Positions 1 through 54,256 of a stretch of DNA of 54,256 bases are shown one piece after another. The notes beneath the pieces were generated by a model that searched no databases, was not told the origin of the DNA, and saw nothing but the letters and a program-made list of their open reading frames with translations. The number at the start of each line of letters is the position of its first letter. Positions within the stretch are counted from its first letter, which is position 1. The stretch covers positions 1 through 54,256 of the forward strand of contig JAKAFY010000009.1 of NCBI GenBank assembly GCA_021817785.1, read 5' to 3'. Source of the DNA: a bacterium. Its GTDB lineage: Bacteria > Patescibacteriota > Microgenomatia > UBA10105 > UBA927. The position numbers and the translations under genes were made by a program.

Positions 1-1
1 A

Positions 2-199
2 GAAATGTTTCTCATTTTCACCCTCGGCCGTGAAGATGTGTTCTCATATGGCGATTTAGGGCTCCGGCAGGGTATTCAAAAGCTCTATGGGTTGCGAAAA
101 GAGCCCACGATACGGCAAATGGACAAACTGACAAAAGCCTGGAGCCCATACCGTTCATATGCTGCACGTTTGCTGTGGCGATATAAAGACGGAGAGTAA
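2..199 (+). CDS. DNA-3-methyladenine glycosylase (AlkA/HhH-GPD family), C-terminal part; 5' end outside window
   Basis: EMFLIFTLGREDVFSYGDLGLR...WSPYRSYAARLLW is the typical AlkA-family C-terminus. Confidence 0.85.
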   Translation, partial: EMFLIFTLGREDVFSYGDLGLRQGIQKLYGLRKEPTIRQMDKLTKAWSPYRSYAARLLWRYKDGE

Positions 200-248
200 C
201 TGTCTGGACATTTCATCGTGTATCATAAATACTAACGGGAGGAGAGCT

Positions 249-641
249 ATGAAACTTGTTCTCGCCTTGATTACCGCATCATTGTTAGGAACACTTCTTT
301 GGTGGAGTATCGCCATGGGGTCCGCCGCTCATTCCTGCGGCGTATCGTATCAAGCACAGCTCACAGAAAGTCGTATCAAGTCGGAGGCGTATGGGGGAGA
401 TCATCACCAATTTTGCAGCACGACGTATGACGCACTGTCTTCCTGGGAAGATTGTATCAATGCTATCCATACGAAAGTGCCGGTACAGGCAGTTGCGGCA
501 AGGCTCCAGCCATTTGTGCTCAATGTTCTCGGTATGGCGGGTGATCAAAGTTATAGTATCCACTCATTGAAATTGGAGCATGACGATCAGTGTAAAGATG
601 AGATCAACACCATGTTTTATCCGCCTGTGCCGGAGAAATAG
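249..641 (+). CDS. hypothetical exported or membrane-anchored protein with 4 Cys
   Basis: ATG 249 after GGAG; hydrophobic N-terminus MKLVLALITASLLGTLLWW; no family recognised. Confidence 0.6.
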   Translation: MKLVLALITASLLGTLLWWSIAMGSAAHSCGVSYQAQLTESRIKSEAYGGDHHQFCSTTYDALSSWEDCINAIHTKVPVQAVAARLQPFVLNVLGMAGDQSYSIHSLKLEHDDQCKDEINTMFYPPVPEK

Positions 642-642
642 A

Positions 643-2286
643 TTATCCGAATGTAAATGCGTATAGTTCTGTGTTGTCGTCCAAAAATTCTAATTTCACT
701 GTGTGGTCCCCGGGTTGTGTCAAATTCACTAGCGTATAGAGCCGGTCCGCAGATATAGTTACTACACCGTCTTGTACGTCGGTCCCCGCAAGCGTGCCGA
801 CCTCTTTTCCATCGAGGAATACTCTGATGTGTCCGCTTGTGGCTTCCATATGCGGTCGCATGACCAGATAGACATTCTTTGCGTTGAAATGGTACGTGAG
901 CGTGGCTCCTTTCTTTGGCATGGCAAATTCATCTGACTTCGTCCAGTTTCCCGTCGTAGTGATGCGTGAATAATCTCCCCGGGCATTCCCGAGGTATGTT
1001 TCCGGACTTTGTGCGTAGATTTGGTATTCCGGATTGGTAATTTTTGGCTGGTCCGTGACCCCGGTTTCTGCAAGCAGCGTCTGGATATGTCCTTCGGATT
1101 CATCGTAGTTACCCTCGCCGAAATGAGTGAATCGGATGTTGCCGTTTTTGTCGATGAAATATTCCGCCGGCCAATACTGGTTTGCAAAGGCATTCCAGGT
1201 GGCATAGTTGTTGTCCTGCATGACCGGATATTCGATTCCGAAATCTTTGAGCGCTTTCGCTACATTATCCGGATTTTTTTCAAATTCAAATTCAGGCGTA
1301 TGGACGCCGATGATGACTAACCCCTTATCTTTATACTTTTTCCACCAGGACGTAGTATACGGAAGCGTCCGGATGCAGTTGATGCAGGTGTAGGTCCAGA
1401 AGTCGACGAGCACGACTTTCCCGCGGAGCTCTTTCATGGTAAGGGGTGTCGTATTAAACCATTTGCCCCCCGCCACAAGTTCCGGCGCATTGCCATAATT
1501 CGCTTCTAATACATCGTGTACCATATCGCCTCCTTTAGAATTTTTAAATTGTTGTAATTGTTTTTGTACTGCCTGGTTATTTTCTATATTTGTTAGCCCT
1601 GTGCCGTAGTTTGGAAATGTATTGAGAATAAATGATTGAAATGCTCGATCCCACGAGAAGAAAATAGCAAGCGCTGTAAGGAGCATAAATACACCAAATA
1701 ATTTTTGGATAATAGCCGTATTTTGGGTAAGCCAAGGATGATTGGCCAGCAAACTCCGTCCGCCAAAGGTGATGGCAAGCAGCGGAAGTGACGTGCCGAA
1801 CGCATATACGAGCGTGAGTATCACCGCATGTAGCCCGACACTTTGGGTTGCCGCAAGGGCAATAATAGAAGCTAATATGGGACCCACACAGGGAGTCCAG
1901 ACGAGTCCGAGGCTCAATCCAACGATGATACCCGACAAAAATCCGTCTCCCGTATTGGTTTTCGGTCCGGTATTGGCTACGCGCGAAAACATGCGTTCAA
2001 GTACTGCCTGAAATGACGGGATAATCAATCCCAGTCCGAATGTCACGATGATGACGACTGCGATCATCCGTAATACATCAGGAGATACGCCAGCTGCTTT
2101 GACCAAAGTAGTAAGAAACAGGGTAAAAAACGTAAAACTCGCTATGAAGCCTACGACGACGCCTAACGGTCGCCGTTTCCCGCCGGTAATAGAGCCTGAC
2201 AGGACAATTGGCAGGATCGGGAGAATACACGGAGACAGGATGGTGACTATACCGCCGAGAAAAGAAAAGAGCAGCAATATCAGCAT
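643..2286 (-). CDS. dipZ: DipZ-type CcdA/DsbD membrane domain fused to a thioredoxin-like domain
   Basis: SPCILP and WTPCVGP transmembrane Cys motifs; DFWTYTCINC thioredoxin motif; VHTPEF. Confidence 0.9.
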   Translation of the reverse strand: MLILLLFSFLGGIVTILSPCILPILPIVLSGSITGGKRRPLGVVVGFIASFTFFTLFLTTLVKAAGVSPDVLRMIAVVIIVTFGLGLIIPSFQAVLERMFSRVANTGPKTNTGDGFLSGIIVGLSLGLVWTPCVGPILASIIALAATQSVGLHAVILTLVYAFGTSLPLLAITFGGRSLLANHPWLTQNTAIIQKLFGVFMLLTALAIFFSWDRAFQSFILNTFPNYGTGLTNIENNQAVQKQLQQFKNSKGGDMVHDVLEANYGNAPELVAGGKWFNTTPLTMKELRGKVVLVDFWTYTCINCIRTLPYTTSWWKKYKDKGLVIIGVHTPEFEFEKNPDNVAKALKDFGIEYPVMQDNNYATWNAFANQYWPAEYFIDKNGNIRFTHFGEGNYDESEGHIQTLLAETGVTDQPKITNPEYQIYAQSPETYLGNARGDYSRITTTGNWTKSDEFAMPKKGATLTYHFNAKNVYLVMRPHMEATSGHIRVFLDGKEVGTLAGTDVQDGVVTISADRLYTLVNLTQPGDHTVKLEFLDDNTELYAFTFG

Positions 2287-2412
2287 ACGTGTGTATTATA
2301 TATCACAAATCAGAATGACGTATTGTATATGAAAACCCGGTACCTAAACAAAAATACTGTTCGATTATGCTGTACTATATTTCTATGTCACGTATATGAC
2401 TACGAAGCCCTT

Positions 2413-3978
2413 ATGATAATATTTTCATTTCATCGTTGGGTATGGATACGAAAAATAGCATTCACACTCATATGTTGTGTTGCCATATGCGTACTGGCAC
2501 GTTGGTGCGCAAATACGATACGGCAGAAAGCGCTGCAACGGATGTCATGCATACAATGTAACGTTGTTATACTGGATCTGGACATATTACGATCAGATGC
2601 CCTGCGTTGCGATGAAAAAAATATCCGCGTTATCCCCAATCTTTGTATGCTTATTCGGCGCGGTACAAACTTTTCTCACGCATTCAGTCAGACGTCATGG
2701 TCGTTGCCGAGTGAATTATCTATGGTTACTGGCCTATATCCGAATGTCCATCATGTATGGAATGTGCAACGGGGTTCGCTTCCTCCTTCGTCTGGTACCC
2801 TGGCAGAATTTTTGAAAGGTAAAGGGTATCAGACATATTTCTTAGGAATCGATAGTGACGCAATCATGACTGAACGTAATGGTGGTTTGCGTGGATATAT
2901 GCATACCAATTTACATGCTCCGGGACCTCCGGAGTGGCTGGATGCATACAGGTCCGCCATATCCGCATCGTCTCACCCTATCTTATTCCATGCATATTCT
3001 GAATGGCTACATATACCATATCTTTTGCATCCGGGAGACACACCAATATCAAATATGCCGAAACCGAAGGGGTTTCCCGTATATCAGGAACAATTTGATC
3101 CATTGTGGTATGCGTATTTGGTCGCGCACGCAAAAGACATATTCACGCCCAAGACCATAGCGGACCACCCGGAAATATTTCAGGCGGATCCCGCCCTGCG
3201 TGGTCGATTGATGGGGGATTTTTTTAAAAAATTAGACCGTGAACATGATTATACGCAGCGATTCCATGCATGGGATACCTACTATGAAACGTATATGCAG
3301 TTTATCAATCCAAATCAGCCGAGTGATGTATCATATCTTCGTATGATGTATAAATCCAGATTACACACTCTCGATGAGAGCCTCTCCGATTTTATTCACT
3401 ACCTCAATGCCCCGGACGTTGCATCGCATACGATTGTCGTCATTACGTCTTCTCACGGCGAAGCATTCGGTGAACACGGGACATTTTCCCATAATGACAT
3501 TCCGTACAATGAACTTTATCATGTCCCTCTGATTATCATTTATCCATCCGGCGCGGGTCAGACGGTTGATTCGGTGGCGGAGAATATAGATATATATCCT
3601 ACCGTTGCAGAACTTGTTACAGGATTCTCTCCCAAAAACATTCAGGGTGTATCACTTGCGCCGGTTATGTCGGGGATATCTGTGAAGGTGAAACCCTACG
3701 CATTCTCTATGAATTATGAAGATGTCTTTGTCGTCCAGACAAGAACATATGCATTAATAGTATATAACAATTCGCAGCACCCCCCGGAATTATATGATGT
3801 GTTTCAGGATCCCGGGGAGACGCATAATATTGTTCATGCATATCCGGCTATATATTCACAATTCCAGCATGTACTTTCCCATACGCTGGCACCGGAACTG
3901 TATATGCATATGGCATTACCCGCTCCTATACCACAAGAAATCCGCACACAGAAGGTGATAAAGAACGGATATTTTTAG
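2413..3978 (+). CDS. membrane-anchored sulfatase-like hydrolase/transferase, paralog 1
   Basis: NVVILDLDILRSD, WSLPS...TGLYP, HGEAFGEHG, HVPLII, ELYD...DPGE; start chosen by comparison with paralogs and uncertain. Confidence 0.85.
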   Translation: MIIFSFHRWVWIRKIAFTLICCVAICVLARWCANTIRQKALQRMSCIQCNVVILDLDILRSDALRCDEKNIRVIPNLCMLIRRGTNFSHAFSQTSWSLPSELSMVTGLYPNVHHVWNVQRGSLPPSSGTLAEFLKGKGYQTYFLGIDSDAIMTERNGGLRGYMHTNLHAPGPPEWLDAYRSAISASSHPILFHAYSEWLHIPYLLHPGDTPISNMPKPKGFPVYQEQFDPLWYAYLVAHAKDIFTPKTIADHPEIFQADPALRGRLMGDFFKKLDREHDYTQRFHAWDTYYETYMQFINPNQPSDVSYLRMMYKSRLHTLDESLSDFIHYLNAPDVASHTIVVITSSHGEAFGEHGTFSHNDIPYNELYHVPLIIIYPSGAGQTVDSVAENIDIYPTVAELVTGFSPKNIQGVSLAPVMSGISVKVKPYAFSMNYEDVFVVQTRTYALIVYNNSQHPPELYDVFQDPGETHNIVHAYPAIYSQFQHVLSHTLAPELYMHMALPAPIPQEIRTQKVIKNGYF

Positions 3979-4117
3979 CATTGTTAGAATATGTGTGGGG
4001 AGGCAGGACGACGCATATCCGGCAGAAAATGCGTGTATTAATACGCGACATAAAACATGTTGGTATGATGTAGCAACACAACCTGTCCTTTGCGCGTATC
4101 CTCTACAGGATATTTAT

Positions 4118-5704
4118 ATGAACGAACGACATATACCATTCGGCATGAATCGAATACATCACGGTCAACCGTGGATACGCAAAATTGTATTCGTTATCAT
4201 AATATGCACAGGTCTGTGTGTTGCAGCATTATTGTTCCGAACCGCGGTCTCTCAAATCGCCCGTCGCACCGTATCATGTCCAGACTGTAATGTTGTCATA
4301 CTAGATATAGATACGCTGCGGGAAGATGCGTTGCATTGTTTTGATACCAACGCGGTTGTTGCGCCAAATTTATGCAAACTTATTCGTCAAAGCGCGTATT
4401 TTCCATATGACTTTAGCCAATCAAATTGGACACTTCCGAGTTCGCTGTCAACGTACACATCACAATATCCGAACATACACGGGGTATGGAAAGAGCGTGG
4501 TGAGGTGTTATCTTCCACAACGCAAACACTCGCATCATTTTTTCAGCATCATGGATACCAAACGTATTATTCCGGTCAAAATAACGACAGCGTATTGACA
4601 CAATATAATGGCGGATTGCGCGGATATATGCATCTCAATTTGGATCCGGAAAGTGACCGGGACTGGCTGTCTTCGTTTCAATCTGCATTATTTAATGGAC
4701 AGCCTGTATTATTTCACGCCTATACGTCATGGCTGCACATGCCCTATGTGTTAAATCCTGGTGAATTGCCAGTTGAACATTTGGTGCGACCCAAAGGATT
4801 TCCGGTCTCCCAATCTGAATTCGAACAAGTCTTCGGAACGTATCTTACGTTACACATGAACGAGGTGTTCACACGGGACACGATAAAGGAAAACCCGGAT
4901 ATTTTTATGGCTCCAGAGTCCGTTCGCGCAGAGCGAATGGTTGATTATTTTTTCGCATTAGGTAATGAAAATGACATCGTGAAGCGAAAAAAAGCATGGC
5001 CGGCTATATATAGCGCATATATGCAATATATTGATGTCAAAAATCCTCACGATATTGCATTTTTACATATGATGTATGAATCCAAGGTTCGTGCGCTGGA
5101 TACGCATCTAGCGGGATTTATTAATTTTTTATTGCAGCCGGAAATTAGCGCGCACACGATTGTAATTCTTACCTCCTCTCATGGTGAAGCGTTTGGAGAA
5201 CATGGAACATTTACACATGATAGTGTTCCGTATAACGAGCTGTATCGTGTTCCGTTAGCAATAAAATATCCGCATAGCACCGGAACAACAATACACTCAG
5301 TAGTGGAAAATATAGACTTATTTCCTACGATTGCGGAACTGGTGACAGGCGAGATGATAAAAAACGTGCAGGGCGTGTCGTTGCTCCCACGCATCATCGG
5401 CCTGTCTGCGACGGTCAAACCGTATGTTATTTCCATAAACGATAACGATGAATTTGTCATCCAAAATAACCGGTATGCTGCAGTGTTTTACAGAAATCCG
5501 CGTTTGAATCCGGAGCTTTATGATGTACGTACAGACCCAACAGAACAACATGATATCGTCGCATTATATCCGCACATCATGCAGCAATTCTATTGGCAGT
5601 TGAAAAAAAATTCGATATCGGAGCCTTTAATTCCGCCAATACACGATACGCAAATTCCTTCCGGCGTCAATAAGCAGGATCTTATACGGAGTGGATATTT
5701 TTGA
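4118..5704 (+). CDS. membrane-anchored sulfatase-like hydrolase/transferase, paralog 2
   Basis: NVVILDIDTLRED, WTLPS, HGEAFGEHG, ELYD...DPTE; start could be 4145. Confidence 0.85.
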   Translation: MNERHIPFGMNRIHHGQPWIRKIVFVIIICTGLCVAALLFRTAVSQIARRTVSCPDCNVVILDIDTLREDALHCFDTNAVVAPNLCKLIRQSAYFPYDFSQSNWTLPSSLSTYTSQYPNIHGVWKERGEVLSSTTQTLASFFQHHGYQTYYSGQNNDSVLTQYNGGLRGYMHLNLDPESDRDWLSSFQSALFNGQPVLFHAYTSWLHMPYVLNPGELPVEHLVRPKGFPVSQSEFEQVFGTYLTLHMNEVFTRDTIKENPDIFMAPESVRAERMVDYFFALGNENDIVKRKKAWPAIYSAYMQYIDVKNPHDIAFLHMMYESKVRALDTHLAGFINFLLQPEISAHTIVILTSSHGEAFGEHGTFTHDSVPYNELYRVPLAIKYPHSTGTTIHSVVENIDLFPTIAELVTGEMIKNVQGVSLLPRIIGLSATVKPYVISINDNDEFVIQNNRYAAVFYRNPRLNPELYDVRTDPTEQHDIVALYPHIMQQFYWQLKKNSISEPLIPPIHDTQIPSGVNKQDLIRSGYF

Positions 5705-5755
5705 TCCGAATGCATATCATAGATACGCAGTAGGCCGGCATATCGGCGTGTCATT

Positions 5756-7315
5756 ATGTCATTATCTCCGGGGCGGCTGTGGGTGCCAAAAATTTTGTTC
5801 GCAATAGTACTCTCGATTGCCATACTATCTCTTGTTCGATTTGGCCATACGGCAATAACCCGTTATCTTTCCCAAAAGATATTGTGTCTCCGCTGTACCG
5901 TCGTTATTTTGGATTTGGACACGTTGCGCGCGGATGAGATAGATTGTTTTGGCATAGGCGCCACAGTTACTCCCAATTTGTGCCGGCTCATCCGTCAAAG
6001 CACGGTTTTTTCGCAGGCATATAGCCAATCGTATTGGACGCTGCCAAGTTCGCTATCGACATATTCATCGCTGTACCCCAATGTGAACCAAGTGTGGCGT
6101 ATGGGACAGGGGTCGCTTGCCCCGTCCACCGTTACCCTGGCCGCCTATGTACAATCCGCCGGATATAAAACGACATATGCAGGTCAAGATGCTGATAATT
6201 TGCTGACTCAGCGTAATGGCGGACTTCGTGGATATGGACACATAGACAATGTTGATATATTTTGGGGACAGTTACTTTCCAAATTTACGTCAACCATATC
6301 CGCGCCTCCGCCGGTATTGTTCCACGTCTATACAGGATGGCTGCATATGCCGTATCTTTTGGATTCGGATCAGTCGCCGATCGAAAATTTACCGAAACCA
6401 AAAGGATTCCCTTTGTTTTTTACAGAATTTGATGCGATACAGGAAAATTACTTAGCCGCACATGCCACAGACGTTTTTACGCCAGAGACTATCGCGCAAA
6501 ATCCTGACGTTTTCCGAGTGGGCCCAGCCGATCGGGGAAAACGCATATTAGCCTATTTTCGGATGCTTGATGCAATGAACGATTATACAAAACGGAAAAA
6601 TGCCTGGTTATCCACGTACATTCCGTATATGCAGTTTATCGATCTGCACAATCCGCAGGACGTGGCATATCTTCACATGATGTACAAATCGACAATACAC
6701 ACACTGGATAGCAGGCTAGCTCCGTACATCAATTACCTGTTACAGCCGGATATTTCCCGGCATACGATCGTGGTCATTACATCCGCCCATGGGGAGGCAT
6801 TTGAAGAACATGGGACACTCGAACATGATGCTATCCCGTATAACGAGTTATATCACGTTCCGCTTATTATAAAATACCCCCACGGATCGGGGAGACACAT
6901 TGATGCAGTCGTTGAAAATATCGATATCTACCCAACGATCGTCGAGATGGTGACCGGAAAAGTGCCCGACAATGTACAGGGGGTTTCATTGGTTCCTCTC
7001 TTGTCAGGATCATCGATACGGGCGAAATCCTATGCGATATCCATAAATGAAAATAATGTCTTCGTTCTTCAAAATAGGCGGTACGCGCTTATCGTATACA
7101 AAGACCGCGCGGTAAAGCCGGAGCTTTACGATCTGATCCGGGATCCCGGCGAACAGCATGATATAGCTTCCAAGCATCCCGATATCGTCAACCAATATAT
7201 GCGATTTTTTGTACAAACACATGTCGTACCAGAACTTTCCATTCCTACTCCTGACGTTCTGCCGATTCCCGCGGATATATATAAAAAGGATCTTATACGG
7301 AGCGGATATTTTTAA
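5756..7315 (+). CDS. membrane-anchored sulfatase-like hydrolase/transferase, paralog 3
   Basis: VVILDLDTLRAD, WTLPS, HGEAFEEHG, ELYDL..DPGE. Confidence 0.85.
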   Translation: MSLSPGRLWVPKILFAIVLSIAILSLVRFGHTAITRYLSQKILCLRCTVVILDLDTLRADEIDCFGIGATVTPNLCRLIRQSTVFSQAYSQSYWTLPSSLSTYSSLYPNVNQVWRMGQGSLAPSTVTLAAYVQSAGYKTTYAGQDADNLLTQRNGGLRGYGHIDNVDIFWGQLLSKFTSTISAPPPVLFHVYTGWLHMPYLLDSDQSPIENLPKPKGFPLFFTEFDAIQENYLAAHATDVFTPETIAQNPDVFRVGPADRGKRILAYFRMLDAMNDYTKRKNAWLSTYIPYMQFIDLHNPQDVAYLHMMYKSTIHTLDSRLAPYINYLLQPDISRHTIVVITSAHGEAFEEHGTLEHDAIPYNELYHVPLIIKYPHGSGRHIDAVVENIDIYPTIVEMVTGKVPDNVQGVSLVPLLSGSSIRAKSYAISINENNVFVLQNRRYALIVYKDRAVKPELYDLIRDPGEQHDIASKHPDIVNQYMRFFVQTHVVPELSIPTPDVLPIPADIYKKDLIRSGYF

Positions 7316-7344
7316 TGTTGTGGTAAACGTGAACGAGGGTATAT

Positions 7345-7623
7345 ATGATTTCACAAGAGGATTTAGAAAAGCGTATTGTAACCATAGAGCTACGGAATAA
7401 ACGGGTGGAGATGGATAAATCATGGGAAGTAAGTTGGGTGAGGCGCGGACTCCTTATACTCTTTACCTATCTTTCCGTAGGACTGTATCTTAACGTGATC
7501 GCAGTTCCGAATCCGTGGTTAAACGCCATCGTGCCATCGCTGGGATTTTTGCTGTCGACATTAACGCCTCCGTTTTTTAAACGACTATGGATCGATTCCC
7601 ACAAATCTCTAGACAGGAGTTAG
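7345..7623 (+). CDS. small hypothetical membrane protein
   Basis: charged N-terminal helix (RNKRVEMDKSWEVSWVRR) followed by two hydrophobic segments; GAGG upstream. Confidence 0.75.
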   Translation: MISQEDLEKRIVTIELRNKRVEMDKSWEVSWVRRGLLILFTYLSVGLYLNVIAVPNPWLNAIVPSLGFLLSTLTPPFFKRLWIDSHKSLDRS

Positions 7624-7774
7624 AATTTCCCGTATAATCAGGAAGTTGAATTGTTGAAGCAGTATTGCTTCCCAAGTCGGGGAGTCTTTTTTTATCGTTT
7701 TTCGCTGATCCTGCCGGAGTTTGATATAATCTCCAAAGAGATTGATCACGTAGGGAATACAAAGTAGAGGAAGG

Positions 7775-7805
7775 TACCCCTCCGAAGCTTCAGCGAAGGA
7801 GGGTA
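7775..7805. repeat. short palindromic repeat (CCCTCCGAAGCTTCAGCGAAGGAGGG family)
   Basis: stem CCCTCC/GGAGGG; related copies at 43596-43622 and 45685-45711. Confidence 0.7.
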
Positions 7806-7817
7806 TTTCATTTATAT

Positions 7818-9926
7818 ATGGCCAATCCGCAGACAACACTCACAGAAAACCGCGATGTACCGCTCGATAAAGTGCGAAACATCGGCATCATCGCGCACAT
7901 CGATGCCGGAAAAACCACAACCACGGAACGGATTCTTTACTATACCGGCCGAAGCTACAAAATCGGAGATATCGATGAAGGCACGACCCAGATGGACTGG
8001 ATGGAGCAAGAAAGGGAACGCGGTATTACGATCGTATCCGCCGCTACCACCACATTTTGGAAAACGTACCGCTTCAATATTATTGATACCCCGGGACATG
8101 TGGACTTTACCGCAGAGGTCGAACGATCCCTGCGGGTTTTGGATGGGGGTATTACCGTCCTTGACGCGGAAGAAGGCGTGCAGTCCCAATCCGAGACCGT
8201 ATGGCACCAGGCAGACAAATATAAAGTGCCGCGTATCTGTTTTATCAACAAAATGGACAAAATCGGTGCGGATTTCCGGCATACCATCGGGCAAATTGAA
8301 GAACGGTTGGGAGCCAGAACCGCCGTCATGGTCGTCCCGATCGGACGTGAGCAGACATACAAAGGTATTGTCGATCTGCTGACGCTTAAAGCATACGTGT
8401 GGAACACCGACGATTTGGGTGCTCATCCCGAAGAGCTTCCTGAAATCCCGGCAGATCTCAAGGACGAGGTAGAAAAATCCCGTCACGAACTTATCGAACG
8501 TATTTCCGAAACAGACGACGTGTTGATCGAAAAATATTTAGCAGGCGAAGAGCCAAACGTTGAAGAACTCAAAGCCGCACTTCGCCGGGCGGTTATTGCC
8601 TACAAATTGGTGCCGATTTACTGCGGTACCAGTTTGAGAAACAAAGGCGTGCAGCCGCTTTTGGATGCGGTAGTAGATTATTTGCCGTCTCCGTTAGATT
8701 TGCCTCCTGTTGACGGTATTGAGCCCCAGACCGGGGAGAAAATTACCCGTAAACGCGAACAAAGCGATCCGTTTTCCGGACTCGCATTCAAAATTCAGAT
8801 AGATCCGCATGTCGGAAAGCTTACCTACGTCCGCATTTATTCCGGCAAACTCGAATCCGGCTCCTACACCTGGAATTCCAGCAAAGGCACCCAGGAACGC
8901 GTCGGTCGGCTGCTTCTCATGCACGCCAACCAGCGCGAGGAAATCAAAGAGGCATACGCGGGAGAAATCGTTGCCGTGGTAGGACTTAAAGATACGATCA
9001 CCGGAGACACACTCTGTGACGGAGATCATCCGATTGTTTTGGAAAAGATTACCTTCCCGGAGCCGGTTATTTCGCTGGCTATCGAACCCAAGACCAAAAA
9101 TGACCAGGAAAAGATGGGATATGCCCTGCAGCGTTTGGCCGAAGAAGACCCGACGTTTAAAATAAAATCCAATCCGGAAACCAATCAAACCATCATTTGG
9201 GGGATGGGAGAGCTTCATTTGGAAATTTTGGTAGACCGCATGAAACGCGAGTTTAAAGTAGAAGCCAATGTCGGAGCGCCGCAGGTGGCGTATAAAGAAA
9301 CGATCCGGAAAGCCGCCGAAGGCGAAGGAAAGTATATCCGCCAGACCGGAGGCCGTGGGCAATATGGACACGCCATGATCAAAATCGAGCCGAAAGGCCG
9401 GGGGGAAGGATTTGAGTTTATTGACGCGATTAAAGGCGGAGCGGTGCCAAACGAATTTATTCCGCCGATTGAAAAAGGTATCAAGGAAGCTATGGAAAAT
9501 GGCGTGTTGGCAGGGTATCAACTGGTCGATATGTCCGCAACCCTCTACGACGGAAGCTATCATGATGTCGACTCTTCAGAAATCGCGTTTAAGATCGCTG
9601 GCTCCATGGCGCTTCAGGATGCCGTAAAGCACGCGGATCCCACGCTTTTGGAACCGATCATGAAGGTGGAAGTCACCACCCCGGACGAATACATGGGAGA
9701 CGCAATCGGAGATTTGTCGGCAAGGCGCGCTGAAATTCAGGGTACGGAAAAACGGGGGACCGTCACGATTATTCTGGCTATGGTGCCGTTGGCAGAATTG
9801 TCCGGATATGCCACGGTGTTGCGCAGTCTGTCCAAAGGACGCGCAACTTATTACATGGAGCCGAGTCACTATCAGGAGGTCCCGAAAAACATCCAGGAAA
9901 AGATCATTGCAAAAACGACTGTCTGA
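7818..9926 (+). CDS. fusA: elongation factor G
   Basis: [38 protein letters not shown]. Confidence 0.99.
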
Positions 9927-9996
9927 TGTTAAAATGAACCTCGCGATCGAATTGTCGTCGGGTTCGCATTTATTGTTTTTATAAAGGAGGAGTCTT

Positions 9997-11184
9997 ATGG
10001 CAGATGCAGCAAAATATGTTCGAAACAAGCCCCATTTGAATATCGGGACCATCGGTCACGTTGATCATGGAAAAACCACTCTTACGTCTGCTATTACGCA
10101 TGTGCTCGCCAAATCAGGTATGGCGAAAGCATTGAAATACGAAGAAATCGACAACGCACCGGAAGAAAAGGCCCGTGGCGTTACCATAAACATTCACCAC
10201 TCAGAATACGAAACCGCCAAACGGCACTATGCACACATAGACGCACCGGGACATGCTGACTATGTCAAAAACATGATCACCGGAGCCGCCCAAATGGACG
10301 GAGCTATTCTCGTCGTGTCCGCGCCGGACGGTCCTATGCCGCAGACCCGCGAACACATCTTACTGGCTAAACAAGTAAACGTTCCTGCCATCGTCGTGTT
10401 TATGAACAAATGCGATATGGTACAGGATAAAGAACTTCTGGATCTTGTGGAGATGGAAGTCCGTGAATTGCTTACCAAATACGGGTATCCCGGAGATAAA
10501 ATTCCGGTTATCCGCGGAAGCGCCTTGAAAGCACTTCAGGGGGATGCAGATGCGGAAAACTCGATTCTCGAGCTTATGAAGACGGTAGACGAATACGTGC
10601 CGGAACCGGTACGGGAACTCGATAAACCGTTCCTCATGCCGATCGAGGACGTCTTTTCCATCAAAGGCCGCGGGACGGTGGTTACCGGCCGTGTGCAGCG
10701 AGGAAAAGTGAAAGTCGGAGAAACGGTCGAAATCGTCGGTATCAAACCGACACAGACGACGGTCGTTACCGGCGTCGAAATGTTCCGGAAATCTCTGGAT
10801 GAAGGACTTGCCGGCGACAACGTCGGTATTCTTCTCCGCGGAGTGGAAAAAGAACAGGTGGAGCGCGGACAAGTGCTGGCAGCTCCCGGTTCCGTCAAGC
10901 CACACACAGAATTTGAATCTGAAGTGTATGTGCTGACGAAAGAAGAAGGCGGACGTCATACGCCATTCTTTACCGGATACCGACCGCAGTTCTATATCCA
11001 GACGACGGACGTCACCGGAGCAGTAACGTTGCCACAGGGAGTGGAAATGGTTATGCCTGGAGATAGTACGAAAATGGTGGTCAAACTTATTGTACCGGTA
11101 GCGCTCGAAGAAGGATTGCGGTTTGCTATCCGTGAGGGTGGACACACCGTAGCCAGTGGAGTTGTTACAAAAATTGTTGCTTAA
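9997..11184 (+). CDS. tuf: elongation factor Tu
   Basis: [32 protein letters not shown]; SD AAGGAGG. Confidence 0.99.
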
Positions 11185-11210
11185 AAGACAAATAAGCACC
11201 TTAAAACACT

Positions 11211-11519
11211 ATGCCGAAAGGTCGCATACGAGTCAGGCTCAAAGCCTATGACAGCAGGATCATTGATGATTGCTGTCAGAAAATATTAGATACCGCGGTG
11301 AGAACCGGCGCACGGGTCGTGGGACCTGTGCCGCTGCCTACCGATAAACAGCATTTCAATGTAGCCCGGGCTACGTTTATCGATAGAAACAGCCGTGAAG
11401 ATTTTCAGATTCGCGTGCACAAACGACTGATCGACATTGTGGAACCGACAGACAAAACTATAGATCAGCTCATGCACCTCGACCTGCCGGCCGGAGTGGA
11501 TATAGAGCTTAAGATGTAA
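11211..11519 (+). CDS. rpsJ: 30S ribosomal protein S10
   Basis: IRVRLKAYD, GPVPLPT, HKRLIDI. Confidence 0.98.
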   Translation: MPKGRIRVRLKAYDSRIIDDCCQKILDTAVRTGARVVGPVPLPTDKQHFNVARATFIDRNSREDFQIRVHKRLIDIVEPTDKTIDQLMHLDLPAGVDIELKM

Positions 11520-11521
11520 AT

Positions 11522-11550
11522 TTGAGTTATCGGGGATACTTTGGTATACT
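11522..11550 (+). promoter_or_regulatory. sigma70-type promoter upstream of rplC
   Basis: TTGAGT-N17-TATACT with TG extended -10. Confidence 0.65.
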
Positions 11551-11643
11551 CAGTACAGATTGATATGACGCGAAAAGCGACGTATCGGAACGATTGGTAC
11601 GCCAAAAGTCTCGGATGAGCGTTTTTCCGGTTTACCGGAGATG

Positions 11644-11670
11644 AAACGACCTCAGCCGGGGTCGTTTTTT
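11644..11670 (+). terminator. intrinsic terminator/attenuator in the rplC leader
   Basis: AAACGACCTC-AGCC-GGGGTCGTTT followed by more T, 14 nt before the rplC ATG. Confidence 0.65.
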
Positions 11671-11684
11671 GTTGGGAAACCTAT

Positions 11685-12326
11685 ATGATTACTGCATTGC
11701 TCGCAACGAAACAGGCACAAACTCAGGCGTTCACCCCGGAGGGGAAACGCATTCCCGTCACGGTCGTTTTGGCCGGACCGAATTGGGTGACGGAAATGAG
11801 CGATGCGAAGAACGCCAAACACGTACAGCTTGGATTCGGTAGCATTAAAAATCTCAGCAAACCGGAAATCGGACATATAAAAAAAGCGGGGCTCGACAAA
11901 AAGCTCCGTTTTTTGCGCAGTTTCACGGTTTCCGATGTTGCTGATCTCACATTAGGCGGCGAAGTAAAGGTAGAGCAGGTATTCCAAGCCGGTGACCGTA
12001 TTCGCGTACAGGGAACGAGTAAAGGAAAAGGGTTTGCAAGCGCTATTAAACGGCATCACTTTAAAGGCGGGCCACGAAGTCATGGTCAGTCAGACCGTGA
12101 ACGCGCACCGGGTTCTATCGGTCAGACGACCACTCCGGGCCGCGTCTACAAAGGCAAGCGTATGGCGGGACGCATGGGAAATGATACCGTCACCGTCAGA
12201 AATCTTACCGTCTTTGCAGTCGATCCCACTACGCAAACATTGATGATAAAAGGTGTCGTACCAGGAGCCAAAAACGGGCTCCTTGTCGTTTCGAAAGAAC
12301 CGGCGCATCCGGTGAAAAAAGGATAA
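11685..12326 (+). CDS. rplC: 50S ribosomal protein L3
   Basis: IPVTVV, GTSKGKGF, KGKRMAGRMG. Confidence 0.98.
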   Translation: MITALLATKQAQTQAFTPEGKRIPVTVVLAGPNWVTEMSDAKNAKHVQLGFGSIKNLSKPEIGHIKKAGLDKKLRFLRSFTVSDVADLTLGGEVKVEQVFQAGDRIRVQGTSKGKGFASAIKRHHFKGGPRSHGQSDRERAPGSIGQTTTPGRVYKGKRMAGRMGNDTVTVRNLTVFAVDPTTQTLMIKGVVPGAKNGLLVVSKEPAHPVKKG

Positions 12327-12328
12327 CT

Positions 12329-13078
12329 ATGGCACATACAGCAAAAAAACCAAATGCAGTCAAAAAACCAGTGAAAACTGCCGGCAAACCGCAGGTATCA
12401 AAACGTCCGGCAAAAGCTGCGGAACCCAAAAAAGTCGCAGCGGAAAAACCCACGGGTTTGGTCGCTTCCGTATTGGGGGTGGATGGCAAAGTCACAGGGA
12501 AAGTGACGTTGCCCGCGGAGCTATTCGCCGTCAAAGTAAACAAAGCGTTATTGGCTCAGGCGGTCCGCGTATATCTGGCGAATCAGCGTGAAGGCGGGGC
12601 CAAGACAAAAACCCGCGGTGAAGTCGAAGGGTCTACCAGGAAAATATACAAACAAAAAGGAACCGGACGGGCGCGGCACGGTGGTATACGGGCGCCTATC
12701 TTTGTCGGTGGCGGCCGGGCATTCGGTCCGAGAATCCATAGTTTTGCTCTGAACATGAACAAAGGTATGAAACGCGCATCACTTTCAAGTGCATTGACTC
12801 AGAAATATAACGACGGCGAACTTATCGTCATGGACGGTTTGGAAACACTTGGGGCAAAAACGAAGCCGGTTGCAAGAGCGCTTTCTACCGTTCGGAGTGT
12901 CGGAACATTATTACTGGTTGTTCCGCATGTTGCCCCGGAACTCGGGAAAGCGGCACGGAATATAGAAAAAGTAACGATCCTTCCGGCCATTGATTTGCAC
13001 CCGTATGCCGTGCTTACTCATTCGAAAATATTGATAACCAAAAACGCGTTAGAAGAAGCAAAAAAGCATTTTATATAA
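12329..13078 (+). CDS. rplD: 50S ribosomal protein L4 with Lys/Ala/Pro-rich N-terminal extension
   Basis: KTKTRGEV, QKGTGRARHG. Confidence 0.98.
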   Translation: MAHTAKKPNAVKKPVKTAGKPQVSKRPAKAAEPKKVAAEKPTGLVASVLGVDGKVTGKVTLPAELFAVKVNKALLAQAVRVYLANQREGGAKTKTRGEVEGSTRKIYKQKGTGRARHGGIRAPIFVGGGRAFGPRIHSFALNMNKGMKRASLSSALTQKYNDGELIVMDGLETLGAKTKPVARALSTVRSVGTLLLVVPHVAPELGKAARNIEKVTILPAIDLHPYAVLTHSKILITKNALEEAKKHFI

Positions 13079-13082
13079 TCGT

Positions 13083-13379
13083 ATGAACTCAGTCCGTCCC
13101 ATGATCACCGAAAAATCTATGACACTCGCCCAAAAAGGGTGGTATACATTTGCGGTGACCAAATTTGCACGTAAAGAAATGATTGCGAAAGAAATCAGCC
13201 GCCTGTATGCGGTCCAGGTCCGTCAAATCCGGACGATAAAAAAGGTCGGAAAAGTGCATCGGGTGGGAAAGAAAAATGCATTAGTGCAGAAAACCGACTG
13301 GAAAAAAGCAATAGTAAAACTTGCCAAAGGACAGCGTATCTCCGTGTTTGAAGTCACCGGAGAAGAAACGAAAGCGTAA
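13083..13379 (+). CDS. rplW: 50S ribosomal protein L23
   Basis: PMITEKS, WKKAIVKL; operon position. Confidence 0.95.
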   Translation: MNSVRPMITEKSMTLAQKGWYTFAVTKFARKEMIAKEISRLYAVQVRQIRTIKKVGKVHRVGKKNALVQKTDWKKAIVKLAKGQRISVFEVTGEETKA

Positions 13380-13383
13380 CTCT

Positions 13384-14139
13384 ATGCAAAAAACAGCGAT
13401 TCGATCATTGATGACGATTTTGCCGAAAAAATCCGGTCGGGATATGTTTGGTCATATCTCGATGCATCACCAGGGCGGCAGACAGAAGCGTTTTTTCCGC
13501 ACGATGGACTGGAAGCGGGACAAAGACGGGGTTTCTGCTACCGTGACGAGTATCGAATACGACCCGAACCGTTCGGCGGATATCGCACTTTTGGTCTACA
13601 AAGATGGAGACAAACGGTATATACTAGCACCTCTGGGTTTGAAAGTCGGTATGACGGTGCGTTCGGGAGCGGGCATAGATGCCAATGTAGGAAACGCACT
13701 GAATCTCAAAGATATGCCGGTAGGCACGCTGGTCCATTGCCTGGAAATTAAACCGGGCAGAGGAGCACAGATGGTCCGGTCCGCAGGAAACGTCGCGGTG
13801 GTCCTTGCCAAAGACGGTAATGCCGTACAGGTGAAGTTGCCCTCCGGAGAAGTCCGGGTATTTGACGGCAATGTCAGGGCAACCGTCGGACAAGTCGGAA
13901 AAGAAGAATGGAAAAATCGGGTTATAGGAAAAGCAGGTAGCAGCCGACACAGGGGGATCCGACCCACCGTGCGGGGTGTGGCCCAAAATCCGCGGAGTCA
14001 TCCGCATGGAGGAGGAGAAGGGCGAAGTGGCATCGGCATGAAATCTCCGAAGAGTCCATGGGGCAAACGGACACTCGGGAAACGAACGCGGACATTGCGG
14101 AAATACAGTAACCGGTCTATTTTACAGCGGAGGAAATAA
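13384..14139 (+). CDS. rplB: 50S ribosomal protein L2 (short N-terminus)
   Basis: IEYDPNRSA, RPTVRGVAQNP..HPHGGGEG. Confidence 0.98.
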   Translation: MQKTAIRSLMTILPKKSGRDMFGHISMHHQGGRQKRFFRTMDWKRDKDGVSATVTSIEYDPNRSADIALLVYKDGDKRYILAPLGLKVGMTVRSGAGIDANVGNALNLKDMPVGTLVHCLEIKPGRGAQMVRSAGNVAVVLAKDGNAVQVKLPSGEVRVFDGNVRATVGQVGKEEWKNRVIGKAGSSRHRGIRPTVRGVAQNPRSHPHGGGEGRSGIGMKSPKSPWGKRTLGKRTRTLRKYSNRSILQRRK

Positions 14140-14142
14140 CTT

Positions 14143-14427
14143 ATGGCACGAAGTACAAAAAAAGGTCCATATATCGACAAACGGCTCATCGCAAAAATAA
14201 ACAAACAAAAGGCGGGAGGGACACGGGGTGCGATCAAAACATGGTCGAGAAGTAGTCAGATATCACCGGAATTTGTGGGAAGCACCTTTGGCGTACATAA
14301 CGGCAGGGTATTCACCGAAGTATTCGTGACCGAAGCCATGGTGGGACACCGATTGGGAGAGTTTTCTCCGACACGGACCTTCCGGGGTCATGGTCAGGTG
14401 ACCAAGCGCGTATTAGACAAAACATAA
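14143..14427 (+). CDS. rpsS: 30S ribosomal protein S19
   Basis: [24 protein letters not shown]. Confidence 0.98.
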
Positions 14428-14431
14428 ATAT

Positions 14432-14782
14432 ATGCAATACCAGGCAATAGCAAAATATGTTCGTATGGGGCCGCGCAAAGTGCGGTTGGTTGCAGACAGC
14501 GTTCGTGGTAAAAAAGCCGCTGATGCCGTGGCCTTGCTTGCCGCGACGCCGCAGCACGCAGCCAAACCGATGATTGCGGCGATTCTGTCGGCAGTGTCTA
14601 ATGCGAAACAAAAGCAGGCGGTCGTTGAAGATTTGCGTATAGCGTCAATCGATGTCATGGGCGGGCCGGTTTTGAAGCGCTGGCACGCGGCCAGTAAAGG
14701 AATGGCACATCCGTACAAAAAACGCATGAGTCATCTGAAAGTCGTCGTATCGGACGGCGTGGAATCTAAGGGGGGGAAATAA
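14432..14782 (+). CDS. rplV: 50S ribosomal protein L22
   Basis: PRKVRLVAD, SAVSNA; operon position. Confidence 0.97.
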   Translation: MQYQAIAKYVRMGPRKVRLVADSVRGKKAADAVALLAATPQHAAKPMIAAILSAVSNAKQKQAVVEDLRIASIDVMGGPVLKRWHAASKGMAHPYKKRMSHLKVVVSDGVESKGGK

Positions 14783-14785
14783 TCT

Positions 14786-15463
14786 ATGGGACAAAAAATT
14801 CATCCATATGGATTTCGGCTTGGGCCATTGTATACCTGGGTTTCCCGGTGGTTTGCAGATGACGCACACTATGGGGACCTGGTGGTCCAGGACGTGCTTC
14901 TTCGAGAAGAACTGATGAAGCGCTTAAAGACTGCAGGCATCGCGCAGGCGGAAATCGAACGGTCGATAAATAAAATTCGTGTCATCTTACACGTCTCCCG
15001 GCCGGGTATGGTGATTGGCCGGGGCGGGACGGGCCTGGAAGATATCAAAAAATTCGTCGAAAAAACGCTTTTTTCCATTATCAAAGATAAGCACGTGGGC
15101 AACATAGCATTTGATCCGACCAAAACAAAAGTAGACGTCGTCGTGGAGCCGGTAAAAGAGCCGAATCTGAATCCGCAGATTGTCGCAAGCAATATCGCCG
15201 ATCAGCTGATCAAGCGCATGCCGCATAAACGCGTGTGCGTACAGACACTGGATCGGGTGATGACTGCAGGAGCATCCGGCGTCAAGATCAAACTTGCCGG
15301 ACGTATCGCAGGTGCGGAAATTTCGCGGCGGGAGACGTACAAAACCGGAAGCATTCCGCTTTCGACGATTCGGGAACCGGTTGAATATGCGGAAGTACCG
15401 GCATTGACGAAATCAGGATATGTAGGCGTGAAAGTATGGATTTATAAAAAGAAAAGCGAGTAA
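14786..15463 (+). CDS. rpsC: 30S ribosomal protein S3
   Basis: MGQKIHPYGFRLG, RPGMVIGRGG, GVKVWI. Confidence 0.98.
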   Translation: MGQKIHPYGFRLGPLYTWVSRWFADDAHYGDLVVQDVLLREELMKRLKTAGIAQAEIERSINKIRVILHVSRPGMVIGRGGTGLEDIKKFVEKTLFSIIKDKHVGNIAFDPTKTKVDVVVEPVKEPNLNPQIVASNIADQLIKRMPHKRVCVQTLDRVMTAGASGVKIKLAGRIAGAEISRRETYKTGSIPLSTIREPVEYAEVPALTKSGYVGVKVWIYKKKSE

Positions 15464-15466
15464 AGT

Positions 15467-15883
15467 ATGTTAGCACCAAAACGGGCAAAACATCGGAAAC
15501 AGTTTCGGGGAAAGATGCGGGGGAAATCCATCCGCGGCTCCGTATTGTCATTCGGTGAATTCGGACTGAAAGCGATGGAAGCCGGTTGGGTAAGCAGTCG
15601 TCAGATTGAGGCAGCCCGACGCGCGCTGACGCACAGTATCCGCAGAGGAGGACGCGTATGGATCCGGATATTTCCGGATAAACCGATTACGAAGAAACCT
15701 CCCGAAACCCGTATGGGAAGCGGAAAAGGGGATGTCGCCGAATACGTGTGTGTCGTGCGTCCCGGACGGATGTTGTTCGAAATGTCAGGGGTCTCACGGG
15801 ATGCAGCGCATGAAGCAATGCGCCTTGCAGGAGTGAAACTTCCGGTTCAGGCCAAATTCGTAGCCAGGAGTGAAGCAGTATGA
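15467..15883 (+). CDS. rplP: 50S ribosomal protein L16
   Basis: [24 protein letters not shown]. Confidence 0.98.
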
Positions 15884-16089
15884 AAAAAACAGATAAAGAT
15901 CAGCTGAAAAGCGCGTCGCCAAAGGAATTGGCCAAAAAGATGTCTGAACTCAAAAAACAGATATCCGATGAGCTTTTGAAGCGTCAGAGTACGAATGTCA
16001 AAAACGTGCATGTCGTGAAAAATTTACGTCATACGCTGGCGGTTGTGCAGTCTATCAGGCACGCAAAAGCATTAGCTGAAGAAAGGTAA
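15880..16089 (+). CDS. rpmC: 50S ribosomal protein L29
   Basis: 69-aa helical basic protein between rplP and rpsQ. Confidence 0.9.
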
Positions 16090-16097
16090 AGGTATCT

Positions 16098-16385
16098 ATG
16101 GCAACAAAAACTACAGTCACACAGGATAAAAAAAATACGAAGAGTCCGCAGGAACGGGCGCTCGTAGGTACCGTCATCTCGTTGGCGAGTGCACAGACGG
16201 TGATCGTTGAAGTCGTACGGTCATCCCGGCACCCGTTATATCAAAAAATGGTCAAACGCACGAAAAACTTTGCTGTACATTCGGACATAGAAGGCATCAT
16301 GGTCGGGGATAATGTGAAAATCGTCGAGACCAGGCCGATGAGCAAAACCAAACATTTTCGTATGGTAGGAAAGGTCGCTAAATAA
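16098..16385 (+). CDS. rpsQ: 30S ribosomal protein S17
   Basis: HPLYQK, GDNVKIVETRPMSKTK. Confidence 0.97.
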   Translation: MATKTTVTQDKKNTKSPQERALVGTVISLASAQTVIVEVVRSSRHPLYQKMVKRTKNFAVHSDIEGIMVGDNVKIVETRPMSKTKHFRMVGKVAK

Positions 16386-16389
16386 TCCT

Positions 16390-16764
16390 ATGATTCAACG
16401 GAGAACCAATTTAACAGTGGCAGACAACTCAGGCGCGCTTGAGATGGTGGTTATCCATATCTATGGAGCCTCCAAAAAAATGAAGGCAACGCTTGGGGAT
16501 ATCGTGCAGTGTGTCGTCAAACGGGCAGATCCGTTGGGGATCGTCAAAGACGACGAGCTGGTAACGGTTGCAATCGTCCGTATCAGGAAAGAATATCACC
16601 GTGCAGACGGCTCGTATATCCGGTTTGATGAAAACGCCGGGGTGGTAATCGACAATGCGACAGACAAAAATCCTCGTGGCACCCGGGTGTTCGGTCCGAT
16701 TGCTCGCGAGCTAAAAGAAAAAGGATTTGATAAAATAGCAAGTCTTGCGGAGGAAGTGTATTAA
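16390..16764 (+). CDS. rplN: 50S ribosomal protein L14
   Basis: VADNSGA, IRFDENA, GTRVFGPIAREL. Confidence 0.98.
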   Translation: MIQRRTNLTVADNSGALEMVVIHIYGASKKMKATLGDIVQCVVKRADPLGIVKDDELVTVAIVRIRKEYHRADGSYIRFDENAGVVIDNATDKNPRGTRVFGPIARELKEKGFDKIASLAEEVY

Positions 16765-16776
16765 ACGCTTACGCAT

Positions 16777-17082
16777 ATGAAACTAAAAAAAGGTGACACG
16801 ATTATCGTAACAGTCGGAAAAGACAAAGGGAAAAAAGGTAAAGTCGAACGGGTTGTCCCTTCGGACCATACGGTCGTGGTCGCCGGTATCAATGTCTTTA
16901 AACGGCATATGAAACGGAAAGACGACAAAAATCCTGGTGGGATTATCGATCTGGTGAAGCCGATCGGATTCGGAAAAATCGCATTAGTATGTCCGTCGTG
17001 CGGCAAGCCGACACGGGTAGGATATGTGGTTGCCAAAAACGAGAAAGTACGTGTATGCCGCAAATGCGGAAAGAAACTATAA
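16777..17082 (+). CDS. rplX: 50S ribosomal protein L24
   Basis: KKGDT...GKDKGKKGKV KOW motif; CPSC/CRKC. Confidence 0.97.
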   Translation: MKLKKGDTIIVTVGKDKGKKGKVERVVPSDHTVVVAGINVFKRHMKRKDDKNPGGIIDLVKPIGFGKIALVCPSCGKPTRVGYVVAKNEKVRVCRKCGKKL

Positions 17083-17084
17083 CT

Positions 17085-17633
17085 ATGAAATCAATGCATG
17101 ACACCTATAAGACGGAATTATTACCCAAACTCATGACGGAATTGGGGATCAAAAACCGTATGGCAGCGCCGAAACTCACCAAAATTGTGATAAACTGCAG
17201 TATTGGTGCGGAAGCGCAAAAAGATAAAAAAATTATCGACAAAGTGCGCGAACAGCTGGGAGTCATTACGGGACAGCGACCTCAGGTCACCCGCGCCAAG
17301 CAGGCCATCTCAACGTTTAAATTGCGCGAGGGGGATCCGGTCGGTGTCCGGGTGACGCTTCGGGGGACCCGTATGTACGACTTTTTGACCCGATTGGTGT
17401 CCATAGCATTGCCCCGCGTGCGTGATTTCCGGGGTATCCCGCGCAAAGGATTCGACGGCAAAGGGAACTATACATTGGGGATCGTCGAGCAAACGATATT
17501 TGCCGAAGTGGAATACGGCATGGTAGACCGCATACGCGGGTTTGAAGTAACGTTGGTTACGACTGCGACGGATGACCGGCAGGGATTGGCGTTGCTTACT
17601 GCACTGGGTCTGCCGTTTGAGAAGGAGAAATAA
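17085..17633 (+). CDS. rplE: 50S ribosomal protein L5
   Basis: PKLTKIVIN, ALPRVRDFRG, FDGKGNY. Confidence 0.98.
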   Translation: MKSMHDTYKTELLPKLMTELGIKNRMAAPKLTKIVINCSIGAEAQKDKKIIDKVREQLGVITGQRPQVTRAKQAISTFKLREGDPVGVRVTLRGTRMYDFLTRLVSIALPRVRDFRGIPRKGFDGKGNYTLGIVEQTIFAEVEYGMVDRIRGFEVTLVTTATDDRQGLALLTALGLPFEKEK

Positions 17634-17636
17634 CAT

Positions 17637-17822
17637 ATGGCCAAAACATCAGATGTCGTAAAATTTTTACATAAACAGAAATATGCCGTGCGGCACAGGA
17701 ACCGTTGTACCTTGTGCGGGCGGAGCCGCGCGTATATGAGAAAATTTAAGTTGTGCCGCATCTGTTTCCGGAAGCTTGCTCACAAAGGGGAGTTGCCGGG
17801 AGTAGTGAAGGCATCTTGGTAA
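17637..17822 (+). CDS. rpsN: 30S ribosomal protein S14, zinc-binding type
   Basis: RCTLCGR...LCRICFR, 61 aa. Confidence 0.97.
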
Positions 17823-17834
17823 AGGAGTGTATTT

Positions 17835-18230
17835 ATGGTTATAAACGATCCTATCGGAGACATGTTGACACGAATTCGGAATGCCGCTATGGCACACAAA
17901 AAAACCGTGGAATTGCCCGGAAGCAGTGTGAAGCACGCGGTAGCGCTTCTTCTTTCTAAGGAGGGGTATCTCACCCGTGTGGAACAGGTGAAAACAGAGC
18001 ATGGCACCATGCTTCAGCTTGAACTCGCATATGAAGGAAAAGAACCGATCCTGACCGGAGTCAAACGCATAAGCAAACCGGGTCTCCGGTGGTATGTTGG
18101 AAAAAAGAAAATCCCCATGGTTATGGGGGGAACGGGAGTTTCCATTGTGAGTACTCCTCAGGGCGTTATGAGTGGGAAAGATGCACGGACAAAAGGAATT
18201 GGCGGAGAATTATTGTGTGAGGTTTGGTAA
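17835..18230 (+). CDS. rpsH: 30S ribosomal protein S8
   Basis: DPIGDMLTRIRNA, ISKPGLR, GGELLC. Confidence 0.98.
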   Translation: MVINDPIGDMLTRIRNAAMAHKKTVELPGSSVKHAVALLLSKEGYLTRVEQVKTEHGTMLQLELAYEGKEPILTGVKRISKPGLRWYVGKKKIPMVMGGTGVSIVSTPQGVMSGKDARTKGIGGELLCEVW

Positions 18231-18237
18231 AACATAT

Positions 18238-18798
18238 ATGTCACGAATAGGCAATACACCAGTTGAAATACCGAAAGACGTCTCAGTCGTCGTGTCTTCC
18301 GCAAACGTTATGGTAAAAGGCCCGAAGGGGGAGCTGACGGTTGTTATTCCCGCAGGGATTACCGTAAGCCAGGAAGGATCTGCACTTGTTGCAGCGCGAA
18401 AGCGCAACGATACGCGTGTCAAAGCACTGCACGGCACGATAGTAGCACTGCTTACGAATGCGGTAAACGGCGTGACCAAAGGATGGACAAAACAATTGGA
18501 ATTACAGGGAGTGGGATACCGCGCGACGTTAAATGGCACCGATATCGTATTAAACGTGGGATTTTCCCATGCCGTGACGGTCAAGCCGCCGGCAGGAGTG
18601 ACGTTCGTCGTTACCGAAGGAAAAATCACGATTTCAGGTATCGATAAGCATCTTGTGGGACAGGTAGCCGCGTCCATGCGGGCGATAAAGCCGCCGGAGC
18701 CCTACAAAGGAAAAGGGATACGCTATGTCGGTGAGCACGTAAGGAAGAAAGCGGGTAAATCCGCCAAGGCAGTCGGCGGAGCGCCGGGAGCGAAATAA
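18238..18798 (+). CDS. rplF: 50S ribosomal protein L6
   Basis: MSRIG, GVGYRA, PEPYKGKGIRY. Confidence 0.98.
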   Translation: MSRIGNTPVEIPKDVSVVVSSANVMVKGPKGELTVVIPAGITVSQEGSALVAARKRNDTRVKALHGTIVALLTNAVNGVTKGWTKQLELQGVGYRATLNGTDIVLNVGFSHAVTVKPPAGVTFVVTEGKITISGIDKHLVGQVAASMRAIKPPEPYKGKGIRYVGEHVRKKAGKSAKAVGGAPGAK

Positions 18799-18815
18799 CA
18801 TTTATATTTATACGT

Positions 18816-19145
18816 ATGAAAACACGAAAAGAAATGCGGGCCAAACGTAAATTAGCAAGCCGGATCATTGTCCGCGGGAGTGCCGCGCGGCCGAGACTTG
18901 CTGTCTACCGCTCGAACACCAGGCTATCCGCGCAGCTTATCGATGACGATACACAAGTAACCGTTCTTTTTGCGTCGGTGTCCGGGAAAAATACGGCAGC
19001 GGCAAAAGCACTTGGTGCCGATATTGCCACAAAAGCAAAAGCCGCACATATTACGACGGTCGTATTCGACCGCGGCGGATTCCGATATCACGGAGTAGTC
19101 AAAGTACTGGCAGACAGCGCACGGGAAAACGGGTTAGTGTTTTAA
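18816..19145 (+). CDS. rplR: 50S ribosomal protein L18
   Basis: RPRLAVYRSN, VVFDRGGFRYHG. Confidence 0.98.
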   Translation: MKTRKEMRAKRKLASRIIVRGSAARPRLAVYRSNTRLSAQLIDDDTQVTVLFASVSGKNTAAAKALGADIATKAKAAHITTVVFDRGGFRYHGVVKVLADSARENGLVF

Positions 19146-19163
19146 AGGAAAAAGGAGATCATT

Positions 19164-19646
19164 ATGGATAATCGCAGAAATCGTTCGTATACACCGGTAG
19201 TATCAGAATTTGAAGAAAAAGTCGTACAAGTCAACCGTGTTTCCAAAAAGACGAAAGGCGGCAATAAAATCGGGTTTTCCGTGTTGGTCGTCGTCGGGGA
19301 TAAAAAAGGCCGTGTTGGGGTCGGTTTGGGCGGCGCGCCGGATGTTTCATCCGCGGTAAAAAAAGCCGTACTGTATGCACGCAAACATCTGTTTACGGTG
19401 CCGATGAAAAAAACGACTATTCCGCACGTTGTCTTTGTCAAACTCGGTGCTGCGAAAATCATGCTAAAACCTGCTCCTCCGGGAGCTGGAGTCATCGCAG
19501 GCGGTCCGGTCCGGTCCGTCGTCGAAGCGGCCGGCATTCGGGATATCGTGTCAAAAATCTTGGGAACCAAAAATAAAGCGTCCAATGTCTATGCGACCAT
19601 GGAAGCGTTAAAAAAATTAAAGCCGGCCCGCGTCGCGAAGGCCTAA
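19164..19646 (+). CDS. rpsE: 30S ribosomal protein S5
   Basis: RVSKKTKGG, GVIAGGPVR. Confidence 0.98.
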   Translation: MDNRRNRSYTPVVSEFEEKVVQVNRVSKKTKGGNKIGFSVLVVVGDKKGRVGVGLGGAPDVSSAVKKAVLYARKHLFTVPMKKTTIPHVVFVKLGAAKIMLKPAPPGAGVIAGGPVRSVVEAAGIRDIVSKILGTKNKASNVYATMEALKKLKPARVAKA

Positions 19647-19650
19647 TCAT

Positions 19651-20079
19651 ATGAGAACATCACACTTGCCATCCATTGTTGCCAAAACACATAAGCGTCT
19701 CGGGCGCGGACACGGCTCAGGCCGCGGGAAAACATCCGGTCGCGGTACCAAAGGTCAGAAAGCACGCGGGACGATTCCGCCGCATTTTGAAGGCGGCCAG
19801 CTTTCCGTACTGGAACGCATGCCGTATCTTCGGGGCAAGATGCGCAACAAATCCCGCTCTGTCAAACCGTCTATTCTGACCGTGGGGTCGCTGGCTACAT
19901 TTCCCGCTCACGCCACCGTGACGGTAGATGCACTGAAAAAAGCGCAATTGGTCAAAGACACGGTTACCGACGTAAAAATTCTTTCGGGAGGCACGCTTTC
20001 CGTAGCACTTACCGTATCCGTGCCGTGTTCAAAAGGCGCGAAAAAGCTCATAGAAAAAGCCGGCGGGACTGTTTCCTGA
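19651..20079 (+). CDS. rplO: 50S ribosomal protein L15
   Basis: RLGRGHGSGRGKTSGRGTKGQKAR, FEGGQ. Confidence 0.98.
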   Translation: MRTSHLPSIVAKTHKRLGRGHGSGRGKTSGRGTKGQKARGTIPPHFEGGQLSVLERMPYLRGKMRNKSRSVKPSILTVGSLATFPAHATVTVDALKKAQLVKDTVTDVKILSGGTLSVALTVSVPCSKGAKKLIEKAGGTVS

Positions 20080-20131
20080 TGATGTTTGGTAGTAGAATAT
20101 AATCCCGGTTTCAGGAGGGGATCACGATACC

Positions 20132-21421
20132 ATGAATTCATTCATCACTGCCCTCGTAAACAGCTGGAAAACGCCCGAACTTCGGCGGAAGATTATCCTT
20201 ACCTTAAGTCTGTTTGTCATATTCCGTGTTTTTGCCCACGTTCCTATTCCCGGTGTAGATCGGGCGAAGCTCGCACTGCTGTTTTCCCAGAATCAGTTCT
20301 TGGGACTTCTGGATATATTCTCCGGAGGCACGCTCGTCAATTTTTCGGTTCTTGCCTTAGGGCTGAACCCGTATATCAACGCATCCATTATCCTGCAGCT
20401 CCTGACGATCGTGTTTCCCAAGCTTGAAGAATTGCAAAAAGAAGGGGATTACGGCCAGGAGAAAATCAATCAATATATCCGGTTTCTTACCATTCCTTTG
20501 GCGGTGGTGCAATCCATCGGCATGTATATGCTGCTCCGAAATCAGGGGATCGTGGGGGCATTAAACCCTGTTACGTTATTGTCTATCGTCCTCACGATGA
20601 CCGCAGGCACGATGTTTGTCGTGTGGCTCGGAGAACTCATCACCGACTACGGAGTGGGTAACGGGATATCACTGCTTATTTTCGCCGGTATCGTCGGTCG
20701 TATGCCCGTGGCACTCTTTCAGACGGCGAGCGTATTCCGTCCGGAAGCTATTACCAATACCATTATTTTTGCCGTCATGTCTTTGATCGTCATCGCCGGC
20801 ACGGTGTTTATGAACGAAGCGGTGCGGCGTATTCCGGTGCACTACGCCCGTCGCATACGGGGTAACAAAATTTACGGAGGGAACACCTCATACTTGCCGC
20901 TTCGGGTAAATCAGGCCGGAGTGATTCCGATTATCTTTGCGGTCTCTCTGGTATTGTTGCCGTCGTTGTTGGGCGGATTTTTACAGCAGCTGCATAATCC
21001 GGCCATGGCAGGGGTCGGCAGGTTCTTTACGACGGTCTTTGACCCCAACAGCGTTTCCTATAACGTGATTTATTTCCTGTTGGTTATAGGATTTACCTAT
21101 TTTTATACGGCTATTACCTTTAACCCGACCAAAATCGCCGGAGAGATCCAAAAATACGGAGGATTTATACCCGGGATCCGTCCGGGAACTCCGACGGCCA
21201 ATTATTTGAATTATATTCTGACGCGGATTACCCTTGCCGGCGCATTGTTTTTGGGCATACTCGCTATATTTCCGGCTATCGCGCGCGGCATATCGGGACT
21301 GACGACATTGCTGGTCGGAGGCACCGGTGTCTTGATCGTCGTATCGGTGGTTCTGGAAACGGTGCAGGCGTTAGAAGCACAACTCGTCATGCGTAATTAC
21401 GAAGGATTCCTAAAAGAATAA
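20132..21421 (+). CDS. secY: preprotein translocase subunit SecY
   Basis: [34 protein letters not shown]. Confidence 0.99.
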
Positions 21422-21499
21422 AAAAACGGAGAACGTAAAACACAGAGTGCGTCGTAGTCATATACCCCGCACTATGTATTCTTTACTGTTTAACTGCGT
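21422..21499. repeat. degenerate ~7-nt periodic two-armed spacer
   Basis: AACGGAG AACGTAA AACACAG ... CACTATG TATTCTT TACTGTT; highly degenerate. Confidence 0.35.
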
Positions 21500-22087
21500 A
21501 TGCATATTGTTTTTTTCGGGCCGGAGGGATCAGGAAAAGGGACACAAGCCAAATTATTAAGTGAAGCACTACATTTAAACATCCTCACGTCCGGCGATCT
21601 CGTCCGTGACGCGGCAACCCACGATCAGGGGATCATCGGCGAAGTATGCCGCCAGGCACTATCCGAAGGCAAATACGTCGCAGACAGCGAAATGTTCGTG
21701 TTGTGGAAGCATCGCTTAAAGCAGGACGACGCGATGAACGGATGGATCATGGATGGCTTCCCGAGAAATGTGGAACAGGCCAAATTTTTGGATGACAAAA
21801 TTGATAAATACGGGTACAAAGTAGAAAAGGTTATTTACCTCGAGCTTTCGGAAGAAGAATCCATGAAACGCCTTATTAAGCGCGCGAGGCCGCTCCATGA
21901 AGGAAGTTCCGAACTTCACGATTCACCGGAACGCATCAAACAACGTCTGGCGATTTACAAAGAGGGCGAGAAAGACGTGTTGGATTATTATCGCCAAAAA
22001 GGATTACTGGTTGAAGTAAACGCGGACAAATCCATAGAGGAAGTGCATCAGGATATCATGCAAGCCATTCAAAATACGACAACGTAA
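21500..22087 (+). CDS. adk: adenylate kinase family NMP kinase (short LID)
   Basis: GPEGSGKGTQA, SGDLVR, DGFPR; follows secY. Confidence 0.9.
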   Translation: MHIVFFGPEGSGKGTQAKLLSEALHLNILTSGDLVRDAATHDQGIIGEVCRQALSEGKYVADSEMFVLWKHRLKQDDAMNGWIMDGFPRNVEQAKFLDDKIDKYGYKVEKVIYLELSEEESMKRLIKRARPLHEGSSELHDSPERIKQRLAIYKEGEKDVLDYYRQKGLLVEVNADKSIEEVHQDIMQAIQNTTT

Positions 22088-22097
22088 GGGTTGATAT

Positions 22098-22787
22098 ATG
22101 CAGAAGTGCGTACAGATTGCCATAGACGGTCCGGTCGGATCTGGAAAGAGTGATATTTCGGCACGTTTGGCTCATAGACTTGGTTTCGTTTTTCTTTATA
22201 CCGGGGCAATGTATCGTGCGCTTGCGTTGTTATGTATCCAACAGGGGGTGGATAGAAAAGATACACCCCGTGTGCTGTCTTTGTTATCGATTCATACCAT
22301 CGAATTAGTTCAAGCCGCCAGCGGAAGCAAGCGGCCATACCGCGTATTACTAGATGCTGTCGATGTTACAGAGAAATTATTTGTGCCAGACATAGATAAA
22401 GGTGCGTCCGATGTTGCAGTTTTGCCGGAAGTCAGGCAGTATATGGTGAAACGGCAACAAGAATTAGCGGTTGGAAAGAACGTAGTTATGGAAGGCAGAG
22501 ATATAGGGCTACGTGTACTCCCGAATGCTGATATAAAAATTTATTTGACGGCGAAACCTGAAGAACGGGCAAAACGAAGACTGCTACAATATCAGCGTCA
22601 GGGAAAAATAATTTCATTGGATGAAATGATTGCTGATACGAAAGCTCGAGACAAACAGGATTCCACACGCGTTACTGATCCGCTTCAAAAGCTCCCCGAT
22701 GCATGGGAGCTTGATACTACTGGTTTGACACAGGAAGGTGTAGTGGAAGTCATTATTGATGAATTAAAGAAAAGGATGTTACTATGA
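22098..22787 (+). CDS. cmk: cytidylate kinase
   Basis: IAIDGPVGSGK, TGAMYRA, VMEGRDIG. Confidence 0.95.
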   Translation: MQKCVQIAIDGPVGSGKSDISARLAHRLGFVFLYTGAMYRALALLCIQQGVDRKDTPRVLSLLSIHTIELVQAASGSKRPYRVLLDAVDVTEKLFVPDIDKGASDVAVLPEVRQYMVKRQQELAVGKNVVMEGRDIGLRVLPNADIKIYLTAKPEERAKRRLLQYQRQGKIISLDEMIADTKARDKQDSTRVTDPLQKLPDAWELDTTGLTQEGVVEVIIDELKKRMLL

Positions 22788-23566
22788 ACAAACCAAACGA
22801 GCGGAAAATCGCCGCAATGACCGAAGGAGGAGCCAAAATGGGAGTCATCCTACAGGAACTCCTTGCGTTTTCCCAGCCCGGGGTTACTCTGCAGCAGGTC
22901 GAAGACCTTGCGATGAAGCGAATCCTGGAGGCAGGGGGAAAAGCGTCATTTACGACCGTAGAGGATTATAAATGGGCAACGTGTTTGTGCGTGAACGACG
23001 TAATCGTACACGGCATTCCGAATTCCCGGGTCCTTACAGAAGGGGACGTTTTTACGATTGATGTCGGTATGATCTATAAAGGGTTCCATACAGACACCGC
23101 ATGGTCAAAAATAATATGCAAAAAGGGATTTGTTGCAGATCCTAAAACAGAGCGATTCTTGGCAGTGGGGAAAGAAGCATTGCGCGACGCGATTGCGCAG
23201 GCACGTGTAGGAAATCGCATCGGCCATATTTCCCAGACGATCCAGCGCATCGTCGAAGGCGCCGGATACGGCATCGTCAAATCGCTCGTGGGACACGGTG
23301 TCGGCGAAGAACTTCATATGCCGCCGCAAATTCCGGGATATCTGAAGGGTAAAGTAACGTCCACATTACCGCTTGCCGCCGGCATGACGATTGCCATAGA
23401 GATTATCTATACGATGGGCAAACCAGCTGTCTATTATGCCAATGACGACGGATGGTCGATCGCGACCCGCGACCATTCCCTTTCTGCGGTATTCGAACAA
23501 ACTGTCCTGGTGACCGACGGGGACCCTGTTGCAATCACTCCGGCCCCGGAAAAATATTCCCCTTGA
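22784..23566 (+). CDS. map: methionine aminopeptidase type I
   Basis: VHGIP, IDVG...HTDTA, GHGVG..LH. Confidence 0.95.
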   Translation: MNKPNERKIAAMTEGGAKMGVILQELLAFSQPGVTLQQVEDLAMKRILEAGGKASFTTVEDYKWATCLCVNDVIVHGIPNSRVLTEGDVFTIDVGMIYKGFHTDTAWSKIICKKGFVADPKTERFLAVGKEALRDAIAQARVGNRIGHISQTIQRIVEGAGYGIVKSLVGHGVGEELHMPPQIPGYLKGKVTSTLPLAAGMTIAIEIIYTMGKPAVYYANDDGWSIATRDHSLSAVFEQTVLVTDGDPVAITPAPEKYSP

Positions 23567-23591
23567 CGCGATAATTATTCTCACCTATTCT
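23563..23591 (+). promoter_or_regulatory. sigma70-type promoter, probably giving a leaderless mRNA
   Basis: TTGACG-N17-TATTCT, 7 nt before ATG 23599. Confidence 0.55.
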
Positions 23592-23598
23592 TGAACAG

Positions 23599-25596
23599 AT
23601 GAAGAAATTTTTCCTCTTAGTGGGGATAGTGGTTGTATTAGGTGCCGCAGGAGTATATTACCAGCGCACACATCCTCCGAAACACCATATTAAGCTCTAT
23701 TGGTTTATCCCTGACGGCGTCAGGGCAGAGCCGTCTTTGTTTACCGTATTTGAATGGGCGAAAGAAGGAAAGCTCCCGAATATCAAAAAACTTATGGATA
23801 GGGGGACGTACGGATATTCCTACCCCAATTTTCCGAGTCACACTCCGACCAATTTTGCCGCGCTTCTGACCGGATCATACCCCGAAATAAACGGCGTTGA
23901 CGATGGTCCCATGCGGGAGGTAGGGAAGCCGTTAAATGCTGTGGCCGTGCCGGGATTCCGGTCGACCGCCAAAAAAGTTCCCCCGATTTGGAAAACGCTG
24001 GAAGAAGCAGGCATGAAAGTAGCTATTGTGTCCGTTCCCGGATCCACGCCTCCGGAAGTGCAAAAAGGAGTCGTCATCCGCGGCCGGTGGGGAGGATGGG
24101 GTGCGGATTTCAATGCGATCAATTTCGAAACCAAGGGAGATCTGACGCAACGTGTGAAACAAGGACGAGCCGTCAAGCTCTTTTATTTCGGCGCGACACT
24201 TTCCAATTACGTTGACGGGGTAGCGCCCACCGGATGGGAACACGCGCCGAAAAGCTATAGCCCGGCTATAGAAATTCCGCTGCTTGGGTGGGGGAAGACA
24301 ATCTATGCCTATATGTATGACTCCAAAGACGATAACCACGTGGCGTACGATCGGGTTGCGTTTTCGCTTGATAAAAAAACAATCATCGGAGATATAGGGA
24401 CCGGGGAATGGACGTCATGGAAGCCGATTACGCTGGTTTGGAAAACTGCCGATGCGTCCGTACAGGTGCCGTCGCATTTCCGGGCTACGGTCATAAAGCT
24501 CGGAGACAACGGATTTTTCCGCATTCGGATTCTTTACGACACGCTGAACCGTTACATTACCTTCCCGGAGTCTGCATCCGATATGCTGGAAGCATCGGTT
24601 GGTCCCATGGTGGATTTTGCGGATAATTTCCCGGCGCAACTCATCTATTATCCCGAAGACAAAAAAACCTTTATGGACGAATCTGACTTCTCGTTTGACT
24701 GGCATACGAGGGCGGTGCCCGCTATAGCAAAGGATTTTTCGCCGGACGTAGTCATTCAGGATATCTATACACCCAATCAAATGCTGACCAGTAAATGGTG
24801 GATGGGATACGTAGATCCTTCAGGCAGCGGATACAATACGATGCCGCCTGCGGAGCGTGAAAAATTGTGGCAGGAAGTGCAGGGGATGTATAAAAAGCTG
24901 GACAATATGATCGGGGAAATGCTGAAAGTGTCGGATTCACAGACCTATATCGTATTGAGTTCCGATCACGGCGCAATTCCTTTAAATCAAAGCGTAAACT
25001 TGAATAACCTATTCGCACAAAAAGGCTGGCTTAAATTTACCATAGACCCAAAGACCGGGGAACCGAATATCGATTGGGCACACTCCCAGGTCATCTATCT
25101 TAAGATGGCACACGTGTATATCAATCCGAACGGCCTCGCTGGTCCGTATATTCGCGGAACCGGGCCTGCATACGAAGCATTGCGCAATGACGTCATCCAG
25201 ACGCTCAAAGATCTCCGCGATGCCAATGGCAATGCTCCTGTGTCAGACATCGTCAAATGGGAGGATGCTAAATCATATATGCAGTTGGATCCGGACAGAA
25301 TCGGTGATCTGGTGATCGCAAATGCTCCGGGATTCGGTTGGAATGAGGAAATGACCAATGATCTTGCGGTGTTTTCTAAACCATTGGTTACCGGGTACAA
25401 ACAGGCAATTAAAGCGATCGATGTCCCGGGCATGTGGACGCCGTTTATCATCGCAGGCCCCGGAATCAAACAGAATAACTTTCTGGGAAATACGCCGTTT
25501 AGTCTGGTGGATCAGTATCCCACGATTATGAAGGCGTTGGGAGTGAAGTCACCGGGGTTTGTCCAGGGGAAAGCGCTTGATATTTTTACCAGGTAA
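23599..25596 (+). CDS. membrane-anchored alkaline-phosphatase-superfamily protein (nucleotide pyrophosphatase/phosphodiesterase type)
   Basis: IPDG, PSHTPTNFAALLTG (Thr nucleophile position), LSSDHG, GDLVI; N-terminal TM helix. Confidence 0.85.
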   Translation: MKKFFLLVGIVVVLGAAGVYYQRTHPPKHHIKLYWFIPDGVRAEPSLFTVFEWAKEGKLPNIKKLMDRGTYGYSYPNFPSHTPTNFAALLTGSYPEINGVDDGPMREVGKPLNAVAVPGFRSTAKKVPPIWKTLEEAGMKVAIVSVPGSTPPEVQKGVVIRGRWGGWGADFNAINFETKGDLTQRVKQGRAVKLFYFGATLSNYVDGVAPTGWEHAPKSYSPAIEIPLLGWGKTIYAYMYDSKDDNHVAYDRVAFSLDKKTIIGDIGTGEWTSWKPITLVWKTADASVQVPSHFRATVIKLGDNGFFRIRILYDTLNRYITFPESASDMLEASVGPMVDFADNFPAQLIYYPEDKKTFMDESDFSFDWHTRAVPAIAKDFSPDVVIQDIYTPNQMLTSKWWMGYVDPSGSGYNTMPPAEREKLWQEVQGMYKKLDNMIGEMLKVSDSQTYIVLSSDHGAIPLNQSVNLNNLFAQKGWLKFTIDPKTGEPNIDWAHSQVIYLKMAHVYINPNGLAGPYIRGTGPAYEALRNDVIQTLKDLRDANGNAPVSDIVKWEDAKSYMQLDPDRIGDLVIANAPGFGWNEEMTNDLAVFSKPLVTGYKQAIKAIDVPGMWTPFIIAGPGIKQNNFLGNTPFSLVDQYPTIMKALGVKSPGFVQGKALDIFTR

Positions 25597-25646
25597 CCGT
25601 ATTCCAAAAAAATTACCCTCTTTGTCATTACATCGCTGGATACACC

Positions 25647-26264
25647 TTATCTTCCTTTTCCGCAGCGGGTAGCCAGAAATTGTTGTGTTAACGCGGTTTC
25701 ATGATCCTCAAAATCTTTCGTCGGTGCGATGAATTCCAGACGCAGAGTCATCGATGAGGCAGGGCAATAAAAGAATGCCATGATTCCTTTGTATACTGCC
25801 TGGTTTTGCGAACATGATCCGAATGTCATGCGATTATTGAGGTAGCCGATAAAATACCGGACCGTTGTGCCGTCTGCGAGTTCGGCGGTCTTATACGAGG
25901 GCACGAATGCAGCATCGCATACAATTGCATCAGAAATATCCCCGGGGTACGGAGCAGGCGCTTTTTCAAAGAGTGCTTTCATACGAAGAACGGACGCGTC
26001 AAGATTATCAGTCGCGGTAGCTTTGTCCACCCGTTGGGCCTCTATGCGTATATATCGATTGGTAAACGTATACAGGGCCCGATAGACAGCTGCGGTATCC
26101 GAATAGTTTTCTTTAAGCCGGTATGAAGAACTTCCCGGGATAGATACGCACGACAACCGATTGCAGAGCGAATGCGGTGCCAACGAGTTCCATGAAAAAA
26201 ATCCGATGCCGATGATGCAAATTACACACAGGATTCCTATGATGATATGGTTGGCTTTCAGCAT
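25647..26264 (-). CDS. hypothetical membrane-anchored Cys-rich protein
   Basis: N-terminal TM helix, 6 Cys in the soluble part; fills the gap between two cassette genes. Confidence 0.7.
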   Translation of the reverse strand: MLKANHIIIGILCVICIIGIGFFSWNSLAPHSLCNRLSCVSIPGSSSYRLKENYSDTAAVYRALYTFTNRYIRIEAQRVDKATATDNLDASVLRMKALFEKAPAPYPGDISDAIVCDAAFVPSYKTAELADGTTVRYFIGYLNNRMTFGSCSQNQAVYKGIMAFFYCPASSMTLRLEFIAPTKDFEDHETALTQQFLATRCGKGR

Positions 26265-26297
26265 GTGTATACGGTAGTATAGAATACTATACACGAT

Positions 26298-27695
26298 ATG
26301 ATTCCGCGGTCTGTCACAAAATATGGCGCTATCCTTATAGCGTCCCTCTGTCTTGGATATATATTATACCTCGCAGCGGCGTATATTGTGCCGTTGAGAA
26401 AGCATGTAGCGGCCAAGGTGCCCATATGTAAAGGCTGCAATGTTCTTCTTATTGCGATAGATCCGCTACGGGTCGATGCGCTGCATGTTCTTGGTAATCC
26501 GAGATCGATTACTCCGACACTGGATAGTTTGTCCAAACAAGGCTTTTTGTTTACTAACGCTGTTGCTGCTTCCTCGTGGACGCTTCCGTCAGCGATGAGT
26601 CTTATGACCGGGACCTATCCGTCCGTTCATAAAATCACGAATAAAGAGCTGATAAGTCATGGTCCAAAGGTTCCACTTATTCCGGCTAATTTATATACGG
26701 AGAATCCGCAGATGATGACATTGGCGAGCGTTTTGCGGCAGAGAGGATACGTCACCGCAGGGTTTGGGGGTGGAGCAGCACTGGATCCGTCATACGGATT
26801 CGGTGAAGGATTCGATACCTACAGCAGCCCCGGGGAATTTGAAGGGGTCTCCCAGGGATTTCCCAAAGCGTTGGAATTTGCCAAAAAACATGTCAAAGAT
26901 CAGATGTTTATATTTCTGCATGGGTTTGATGTACACGGACAATATATGCCTCCAACCGGCCTGACCAAAAAATTTGTAGATCCCTCGTATCACGGGACGT
27001 TGACCGGATCGAAAGAAGAGCAAAAAGCATTGCGCGAACAGGGTGTCATGCAGCAGGAAGTCTATCTTACTCCGGAGGATACGGCGTTTCTTCGGGCAAT
27101 ATATGATGAAAAAATCGAACGTCTGGACCAGCAAATAGCCGTATTTCTCGCGGCATACCGCTCACTGCACGTTGCCCAAAACACTATTATTATATTTACA
27201 TCGGACCACGGTGATGAATTTTATGAACACGGGAGAATCGATCATGGCATGACGCTCTATGACGAAGTCATACATGTTCCGCTCGTGATCGTTTTACCGG
27301 GTTCGTCGGGCGGCATTCGTATTACAGACCAGGTACGGAATATCGATATTATGCCGACGATTCTATCCCTGGTCGGCGTGGCGCCGCCTCCCGGCGTGGC
27401 GGAACAAATGGAAGGCGCAAGTCTGATACCGACGATGAAAGGACTCAATCAGCATCTGGACGCATATGCGGAAACAGCTTACCGGTACGCCACCTTCAAA
27501 AGCGCGATACGTACCTGGGACGGGTGGAAGCTCATATACGATCAGGATTCATTTGTGTATCATGTGTTCCACGTGCGCACGGATCCGAAAGAACTGACTG
27601 ATTATGCCCGGCAGGGCAACCCGATGGAACGGCAGCTGATCGATAAACTGACAGCCATTGTCGGTGACTTAAAAAGGCGTGGAGCCGCGTATTGA
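26298..27695 (+). CDS. membrane-anchored sulfatase-like hydrolase/transferase
   Basis: CKGCNVLLIAIDPLRVD, WTLPS..SLMTG.YP, TSDHGDEFYEHG, HVPLVI. Confidence 0.9.
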   Translation: MIPRSVTKYGAILIASLCLGYILYLAAAYIVPLRKHVAAKVPICKGCNVLLIAIDPLRVDALHVLGNPRSITPTLDSLSKQGFLFTNAVAASSWTLPSAMSLMTGTYPSVHKITNKELISHGPKVPLIPANLYTENPQMMTLASVLRQRGYVTAGFGGGAALDPSYGFGEGFDTYSSPGEFEGVSQGFPKALEFAKKHVKDQMFIFLHGFDVHGQYMPPTGLTKKFVDPSYHGTLTGSKEEQKALREQGVMQQEVYLTPEDTAFLRAIYDEKIERLDQQIAVFLAAYRSLHVAQNTIIIFTSDHGDEFYEHGRIDHGMTLYDEVIHVPLVIVLPGSSGGIRITDQVRNIDIMPTILSLVGVAPPPGVAEQMEGASLIPTMKGLNQHLDAYAETAYRYATFKSAIRTWDGWKLIYDQDSFVYHVFHVRTDPKELTDYARQGNPMERQLIDKLTAIVGDLKRRGAAY

Positions 27696-27720
27696 CCAAT
27701 TCATCGGTTTCAAGTATAAT
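27692..27720 (+). promoter_or_regulatory. sigma70-type promoter for infA-rpmJ-alpha operon
   Basis: TTGACC-N17-TATAAT. Confidence 0.75.
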
Positions 27721-27779
27721 AACCCCTGTATAGATTCCCTCTCTAACTAAGAGGGATATCTTGTTTGTCCGTTTATTTT

Positions 27780-27998
27780 ATGACACATCAGGGAAATATT
27801 GAAATAGATGGGGAAGTGGTTGAGTGTCTGCCAAATACGTTGTTTCGGGTGAAGTTAGCAAATGGTCATATCGTCTTGTGTCACCTGTCAGGCAAGATGA
27901 GGCTGCATTTCATCCGTATTATGCCCGGAGACCGGGTGAAGTTAGAGATGACGCCGTATGATCCGACAAAAGGGCGAATAACATACAGAACGAAATAA
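27780..27998 (+). CDS. infA: translation initiation factor IF-1
   Basis: [34 protein letters not shown]. Confidence 0.98.
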
Positions 27999-28000
27999 AT

Positions 28001-28114
28001 ATGAAAGTCCGAGCAAGCGTCAAACCAATGTGCCGAAAATGCAAAGTTGTCCGCCGGCGTGGCCGGGTATACATCATTTGCGACACACCCAAGCATAAAC
28101 AGCGACAGGGTTAA
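28001..28114 (+). CDS. rpmJ: 50S ribosomal protein L36 (not in ORF track)
   Basis: hand translation [37 protein letters not shown]. Confidence 0.98.
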
Positions 28115-28126
28115 CACGAGTATACA

Positions 28127-28198
28127 TAGTATAAAGTTCGTAAAGTTTTAAAGTTCATAACGTACTTTAAGCTTTATAAACTTTTGACTTGATAAACG
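28127..28198. repeat. AT-rich periodic palindrome (TAAAGTT units, then AACTTTA-like units), copy A
   Basis: first 39 nt match 28991-29029 with 2 mismatches. Confidence 0.75.
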
Positions 28199-28201
28199 AG
28201 T

Positions 28202-28612
28202 ATGGTACGTATTTCTGGAGTCGATTTACCAAACGAAAAGCGGCTGGATATCGCCCTTACCTATCTGTACGGTATCGGACGGACAAACGTTGTCCGCGTG
28301 TTGCAGATTGCGGGGCTCGATTCGAGCCGCAGGCTGAAGACATTAACGGATGACGAAGTAAGCAAGCTTTCCAAGATTATCGAAAAAGAGTTTATGGTCG
28401 AGGGAGACTTGCGCAGAAATGTCGGTGAAAATGTAAAACGGCTTATTGAAATCAAATCCTACCGCGGCATGCGGCATGCGCGGCGATTGCCCGGGCGCGG
28501 ACAGCGCACGAGGACCAACGCCCGTACGAAACGAGGCAAACGGATGACCGTCGGCGCTTTGAAGAAAGAAGATCGTGCAAAACAGGATGCACCGGCATCT
28601 GATACCAAATAA
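28202..28612 (+). CDS. rpsM: 30S ribosomal protein S13
   Basis: [26 protein letters not shown]. Confidence 0.98.
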
Positions 28613-28617
28613 TACCT

Positions 28618-28989
28618 ATGGCAACAAAAACAGCTTCACCAGTAACGGCAAAAGGACGCGTATATATTACTGCGACGTTTAATAACACCTTAGTCACTAT
28701 CACAGATGAACACGGAAACGCATTCTATTGGGGTTCTTCAGGGTTGGTGGGGTTTAAGGGTGCCCGTCGGGCTACTCCATATGCCGCAACTACCGCTGTG
28801 GAAGCAGTTGCCCGCAAAGCACAGGATGCAGGCATGCGGGAAGTGGAAGTCTACATCAAAGGACCGGGCGCCGGCCGTGATGCAGCACTTCGGGCGCTTA
28901 AGGCGGTCGGACTTACTATTTCGTTAATTGCTGATGTCACGCCGATTCCGCATAACGGAGTACGGCCCAAAAAGAAACGTAGAGTATAA
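28618..28989 (+). CDS. rpsK: 30S ribosomal protein S11
   Basis: [27 protein letters not shown]. Confidence 0.98.
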
Positions 28990-28990
28990 A

Positions 28991-29064
28991 TAGTATAAAG
29001 TTCGTAAAGTTGTAAAGTTCATAAAGTACGTTATGAACTTGAAAAACTTTTCACTTTATAAACG
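28991..29064. repeat. AT-rich periodic palindrome, copy B
   Basis: TAAAGTT-type units x4, then reverse-complement-like units. Confidence 0.75.
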
Positions 29065-29070
29065 TAATAT

Positions 29071-29694
29071 ATGGCACGATATACAGGACCAAAAAATAGA
29101 CTGTCACGTAAAGAAGGCATTGACCTCGGATTTAAAACCGTGGGAAGCCATGCGCATGCGTCGCTGCTCCGCAGGCTCAAGGTCCCGCCCGGTCAGCACG
29201 GCCCGAAAGGAACACGGCGAAAAGTATCAGCCTACGGAACCCAGCTTCGGGAGAAGCAAAAAGTCAAACGGATGTATGGATTGCTCGAACGGCAATTCCG
29301 CCGCTACTACACCATGGCCCGGAAATGGCGCGGGAATACCGGAGACATGTTGGTACAGTTTTTGGAGCGCCGGCTGGATAACACGATGTACCGATTGGGA
29401 CTTGCTCCGACGCGCACATCAGCACGTCAGTTTGTGTCTCACGGTCATGTATTAGTCAACGGGGAACGGGTGAATATCCCGTCCTATCTTGTGGCGGTTG
29501 ACCAGGTTATCACCCTAAAGCCAAAAGGTGCCAACATTCCGGCAGTCAAAAAATTATTGGATGAGAAGTCATTTACGCCTCCCGAATGGTTGGAGCGAAA
29601 AGGACCGGCAGGGAAAGTCGTGCGGTTGCCGGAGCGCGACGATGTGAAAGAAGATATCAATACACAGTATATTGTGGAATATTATTCTCGTTAA
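29071..29694 (+). CDS. rpsD: 30S ribosomal protein S4
   Basis: MARYTGP, QLREKQKVK, LERRLDN, IVEYYSR. Confidence 0.98.
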   Translation: MARYTGPKNRLSRKEGIDLGFKTVGSHAHASLLRRLKVPPGQHGPKGTRRKVSAYGTQLREKQKVKRMYGLLERQFRRYYTMARKWRGNTGDMLVQFLERRLDNTMYRLGLAPTRTSARQFVSHGHVLVNGERVNIPSYLVAVDQVITLKPKGANIPAVKKLLDEKSFTPPEWLERKGPAGKVVRLPERDDVKEDINTQYIVEYYSR

Positions 29695-29702
29695 AGGAGG
29701 AC

Positions 29703-29780
29703 GTTTCGGAGTGTAGACGTTTAGCAGTCTGGTTATGTTCGACTAAACTACTAAATGACTAAATCCCTAAACTTCTAAAA
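29703..29780. repeat. 8-nt periodic palindrome (GTTTAG-like arm, then CTAAA x5)
   Basis: CTAAACTA CTAAATGA CTAAATCC CTAAACTT CTAAAA preceded by GTTTCGGA GTGTAGAC GTTTAGCA. Confidence 0.6.
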
Positions 29781-29783
29781 AGT

Positions 29784-30704
29784 ATGATGGAGCCAAATTT
29801 TGTGATTAAAACCGAAGTAGAAAAACCGAATTACGGAATGTTTGTCATCGAGCCGTTAGAACAGGGCTACGGACACACCCTGGGCAATAGTTTGCGCCGG
29901 GTCTTGATTTCTTCTTTGTCAGGAGCGGCACTTACGTCGGTAAAAATTGCCGGCGTCAGTCACCAGTTTTCCGCACTCGAAGGACTCAAAGAGGACGTCG
30001 TAGAACTTATTCTGAATTTGAAAAAAGTCCGCCTTGCTATGGCAAGTGGGGAAAATACGGTTATCAAATTGTCCAAAAAAGGTCCGGGTACGGTCACTGC
30101 GGGGGATTTTGAAGTTCCGGCCGGGGTGGAAATCGTCAACCCCGATCTCGTGATCGCGTCACTCGCGGACAAAAAAGCATCGCTGGAAATTGAAGCGACA
30201 GTCGCAAAAGGATACGGGTATGTACAGGCCGACGAACAAAAAGTCGATGAAGTCGGACGGATTTCGATAGACTCATTGTTCAGTCCGGTCGTCCGGGTAA
30301 ACTACCGGGTGGATGCTACCCGCGTCGGGCGCATGACCAATTTGGATAAACTGGTTATGGAAATCTGGACAGACGAAACAGTCAGTCCGCTGGCAGCGTT
30401 AAAGCAGGCTGCGAAGATATTGGTGTCCTATTTTGTGCAGGTATACGAACCGAAAGCAAAAGTGATGGAAGAAAACGTCGCGGTTACCCCGGCGGTTTCG
30501 GACGAAGTGTTAAAGATGCGCATAGAAGAGCTGGACATTCCGACACGGATTGTAAACGCATTGGCCAGAGGCAGCATCGAAACGATCGGCCAGCTATTGG
30601 CAGCGCCGAGAGCAGAACTCATGAAGATCAAAAATCTGGGTGCCAAATCCCTTTCGATCGTAGAGGAAAAACTTCATGAAAAGGGAGTCGTATTGACAGT
30701 ATAA
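29784..30704 (+). CDS. rpoA: RNA polymerase alpha subunit
   Basis: EPLEQGYGHTLGNSLRRVL, FSPVVRVNY, KNLGAKSL. Confidence 0.99.
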   Translation: MMEPNFVIKTEVEKPNYGMFVIEPLEQGYGHTLGNSLRRVLISSLSGAALTSVKIAGVSHQFSALEGLKEDVVELILNLKKVRLAMASGENTVIKLSKKGPGTVTAGDFEVPAGVEIVNPDLVIASLADKKASLEIEATVAKGYGYVQADEQKVDEVGRISIDSLFSPVVRVNYRVDATRVGRMTNLDKLVMEIWTDETVSPLAALKQAAKILVSYFVQVYEPKAKVMEENVAVTPAVSDEVLKMRIEELDIPTRIVNALARGSIETIGQLLAAPRAELMKIKNLGAKSLSIVEEKLHEKGVVLTV

Positions 30705-30713
30705 ATACCGCCT

Positions 30714-31202
30714 ATGAAGCATGGATATTACGGTAGAAAATTGGGGAGAAATGTCGGGGAGCGGCGTCTTCTGTTTATGGCGCTGGTTCGCGCGCTGATC
30801 ACACACGGGCGTCTCAAAACGACACTCGCGAAAGCGAAAGCTATCCAGCCGACGGTAGACAAGCTTATCACAAAGGCAAAAAACGGTTCAAACGCGTCGG
30901 TTACGGAGCTTCGGAAAACATTAGCTCTGGAAACGGCGGTAGCCGAGCTTCGCGAAATGGCCAAAACGCGGTTTGCAGCACGAACCAGCGGCTATACCCG
31001 TATTCTTAAACTTGGGAAGCGGTATGGAGATGCCGCGGAGATGGTTATCATGGAATTTGTCGACCCGGCGGTTGCGAAAGCGGAAGTGGTCAAAAAAGTT
31101 CATACAAAAGAAACGCCGAGCGTACAGGAAGCGGAACTCGTCAAAGAACACAAACCCGTCAAACCAGCAAAAAAATCTGCTGCAAAGACGGCAAAAAAAT
31201 AA
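30714..31202 (+). CDS. rplQ: 50S ribosomal protein L17 with Lys-rich C-terminal extension
   Basis: RKLGR, TTLAKAK, SGYTRILK, GDAAEM. Confidence 0.97.
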   Translation: MKHGYYGRKLGRNVGERRLLFMALVRALITHGRLKTTLAKAKAIQPTVDKLITKAKNGSNASVTELRKTLALETAVAELREMAKTRFAARTSGYTRILKLGKRYGDAAEMVIMEFVDPAVAKAEVVKKVHTKETPSVQEAELVKEHKPVKPAKKSAAKTAKK

Positions 31203-31205
31203 CCT

Positions 31206-31625
31206 ATGCAAGCGCAAACAAAATCTATAAAAGTCACGGATATCAAACGCAGTTGGCATCTGGTCGATGCGAAAGATAAAATACTGGGCAGAGTGGCTGT
31301 CGAAATTGCCGCGAAACTTATCGGCAAAGCCAAACCGTATTTTGTCCGGAATCAGGACTGCGGTGATTACGTGGTAGTCATCAATGCAAAATACGTAAAA
31401 GTCACCGGTCACAAGGAGAAAGAAAAGGTGTATACTCGGTACTCTGGATATCCCGGCGGACTGCACAAGAAAATGTTATGGGAATTACGCGCGGACAAAC
31501 CGGATGAAATTATCCGAAGAGCGGTCATGGGGATGTTACCCAAAAACAGATTGCGTGCGAGTATGATTACAAGACTCCATGTGCGGCCGGAATCCGTACA
31601 TGAATTTGCAGATAAATTTATTTAA
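31206..31625 (+). CDS. rplM: 50S ribosomal protein L13
   Basis: WHLVDA...LGR, GDYVVVINA, SGYPGG, GMLPKN. Confidence 0.98.
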   Translation: MQAQTKSIKVTDIKRSWHLVDAKDKILGRVAVEIAAKLIGKAKPYFVRNQDCGDYVVVINAKYVKVTGHKEKEKVYTRYSGYPGGLHKKMLWELRADKPDEIIRRAVMGMLPKNRLRASMITRLHVRPESVHEFADKFI

Positions 31626-31630
31626 CGCCT

Positions 31631-32128
31631 ATGGCAGATGACACCAAAGCACAGGTAGAAAAAATAGAAAAATCGGAAAAAACGACTGTAGAAACCGTGC
31701 CCTACTATGAAGCAACCGGGCGACGGAAAAATGCAACGGCCCGCGCACGTTTGCATGTCGTAAAAGAGGAACCCATCACGATTAGCGGCACCAGTATCGC
31801 AAAGGGAGTGATCGTGGTAAACGGCCGCTTGATAGAACAGTATTTCCCGGGAGAAGTCGCCAAAAAAATGTATCTGGAACCCTTTCGCACGACCAATACC
31901 ATCGGCAGGTTTGCCGTCAGTATCACCGTAGTCGGCGGGGGACCAGCCGGCCAGTTAGGTGCTGCCATTCACAGTCTGGCGCGGGCATTGGAAAAAGTAG
32001 ATAAGGAAAAATTCCGGCCAATTCTGAAGAAACGCGGACTCATGACACGTGACCCCCGAAAGAAGCAGCGCATCAAAGCAGGATTTGCCCACAAATCGCG
32101 CGCACGGAAGCAAAGTCCGAAACGATAA
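31631..32128 (+). CDS. rpsI: 30S ribosomal protein S9
   Basis: TGRRKNATAR, GGG..GQ..A, TRDPR, QSPKR. Confidence 0.98.
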   Translation: MADDTKAQVEKIEKSEKTTVETVPYYEATGRRKNATARARLHVVKEEPITISGTSIAKGVIVVNGRLIEQYFPGEVAKKMYLEPFRTTNTIGRFAVSITVVGGGPAGQLGAAIHSLARALEKVDKEKFRPILKKRGLMTRDPRKKQRIKAGFAHKSRARKQSPKR

Positions 32129-32132
32129 CGGT

Positions 32133-32717
32133 TTATTTCCCCGATCGTATTATAAATGTCTCAAGAAGCTCCTGTCGTTCTTTTTGGGGTAGATGAAATG
32201 CGTCTCCACGTTGTCTTGTTATTTCCCATAAAATTATCGCCGTTGCGACGGAAACGTTAAAGCTTTGCACAAAGCCTGCCATCGGAATGCTAATTATTCG
32301 GTCAGCGCGTATCAGCGACAGTTTGGATAATCCCGTTTTTTCGTTTCCGACAAGAAGTGCAATTTTCTCTTCAGGAAATTGTGCTGTGCGTAATGATTCC
32401 GCTTTGTCACTAAGTGCCGTCGCTACTGTCGTATACCCCTTTTGTTTCAATGTTTCGAAACATGATAACGAAGAATCGAATATTTCAAAATCCAGCCATT
32501 TGTTTGCTGAGGAGCTGGATGCCTTGCCGATGCGGCGCGGGTTATAGGGCGTTTCTTTTTCAAAAACAAAATACACCGTTTGGATACCTAATCCGTCGCA
32601 GGTGCGTAGTATCGCCGCGGCATTATGGGGATCGTGAATATCTTCCAGGACGACGATAATGCCGGACTGACGGTTATGTGCCACTGACACAATTTTTTGT
32701 CTCCGTGCTTCGTTCAT
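32133..32717 (-). CDS. TrmH/SpoU family RNA methyltransferase
   Basis: DPHNAAAILRTCD, GNEKTG, IPMAGFVQSFNVSVA; the ORF track's longer start overlaps the tRNA. Confidence 0.92.
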   Translation of the reverse strand: MNEARRQKIVSVAHNRQSGIIVVLEDIHDPHNAAAILRTCDGLGIQTVYFVFEKETPYNPRRIGKASSSSANKWLDFEIFDSSLSCFETLKQKGYTTVATALSDKAESLRTAQFPEEKIALLVGNEKTGLSKLSLIRADRIISIPMAGFVQSFNVSVATAIILWEITRQRGDAFHLPQKERQELLETFIIRSGK

Positions 32718-32728
32718 GAATATGTTAG

Positions 32729-32801
32729 TCGGGGTGTCCGGACTTGAACCGGAGACATCACGCACCCCATGCGTGCATTCTACCAACTGAATTACACCCC
32801 G
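32729..32801 (-). tRNA. tRNA-Pro(GGG), CCA not encoded
   Basis: cloverleaf: CGGGGTG/CACCCCG acceptor, ATTC/GAAT D-stem, CACGC-ATGGGGT-GCGTG anticodon arm, TCCGG-TTCAAGT-CCGGA T-arm. Confidence 0.95.
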
Positions 32802-32826
32802 AAATATGTATGTACTATGTTAAACC

Positions 32827-32901
32827 TGCGTGCATTCCCGCCTCGTCGGCGGGTCGCCGGTGAGGCGACTACCAATTGAATTACACCCCGAAATATGTAT
32901 G
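32827..32901 (-). pseudogene. duplicated 5' half of tRNA-Pro interrupted by a 32-nt double hairpin
   Basis: matches 32770-32812 with one mismatch once 32837-32868 is removed. Confidence 0.8.
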
Positions 32902-33016
32902 CCGCTCTGTTAATGTTGCGACATGAACCCAAAACCCATCAATCTCGGGTTGGGCTTCATACCCCGAGTCCTTGTATTCTATCATTTTTTGTGTAAGAAT
33001 GGGTCACGAAGCACGT

Positions 33017-33790
33017 ATGGCTACAGAATTACTTCTCACTGTTATCGGTATTCCTGTTTTTATCTTTCTTGTGTTTTCTCTCCGTATACTGCAGGAATAC
33101 GAACGCGGGGTCATATTTTTCCTGGGACGGCTTACCGGTGTGCGGGGCCCCGGCATGATTTTATTATTCCCGTTTTTGGAAACGATGACGAAAGTCTCGT
33201 TCCGCACAATCACCATGGATATCCCGTCACAAAAAATTATTACCAAAGACAATGTCTCTATCGATATCGCAGCAGTTGCATATTATCACGTCGTTGATCC
33301 CTCCAAATCCGTAGTTGCGGTCGAAAATGTAGAGTATGCGGTAAACCAAATCAGTCAAACGACGGTGAGAAACGTCGTCGGCCAGTTTTTACTCGATCAG
33401 ATATTATCAAAAACAAAAGATATCAATGCACAAATCGGGACGATTATCGATCAGCACACCGAACCGTGGGGCGTGCAGGTGACCGCCGTAGAGATCAAAG
33501 ACATCACCCTCCCGGACAATATGCAGCGGGCGATGGCCAAAGAAGCGGAAGCCGAACGGGAACGGCGGGCCAAAATCGTGGCGGCAGAAGGAGAGTTTCA
33601 GGCGGCGCAAAAATTAGGTGAGGCTGCCGATCTTATCTCCCGGCACCCGGTCGCATTGCAGCTTCGCACCCTGCAGACGATGGCGGAGATCAGTACGGAA
33701 AAAAATTCGACGATTATTTTCCCGGCGCAGTTTATGACGACGGTGAACGAAGCGATACAGGCGATAAAAAGCGACTCGGTAAATAAATAA
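33017..33790 (+). CDS. SPFH/band 7 (stomatin-like, slipin) protein
   Basis: [36 protein letters not shown]. Confidence 0.95.
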
Positions 33791-33824
33791 ACACAACCAC
33801 CTGCCCAAACGAAAGGAGTTCCCT

Positions 33825-34862
33825 ATGCCAGTAGATGCAAAACTTCAAGCCATACGGCTCGCCATGGATACGATCGAGAAACAATACGGCAAAGGATCCA
33901 TCATGAAACTCGGAGAAAAAGCAAATATTCATGATGCCGTTGACGTCATTTCCACCGGCATTCTTCCGTTGGATATGGCGCTCGGGGTCGGAGGAATTCC
34001 CAGGGGCAGGATTATAGAAATATATGGCCCGGAGGCTTCCGGCAAAACGACGGTGTGTCTGTCTATCATCGCGGAAGCGCAAAAAAACAATGGGGTAGCA
34101 GCATTCATTGACGCCGAGCATGCACTGGATCCGCAATGGGCGGAAATATTAGGAGTAAAACTCGATGACCTTCTTATTTCCCAGCCGGACACCGGAGAAC
34201 AGGCACTGGAAATTGCAGAGACGCTTATTCGGAGCGGAGGCATCGACGTCATCGTCATCGATTCCGTGGCGGCGCTCGTTCCCAGGGCGGAAATAGAAGG
34301 GGAGATGGGCGACAGTATGATGGGCGTACACGCCCGGCTTATGTCCCAGGCGCTGCGGAAGCTGACTGCCGTCATATCCAAATCCAAGACAATCGTGATC
34401 TTTACCAACCAACTCCGACAAAAAATCGGCGTCATGTTCGGAAATCCCGAAACAACGACGGGAGGCATGGCACTCAAATTTTATGCGAGTATCCGCATGG
34501 ATTCCCGGAAAATCGAAACGCTGAAAGATGGGGATAAGGTCATTGGCAGCAGACACAGGGTGCGCATCGTCAAAAACAAAGTGTCGCCGCCGTTCCGGCT
34601 TGCGGAATTCGACGTCATGCATGACGGGGTGTCCAAAGAAGGGGCATTGCTGGATGTCGGGGTCGAACTGAGTGTTATTTCCAAGTCCGGAGCGTTTCTG
34701 AAATACGGGACACAAATGCTGGGACAGGGAAAGGAGGCAGCCAAGATGTATTTGAAGGAAAATACAAAAGTGACGCGGGAAATTTCCGATGCGATCTGGA
34801 AAATCGTGAAATCCGGTCATGCACAGCCTAAAGTAGCTCCTGCCGAACCATCGAAGGAGTAA
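33825..34862 (+). CDS. recA: recombinase A
   Basis: [35 protein letters not shown]. Confidence 0.99.
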
Positions 34863-34883
34863 TGGCACACATGGGAATCCATC

Positions 34884-35372
34884 ATGGACGAAACGGAATA
34901 TGAACGGTTGTTAGGGGCAGCGATTCGGTTCGTCTCCTTTCGCCCGAGAAGCGAGAAAGAACTTCGGGATTTTTGTGCAAAAACGCTGAAACGTCATCAT
35001 ACGACCGCTCCCCTCGTTATTGATCAGGTTATGTCCCGGCTCACGGAGCTGGAATACGTCAACGACCGTACGTTTGTCGAGTGGTGGGTCGGGCAGCGCA
35101 CCGCATTTCGGCCCAAAGGGAAGCGGATCATCATGTCAGAACTGGGAGCGAAGGGTGTCGCCAAACCGGTGGTCGATGAATACTTTGCTGCGATGGGAGA
35201 TAACCGCGATGAAAAAGCGCTTGCGCAACAAGCCGCGGAGAAAAAACTTGCCCTCTGGCATGCACTTCCGCCCCTTACCCGGAAGCAAAAACTCTATGAT
35301 TTTCTGTCCCGGAGGGGGTTTGACAGCGATACGGTTGGCAGCGTCGTTGACGATGTTATGGGAAAAGAGTAA
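34884..35372 (+). CDS. recX: regulatory protein RecX
   Basis: RPRSEKELR, YVND..F, FLSRRGF; follows recA. Confidence 0.92.
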   Translation: MDETEYERLLGAAIRFVSFRPRSEKELRDFCAKTLKRHHTTAPLVIDQVMSRLTELEYVNDRTFVEWWVGQRTAFRPKGKRIIMSELGAKGVAKPVVDEYFAAMGDNRDEKALAQQAAEKKLALWHALPPLTRKQKLYDFLSRRGFDSDTVGSVVDDVMGKE

Positions 35373-35559
35373 AATAGTCTCTGTAGTCAGAATAGTATTG
35401 ATCTGACACAGGCGAAGTATCAAAAGCATAGCAAAAAGTATCTGTAGGATTATGACCATTCATTCTCATCCTGTATCTCCTACATATTCGGCCGTTTAAT
35501 CACACGGTCTCTTTTTGCCGTCTTATTTGCATCTCGCCTCTTAAGAAAGGATTTAATCT

Positions 35560-37116
35560 ATGTTAGATGTACTAAAAACGTTATCAGGTTTAGTGAAGCC
35601 GCGGCATCAGTCACCTGTTTCTTCGCGTCCGGCTGCCCCGGTAGAGGTTGTAGCCCCCAAAACGGAAACGAAGCCGGCCAAAAAAGGGAAAAAACAAGCA
35701 GCCCCCGTGGTGGTTCAGCCTACCGTGGACTTTGAAGCCCAGCGAAAACTCGCCGAAGCGCAGGCACGGGAAATCATACTTGAGGCCAAAGATGAAGCAC
35801 TGCGCATCCGCCGTGAGGCCGAATTGGAAACGCGCAGATTGGAGGAAGACGTCCGGGGCAGGGAAATCGCTGCAGACCGGAAAGATGCCGCGCTCATCGA
35901 CCGGGAGAAGCGCCTGCTGGAAACAGAAGCATCCCATCTCAAGAAACGGGAAGAAATCGATGCACTCCGGAAAGAAACATTAGTAAAGCTCGAAAAAGTT
36001 GCGCATTTAACCCGCGATGAAGCCAAGAGCCTTATCCTTTCCGAACTGCGCAATGAACTTGCGGAAGATGTCGCCAAAGAAATCAAAGAAGCAGAGGAAA
36101 AAGCCAAAGAAGAAGCGGAACTCAAATCCCGCGAGATATTGGTCGATGCGATGCGTCACGGAGCGACGGACTATGTCTCCGAATACACCGTATCCGTGAT
36201 CAAAGTGACGGATGAAGAAGTCAAAGGCCGCATTATCGGGAAAGAAGGCCGGAATATCCGTGCATTCGAGACGGCTACCGGCGTAGACGTAGATCTGGAC
36301 GAAGAAGGGGTTATCCGCCTTTCCAGTTTTGATCCGGTGCGCCGCGAAGTGGCACGGGTCACGCTAGAGCGCTTACTCCGGGACGGCAGGGTACAGCCCG
36401 GCCGCATTGAGGAGCTTATCGAACAGGTGAAAAAAGAACTTGACCGCATCATGTTCGAAGAGGGGCAAAAGTTATGCCACGCGGTCGGCGTGTATAATCT
36501 GCCGCCTCCTTTGGTCGCTATGCTCGGGCGGTTTAAATACCGGTATTCATACGGGCAAAATATGATCGCGCACACGATGGAAGAAACCAAAATCGGTATT
36601 GCGATAGCCCAGGAAATCGGCGCCGACGTCAATGTCGTGCGGTTGGGGTGTCTTCTTCACGATATAGGAAAGATCGTGACCGAAAAGGAAGGGAACCATA
36701 TACAGCTCGGTATTGAACTGTGTAAAAAATACGGGTTACCGTCAAACGTAACCGATTGTGTCGCTCAGCACCATGAGGACACGCCGTTTACGAGTTCGGA
36801 GTCCATGATCGTCTATATTGCCGATGCGATTTCAGGAAGCCGTCCCGGTGCCCGGTACGAAAACTATGATGAGTATGTCAAACGTCTGAAGGATCTGGAA
36901 GATATTGCCAAATCCAAAAAAGGCGTGACGGAAAGCTTCGCATTCCAGGCGGGCCGCGAAATCCGCGTACTCGTGGATCCCGGACAAGTGGATGATGCCA
37001 CGGCAGTCATCATGGCCAAAGAAATCCGTGATGAGATTGCCAAAAAGGTCATCGTCCCGGGTTCCGTCAAAGTGACGGTTATTCGCGAGCTTAGAGCAAC
37101 GGAAATAGTGAAATAA
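35560..37116 (+). CDS. rny: ribonuclease Y
   Basis: coiled coil, KH domain (KGRIIGKEGRNIR), HD domain (LLHDIGK), ADAISGSRPGAR. Confidence 0.97.
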   Translation: MLDVLKTLSGLVKPRHQSPVSSRPAAPVEVVAPKTETKPAKKGKKQAAPVVVQPTVDFEAQRKLAEAQAREIILEAKDEALRIRREAELETRRLEEDVRGREIAADRKDAALIDREKRLLETEASHLKKREEIDALRKETLVKLEKVAHLTRDEAKSLILSELRNELAEDVAKEIKEAEEKAKEEAELKSREILVDAMRHGATDYVSEYTVSVIKVTDEEVKGRIIGKEGRNIRAFETATGVDVDLDEEGVIRLSSFDPVRREVARVTLERLLRDGRVQPGRIEELIEQVKKELDRIMFEEGQKLCHAVGVYNLPPPLVAMLGRFKYRYSYGQNMIAHTMEETKIGIAIAQEIGADVNVVRLGCLLHDIGKIVTEKEGNHIQLGIELCKKYGLPSNVTDCVAQHHEDTPFTSSESMIVYIADAISGSRPGARYENYDEYVKRLKDLEDIAKSKKGVTESFAFQAGREIRVLVDPGQVDDATAVIMAKEIRDEIAKKVIVPGSVKVTVIRELRATEIVK

Positions 37117-37276
37117 TACGCGTGTGTTGTGTCGCCGTTTTTCCGTACCTTACGGATGTATCGGTACCGGTCATGCACATTAGGCGCACAAATTTTTATA
37201 TAAGGTCGCCGATACCGTCTAAATGTTCTATCCATATAGATTTAGATTGTTATAGTGCGATGTATAAAAATCTATA

Positions 37277-37305
37277 TTGACACGACGCGCTATATCTTCT
37301 ACAGT
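37277..37305 (+). promoter_or_regulatory. sigma70-type promoter for HU
   Basis: TTGACA-N17-TACAGT. Confidence 0.65.
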
Positions 37306-37372
37306 GCCTCATAGAGATCGTTGCAACAATCTCTAAAAATATTTTTCTCGTTCTAACCTTCTGCCCAACGTT

Positions 37373-37482
37373 GGAGGCTTGCCTCCCGAAGTCCATCCTC
37401 AGAAGGCTTCGCAAAATTTTTTCCTGAGGTGCGGATTCCCTTTCGCATGACACAAGGGACGGATAGGAGGTGAAATACACAC
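37373..37482 (+). ncRNA. candidate structured leader RNA (hairpin plus two pseudoknots plus SD), copy 1
   Basis: homologous to the reverse complement of 45664-45777 with pairing-preserving changes. Confidence 0.75.
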
Positions 37483-37755
37483 ATGACAAAAGCAGATCTT
37501 GTTGAAGTCGTCGCAAAGAAAGCCAACTTAACCGCAAAAGCCGCGCGTGAAGCGGTGGCTGCAGTTTTTGGCGCCGTCACTGACGCTTTGAAAAAAGGCG
37601 ATAAAGTGGTGGTAACCGGATTTGGTACCTTTATGGTACGAAGCCGGAAAGCACGCACCGGGCGAAATCCCCAGACGGGGACCGCGATCAATATCCCGGC
37701 GCGCAAGACTCCTGGCTTCACCGCTGGGAAAGCACTCAAAAAAGTTGTCCGGTAA
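37483..37755 (+). CDS. hup: DNA-binding protein HU
   Basis: MTKADLV, GFGTF, RKARTGRNPQTG; SD AGGAGGTGA. Confidence 0.97.
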   Translation: MTKADLVEVVAKKANLTAKAAREAVAAVFGAVTDALKKGDKVVVTGFGTFMVRSRKARTGRNPQTGTAINIPARKTPGFTAGKALKKVVR

Positions 37756-37774
37756 ACCGGTCTCTTTTTCCAAT

Positions 37775-37809
37775 GAGGGGCTCACTTTTTTCTGAAGTGA
37801 GTCTCTTTT
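37775..37809 (+). terminator. probable terminator after HU
   Basis: GAGGGGCTCACTT/AAGTGAGTCTCTT stem ending in T residues. Confidence 0.55.
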
Positions 37810-37843
37810 GGTATCTATCACTTCCGTTGCTGCGAGGACAGAC

Positions 37844-37872
37844 TTGCACTGGAAACACGGAGTGCATATACT
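37844..37872 (+). promoter_or_regulatory. sigma70-type promoter
   Basis: TTGCAC-N17-TATACT, 11 nt before ATG 37884. Confidence 0.6.
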
Positions 37873-37883
37873 TATATGTACCT

Positions 37884-38723
37884 ATGCCACCCAAAGGAAA
37901 AAAGAAACGCGCATCTCTCAAATTAGATGTTTCATCCGGTCAGATTACCGAAGGAACAGACGTTCAAGCAGCGGATAAAGCACCGCAGGAGCCACCGGTA
38001 CGGCAGGTCGTGGAGGTAGTAGATGATGCACAGGTTCCGGAAGCCATAGAAACGATAAAAAAAGATGCGGCGGAGATAGAAGACGTCGTAGAAACCATCG
38101 AAGAAAAAATAGAAGAAGATAAAACACCGGAAACAGTCAGTCAGGCTTCAGACGAAACACATCCGCCGGTACACGAAGAAGTTACGGAAGATGCCAAAGG
38201 CAGTGTGGAATCATTATTTACCCGCGCAACATCTCCGGTAACTCCGGAAATTACGGTAGTCAGCAAACGTGATAAATCTCTGGGCGTTTGGGTCGGTGCC
38301 ATGCTGGGGATTGTTCTGGCTGTCGGAGTGTCCCTTATTTTCTTTGTTCGCGGTTCTTCCCATCTGTCACTTTTTGCCCCTAAACCCACGCCGACGCCGA
38401 CGGCCATGCCCACGCCGACGCCAGCGCCGGTGAGCGCCGTCAACCGAAAAGATGTCAAGGTTTCCGTCTTAAACGGCGGGGGAGTTGCGGGAGCCGGAAG
38501 CAAGATGAAGGCATTTTTGGAGAGCAAAGGATATACGGTGACAAATGTCGGCAACGCAGACGCCTACACGTACGACCAGACGGAAGTGCACGTAAAAAGC
38601 GGTGATGACGCCATCGCCGCATTACTGAAAGACGATCTGAAATCGGATTATACTGTCGCCTCGGCAACCGGCACGGTAGACAGCGCCGCAGACTTCGACG
38701 CCCAAGTCATCGTCGGGAAATAA
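37884..38723 (+). CDS. membrane protein with acidic N-terminus, PT-rich linker and LytR C-terminal domain
   Basis: single TM helix, PTPTP linker, VSVLNGGGVAGAG...VGNAD...VIVGK. Confidence 0.85.
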   Translation: MPPKGKKKRASLKLDVSSGQITEGTDVQAADKAPQEPPVRQVVEVVDDAQVPEAIETIKKDAAEIEDVVETIEEKIEEDKTPETVSQASDETHPPVHEEVTEDAKGSVESLFTRATSPVTPEITVVSKRDKSLGVWVGAMLGIVLAVGVSLIFFVRGSSHLSLFAPKPTPTPTAMPTPTPAPVSAVNRKDVKVSVLNGGGVAGAGSKMKAFLESKGYTVTNVGNADAYTYDQTEVHVKSGDDAIAALLKDDLKSDYTVASATGTVDSAADFDAQVIVGK

Positions 38724-38726
38724 GCA

Positions 38727-39479
38727 ATGAAGTACAAAGCGCTATTTCTTGACGTGGACGGAACTCTCGTCCTTCACGGGATAGACAGTATTCCAAGTTC
38801 CCGAGTCACCCAAGCGATTGCGGCATGTGAACATGCGGGTATTTCTGTCTGCCTGGCCACCTCACGTCCTCCGGATTCCGTACAGAAAATTATCGCGCAC
38901 CTTTCGCTTACCGGTCTTTGCGTGTTGTCCAGCGGTTCACAGATTTACGATCCGAAAACAAAGAAGATCATTTTAGAAAAAGTATGTCCGAAATCGGCAA
39001 TCGATCCGATTTTACGTGTAGCAAGGGCACACAATGTCACCGTACTCATATACGACGGCGAGAAAGAATTTGCATATGACGAATCCTCACCGCCCCGGAA
39101 AATTATCAGTGTCTATTTTCCGGAGCTCCTGCCGGAGATGCTCCAGAAAATTATGAAAGAACTACGCGGCGTTTCCGGGATTTCACTGCACCGTATGGAG
39201 GCATGGAACCCGGAATTTGAAGTCCTGGATATTGTAAACGAGGAAGCATCCAAGCTTCATGGTATTGCCGAAGTTGTGAAACGCATGGGGATAGCCCCCC
39301 ATGAAATTATCGGCGTCGGAGACGGGTATAATGATTTTCCGCTTCTTATGGCGTGCGGGCTAAAAATTGCGATGGGCAACGCGGTCCCGGAGCTCAAAGC
39401 CATAGCCGATTTTGTAGTGCCGTCCGTAGAAGAGGACGGGGTCGCTGTCGTTATAGAAAAGTTTATACTCGGGACATAA
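38727..39479 (+). CDS. Cof-like HAD hydrolase, copy 1
   Basis: DVDGTL, LATSR, K..G, GDGYND..L, AMGNA. Confidence 0.93.
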   Translation: MKYKALFLDVDGTLVLHGIDSIPSSRVTQAIAACEHAGISVCLATSRPPDSVQKIIAHLSLTGLCVLSSGSQIYDPKTKKIILEKVCPKSAIDPILRVARAHNVTVLIYDGEKEFAYDESSPPRKIISVYFPELLPEMLQKIMKELRGVSGISLHRMEAWNPEFEVLDIVNEEASKLHGIAEVVKRMGIAPHEIIGVGDGYNDFPLLMACGLKIAMGNAVPELKAIADFVVPSVEEDGVAVVIEKFILGT

Positions 39480-39484
39480 TACGT

Positions 39485-40231
39485 ATGAAATACAAAGCGC
39501 TTATCTTGGACGTTGACGGGACGCTCGTTCTCAACAGTCCCGAAGCGGTTCCTTCTGCCGGCGTCATCGCGGCGATTCGGCAGGCGGCATCGGTATTGCC
39601 GGTCTGTCTGGCAACCGGACGCGGGCTCCATGAAGTAGCTCCCGTGCTGTCTGTTCTCGATATCAACGGACCGTGTATCCTGGATCACGGGGCACAGGTG
39701 TATGATGCAAAAACGAATCGGATACTCAGGGAAGTCACGCTCTCAAAAGAACAGGTGGCTCTGGCATATGCTGTATTTCATGATGCAGGCCTGCCGGTAT
39801 ATCTGTTCGATGATCCGTCGCATACGGAATATGTTGGTGCGGACTCGCCGAATCCGATATTGGGGTTGTGGTCGCGGGGTGCGAACGCCGAAGAGTCCGC
39901 GCAGCTCGAGAAGGGATTTGCGAGTATCGATGGCATTACGGTCAATAAAACGAAATCCTGGGACGGAATCGGCTTGAGTTTTGAGATCACACACGCGGAT
40001 GCCACCAAACAGCACGGCGTATTAGAAGTTGCGAAATTATTATCTATTGAGCCATCGGAAATTATCGGCGTCGGAGACGGGTATAACGACTATCCTCTTC
40101 TTATGGCGTGCGGGTTAAAAATTGCGATGGGCAACGCGATCCCCGAACTCAAAGCTATTGCGGATTTTGTCGCCCCGCCGGTCGAAGAAGACGGCGTAGT
40201 CACGATTATTGAGAAATTTGTTCTTTCATAG
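39485..40231 (+). CDS. Cof-like HAD hydrolase, copy 2
   Basis: DVDGTL, LATGR, GDGYND..L, AMGNA. Confidence 0.93.
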   Translation: MKYKALILDVDGTLVLNSPEAVPSAGVIAAIRQAASVLPVCLATGRGLHEVAPVLSVLDINGPCILDHGAQVYDAKTNRILREVTLSKEQVALAYAVFHDAGLPVYLFDDPSHTEYVGADSPNPILGLWSRGANAEESAQLEKGFASIDGITVNKTKSWDGIGLSFEITHADATKQHGVLEVAKLLSIEPSEIIGVGDGYNDYPLLMACGLKIAMGNAIPELKAIADFVAPPVEEDGVVTIIEKFVLS

Positions 40232-40277
40232 TTCCCTTACTTCCCTTATCCCCCCTATTTCCCTATAATCGCCTCAC

Positions 40278-41519
40278 ATGAAATACTTTATAAAAACCTT
40301 CGGCTGCGCCGCCAATGAGGCCGACAGTGAACGCATTGCAGCCCTCTACGAGTCCCGCGGGTATACACGCGCCCGCATGATGGGTCAGGCAGATGATGTG
40401 GTCATAAATACCTGTATGATCCGCGCATCGGCAGAACACCGCGTCTATGGCATTGTCCATAACCTGACGGAAGAAAAAAAGAAAGGCCGGAAGGTAAAAA
40501 TTGTTGTGACCGGCTGTATGGTGGGGATGGCAGCCAGGGAACGCACCGGAAAAATGTTAGCGCTTCTTGCCAAAAAAATGCCCGGTGTTGATGAATTTTT
40601 GCCTATAGAGGAAGTTGGATTCGATTTTGCCGCTATCCGTACCGATCCGCACCATGCATGGGTACCTATTTCAAACGGCTGCAATAATTTCTGTACGTTT
40701 TGCGTCGTGCCTTTTACCCGGGGGAGGGAAATCAGCCGTCCGTTTGATGATATTCTGGCAGAATGCAAAGAGTTGGCGGCCAAAGGGATTGCGCACATCA
40801 CGCTGGTCGGACAGAACGTCAATTCCTACGGGGCGGATTTGTTGGTCGGCGAAAAAAATATCCAGGTAATGCGCGATCTTCCTGATGCGACCTATTTCCG
40901 GGTGGAGCATGCGGAAAAAAAGGAGAAACGGGAATTTGTGCTCAACGGGAAAAAAATGAAACCAACCTATGTCAAACATCTCGGCAGACTGCGGATTCCC
41001 ACCGTGTTTCCGCAGCTACTTTCCGATATCTGTGCCATAGACGGCGTGCATGTAGTCGATTTTATTTCCAGTAACCCCTGGGATTTTTCAGATGAACTCA
41101 TTGCGGTCATGGCAAAAAATAACAAGATATCGCACGACATCCACCTTGCCCTGCAATCCGGCAGTAACGATGTGCTGAAACGGATGAACCGGTGGTACAC
41201 GCGGGAAGAATTTCTGGTTCTTGCGCAAAAAATCAAAAAAGCCATGCCCGATGCCCGGATTTCTACGGATATCATAGTCGGCTTTTGCGGGGAGACCGAC
41301 GAACAGTTTGAACAGACCGTGGATTTGGCGAGAAAGGTCGGATTTTCCAAAGCGTACGTTGCCATGTATTCCGACCGGCCGATGACGGCGGCTCACAAAT
41401 CGTATCACGACGATGTGCCGTATGCCGAAAAGAAACGCCGCTGGCGGGTACTTGAAGAACTGATCAATAAAACGAATCTGCGAAACGGCACGTATGCCAA
41501 AAGTATCCGGTATGCATAA
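40278..41519 (+). CDS. miaB: MiaB-like tRNA methylthiotransferase (radical SAM)
   Basis: TFGC, NTC, TGC; CNNFCTFC; QSGSN.VLKRMNR; adjacent to miaA. Confidence 0.88.
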   Translation: MKYFIKTFGCAANEADSERIAALYESRGYTRARMMGQADDVVINTCMIRASAEHRVYGIVHNLTEEKKKGRKVKIVVTGCMVGMAARERTGKMLALLAKKMPGVDEFLPIEEVGFDFAAIRTDPHHAWVPISNGCNNFCTFCVVPFTRGREISRPFDDILAECKELAAKGIAHITLVGQNVNSYGADLLVGEKNIQVMRDLPDATYFRVEHAEKKEKREFVLNGKKMKPTYVKHLGRLRIPTVFPQLLSDICAIDGVHVVDFISSNPWDFSDELIAVMAKNNKISHDIHLALQSGSNDVLKRMNRWYTREEFLVLAQKIKKAMPDARISTDIIVGFCGETDEQFEQTVDLARKVGFSKAYVAMYSDRPMTAAHKSYHDDVPYAEKKRRWRVLEELINKTNLRNGTYAKSIRYA

Positions 41520-42390
41520 GCTTCTTATTATTTCCGGTCCGACCGCCACCGGAAAAACAAAACTCGCGGTGGCGTTGGCCAAAACATATCACGGCGAACT
41601 GATAAGCGCTGATTCCCGTCAGGTGTACCGCGGAATAGACGTTATTTCAGGCAAAGACAAAAACGAACTCGAAGGAATTCCTCTTTGGTTGACCGACGTT
41701 GCATCCGTCCATGAACAATTCAGTGTATCGCTATTTCATAAATTAGCGATGCCTGTCATTGATGCTATCTATGCCCGGGGGAAACTGCCCATTATCGTCG
41801 GCGGTACCGGACTATATATTCAGTCCATCATTGCTCCTCCGGAAACGATTGATATTCCGCCGGATAGCATTGCCAGGGAACGGTGGGACGCCCTGCCGGT
41901 CCCGGATTTACAGAGAGAATTGCGGCAAAAAGACGCGGAACGGTTCGCACGCATGAACATATCGGATCGAAATAATGCCCGACGTCTCATCCGGGCGCTG
42001 GAAGTTGCCAAGTGGCAGGAGGCGCATCCTGCCACCGTTGCGCCGATGCGCGCTTTTGACGTGTACTGGATAGGTTTGCAGCGGGATATGTCTGTGCTTT
42101 GTGATCTGATTGCCAAACGCGTTGATCTCCGGTGGGACACCGGAGCACTGGATGAGCAGAAGAAATTGCCGCCAACGTTTACTGCAACCGGTGTAACTCC
42201 CATCCGCGCGTATTTACAGGGGGAGCGTTCTGAAACAGAGGCAAAAGCAGCGTGGGTGCGAGAAGAGGTTTCCTATGCCAAACGGCAGATGACCTGGTTT
42301 CGGAAGCAGCCGGATATCCACTGGTTCGATGCGGGAGCCCCGGACGTGGTGCGCAGTATAGAGCGGAACGTCGGGTCGTGGTATACTTAA
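41512..42390 (+). CDS. miaA: tRNA dimethylallyltransferase
   Basis: GPTATGKT, SADSRQVY, VGGTGLY, YAKRQMTWF. Confidence 0.97.
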   Translation: MHKLLIISGPTATGKTKLAVALAKTYHGELISADSRQVYRGIDVISGKDKNELEGIPLWLTDVASVHEQFSVSLFHKLAMPVIDAIYARGKLPIIVGGTGLYIQSIIAPPETIDIPPDSIARERWDALPVPDLQRELRQKDAERFARMNISDRNNARRLIRALEVAKWQEAHPATVAPMRAFDVYWIGLQRDMSVLCDLIAKRVDLRWDTGALDEQKKLPPTFTATGVTPIRAYLQGERSETEAKAAWVREEVSYAKRQMTWFRKQPDIHWFDAGAPDVVRSIERNVGSWYT

Positions 42391-42395
42391 ACGGT

Positions 42396-43370
42396 ATGCC
42401 GACCAAAGTCGAGATTTCCCACAAGACGATTATTTTTACCCTCGTGTTGCTTGCGGGACTCTGGCTGCTATTGCAGATCCGCGATATTCTGTTTCTTCTT
42501 TTTATCTCGTTTATCCTCATGTCGGCGCTGCGTCCCATTATTGAGTGGTTGGAAGACCGGAAGATTCCCAGGCTTGTTGCTATATTTTTTATCTACGCCA
42601 TTGTATTCGGCGTGTTCGGAGTTATGATTGCCGGCATGATTCCGACGCTTATCGCACAGTCGGGGAAACTGTTTACGGAAATCCCGAACTTTTTAAGCCG
42701 GATGTTCCCGTATGTGTCGCTTGACGTGCAGTCCTTATATCAGCAAATCGCTCCGGTCGGGGCGAATATCGTAAACGTCACGGTCGGCGTATTTTCGAAT
42801 TTCATCATGATGCTTACGGTTCTCACCTTTACATTTTATTTTTTGCTGGAGCGGGGAAATCTCAAGGCCATCCTTTCCGGATTACTGGGAGACGGGGTCG
42901 GCAACCGCGTATTTACGATCCTGCTCCGCGTGGAGAAACGGTTGGGTGCATGGGTGTTGGGAGAGCTTGTGCTCATGGGATTTATCGGGACGTTGGTGTA
43001 TATCGGATTGTTTTTTCTCCGGGTGGATTTTGCATTACCGCTTGCCATTATAGCCGGCATGCTGGAGATTGTTCCGACGATCGGGCCCATTCTTTCGGCC
43101 GTCCCTGCCATACTGGTCGCATTTTCGCATTCGCCGATACTCGCGCTAACGGTGATTGCCCTCTACGTCATAGTGCAGCAGATAGAAAACAATATCGTCG
43201 TTCCGTTTGTCATGAAAAAAAGCGTGGGTTTGCCGCCGATACTTACTATCCTGGCATTGTTGATCGGGGGAAGATTTGCCGGGGTGACGGGTGCAATTCT
43301 GGCAGTGCCCGTATTATTAACGATCCAGGAACTTATCGCATCCCTGGGAAATACGTCTTCCAAGCGGTAA
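42396..43370 (+). CDS. AI-2E family (PerM-like) transporter
   Basis: multi-TM; VPTIGPIL, VQQIENN..VP, GAILAVP. Confidence 0.9.
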   Translation: MPTKVEISHKTIIFTLVLLAGLWLLLQIRDILFLLFISFILMSALRPIIEWLEDRKIPRLVAIFFIYAIVFGVFGVMIAGMIPTLIAQSGKLFTEIPNFLSRMFPYVSLDVQSLYQQIAPVGANIVNVTVGVFSNFIMMLTVLTFTFYFLLERGNLKAILSGLLGDGVGNRVFTILLRVEKRLGAWVLGELVLMGFIGTLVYIGLFFLRVDFALPLAIIAGMLEIVPTIGPILSAVPAILVAFSHSPILALTVIALYVIVQQIENNIVVPFVMKKSVGLPPILTILALLIGGRFAGVTGAILAVPVLLTIQELIASLGNTSSKR

Positions 43371-43394
43371 TATGTAGATTGAATCTATCCAAAT

Positions 43395-43866
43395 GCACAT
43401 TTGGGAACCTCGTAAGCCAGATTCTGTTTCACCATGCCGGCGCTTTTGCGCAGGCGGGTTCTGATTCTCATTTCTCTGATGCCCGTAAACTTCGGTCCTT
43501 CCGAATGCGTGGTTTACCCGAACAAAGTTCTTGCGAAATTTGCGCGGGTTAATAACGGACCATTCGCCGGTTGCAGCAGGTGGGATTGCCTTTTACCCGC
43601 CGTAGCTTTACGCGTAGGCGGGAACGTTTCACACTCTTTACATGCCGTCATAAACATTCTCACGTGGGGAATATTTATTCCGGTTTAGTAAAGAGATCGT
43701 CTCTGTGGCTCTCTCGTCCTGTCAATTCAGGATTCGTTTCCTTTGGCTTTCGCCTCAGGACCACCCGACTTTTCAGCGGGGAGCTTGCGCTCCCTCCCTT
43801 GCATTCTGCTGTCTGGACTTTCCTCCCGCCTCAAACGGCGGGTGAGAATCCGGGTTCCCAAAGTGC
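43395..43866 (-). ncRNA. rnpB: RNase P RNA
   Basis: minus strand has GAGGAAAGTCCAGA and AACAGAATCTGGCTTAC (P4 halves), GCCACAGAGACGA, GTGAAACG; P1 TTTGGGAACC/GGTTCCCAAA. Confidence 0.93.
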
Positions 43867-43938
43867 AGCTTATAGTATATCGTCTTTTTGTGAGATAGTC
43901 CACTGAGTTTTTCTGACATTTCCTGTATGGTAAGGGGT

Positions 43939-45465
43939 ATGCTTGCCCAAATACGCTCAGGTGCGGTCGTCGGTCTGGATGCAGTACCGGTGACGGTGGA
44001 AGTGGATATCGCATCGCAGGGATTGCCCTCGTTTACCATCGTCGGGTTACCGGATAAGGCGGTAGAGGAGAGCCGTGAGCGTGTGCGTGCCGCAATCAAA
44101 AACAGCGGTGCCGAATTTCCGGCCAAACGCATCACCGTCAATTTAGCCCCCGCGGATTTGCCGAAAGCAGGCCCTGCGTACGATTTACCGATCGCGATCG
44201 GTATATTGTCCGCTTCAGGCCAGCTCGGGACGATACCAAAAGAGTCGCTGTTTATCGGAGAATTATCCCTGGACGGAAGTCTCCGGCACACCAACGGCAT
44301 CCTGCCGCTTGCCATGATGCTGTCTGTATCTACCGGCAGTAAGGATATCTTCGTTCCGTTAGAAGACGCCAAAGAGGCAGCCATAATCCGTGCTGTTCGG
44401 GTATTCGGCGTGCCGTCGCTGCTGTCACTGTTTCATCACATATCCGGCTCCTCGCCCGTCACACCCGAGCCGTATATTCCGTTTCGCAGCCTTGCTGTGT
44501 CACAGGCATTTGAGTCCGACATGAAAGACATACAGGGGCAGGAGCAGGCCAAACGCGCGCTCGAAATCGCGGCGGCAGGCGCTCACAATATGTTTATGCA
44601 GGGGCCGCCGGGAGCCGGAAAAACCATGCTTGCACGTACGTTGCCCTCCATTCTGCCCGGGCTTACGGAAGAAGAAGCACTCGAAGTGACAAAAATTTAT
44701 TCCGTCACCGGAAACTTGCCGCCCGGGGAATCGGTGGTAAAATTCCGCCCGTTCCGCTCTCCGCATCATACGACGTCGCGCATAGGCCTGATAGGCGGAG
44801 GCACCCATCCCATGCCGGGAGAAATATCACTGGCACACCGGGGAGTATTATTTCTGGATGAATTCCCGGAATTTCCGCGGCACGTTCTTGAAGCACTCCG
44901 GCAGCCTATGGAAGATGGGATAGTAAGTATTTCCCGTGCCGTTGGGTCCGTACGGTATCCGGCGAAATTTATGTTGGTTGCCGCGGCCAACCCCTGTCCG
45001 TGCGGCAACAGCGGGTCGGAAACAAAACGCTGCAGCTGCCTGCCGGGCATGGTGACACGGTATCAAAAACGAGTGTCCGGACCGATCATCGACCGCATAG
45101 ATCTCCACGTCCACGTGCCGACCGTCGCCGTAGAAAAATTGGCGGATCAGCTGCATACCGGAGAATCGTCGCATCTCGTACAGGCACGGGTCCAAAAGGC
45201 CCGTGACGCGCAATCCAAACGGCTCAAACGGTATATGCTGCACGCAAACGCCGAAATGTCGTCGCGCATCGTGCGGGAATGCTGCCCGTTGTCGGTCGAG
45301 TGCGAACGATTTCTCCGTCAGGCGGTGGGCCGTTTCCGGCTTACGGCACGCGGATATTACCGGGTGATCAAGGTAGCGCGTACGATAGCGGATCTGGAAG
45401 CCGAAAAAGACATAGGCGTCACGCATATTGCTGAAGCACTCCAGTACCGTTCTTCTGATACATAA
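43939..45465 (+). CDS. comM: YifB/ComM Mg-chelatase-like AAA+ ATPase
   Basis: VGLPDKAVEESRERV, GPPGAGKTMLA, RSPHH, AANPCPCG. Confidence 0.93.
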   Translation: MLAQIRSGAVVGLDAVPVTVEVDIASQGLPSFTIVGLPDKAVEESRERVRAAIKNSGAEFPAKRITVNLAPADLPKAGPAYDLPIAIGILSASGQLGTIPKESLFIGELSLDGSLRHTNGILPLAMMLSVSTGSKDIFVPLEDAKEAAIIRAVRVFGVPSLLSLFHHISGSSPVTPEPYIPFRSLAVSQAFESDMKDIQGQEQAKRALEIAAAGAHNMFMQGPPGAGKTMLARTLPSILPGLTEEEALEVTKIYSVTGNLPPGESVVKFRPFRSPHHTTSRIGLIGGGTHPMPGEISLAHRGVLFLDEFPEFPRHVLEALRQPMEDGIVSISRAVGSVRYPAKFMLVAAANPCPCGNSGSETKRCSCLPGMVTRYQKRVSGPIIDRIDLHVHVPTVAVEKLADQLHTGESSHLVQARVQKARDAQSKRLKRYMLHANAEMSSRIVRECCPLSVECERFLRQAVGRFRLTARGYYRVIKVARTIADLEAEKDIGVTHIAEALQYRSSDT

Positions 45466-45491
45466 AAACCCCCCACCATATGGTGGGGGGT
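45464..45491 (-). terminator. terminator hairpin between convergent genes
   Basis: perfect palindrome ACCCCCCACCA-TA-TGGTGGGGGGT with a U-tract on the minus strand. Confidence 0.75.
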
Positions 45492-45522
45492 ATGTTGATA
45501 AAACGTCTTACCAAAAAAAGGA

Positions 45523-45663
45523 TTAGCCACCGATCTTATACATACCGGTTCCGCAAACTGGGCATTTCCCTTTCATTGCCGGTTTGCCGTTTTTCATCGT
45601 CACTTTGACGGCTTTTGGATCGTCGCGCTTCGCGCGGCATTTTACACAATACATTTCTGCCAT
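45523..45663 (-). CDS. 46-aa basic zinc-ribbon protein (DUF5679-like), not in ORF track
   Basis: hand translation MAEMYCVKCRAKRDDPKAVKVTMKNGKPAMKGKCPVCGTGMYKIGG; SD GGAGGTGA; terminator downstream. Confidence 0.88.
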   Translation of the reverse strand: MAEMYCVKCRAKRDDPKAVKVTMKNGKPAMKGKCPVCGTGMYKIGG

Positions 45664-45777
45664 AGTGTCATTCACCTCCCTTCACCCTCCGAAGTTTTAT
45701 GCGAAGGAGGGTTTCGCACCTCAGTATGTATTGCTTCGAAGCGTTACTGAGAATCGGCTTCGGGAGGCACAGGCCTC
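45664..45777 (-). ncRNA. candidate structured leader RNA (hairpin plus two pseudoknots plus SD), copy 2
   Basis: homologous to the HU leader at 37373-37482. Confidence 0.75.
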
Positions 45778-45790
45778 AAACATAAGTATG

Positions 45791-46072
45791 TTAATGCGGC
45801 AAATAATGAGAGAGCAGGAATTCACTGGCGATTATACAGACGGTTATGATCAGTGTTTTGGATAAATCCCGCTTTATAGCGCTGAATTCATTGACAGACG
45901 CAGTGACGGCACGTGATGGCATTGGTGCTTCATGGGCGGGAAGCGTCAGATGAAATGATTCGGTTGTAGCGGAAGCGGACGGTGATACGGACGAAGACGA
46001 TGGGACGACGGGAGCCAAACGCATCCTGTGCTGTTGGGCAAGCAGTTTTTCTTTTTTCGTTTTCTTTGGCAT
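45791..46072 (-). CDS. small hypothetical protein: basic N-terminus, Ser/Pro linker, C-terminal TM helix
   Basis: MPKKTKKEKLLA...IKRDLSKTLIITVCII; TTGACA-N18-TACGCT upstream (46144-46115). Confidence 0.75.
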   Translation of the reverse strand: MPKKTKKEKLLAQQHRMRLAPVVPSSSSVSPSASATTESFHLTLPAHEAPMPSRAVTASVNEFSAIKRDLSKTLIITVCIIASEFLLSHYLPH

Positions 46073-46082
46073 ACAAATTTGC

Positions 46083-46103
46083 CCTTGCCTGCAGGCAGGC
46101 AGG
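46083..46103. repeat. short GC-rich palindrome (CCTGCCTGCC.GCAGGCA.G type)
   Basis: CCTTGCCTGCAGGCAGGCAGG; single copy in the window. Confidence 0.45.
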
Positions 46104-46257
46104 TCGTGCGCATGAGCGTAGCACAGGCGATTCAGCCTTGTCAACTTTTGTCAGCCTCGGATTACGATAGGTTGCCGCGTAAAAGTCTTATAGTATGTAT
46201 ATCTGCAGATCGCCGGATTGACAAAGTGAAAAGCGGAATCGTACTATGTGAATACGA

Positions 46258-46746
46258 ATGGTGTTCAATAGCACGGTCTTTATCATCGGAAGTATTGTGG
46301 TTATGGTGGTGTGGCTTTCTGTTTTGACCGTGCTGGTCATGAGAGCGATTTCTCATTATAATAGGTTAAGTACCGGGGTAACGAAAGCCGGATTATCCGA
46401 GGCGTTGGACACCATATTGCGGACGCTCCACATGGTACGTACCAAGTCGGACGCGACGGAACGGATGGCAAAAACGCTGGGTGCGGAAGCTAACCTTCAC
46501 ATTCAGCGCATAGGCATCGTCCGGTTTAATCCGTTCGCCGATACGGGAGGAGCGCAGAGTTTTGCGATAGCGCTTTTGAATAAACAAAACAGCGGTATCG
46601 TCATGACGTCTTTGTACGGCAGAAGCGGAAACCGATGGTATATCAAAGAGATAGTGGCCGCCAAGGGGAAAGACCTGGCGTTGTCCAAAGAAGAAGAAGG
46701 TGCGATAGCAAACGCAATGCGAATGGAGGGCACACATCATGAGTAA
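46258..46746 (+). CDS. DUF4446-like membrane-anchored protein
   Basis: N-terminal TM helix; GIVRFNPFADTGG.QSF..ALL...G...TSLYGR, LSKEE. Confidence 0.85.
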   Translation: MVFNSTVFIIGSIVVMVVWLSVLTVLVMRAISHYNRLSTGVTKAGLSEALDTILRTLHMVRTKSDATERMAKTLGAEANLHIQRIGIVRFNPFADTGGAQSFAIALLNKQNSGIVMTSLYGRSGNRWYIKEIVAAKGKDLALSKEEEGAIANAMRMEGTHHE

Positions 46747-47932
46747 ACAGCAATTTATTACGACATTGGTTATCGGATTGGCGCTCTACCTGGTTGCCAC
46801 AGGGCTTTCGTTTGCCGGATTTTCCATGCTTGCGAAATCAAAAACCTCTCCGGTTGCCGTGACAATGACGGGAAAAGGTGATCAGCAGCATTTTACGATA
46901 GACCCTTCTGTCCCGCGTACGGAACCATGTCCTCTGAACGGGAAGCTCTATACGACACAGGAAAAAGATCTTTGGGCAAAAAACAGGCCGCTCGCCGTTA
47001 TGATCGAAAACCATGTAGAGGCACGGCCGCAATCCGGATTATCGAGCGCCGATGTTGTGTATGAAGCAGTAGCAGAAGGGGGTATTACCCGGTTTATGGG
47101 CGTATTCTATTGCGGCATCGCGTTAAACCCTACCAATTTTGCACCGGTCCGGAGTTCCAGAGTCTATTTCCTTCCGTGGGTTATGGAATACGATGCGTTA
47201 TATAACCACGTTGGCGGGGCCGGATGTGATGAAACGGTCGATCCCCGTGCGCGGGCGCTTTGCGAAATTACCGACCTGGGGATAAAAAACATGGATGAGT
47301 TTAATCTCGGCATCAAAACGACCGATAAGAAATTCCCGCTCTGTTACCGGAACCCGGACCGCTTGGGACACGAAGTAGCGACCGAACACACGATGATCTG
47401 TAACAGCGCAGGAATCTATGACGAAGCGGCGCTTCGCGGCTGGACCAATGTAGACGCAAAAGGGGTTTCCTGGGATAAAAACTTCCAGCCGTGGAAATTT
47501 GCGGATGATGCCAAAGCGTCTGATCGCGGCACGGCCACATCCATCTCATTCGTCGCGTGGAAAGGGTATGACGCGGATTTCGGCGTACGGTGGGATTATG
47601 ACAAAGCGGCCAACGTCTATAAACGGTTTACCGGAGGAGTCGCCCATACGGATTTAGAGAACAAACAGCAACTGACGGCAAAAGACGTCGTCGTACTGTT
47701 TGCCAAGGAAACGGAAACCGGCGATATCCATGGACACCTTTTGTATAATAACGTAGGCTCAGGAACGGGAATCGTATTCCAAAACGGTACGGCAACCAAA
47801 GTCGTATGGCAGAAAGCGACGATAGGTGCCAGAACGAAATTCTATGACGCAGCCACGAATAAAGAAATCGTATTCACTCGTGGCCAAATATGGATCGAAA
47901 TGCTGCCTACCGGTACGCCTGTCACATATTAA
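46739..47932 (+). CDS. DUF3048-like exported protein
   Basis: RPLAVMIEN...ARPQSGLSSADVVYEAVAEGGITRF, PVRSSR. Confidence 0.88.
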   Translation: MSKQQFITTLVIGLALYLVATGLSFAGFSMLAKSKTSPVAVTMTGKGDQQHFTIDPSVPRTEPCPLNGKLYTTQEKDLWAKNRPLAVMIENHVEARPQSGLSSADVVYEAVAEGGITRFMGVFYCGIALNPTNFAPVRSSRVYFLPWVMEYDALYNHVGGAGCDETVDPRARALCEITDLGIKNMDEFNLGIKTTDKKFPLCYRNPDRLGHEVATEHTMICNSAGIYDEAALRGWTNVDAKGVSWDKNFQPWKFADDAKASDRGTATSISFVAWKGYDADFGVRWDYDKAANVYKRFTGGVAHTDLENKQQLTAKDVVVLFAKETETGDIHGHLLYNNVGSGTGIVFQNGTATKVVWQKATIGARTKFYDAATNKEIVFTRGQIWIEMLPTGTPVTY

Positions 47933-47965
47933 TATGGCGCATCCTCTGCCCAAGAAGGGAGTGTT

Positions 47966-48547
47966 ATGCTTCTTGAAGAACTGATTATTTCGAGAGTCCG
48001 GGTAAAAATACTGACATTATTCCTGACCAATCCGTCGAATATCTATCACGTCCGGGATATCGTGCGGAAAGTGGGTGAAGAGATCAATGCCGTGCGCCGA
48101 GAGCTTTCTCATCTTGAGAAAGCGGGCATGCTGTCCAAAGAACAGCGGGCAAACCGTTTGTTTTACGCGTTCCGCAAAGAATATGCATTGTACTTTGAGC
48201 TCATGGAGCTTATTACCAAGACGACCGGTTTGGGATGGGATATCGTCAAAAACAAAACAAAGCTCGGCAAAATTAAATTTGCCATGATGTCAGGCAGATA
48301 TATGCGCGGACTGCCGCATCGGGACGGGAATGATGTGGATTTGCTGATCGTGGGATCCGTCGTATTGGCCGAACTCGGACAACTGGTAAAGAGCGAAGAG
48401 GTCAAACGGGAGCGCGAACTGAATTATACTGTGATGACGGAAGAAGAATTTACGTTCCGCAAAAGACGCCGTGATCCGTTTGTGCTGGATATCCTGCGCG
48501 GTTCCCGACTCATGCTGATCGGAGACGAAGAAGAACTTGTCAGTTAA
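47966..48547 (+). CDS. winged-helix DNA-binding domain plus nucleotidyltransferase-like domain
   Basis: SRVRVKIL, HVRDIVR...NAVRREL..LE; DVDLLIVG. Confidence 0.75.
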   Translation: MLLEELIISRVRVKILTLFLTNPSNIYHVRDIVRKVGEEINAVRRELSHLEKAGMLSKEQRANRLFYAFRKEYALYFELMELITKTTGLGWDIVKNKTKLGKIKFAMMSGRYMRGLPHRDGNDVDLLIVGSVVLAELGQLVKSEEVKRERELNYTVMTEEEFTFRKRRRDPFVLDILRGSRLMLIGDEEELVS

Positions 48548-48558
48548 AGCTGACTCGT

Positions 48559-48620
48559 GATAAAGTACTTACGTTTATAAAGTACTTTAGAAACTTTATG
48601 AACGTTTTACTTTATTAACT
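48559..48620. repeat. AT-rich periodic palindrome, copy C (degenerate)
   Basis: ATAAAGTAC x2, AACTTTATGAAC, ACTTTA units as in copies A and B. Confidence 0.6.
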
Positions 48621-48623
48621 CAT

Positions 48624-49994
48624 ATGTTTCGTAATCCCCGCCGCGTATTTATCCTATTGTGGTTGCTGACAATGGTGCTCGTGTTCGTCGACTTACCGGA
48701 AAACTATCATCTGAAGTTTACGGTTTTCGGGAAAAAAGTTGATCGCATCATCAACCCTCCGTCTATCAACGTCAATCTTTTCGGGATGCAGATTCAAAAA
48801 TCATTTACGACATCGCTGGGGCTTGACCTTGCGGGAGGAAGTCACGTCGCGCTGGAAGCGGACATGACACATATCAAGCCAGCAGACCGCCTGTCTGCGC
48901 TTGAATCCGCCAAAGAAGTCATAGACCGCCGCGTCAATTTTTTCGGAGTGTCCGAGCCGGTGGTGCAGACAGCGGTGGATAATAATTCGTACCGCATTAT
49001 CGTGGAGCTTCCGGGCGTCAGTGATGTGGATCAGGCGATCGCGCTTATCGGGCAGACGGCATTATTGGATTTTCGGGAATTTCTCCCGACACCGCAGGCT
49101 ACCGCATCCGCCTACGTCATACCGACACTGGAAAATACCAAATCAGTGGGAATTACCGGAAAGGATTTGTCCCGCGCAACCATGGATTTCGGCCAACAGA
49201 CCGGGACTCCGGAAGTAGCTTTGGAATTTACCTCGGAAGGCGGCAAAAAATTCGGCGACGTTACCACCCGTTTAGTCGGCAAGCAGCTTGCGATATTTTT
49301 GGATAATATTCCGCTTACCGCGCCGGTCGTGCAGACCCCGATTACGGACGGGCGCGCCGTAGTCACCGGCAACTTTACCCGGGATTCCGCAAATGCGTTA
49401 GCACTACAGTTAAACGCCGGAGCGCTGCCGGTCCCCGTATCGGTTGTGGAGCAGCGGACGGTAGAAGCGACACTGGGAGCCGCATCGGTCGCCCAAAGCA
49501 TCCGGGCGGGAGCCGTAGGGCTTTCGTTGGTAGCACTGTTTATGGTACTGCAGTACGGAAGACTCGGGTTTATCGCGGATATGGCATTGCTTCTCTATGG
49601 TCTCTTGTCCTTTGGCGTCTTTCGTTTGTTGAGTATCACGCTTACGTTACCCGGTATCGCAGGATTTATTTTGTCTATCGGTATGGCAGTAGACAGTAAT
49701 ATTCTGATTTTTGAACGCTACAAAGAAGAACGGTGGAACGGAAAACCCTGGCATATCGCGATAGAGCAGGCGTTCGGAAAAGCGTGGGACAGTATCCGGG
49801 ACGCGAACATTACCACAATCATTACATCGCTTATCCTCTATAATCCGGGTAACTGGGCGTTGTTGCCATCGTCCGGGTTGGTGCGCGGATTTGCGGCGAC
49901 ACTGCTTATCGGCGTGGTGATGAGTTTATTTACCGGCATCGTTGCTACCCGCACGTTTATACGGGTGCTGTATAAGGAGAAAGAAACACTATGA
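48624..49994 (+). CDS. secD: protein translocase subunit SecD
   Basis: LGLDLAGG, RIIVELPG, AGALP, IGMAVDSNILIFER. Confidence 0.97.
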   Translation: MFRNPRRVFILLWLLTMVLVFVDLPENYHLKFTVFGKKVDRIINPPSINVNLFGMQIQKSFTTSLGLDLAGGSHVALEADMTHIKPADRLSALESAKEVIDRRVNFFGVSEPVVQTAVDNNSYRIIVELPGVSDVDQAIALIGQTALLDFREFLPTPQATASAYVIPTLENTKSVGITGKDLSRATMDFGQQTGTPEVALEFTSEGGKKFGDVTTRLVGKQLAIFLDNIPLTAPVVQTPITDGRAVVTGNFTRDSANALALQLNAGALPVPVSVVEQRTVEATLGAASVAQSIRAGAVGLSLVALFMVLQYGRLGFIADMALLLYGLLSFGVFRLLSITLTLPGIAGFILSIGMAVDSNILIFERYKEERWNGKPWHIAIEQAFGKAWDSIRDANITTIITSLILYNPGNWALLPSSGLVRGFAATLLIGVVMSLFTGIVATRTFIRVLYKEKETL

Positions 49995-50869
49995 TCCGAT
50001 TTAGCAAATATATATGGGTATACTTCCTGATTTCCGCACTGGTATTGGTGCCGGGCATATATTCACTGGTTCGATACGGCTTTAAGCCGTCCATCGACTT
50101 TTCCGGCGGGACGCTTGTGGAATTTACGACGAACAAAGATATCACGGTCGATGAAATGAACAAAGCCGCCAAAAATGCCCATGTAGACGTAGCCAGCCTA
50201 CAGAAAGCGGGAACAGAGCATTATCTCCTGCGCATGAAGCCGCAGTCTTCCGGGGTAATTTCCGGATTGATGACCGCCATAGAAGCGGCATCACAGTCCA
50301 AAATTACGATCCAGCGGAACGAAACCGTAGGCCCTATACTCGGAAAGGAATTATTGCAGAAGGCGACGTTTGCCGCTTTGTTTGCTATTTCCGCCATACT
50401 TCTGTACGTGGCATGGGCGTTCAAAAATATAAAATTCGGCATCGCCGCAGTTGTGGCACTGCTTCATGATCTGCTGGTAGTATTGGGGAGTTTCTCGCTG
50501 CTCGGTCATTTTATGGGAGTGGAAGTAGACACATTATTTGTCACGGCATTTCTCACGACCATGAGTTTTTCCGTGCACGATACGATTGTCGTATTCGACC
50601 GTATCCGTGAATACCTCAAGCGGGACCGGTCTCGCTCGTTTGAAGAACTTTGCGATATCGCACTTACCGAAACGATCAACCGGTCGATGACCAACTCGTT
50701 TACGATCATATTCATGTTGACTGCATTAGTCCTTATGGGAGGGGAGACGACGAAATGGTTTGTGGTAGCGCTTCTCATCGGTACCGTATCGGGAACCTAC
50801 TCATCCCCGTTTATCGCGACGCCGGTGCTGCTTTTGTGGGACAGATGGGAGAGAAGGCATAGAAAATAA
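49991..50869 (+). CDS. secF: protein translocase subunit SecF
   Basis: IDFSGG, VGP.LG.EL, SVHDTIVVFDRIRE, GTYSS.FIA. Confidence 0.97.
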   Translation: MIRFSKYIWVYFLISALVLVPGIYSLVRYGFKPSIDFSGGTLVEFTTNKDITVDEMNKAAKNAHVDVASLQKAGTEHYLLRMKPQSSGVISGLMTAIEAASQSKITIQRNETVGPILGKELLQKATFAALFAISAILLYVAWAFKNIKFGIAAVVALLHDLLVVLGSFSLLGHFMGVEVDTLFVTAFLTTMSFSVHDTIVVFDRIREYLKRDRSRSFEELCDIALTETINRSMTNSFTIIFMLTALVLMGGETTKWFVVALLIGTVSGTYSSPFIATPVLLLWDRWERRHRK

Positions 50870-50887
50870 AAGACGTCGGCATCGTCG

Positions 50888-52267
50888 TTACTTCGTTAGT
50901 TCGGATTTTAGTTCATTCATTTTCGAAAGAAGCGCCTCGCGTTCGTTGGGAAGTACTCCCTTTTCCACTTCGGCAAAAAGCGCATCCAGTACATTTCCTA
51001 TGATCGGGCCCGGTTTCACCTCGTAAAGTTTCATGACGTCATACCCGTTTACCTGGAGATCGGATACGGAAAATGGCTGGAGTTGTACTTCTTCCAGTCG
51101 CTTTTTATACAGCTCCAGTCGCCATGACGTTTCGGTGGCGCCTCCGCCCAACCGGTCTCCGATGCGAAGGGCCAGGATGTGTTCCAGATTTTCTTTGCCG
51201 ACACGCTTGATAAAGCGTCTGAGCGCCGCATCCGTTTGCCGTTCGTCGACGCTGAACTGGTGCCAGCGGACCAGGGTGGTAAGCAGGTCGAACTGTTTGT
51301 TGGAAAGCCGCAGACGTCGGGCCACATCACGCGCGATTTTGGTGCTTACCACCTCGTGGTTGTAAAACGTGATGACGCCGTCGGGAAGTACACGGTACGT
51401 TTTGGGCTTTCCGAGATCATGGATGAGCGTTGCCAGCCGCACGATAGGGTCGGAAGACGGGCAGTATTTCAGCGCCATGACCGAGTGGGTTCCCACGTCA
51501 TACATGTGGTGGCGTTTCGGGCTTTTTTGCGGAGTGGCAAACGCCACTTCCAGTTCCGGGAGGATATAGTGGAGGAGGTTCACGTTTTTCAGCACAAGCA
51601 CAGCGTCCGCCGCATGTTCGGATACTAATATCTTCAGAAATTCATCGCGTATCCGTTCGGCCGATATTTCCGTAAGGAGTGCCGCATTGTTTGCTATGGC
51701 CTGCGCGGTTTTTTCCTCGATGGTAAAGCCGAAACGGGCGGCAAACCGCACCGCACGCATCATACGGAGCGCGTCTTCCGCAAACCGTTCGTTTGCATCT
51801 CCGACGGTGCGGATGAGATTGGCTTTTAGGTCGTCCTGCCCGTGGTATGGGTCTACCAATGTTTTGCCGTCAAAGGCTATCGCATTTATGGTAAAGTCCC
51901 GCCGGGACAAATCTTCCAACAGCGTTTTACCCCACACGATTTTGTCCGGGTGCCGGTGATCTTTGTATCCTTCCTCGCTCCTGTACGTTGTTATTTCATA
52001 GATATCTTCTATTTCATCTTTCTGCAAACTGTCTGCGGTGAACTGTTTTCTGATTTTAATTCCCACGGTGCCGAACTGGTTGTCATAAAAGCTGTCGGGG
52101 AACAGTTCAAGAATTTTTTCCGGTACTGCGTTGCTCGTAAAATCCCACCCCTTGGTTTCTTTGCCCAGTAGCAAATCACGCACACTGCCTCCGACGGCAT
52201 AGGCTTCGAAACCCGCCTTTTTCAGGGTGTCTATTATGGTCTGTGCGGATTTGGGAAGGATAATCAT
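50888..52267 (-). CDS. class II tRNA nucleotidyltransferase (CCA-adding family) with HD domain
   Basis: VGGSVRD, DLSRRDFTINA, EDALRMMRAVRF, HDLGK. Confidence 0.92.
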   Translation of the reverse strand: MIILPKSAQTIIDTLKKAGFEAYAVGGSVRDLLLGKETKGWDFTSNAVPEKILELFPDSFYDNQFGTVGIKIRKQFTADSLQKDEIEDIYEITTYRSEEGYKDHRHPDKIVWGKTLLEDLSRRDFTINAIAFDGKTLVDPYHGQDDLKANLIRTVGDANERFAEDALRMMRAVRFAARFGFTIEEKTAQAIANNAALLTEISAERIRDEFLKILVSEHAADAVLVLKNVNLLHYILPELEVAFATPQKSPKRHHMYDVGTHSVMALKYCPSSDPIVRLATLIHDLGKPKTYRVLPDGVITFYNHEVVSTKIARDVARRLRLSNKQFDLLTTLVRWHQFSVDERQTDAALRRFIKRVGKENLEHILALRIGDRLGGGATETSWRLELYKKRLEEVQLQPFSVSDLQVNGYDVMKLYEVKPGPIIGNVLDALFAEVEKGVLPNEREALLSKMNELKSELTK

Positions 52268-52287
52268 GCTGTTAGCTTTGATAGCCC

Positions 52288-52314
52288 GTCATTCCCGCGT
52301 AGGCGGGAATCCAG
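52288..52314. repeat. REP-like palindrome GTCATTCCCGCGTAGGCGGGAATCCAG
   Basis: contains ATTCCC-N8-GGGAAT. Confidence 0.7.
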
Positions 52315-52339
52315 GTATTCTTGTGTTATTATACCTTCT

Positions 52340-54028
52340 ATGGGTAAGAAGTGGCAGATTGCAGGTAAAGTAACCAAGGATCCTTTAGATGAATTATTAC
52401 GCATCAGAGGCCTCGTCACGCCCAAAGATCGAGAGCTATTTTTGAATCCGCCGAATCCGGTTACGCTCTCTCCAAAAGATGTCGGCATTGATGGGGCGGA
52501 GTTGGGCCAAGTACTTAAACGGATCACAAAAGCGATTGAAAAAAAGGAATCCATAGTCGTTTACGCTGATTATGATGCGGACGGTATCACCGCAGGGGCA
52601 GTGATGTGGGAAACATTGTGGAAACTGGGTGCCCGGGTCATGCCGTATATTCCGCACAGGGCAGAGGAAGGCTACGGGTTGTCGGTAAAAGGCATCGATG
52701 CCGTGCGGGAGCAATATGACCCTACGCTCATTATCACCGTCGATCACGGGATCACAGCACATGAAAAAGTGGCATACGCCAAAACCCTCGGGATAGACGT
52801 TATCGTGACCGATCATCATGTCAAGCCGGATAAGGTACCTGATTGTTTACTCGTCCACACGACGCAGCTGGCAGGTAGCGGTGTATCATGGTTCGTCGCA
52901 AAGACGCTGCTGCTTTCAACCCCAGGGGTTGACGAGGCTGGCACGTCCAAGGCTACACTTTCTCACTCAGGCTCAACCCCTGGGGTTGAGGCTATGGATT
53001 TGTTGGCATTGGCGGCACTGGGGACGATTGCTGATCTCGTGCCGCTTACCGGTGCCAACCGTGCTATCGCTAAATACGGCATGGCGGCGATGAAAACAAC
53101 GCACAGAGTCGGGCTCAATGCGCTTATGGCGGACGCAGGGATCACGAAGGAGGGGATAGAAACGTATATGATTTCCCACATGCTGGCGCCCAGGCTTAAC
53201 GCCATGGGGAGGCTCGAGCATGCGCTCGATGCCCTACGCCTTTTGTGCACTACCGATGAAGCGAAAGCAAAAGTACTGGCGGAAAAGCTTGGGATGACCA
53301 ACAAAGAACGGCAGCAGCTTACGGAAGATACCGTCGTACACGCACACACCATACTCCCGGACACATCCAAAAAACTTATTTTTATCGCGCATGAAAGTTA
53401 TAACCAGGGCATCATTGGTTTAGTCGCAGGGAAGTTGGTGGAAGAGTACTACCGCCCGGCAATTGTGATTGCCAAAGGCGGGGAATTTTCGAAAGCGTCA
53501 GCCAGGTCGATAACCGGATTTAATATCATCGAAGCGATCCGCACGTGCACCGACTTATTGGTGGACGCGGGCGGGCATCCTATGGCTGCAGGATTTACCG
53601 TGGAGACAAAAAAAATCGAAAAGCTGAAAACGAAAATGGAAAAGCTGGCTGAAAAGGTACTACGCGATGAATTACTCATCCGTACGCTAAAGATAGATAT
53701 GGAAATTCCGGTGACGATGATCAAAGAGACGCTGTGGAAACAAATTCAGTCTATGGCGCCGTTTGGCATAGGTAACCCCGAGCCGGTGTTTGCTAGTAAA
53801 AACGTGAAGCTTACGGATACGCGCCTCATCGGGGCGACAAAGAAACATCTGAAGTTTAAAGTAAATACTCCCATAGGTCCTATTGATGCCATCGGCTTTA
53901 ATATGGCCGATATTCAGACCAAACTAAAGCCGGGAGAACCCGTAGATGTCGCGTATACGATCGATATGAATGAATGGAACGGAAGAAGAAACATACAGCT
54001 TAAAGTGAGAGATATTCTTGTCGGTTAG
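52340..54028 (+). CDS. recJ: single-stranded-DNA exonuclease RecJ
   Basis: DYDADG, TDHH, LGTIAD, PRLNAMGR, GGHPMAAG, PFGIGNPEP. Confidence 0.98.
   Translation: MGKKWQIAGKVTKDPLDELLRIRGLVTPKDRELFLNPPNPVTLSPKDVGIDGAELGQVLKRITKAIEKKESIVVYADYDADGITAGAVMWETLWKLGARVMPYIPHRAEEGYGLSVKGIDAVREQYDPTLIITVDHGITAHEKVAYAKTLGIDVIVTDHHVKPDKVPDCLLVHTTQLAGSGVSWFVAKTLLLSTPGVDEAGTSKATLSHSGSTPGVEAMDLLALAALGTIADLVPLTGANRAIAKYGMAAMKTTHRVGLNALMADAGITKEGIETYMISHMLAPRLNAMGRLEHALDALRLLCTTDEAKAKVLAEKLGMTNKERQQLTEDTVVHAHTILPDTSKKLIFIAHESYNQGIIGLVAGKLVEEYYRPAIVIAKGGEFSKASARSITGFNIIEAIRTCTDLLVDAGGHPMAAGFTVETKKIEKLKTKMEKLAEKVLRDELLIRTLKIDMEIPVTMIKETLWKQIQSMAPFGIGNPEPVFASKNVKLTDTRLIGATKKHLKFKVNTPIGPIDAIGFNMADIQTKLKPGEPVDVAYTIDMNEWNGRRNIQLKVRDILVG
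52916..52990. repeat. pair of 17-nt palindromes inside recJ
   Basis: TCAACCCCAGGGGTTGA (52916-52932) and TCAACCCCTGGGGTTGA (52973-52989). Confidence 0.85.
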
Positions 54029-54078
54029 TTCCCTTATTCCCCGAACTTCCATATCACCCAAAAAGTATTTCATAACAA

Positions 54079-54129
54079 ATAAACCCCGCGTTATCTGCAG
54101 CGCTATTGCCGCATAAACACGGGGTTTAT
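54079..54129. terminator. long inverted repeat downstream of recJ, possible terminator
   Basis: ATAAACCCCGCGTT...AACACGGGGTTTAT. Confidence 0.5.
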
Positions 54130-54185
54130 GGTGTTTCATACATCATACGTTCCTCCCATCCACCAAATGCTCACGGGTGAACCGT

Positions 54186-54220
54186 GTCATTGCGATCCCG
54201 CGTAGCGGGAGAAGCAATCT
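54186..54220. repeat. REP-like element GTCATTGCGA-[TCCCGCGTAGCGGGA]-GAAGCAATCT
   Basis: nested hairpin; shares the GTCATT start and CCCGCGTAG core with 52288-52314. Confidence 0.65.
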
Positions 54221-54256
54221 GGTTCATCCGTAGGAAAAAGGTGGATAAAAGATAAA

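What the first reader, a model, noticed from the sequence alone, without database searches (positions are those of the whole stretch)
37373..37482. Candidate new cis-regulatory RNA: hairpin plus tandem pseudoknots shared by HU and a small zinc-ribbon gene
Seen: the HU leader GGAGGCTTGCCTCCCGAAGTCCATCCTCAGAAGGCTTCG..CCTGAGGTGCGGATTCCCTTTCGCATGACACAAGGGACGGATAGGAGGTGA aligns colinearly with the minus-strand leader at 45777-45664, GAGGCCTGTGCCTCCCGAAGCCGATTCTCAGTAACGCTTCG..ACTGAGGTGCGAAACCCTCCTTCGCATAAAACTTCGGAGGGTGAAGGGAGGTGA. Both fold the same way (HU copy versus copy 2). P0: GGAGG-CTTG-CCTCC versus GAGGC-CTGT-GCCTC. Pseudoknot 1: P1 CGAAGT/GCTTCG versus CGAAGC/GCTTCG; P2 CCTCAG/CTGAGG versus TCTCAGTA/TACTGAGG. 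Pseudoknot 2: P3 TGCGGA/TTCGCA versus TGCGAA/TTCGCA; P4 TCCCT/AGGGA versus ACCCTCC/GGAGGGT. An extended SD follows 5-6 nt later. Stem changes keep pairing while linkers diverge. Inference: a conserved RNA device co-regulating two small basic proteins. The pyrimidine P3 loop could alternatively pair with the SD, suggesting a translational switch; a nuclease-blocking stabiliser is another option. I do not recognise it as a known family.
Basis: partly seen in the sequence, partly recalled or inferred. Interest (0 to 1): 0.88.

Follow-up and report, generated by a model that had tools for sequence, protein, structure and literature searches.

The report
Tandem-pseudoknot mRNA leader in CPR bacteria
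Two small genes in this tiny-genome bacterium carry the same folded RNA cassette, a hairpin plus two pseudoknots just ahead of the ribosome-binding site; it is real, conserved by selection, unlisted in the RNA family library searched, and partly built from a tiny palindromic insert that also sits inside genes and other RNAs.

Summary
The HU leader (37373-37482, +) and the DUF5679 zinc-ribbon leader (45777-45664, -) are homologous. Both fold as P0 hairpin, H-type pseudoknot PK1 (P1/P2) and H-type pseudoknot PK2 (P3/P4), ending 4-5 nt before a GGAGGUGA Shine-Dalgarno.

I found 14 such cassettes in 10 genomes of two lineages. They sit ahead of HU (6), DUF5679 (2), Transgly_assoc stress-membrane proteins (3), a YflT/DUF2795 protein (1) and two unknown ORFs. 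On these 14, 90.6% of 320 pair cells are standard pairs, 0 of 500 shuffles reach this, and all four helices show compensatory changes. Stems stay 68% identical where HU third codon positions (43%) and loops (35%) are near saturation.

No Rfam 15 family matches. The cassette is a clean indel: HU genes 90-99% identical lack it.

The P4 hairpin is one copy of a promiscuous 25-27-nt palindromic mini-element. That element also lies in RNase P RNA, cobalamin and FMN riboswitches, terminators, and in frame inside LeuRS, Fpg, TatD, RecG and ThrRS.

Most likely function (about 0.4): a portable structural block next to the SD that protects and insulates the ribosome-binding site. This is not a ligand switch. 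Co-regulation of exactly HU and the zinc-ribbon gene occurs only in this genome.

The parts
37277..37305 (+). HU promoter-like site: TTGACA, 17 nt, TACAGT
   Evidence: Consensus scan. The same two hexamers are kept upstream of HU in metagenome relatives and in G017. The transcription start is inferred, not mapped.
37313..37346 (+). 5'-proximal hairpin (AGAGAU/AUCUCU) followed by an A/U run, at the start of the HU leader
   Evidence: Read. The stem covaries among relatives (AGAGAC/AUCUCU, GUGAUUG/CAAUCC, UUCCCGCC/GGCGGGAC). Function not tested.
37360..37368 (+). Conserved UCUGCCCAA, left boundary of the cassette insertion
   Evidence: Alignment A11: G017, L097, L098 and L101 run from this motif straight into AGGAGGUGA. 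G000 has about 96 extra nt here.
37373..37386 (+). P0 hairpin GGAGG-CUUG-CCUCC (HU copy)
   Evidence: P0 covaries in other cassettes: GGGGC/GCCCC in L176, GGGGC/GCCCU in L320 and L325. It is weak or absent in G429, G425, G018 and G445.
37387..37429 (+). PK1 (HU copy): P1 37387-37393/37405-37411; P2 37397-37402/37424-37429; L1 3 nt, L2 2 nt, L3 12 nt
   Evidence: loop lengths; pair counts: P2 94% paired, P1 81%.
37430..37459 (+). PK2 (HU copy): P3 37430-37435/37442-37447; P4 37437-37441/37455-37459. A degenerate copy of the palindromic mini-element that keeps only the pseudoknot pairings
   Evidence: P3 is 96% and P4 94% paired over the cassettes that have the module. The HU row is misaligned by 1-2 columns in the model-based alignments, so I read it by hand.
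37465..37473 (+). Shine-Dalgarno AGGAGGUGA, 5 nt after P4; ATG at 37483
   Evidence: The same GGAGGUGA follows every cassette.
37483..37755 (+). HU gene (90 aa)
   Evidence: Pfam PF00216, E 1.4e-32.
45764..45777 (-). P0 hairpin GAGGC-CUGU-GCCUC (zinc-ribbon copy), 14 nt after the stop of the upstream 117-aa ORF
45719..45762 (-). PK1 (zinc-ribbon copy): P1 45762-45757/45742-45737; P2 45752-45745/45726-45719; L1 4, L2 2, L3 10 nt
45685..45718 (-). PK2 (zinc-ribbon copy): P3 45718-45713/45705-45700; P4 45711-45706/45690-45685. P4 plus its loop is a near-consensus copy of the mini-element
45672..45680 (-). Shine-Dalgarno GGGAGGUGA; ATG 45663-45661
45523..45663 (-). DUF5679 zinc-ribbon gene (46 aa)
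   Evidence: Pfam PF18930, E 5.1e-16.
43596..43622 (-). Another copy of the mini-element (stem CCCGCC/GGCGGG, UAC/UAC internal loop) inside the RNase P RNA gene

Best explanation
The feature is a portable, cis-acting 5'-UTR cassette. It has a CUUG-type hairpin (P0) and two H-type pseudoknots whose four helices follow one another with 0-3 nt between strands. The cassette ends 4-5 nt upstream of a strong GGAGGUGA Shine-Dalgarno. PK2 arose when a copy of a promiscuous palindromic mini-element, sitting next to the SD, was captured by an upstream GCGAA strand that pairs with its loop (P3). I infer that the compact pseudoknot stack works structurally. It would act as a roadblock to 5'-to-3' decay by RNase J after endonucleolytic cleavage in the A/U-rich upstream leader. 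It would also act as an insulator that keeps the CU-rich, anti-SD-like strands paired, so the SD stays open. The result would be long-lived, well-translated mRNAs for small abundant proteins (HU, DUF5679, Transgly_assoc and YflT-type stress proteins). Shown: the structure, its conservation under selection, its position, its portability and its make-up. Inferred: the effect on stability and translation.
For: Structure and selection: 14 cassettes, 90.6% of 320 cells paired, 13 pairs with double changes, 0/500 shuffles, slid controls 35-44%. Among five HU-leader genomes the stems are 68% identical, against 35% for loops and 43% for HU third codon positions. Geometry fits classical H-type knots: gaps between successive strands are 2-4, 2-3, 10-15, 0-1, 0-2, 0-1 and 7-9 nt in the five two-module leaders measured. 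In 13 of the 14 cassettes the last helix ends 4-5 nt before the SD (G445: 1-2 nt); this includes the two PK1-only leaders, G018 and G445. No loop nucleotide is invariant, so there is no sign of a ligand pocket. Portability: the cassette precedes five or more unrelated gene families. It is a clean indel between UCUGCCCAA and the SD of HU. In the degenerate HU copies of G000, G425 and G429, the element's own inner helix and UUC/UUC loop are lost while P3 and P4 pairing is kept with compensatory changes. This points to selection on the pseudoknot. The genome has RNase Y, directly upstream of HU, and RNase J (471 bits against a cut-off of 400). Precedent: B. subtilis hbs (the HU homologue) has a highly structured 5' UTR cleaved by RNase Y, and RNase J1 is blocked at a strong SD (PMC5737220, abstract read).
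Against: No expression, end-mapping or half-life data: no RNA run holding the stretch was listed. Close relatives do without the cassette, so any benefit is dispensable. A purely structural block does not explain why P0, the CCGAAGCC/CCGUAGCC string and GAGGUGCGAA are so well kept in sequence across two lineages. Nor does it explain why several stress-type genes in one genome share the cassette (G463 three, G467 two, G000 two); that pattern also fits a shared trans-acting factor. In nested-only folding, the SD is mostly paired in all eight leaders (P unpaired 0.15-0.47). With the pseudoknot strands blocked it is only 0.40-0.56 open, and 0.07 in G429. The SD-kept-open part is therefore weakly supported.
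Confidence: 0.4

Rival explanations
1. The cassette is an operator for a trans-acting RNA-binding protein. This could be HU itself, which prefers nicked or kinked helices such as stacked pseudoknots, or another global factor. Bound protein next to the SD would repress or activate translation, making the cassette-bearing genes a small post-transcriptional regulon.
For: Six of 14 cassettes precede HU, in six genera. Several unrelated genes in one genome share the cassette. Sequence conservation goes beyond what pairing requires. The cassette abuts the SD. Recalled, not tested here: E. coli S15 and T4 gene 32 protein autoregulate through pseudoknots in their own leaders, and E. coli HU binds structured RNA.
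Against: In G463 and G017 the HU gene itself has no cassette while other genes do. HU genes 90-99% identical lack it. No binding test is possible with these tools. DUF5679 is not a general partner of the hairpin: 3 of 5 element-bearing genomes of other phyla lack the family, and 4 of 5 DUF5679 leaders checked in cassette-bearing genomes have no hairpin.
Confidence: 0.25
2. The cassette is a translational switch built from decoy SD and anti-SD strands. In the ON state, P0 (GGAGG:CCUCC) and P4 (CCCUCC:GGAGGG) hold the anti-SD-like strands. In the OFF state, CCUCCCGAAGC pairs with GCUUCGGAGG of the element, and the freed CCCUCCUU pairs with the SD. Temperature, ribosomes or a factor would toggle it.
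For: The complementarities exist in G000, G017, G019, L116 and L251. Minimum-free-energy folds pair GCCUCCC with the SD. In G429, which lacks the P0 5' arm, the SD is predicted to be paired (P unpaired 0.07). Some cassette genes are of stress type (YflT, Transgly_assoc).
Against: P0 covaries to GGGGC/GCCCC in L176, which keeps P0 but puts a mismatch into the proposed OFF helix. Stems of the hairpin ahead of DUF5679 in relatives (CCCCAC, UCCACC) cannot pair with GGAGG. G018, G445 and G425 lack a CCUCC strand in P0. PK1 and P3 pair the same strands locally.
Confidence: 0.1
3. The cassette is selfish or neutral. The leaders are mosaics of a mobile palindromic element and its debris, tolerated next to the SD, with no benefit to the host.
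For: P4 is a copy of an element that inserts almost anywhere, including in frame in essential genes. The cassette is present or absent among very close relatives. CCUCCGAAGC and GCGAA are the reverse complements of the two halves of the element's loop region (read).
Against: PK1 (P1/P2) is not part of the element and was not found outside leaders: R1 over 87 order genomes, 41 genomes around G463 and 151 class genomes. Its stems are conserved and compensated over a divergence that has nearly saturated synonymous sites and loops. In the HU copies the element decays but P3/P4 pairing is kept.
Confidence: 0.1
4. The cassette is a small-molecule riboswitch of the H-type pseudoknot kind (like preQ1-II or SAM-II) that senses a stress signal.
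For: Pseudoknot architecture with an A-rich L3, position next to the SD, and several genes per genome.
Against: No hit to any riboswitch family in Rfam 15, even at E up to 10. No invariant loop or junction nucleotides. P1 differs in sequence between the two lineages (CGAAGCC/GGCUUCG against GUAGCCAG/CUGGAUAC). The associated genes are not metabolic or transport genes.
Confidence: 0.04

Closest known systems
B. subtilis hbs (HU homologue) leader and Gram-positive 5' stabilisers
   Same: The same gene family (HU) has a long, highly structured 5' UTR and a strong SD. RNase Y and RNase J are both present in the host. In hbs, RNase Y cleaves the 5' UTR and RNase J1 is blocked at the ribosome-binding site (PMC5737220, abstract).
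   Different: No sequence or structural homology was shown. In hbs the block is the initiating ribosome plus a 5'/3'-UTR duplex, not pseudoknots. A 5'/3'-UTR duplex test here was not significant (87 of 300 shuffles at least as good). STAB-SD and aprE-type stabilisers are recalled from memory, not checked.
Autoregulatory pseudoknot leaders (E. coli rpsO/S15, T4 gene 32) - recalled, not tested
   Same: An H-type pseudoknot in the leader of a nucleic-acid-binding protein's own mRNA, close to the ribosome-binding site.
   Different: Those knots are specific to one gene. This cassette is shared by at least five gene families and is missing from many HU genes. The Rfam scan, which includes ribosomal-protein leaders, gave no match.
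Strings of consecutive pseudoknots (TMV 3' upstream pseudoknot domain, tmRNA PK2-PK4) - recalled, not tested
   Same: Two H-type pseudoknots in direct succession, with 0-1 nt between P2 and P3. This could allow one quasi-continuous stacked rod.
   Different: Different location (5' UTR of bacterial mRNAs), size and sequence. The stacking is inferred from strand spacing only.
H-type pseudoknot riboswitches (preQ1-II, SAM-II, fluoride, guanidine-III)
   Same: Topology, size range, A-rich L3 and position by the SD.
   Different: No Rfam match. No conserved pocket nucleotides. The gene set is not metabolic.
Rickettsia palindromic elements (RPE) and other intragenic MITE-like repeats, for the P4 mini-element
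   Same: Dispersed palindromic repeats that insert in frame into unrelated housekeeping genes and also lie in RNA genes. RPE: passages of the review PMC10969869 read. Here: LeuRS, Fpg, TatD, RecG, ThrRS, RNase P RNA and riboswitches.
   Different: 25-27 nt instead of about 150 bp. The same sequence is found under titles of many phyla rather than one genus. No transposase, terminal repeats or target duplications were identified. I recall Elhai's very small mobile repeats of cyanobacteria as the nearest in size, but did not read that paper.

Membership tests
Any Rfam 15 family | Covariance-model score at or above the family's gathering threshold | tested here: not met
   The whole window at gathering gave only one tRNA. 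Both leaders at E up to 10 gave four chance-level hits of 12-16 bits. Twenty hairpin-bearing loci gave tRNAs and one Cobalamin hit only.
H-type pseudoknot (structural class) | Two helices in the order S1-5', S2-5', S1-3', S2-3', each supported by pairing across homologues | tested here: met
   P1/P2 and P3/P4 have this order in all copies. Paired cells: P1 81%, P2 94%, P3 96%, P4 94%. Every helix has at least one pair with compensatory double changes.
H-type pseudoknot (structural class) | Loop lengths able to span the helices (short L1, short or no L2, longer L3) | tested here: met
   PK1: L1 2-4, L2 2-3, L3 10-15 nt. PK2: L1 0-2, L2 0-1, L3 7-9 nt. Measured in five two-module leaders; the script stopped before the other three.
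Riboswitch | Invariant nucleotides in loops or junctions that could form a ligand pocket | tested here: not met
   No invariant loop column in A6, A9 or A13. PK1 loops are 35% identical on average.
Riboswitch | Association with genes of one metabolic or transport pathway | tested here: not met
   Downstream genes: HU 6, DUF5679 2, Transgly_assoc 3, YflT/DUF2795 1, unknown 2.
5' mRNA stabiliser / RNase J roadblock | Stable structure in the 5' UTR, upstream of and close to the ribosome-binding site, in a host with RNase J | tested here: met
   In 13 of 14 cassettes the last helix ends 4-5 nt before the SD; in G445 the gap is 1-2 nt. RNase J and RNase Y genes are present.
5' mRNA stabiliser / RNase J roadblock | Raises mRNA half-life; exonuclease stops at its 5' edge | not testable with these tools
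   No RNA run holding the stretch was listed. A wet-lab assay is needed.
Autoregulatory protein operator | Found on the regulator's own mRNA wherever the system exists | tested here: inconclusive
   HU carries the cassette in 6 genomes but lacks it in G017 and G463, where other genes carry it.
Autoregulatory protein operator | Specific binding of the protein to the RNA | not testable with these tools
   Complex prediction takes no RNA chain, so it was not used.
Mobile palindromic repeat (RPE-like), for the P4 hairpin only | Many dispersed near-identical copies in unrelated contexts, in both orientations | tested here: met
There are 84 matches in the 80 loci I read. One 1.0-Mb Babeliales-titled genome has 18 copies. 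The core is in 22 of 101 class genomes, against 1 genome for the reversed control pattern.
Mobile palindromic repeat (RPE-like), for the P4 hairpin only | In-frame insertions in conserved protein genes that are absent from orthologues | tested here: met
   Open through LeuRS, Fpg, TatD, RecG and ThrRS, with Pfam domains on both sides. For BipA the position relative to the true start and stop was not settled. G000 orthologues show gaps at the site in TatD (21 aa), RecG (22 aa) and ThrRS (6 aa); LeuRS is in a variable stretch; there was no Fpg hit.
Mobile palindromic repeat (RPE-like), for the P4 hairpin only | Mobilising enzyme, terminal repeats or target-site duplications | not tested
   Not searched. 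I only noted by eye that a purine-rich GGAGG-like string often follows the element.

The most novel reading that the evidence does not exclude
A previously undescribed 25-27-nt palindromic mini-element has the form stem, symmetric 5'-CUNCG/5'-CUNCG internal loop, short helix. It spreads across bacterial phyla and lands in frame in essential genes, in RNase P RNA, in riboswitch loops and next to Shine-Dalgarno sequences. In two CPR lineages it has been domesticated: an upstream strand captures its loop to make a pseudoknot. Together with PK1 and P0, this forms a shared operator that puts HU and small stress proteins under one post-transcriptional control.
Probability: 0.2. Interest if true: 0.8.

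Novelty: new variant of a known kind. Interest (0 to 1): 0.6.

Why it matters
Structured mRNA leaders are almost unexplored in CPR/Patescibacteria, which cannot be grown alone and whose regulation is largely unknown. This finding gives a covariation-supported RNA family of 14 members. It has an unusual tandem-pseudoknot build and sits ahead of the main nucleoid protein and small stress proteins. That offers a concrete handle on how these tiny cells set the output of their most abundant proteins. It also shows a structured RNA assembled from a mobile palindromic insert. The same insert is tolerated inside essential proteins, RNase P RNA and riboswitches across many lineages. If the insert is unreported, as four literature searches suggest, it bears on how repeats seed new RNA structure and new protein loops.

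Tried and rejected
- **Nested folding** of both leaders cannot represent the knots. It gave unremarkable z-scores and inconsistent SD partners, so I did not use it as evidence of structure.
- **First guess on L046.** I thought the hairpin lay in RNase P P3. That was wrong: the locus is an FMN riboswitch (55.3 bits, below the gathering score of 66.2). RNase P RNA with an element copy does occur, in the window itself.
- **DUF5679 as the hairpin-binding protein.** The family is absent from 3 of 5 element-bearing genomes of other phyla (completeness unknown). 4 of 5 DUF5679 leaders in cassette-bearing genomes have no hairpin. An earlier impression of 7 of 7 was an artefact of finding those leaders with the model.
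- **The PK1-only model R2.** It found nothing beyond its eight training sequences in 151 class genomes, in 56 loci with filters off and in 78 loci (where it re-found G019's record as L286). It also missed the second-lineage cassettes that R1 scores at 58-86 bits, so its negatives are weak.
- **An hbs-like 5'/3'-UTR duplex** was not significant (87 of 300 shuffles at least as good).
- **RNA-seq.** No RNA holder was listed, and read laying was not used.
- **Conserved upstream ORF.** None: an 8-codon ATG ORF exists only in the G000 HU copy (read).
- **Literature.** Nothing on DUF5679 function (3 papers, mentions in passing; listing only). No hits for element sequence strings or its peptide strings. 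Nothing relevant on small palindromic inserts in Patescibacteria (listings only). Supplements were closed and not seen.
- The structure, complex, atlas and protein-homology search tools were not needed.
- The G019 row used wrong coordinates (inside the CDS) and should be ignored.
Full report
**1. Observation**

They align colinearly at 79% column identity. They are the only two copies in the window's own genome, G000 (1.28 Mb, 38 contigs, 96.7% complete).

The downstream genes are an HU protein (PF00216, E 1.4e-32) and a 46-aa DUF5679 zinc ribbon (PF18930, E 5.1e-16). The gene upstream of HU is RNase Y.

Rfam 15 gives only a tRNA for the whole window at gathering thresholds. For the two leaders at E up to 10 it gives only chance-level hits of 12-16 bits.

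**2. Homologues and distribution**

- BLAST in 60 relatives found full-length homologues in G017 (DUF5679 leader) and G019 (HU leader).
- The exact string CCTCCCGAAG-N10-25-GCTTCG occurs in 3 of 401 class genomes, at 4 sites.
- I built covariance model R1 from the four copies. Over all 87 genomes of the order it gave matches at E<=1e-5 in 15 genomes (family sample).
- Reading those matches shows PK1 in 7 of the 87 genomes, at 8 sites: HU in G000, G019, G429, G425, G018 and G445, and DUF5679 in G000 and G017.
- G018 and G445 have PK1 only.
- The other matches are a hairpin plus SD without PK1.

A second lineage turned up when I screened copies of the hairpin for an upstream P3 strand (locus L273).

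- Its genome, G463 (2.2 Mb; HU 69% identical to G000's), has three full cassettes. They precede a YflT+DUF2795 protein, a Transgly_assoc protein and a 49-aa ORF.
- The HU leader of G463 has none.
- Among 41 genomes around G463, 3 have matches at E<=1e-8. G467 has two, both ahead of 83-85-aa proteins that resemble L319's Transgly_assoc protein by eye (Pfam not run). G478 has one, ahead of a 203-aa ORF.

In a class sample of 151 genomes, R1 at E<=1e-9 found only G000 (strict filters, 24 candidates scored per genome). Of 46 metagenome HU loci, R1 found one partial form, L116.

The total is 14 cassettes in 10 genomes. Loci of two family-level relatives are identical to records whose titles say Patescibacteria group or Candidatus Gottesmanbacteria. 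The host is therefore a CPR bacterium.

**3. Covariation and selection**

On the 14 cassettes aligned to R1 (A13):

| Measure | Result |
|---|---|
| Cells forming standard pairs | 90.6% of 320 |
| Pairs with changes on both sides | 13 of 25 |
| Shuffles reaching the observed values | 0 of 500 |
| Paired cells when partners are slid by 1-3 columns | 35-44% |
| Paired per helix | P1 81%, P2 94%, P3 96%, P4 94% |

Caveats:

- The alignment was fitted to P2 and P4.
- The sequences are related.
- The G425 row is shifted by one column in P2, which creates five spurious single-cell double changes.
- The G000 HU row is misaligned in PK2.

In the correct register the compensations are as follows (and by eye).

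| Helix | Compensatory changes |
|---|---|
| P1 | C-G to U-A (L319); A-U to U-A (five second-lineage rows) |
| P2 position 1 | C-G / U.G / U-A |
| P2 position 4 | C-G / U-A (G017) |
| P2 position 5 | A-U / G.U / U-A (L320) |
| P2 position 6 | G-C / A-U |
| P3 outer pair | U-A / C-G (G017, one column off) / A-U (G429, G425) |
| P3 second pair | G-C / A-U (G478) |
| P3 inner pair | A-U / U-A (G425) |
| P4 | C-G / A-U (CCAUCC/GGAUGG) |

The G.U pairs would be A.C mismatches on the other strand, so the structure belongs to the mRNA strand.

Among five genomes with the cassette on HU, mean pairwise identity is 94% at codon positions 1+2 and 43% at position 3. It is 35% in PK1 loops and 68% in PK1 stems. 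The stems have been held by selection over a divergence that has nearly saturated neutral sites.

P1 is the weakest helix. G425 has two mismatches, the second lineage has a G-A mismatch, and L323 and L324 keep only the inner GCC/GGC part.

**4. Anatomy**

Strand spacing fits textbook H-type knots (five leaders).

| Knot | L1 | L2 | L3 |
|---|---|---|---|
| PK1 | 2-4 nt | 2-3 nt | 10-15 nt, often A-rich at its 5' end |
| PK2 | 0-2 nt | 0-1 nt | 7-9 nt |

The P2 3' strand runs into the P3 5' strand with 0-1 nt between them. The four helices could therefore stack into one rod; this is an inference.

In 13 of the 14 cassettes the last helix ends 4-5 nt before GGAGGUGA (G445: 1-2 nt); this includes the PK1-only leaders.

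P0 is a CUUG-type tetraloop hairpin in G000 HU, G019, G463 and L116. It covaries (GGGGC/GCCCC, GGGGC/GCCCU) but is weak or absent in G429, G425, G018 and G445.

**5. The cassette is an indel**

The HU promoter-like TTGACA-17-TACAGT, a covarying 5' hairpin with an A/U run, and the string UCUGCCCAA are shared with relatives. In G017 (HU 99% identical) and in metagenome loci L097, L098, L099 and L101 (90-96%), UCUGCCCAA runs straight into the SD. G000 has about 96 extra nt there.

The DUF5679 copy sits in a 128-nt spacer that begins 14 nt after the stop of the upstream ORF. In G425, G429, G019 and G018 that spacer has neither hairpin nor knot.

Only G000 has the cassette on both genes.

**6. PK2 is built on a promiscuous mini-element**

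The P4 hairpin with its loop (CCCUCC-UUCGCAUAAAGCUUCG-GAGGG) matched many places in relatives, often near contig ends.

Its stem covaries: CCCGCC/GGCGGG, CCCCAC/GUGGGG, UCCACC/GGUGGA, CCGUCC/GGACGG and others (though those copies were selected for paired stems). Its core is a symmetric internal loop, UUC/UUC, UAC/UAC or UCC/UCC, over a short helix of variable length.

Abundance:

- Titles name many CPR groups and also Babeliales, Verrucomicrobiota, Planctomycetota, Bacteroidota and others. Some titles are unreliable: one 'Gammaproteobacteria' record is G041 of this order.
- One 1.0-Mb Babeliales-titled genome has 18 copies.
- 22 of 101 class genomes have the core, against 1 genome for the reversed control pattern.

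Copies lie in these places:

- inside a Cobalamin riboswitch (34.6 bits, above the gathering score);
- at the 5' edge of an FMN riboswitch match (55.3 bits, below the gathering score);
- inside this window's RNase P RNA (33 bits, E 1e-8, far below the gathering score of 100);
- after tRNA genes, followed by a U run in the reverse orientation (by eye);
- within about 35 nt upstream of a start codon with an SD in about 17 of 84 matches (by eye);
- in frame inside LeuRS, Fpg, TatD, RecG and ThrRS, at sites where G000 orthologues have gaps.

Only 14 of 181 distinct copies have 5 or more contiguous pairs between the 6 nt upstream and the loop start. The 6-pair cases are essentially the cassettes. 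P3 is thus a special addition.

In the HU copies of G000, G425 and G429 the element's own inner features have decayed, while P3 and P4 are kept with compensation. Selection in the leader therefore acts on the pseudoknot.

**7. What it does**

Several points argue against a ligand switch:

- no invariant loop bases;
- two different P1 sequences;
- non-metabolic downstream genes;
- no Rfam match.

An HU-specific operator is weakened by G017 and G463, where HU lacks the cassette and other genes carry it.

The SD/anti-SD switch is weakened by covariation that preserves P0 and P4 rather than the alternative helices.

A neutral relic is contradicted.

What remains best supported is a portable, cis-acting structural module set directly against a strong SD. 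It occurs in organisms with RNase Y and RNase J, ahead of small and presumably abundant proteins. I read it as a decay roadblock and insulator of the ribosome-binding site. This is the role played by the initiating ribosome and UTR structure in B. subtilis hbs (PMC5737220, abstract only).

That several stress-type genes in one genome share the cassette keeps a trans-acting factor in play at about 0.25.

**8. Novelty and limits**

The kind of feature, a structured pseudoknotted leader, is known. This family, its tandem build and its origin from a mobile palindrome are not known, as far as these searches reach.

There is no expression or biochemical evidence. The transcription starts are inferred. 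The distribution is from samples with strict filters and is probably an underestimate.

The names S21, ATP synthase c and Hsp20 for some hairpin-plus-SD genes are my reading of the translations and were not tested.

Noticed in passing
window 43596-43622 (-); loci L183-L262 and others: A 25-27-nt palindromic mini-element (consensus CCUCC-UUCGCRUAAAGCUWCG-GAGG) is dispersed in many bacterial MAGs of several phyla. It sits in frame inside LeuRS, Fpg, TatD, RecG and ThrRS, inside riboswitches and RNase P RNA, as terminators after tRNAs, and next to SD sequences. The two sides of its internal loop tend to be the same (UUC/UUC, UAC/UAC, UCC/UCC). I found no paper on it.
   Followed up: partly
window about 43450-43861 (-): An RNase P RNA gene (class A model, 33 bits, E 9.9e-9, far below the gathering score of 100). 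The hit is cut at the low end of the stretch I searched. It has a GGAGGAAAGUCC motif and carries a mini-element copy in a peripheral region. The gathering-threshold scan missed it.
   Followed up: partly
window 37313-37346 (+) and relatives L096-L101, L306: Directly after the conserved HU promoter there is a hairpin whose stem covaries among relatives, followed by an A/U-rich run. It could be a 5'-terminal stabilising hairpin or a leader terminator. The string UCUGCCCAA after it is also conserved.
   Followed up: no
G000:C22:62966-62992 (-), L040, L080, L092: In several genomes, mini-element copies are followed by a second conserved hairpin (CUAAGAAAC ... GUUUCUUAG) and then an SD. This could be another shared leader, of unknown gene class.
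   Followed up: no
L116, L176 (= L303), L251, L321: Shorter leader forms have P0 plus CCGAAGCC, then a spacer, the mini-element and the SD, but no P1 3' strand or P2. One is in a Woesebacteria-titled record. L321 has P0 and the SD only. CCGAAGC is complementary to the 3' half of the element's loop.
   Followed up: partly
L244, L193, L234, L228: In some genomes the element occurs in tandem with a 32-nt period (L244). In others it lies inside longer repeats, found as inverted (L193) or direct (L234) copies with identical flanks.
   Followed up: no
window 45831-45838 (-): An extended -10-like TGTATAAT lies inside the 3' end of the ORF upstream of the DUF5679 gene, about 55 nt before P0. The zinc-ribbon gene may therefore have its own promoter as well as read-through from upstream. 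The consensus scan, which needs a -35, did not report it.
   Followed up: no
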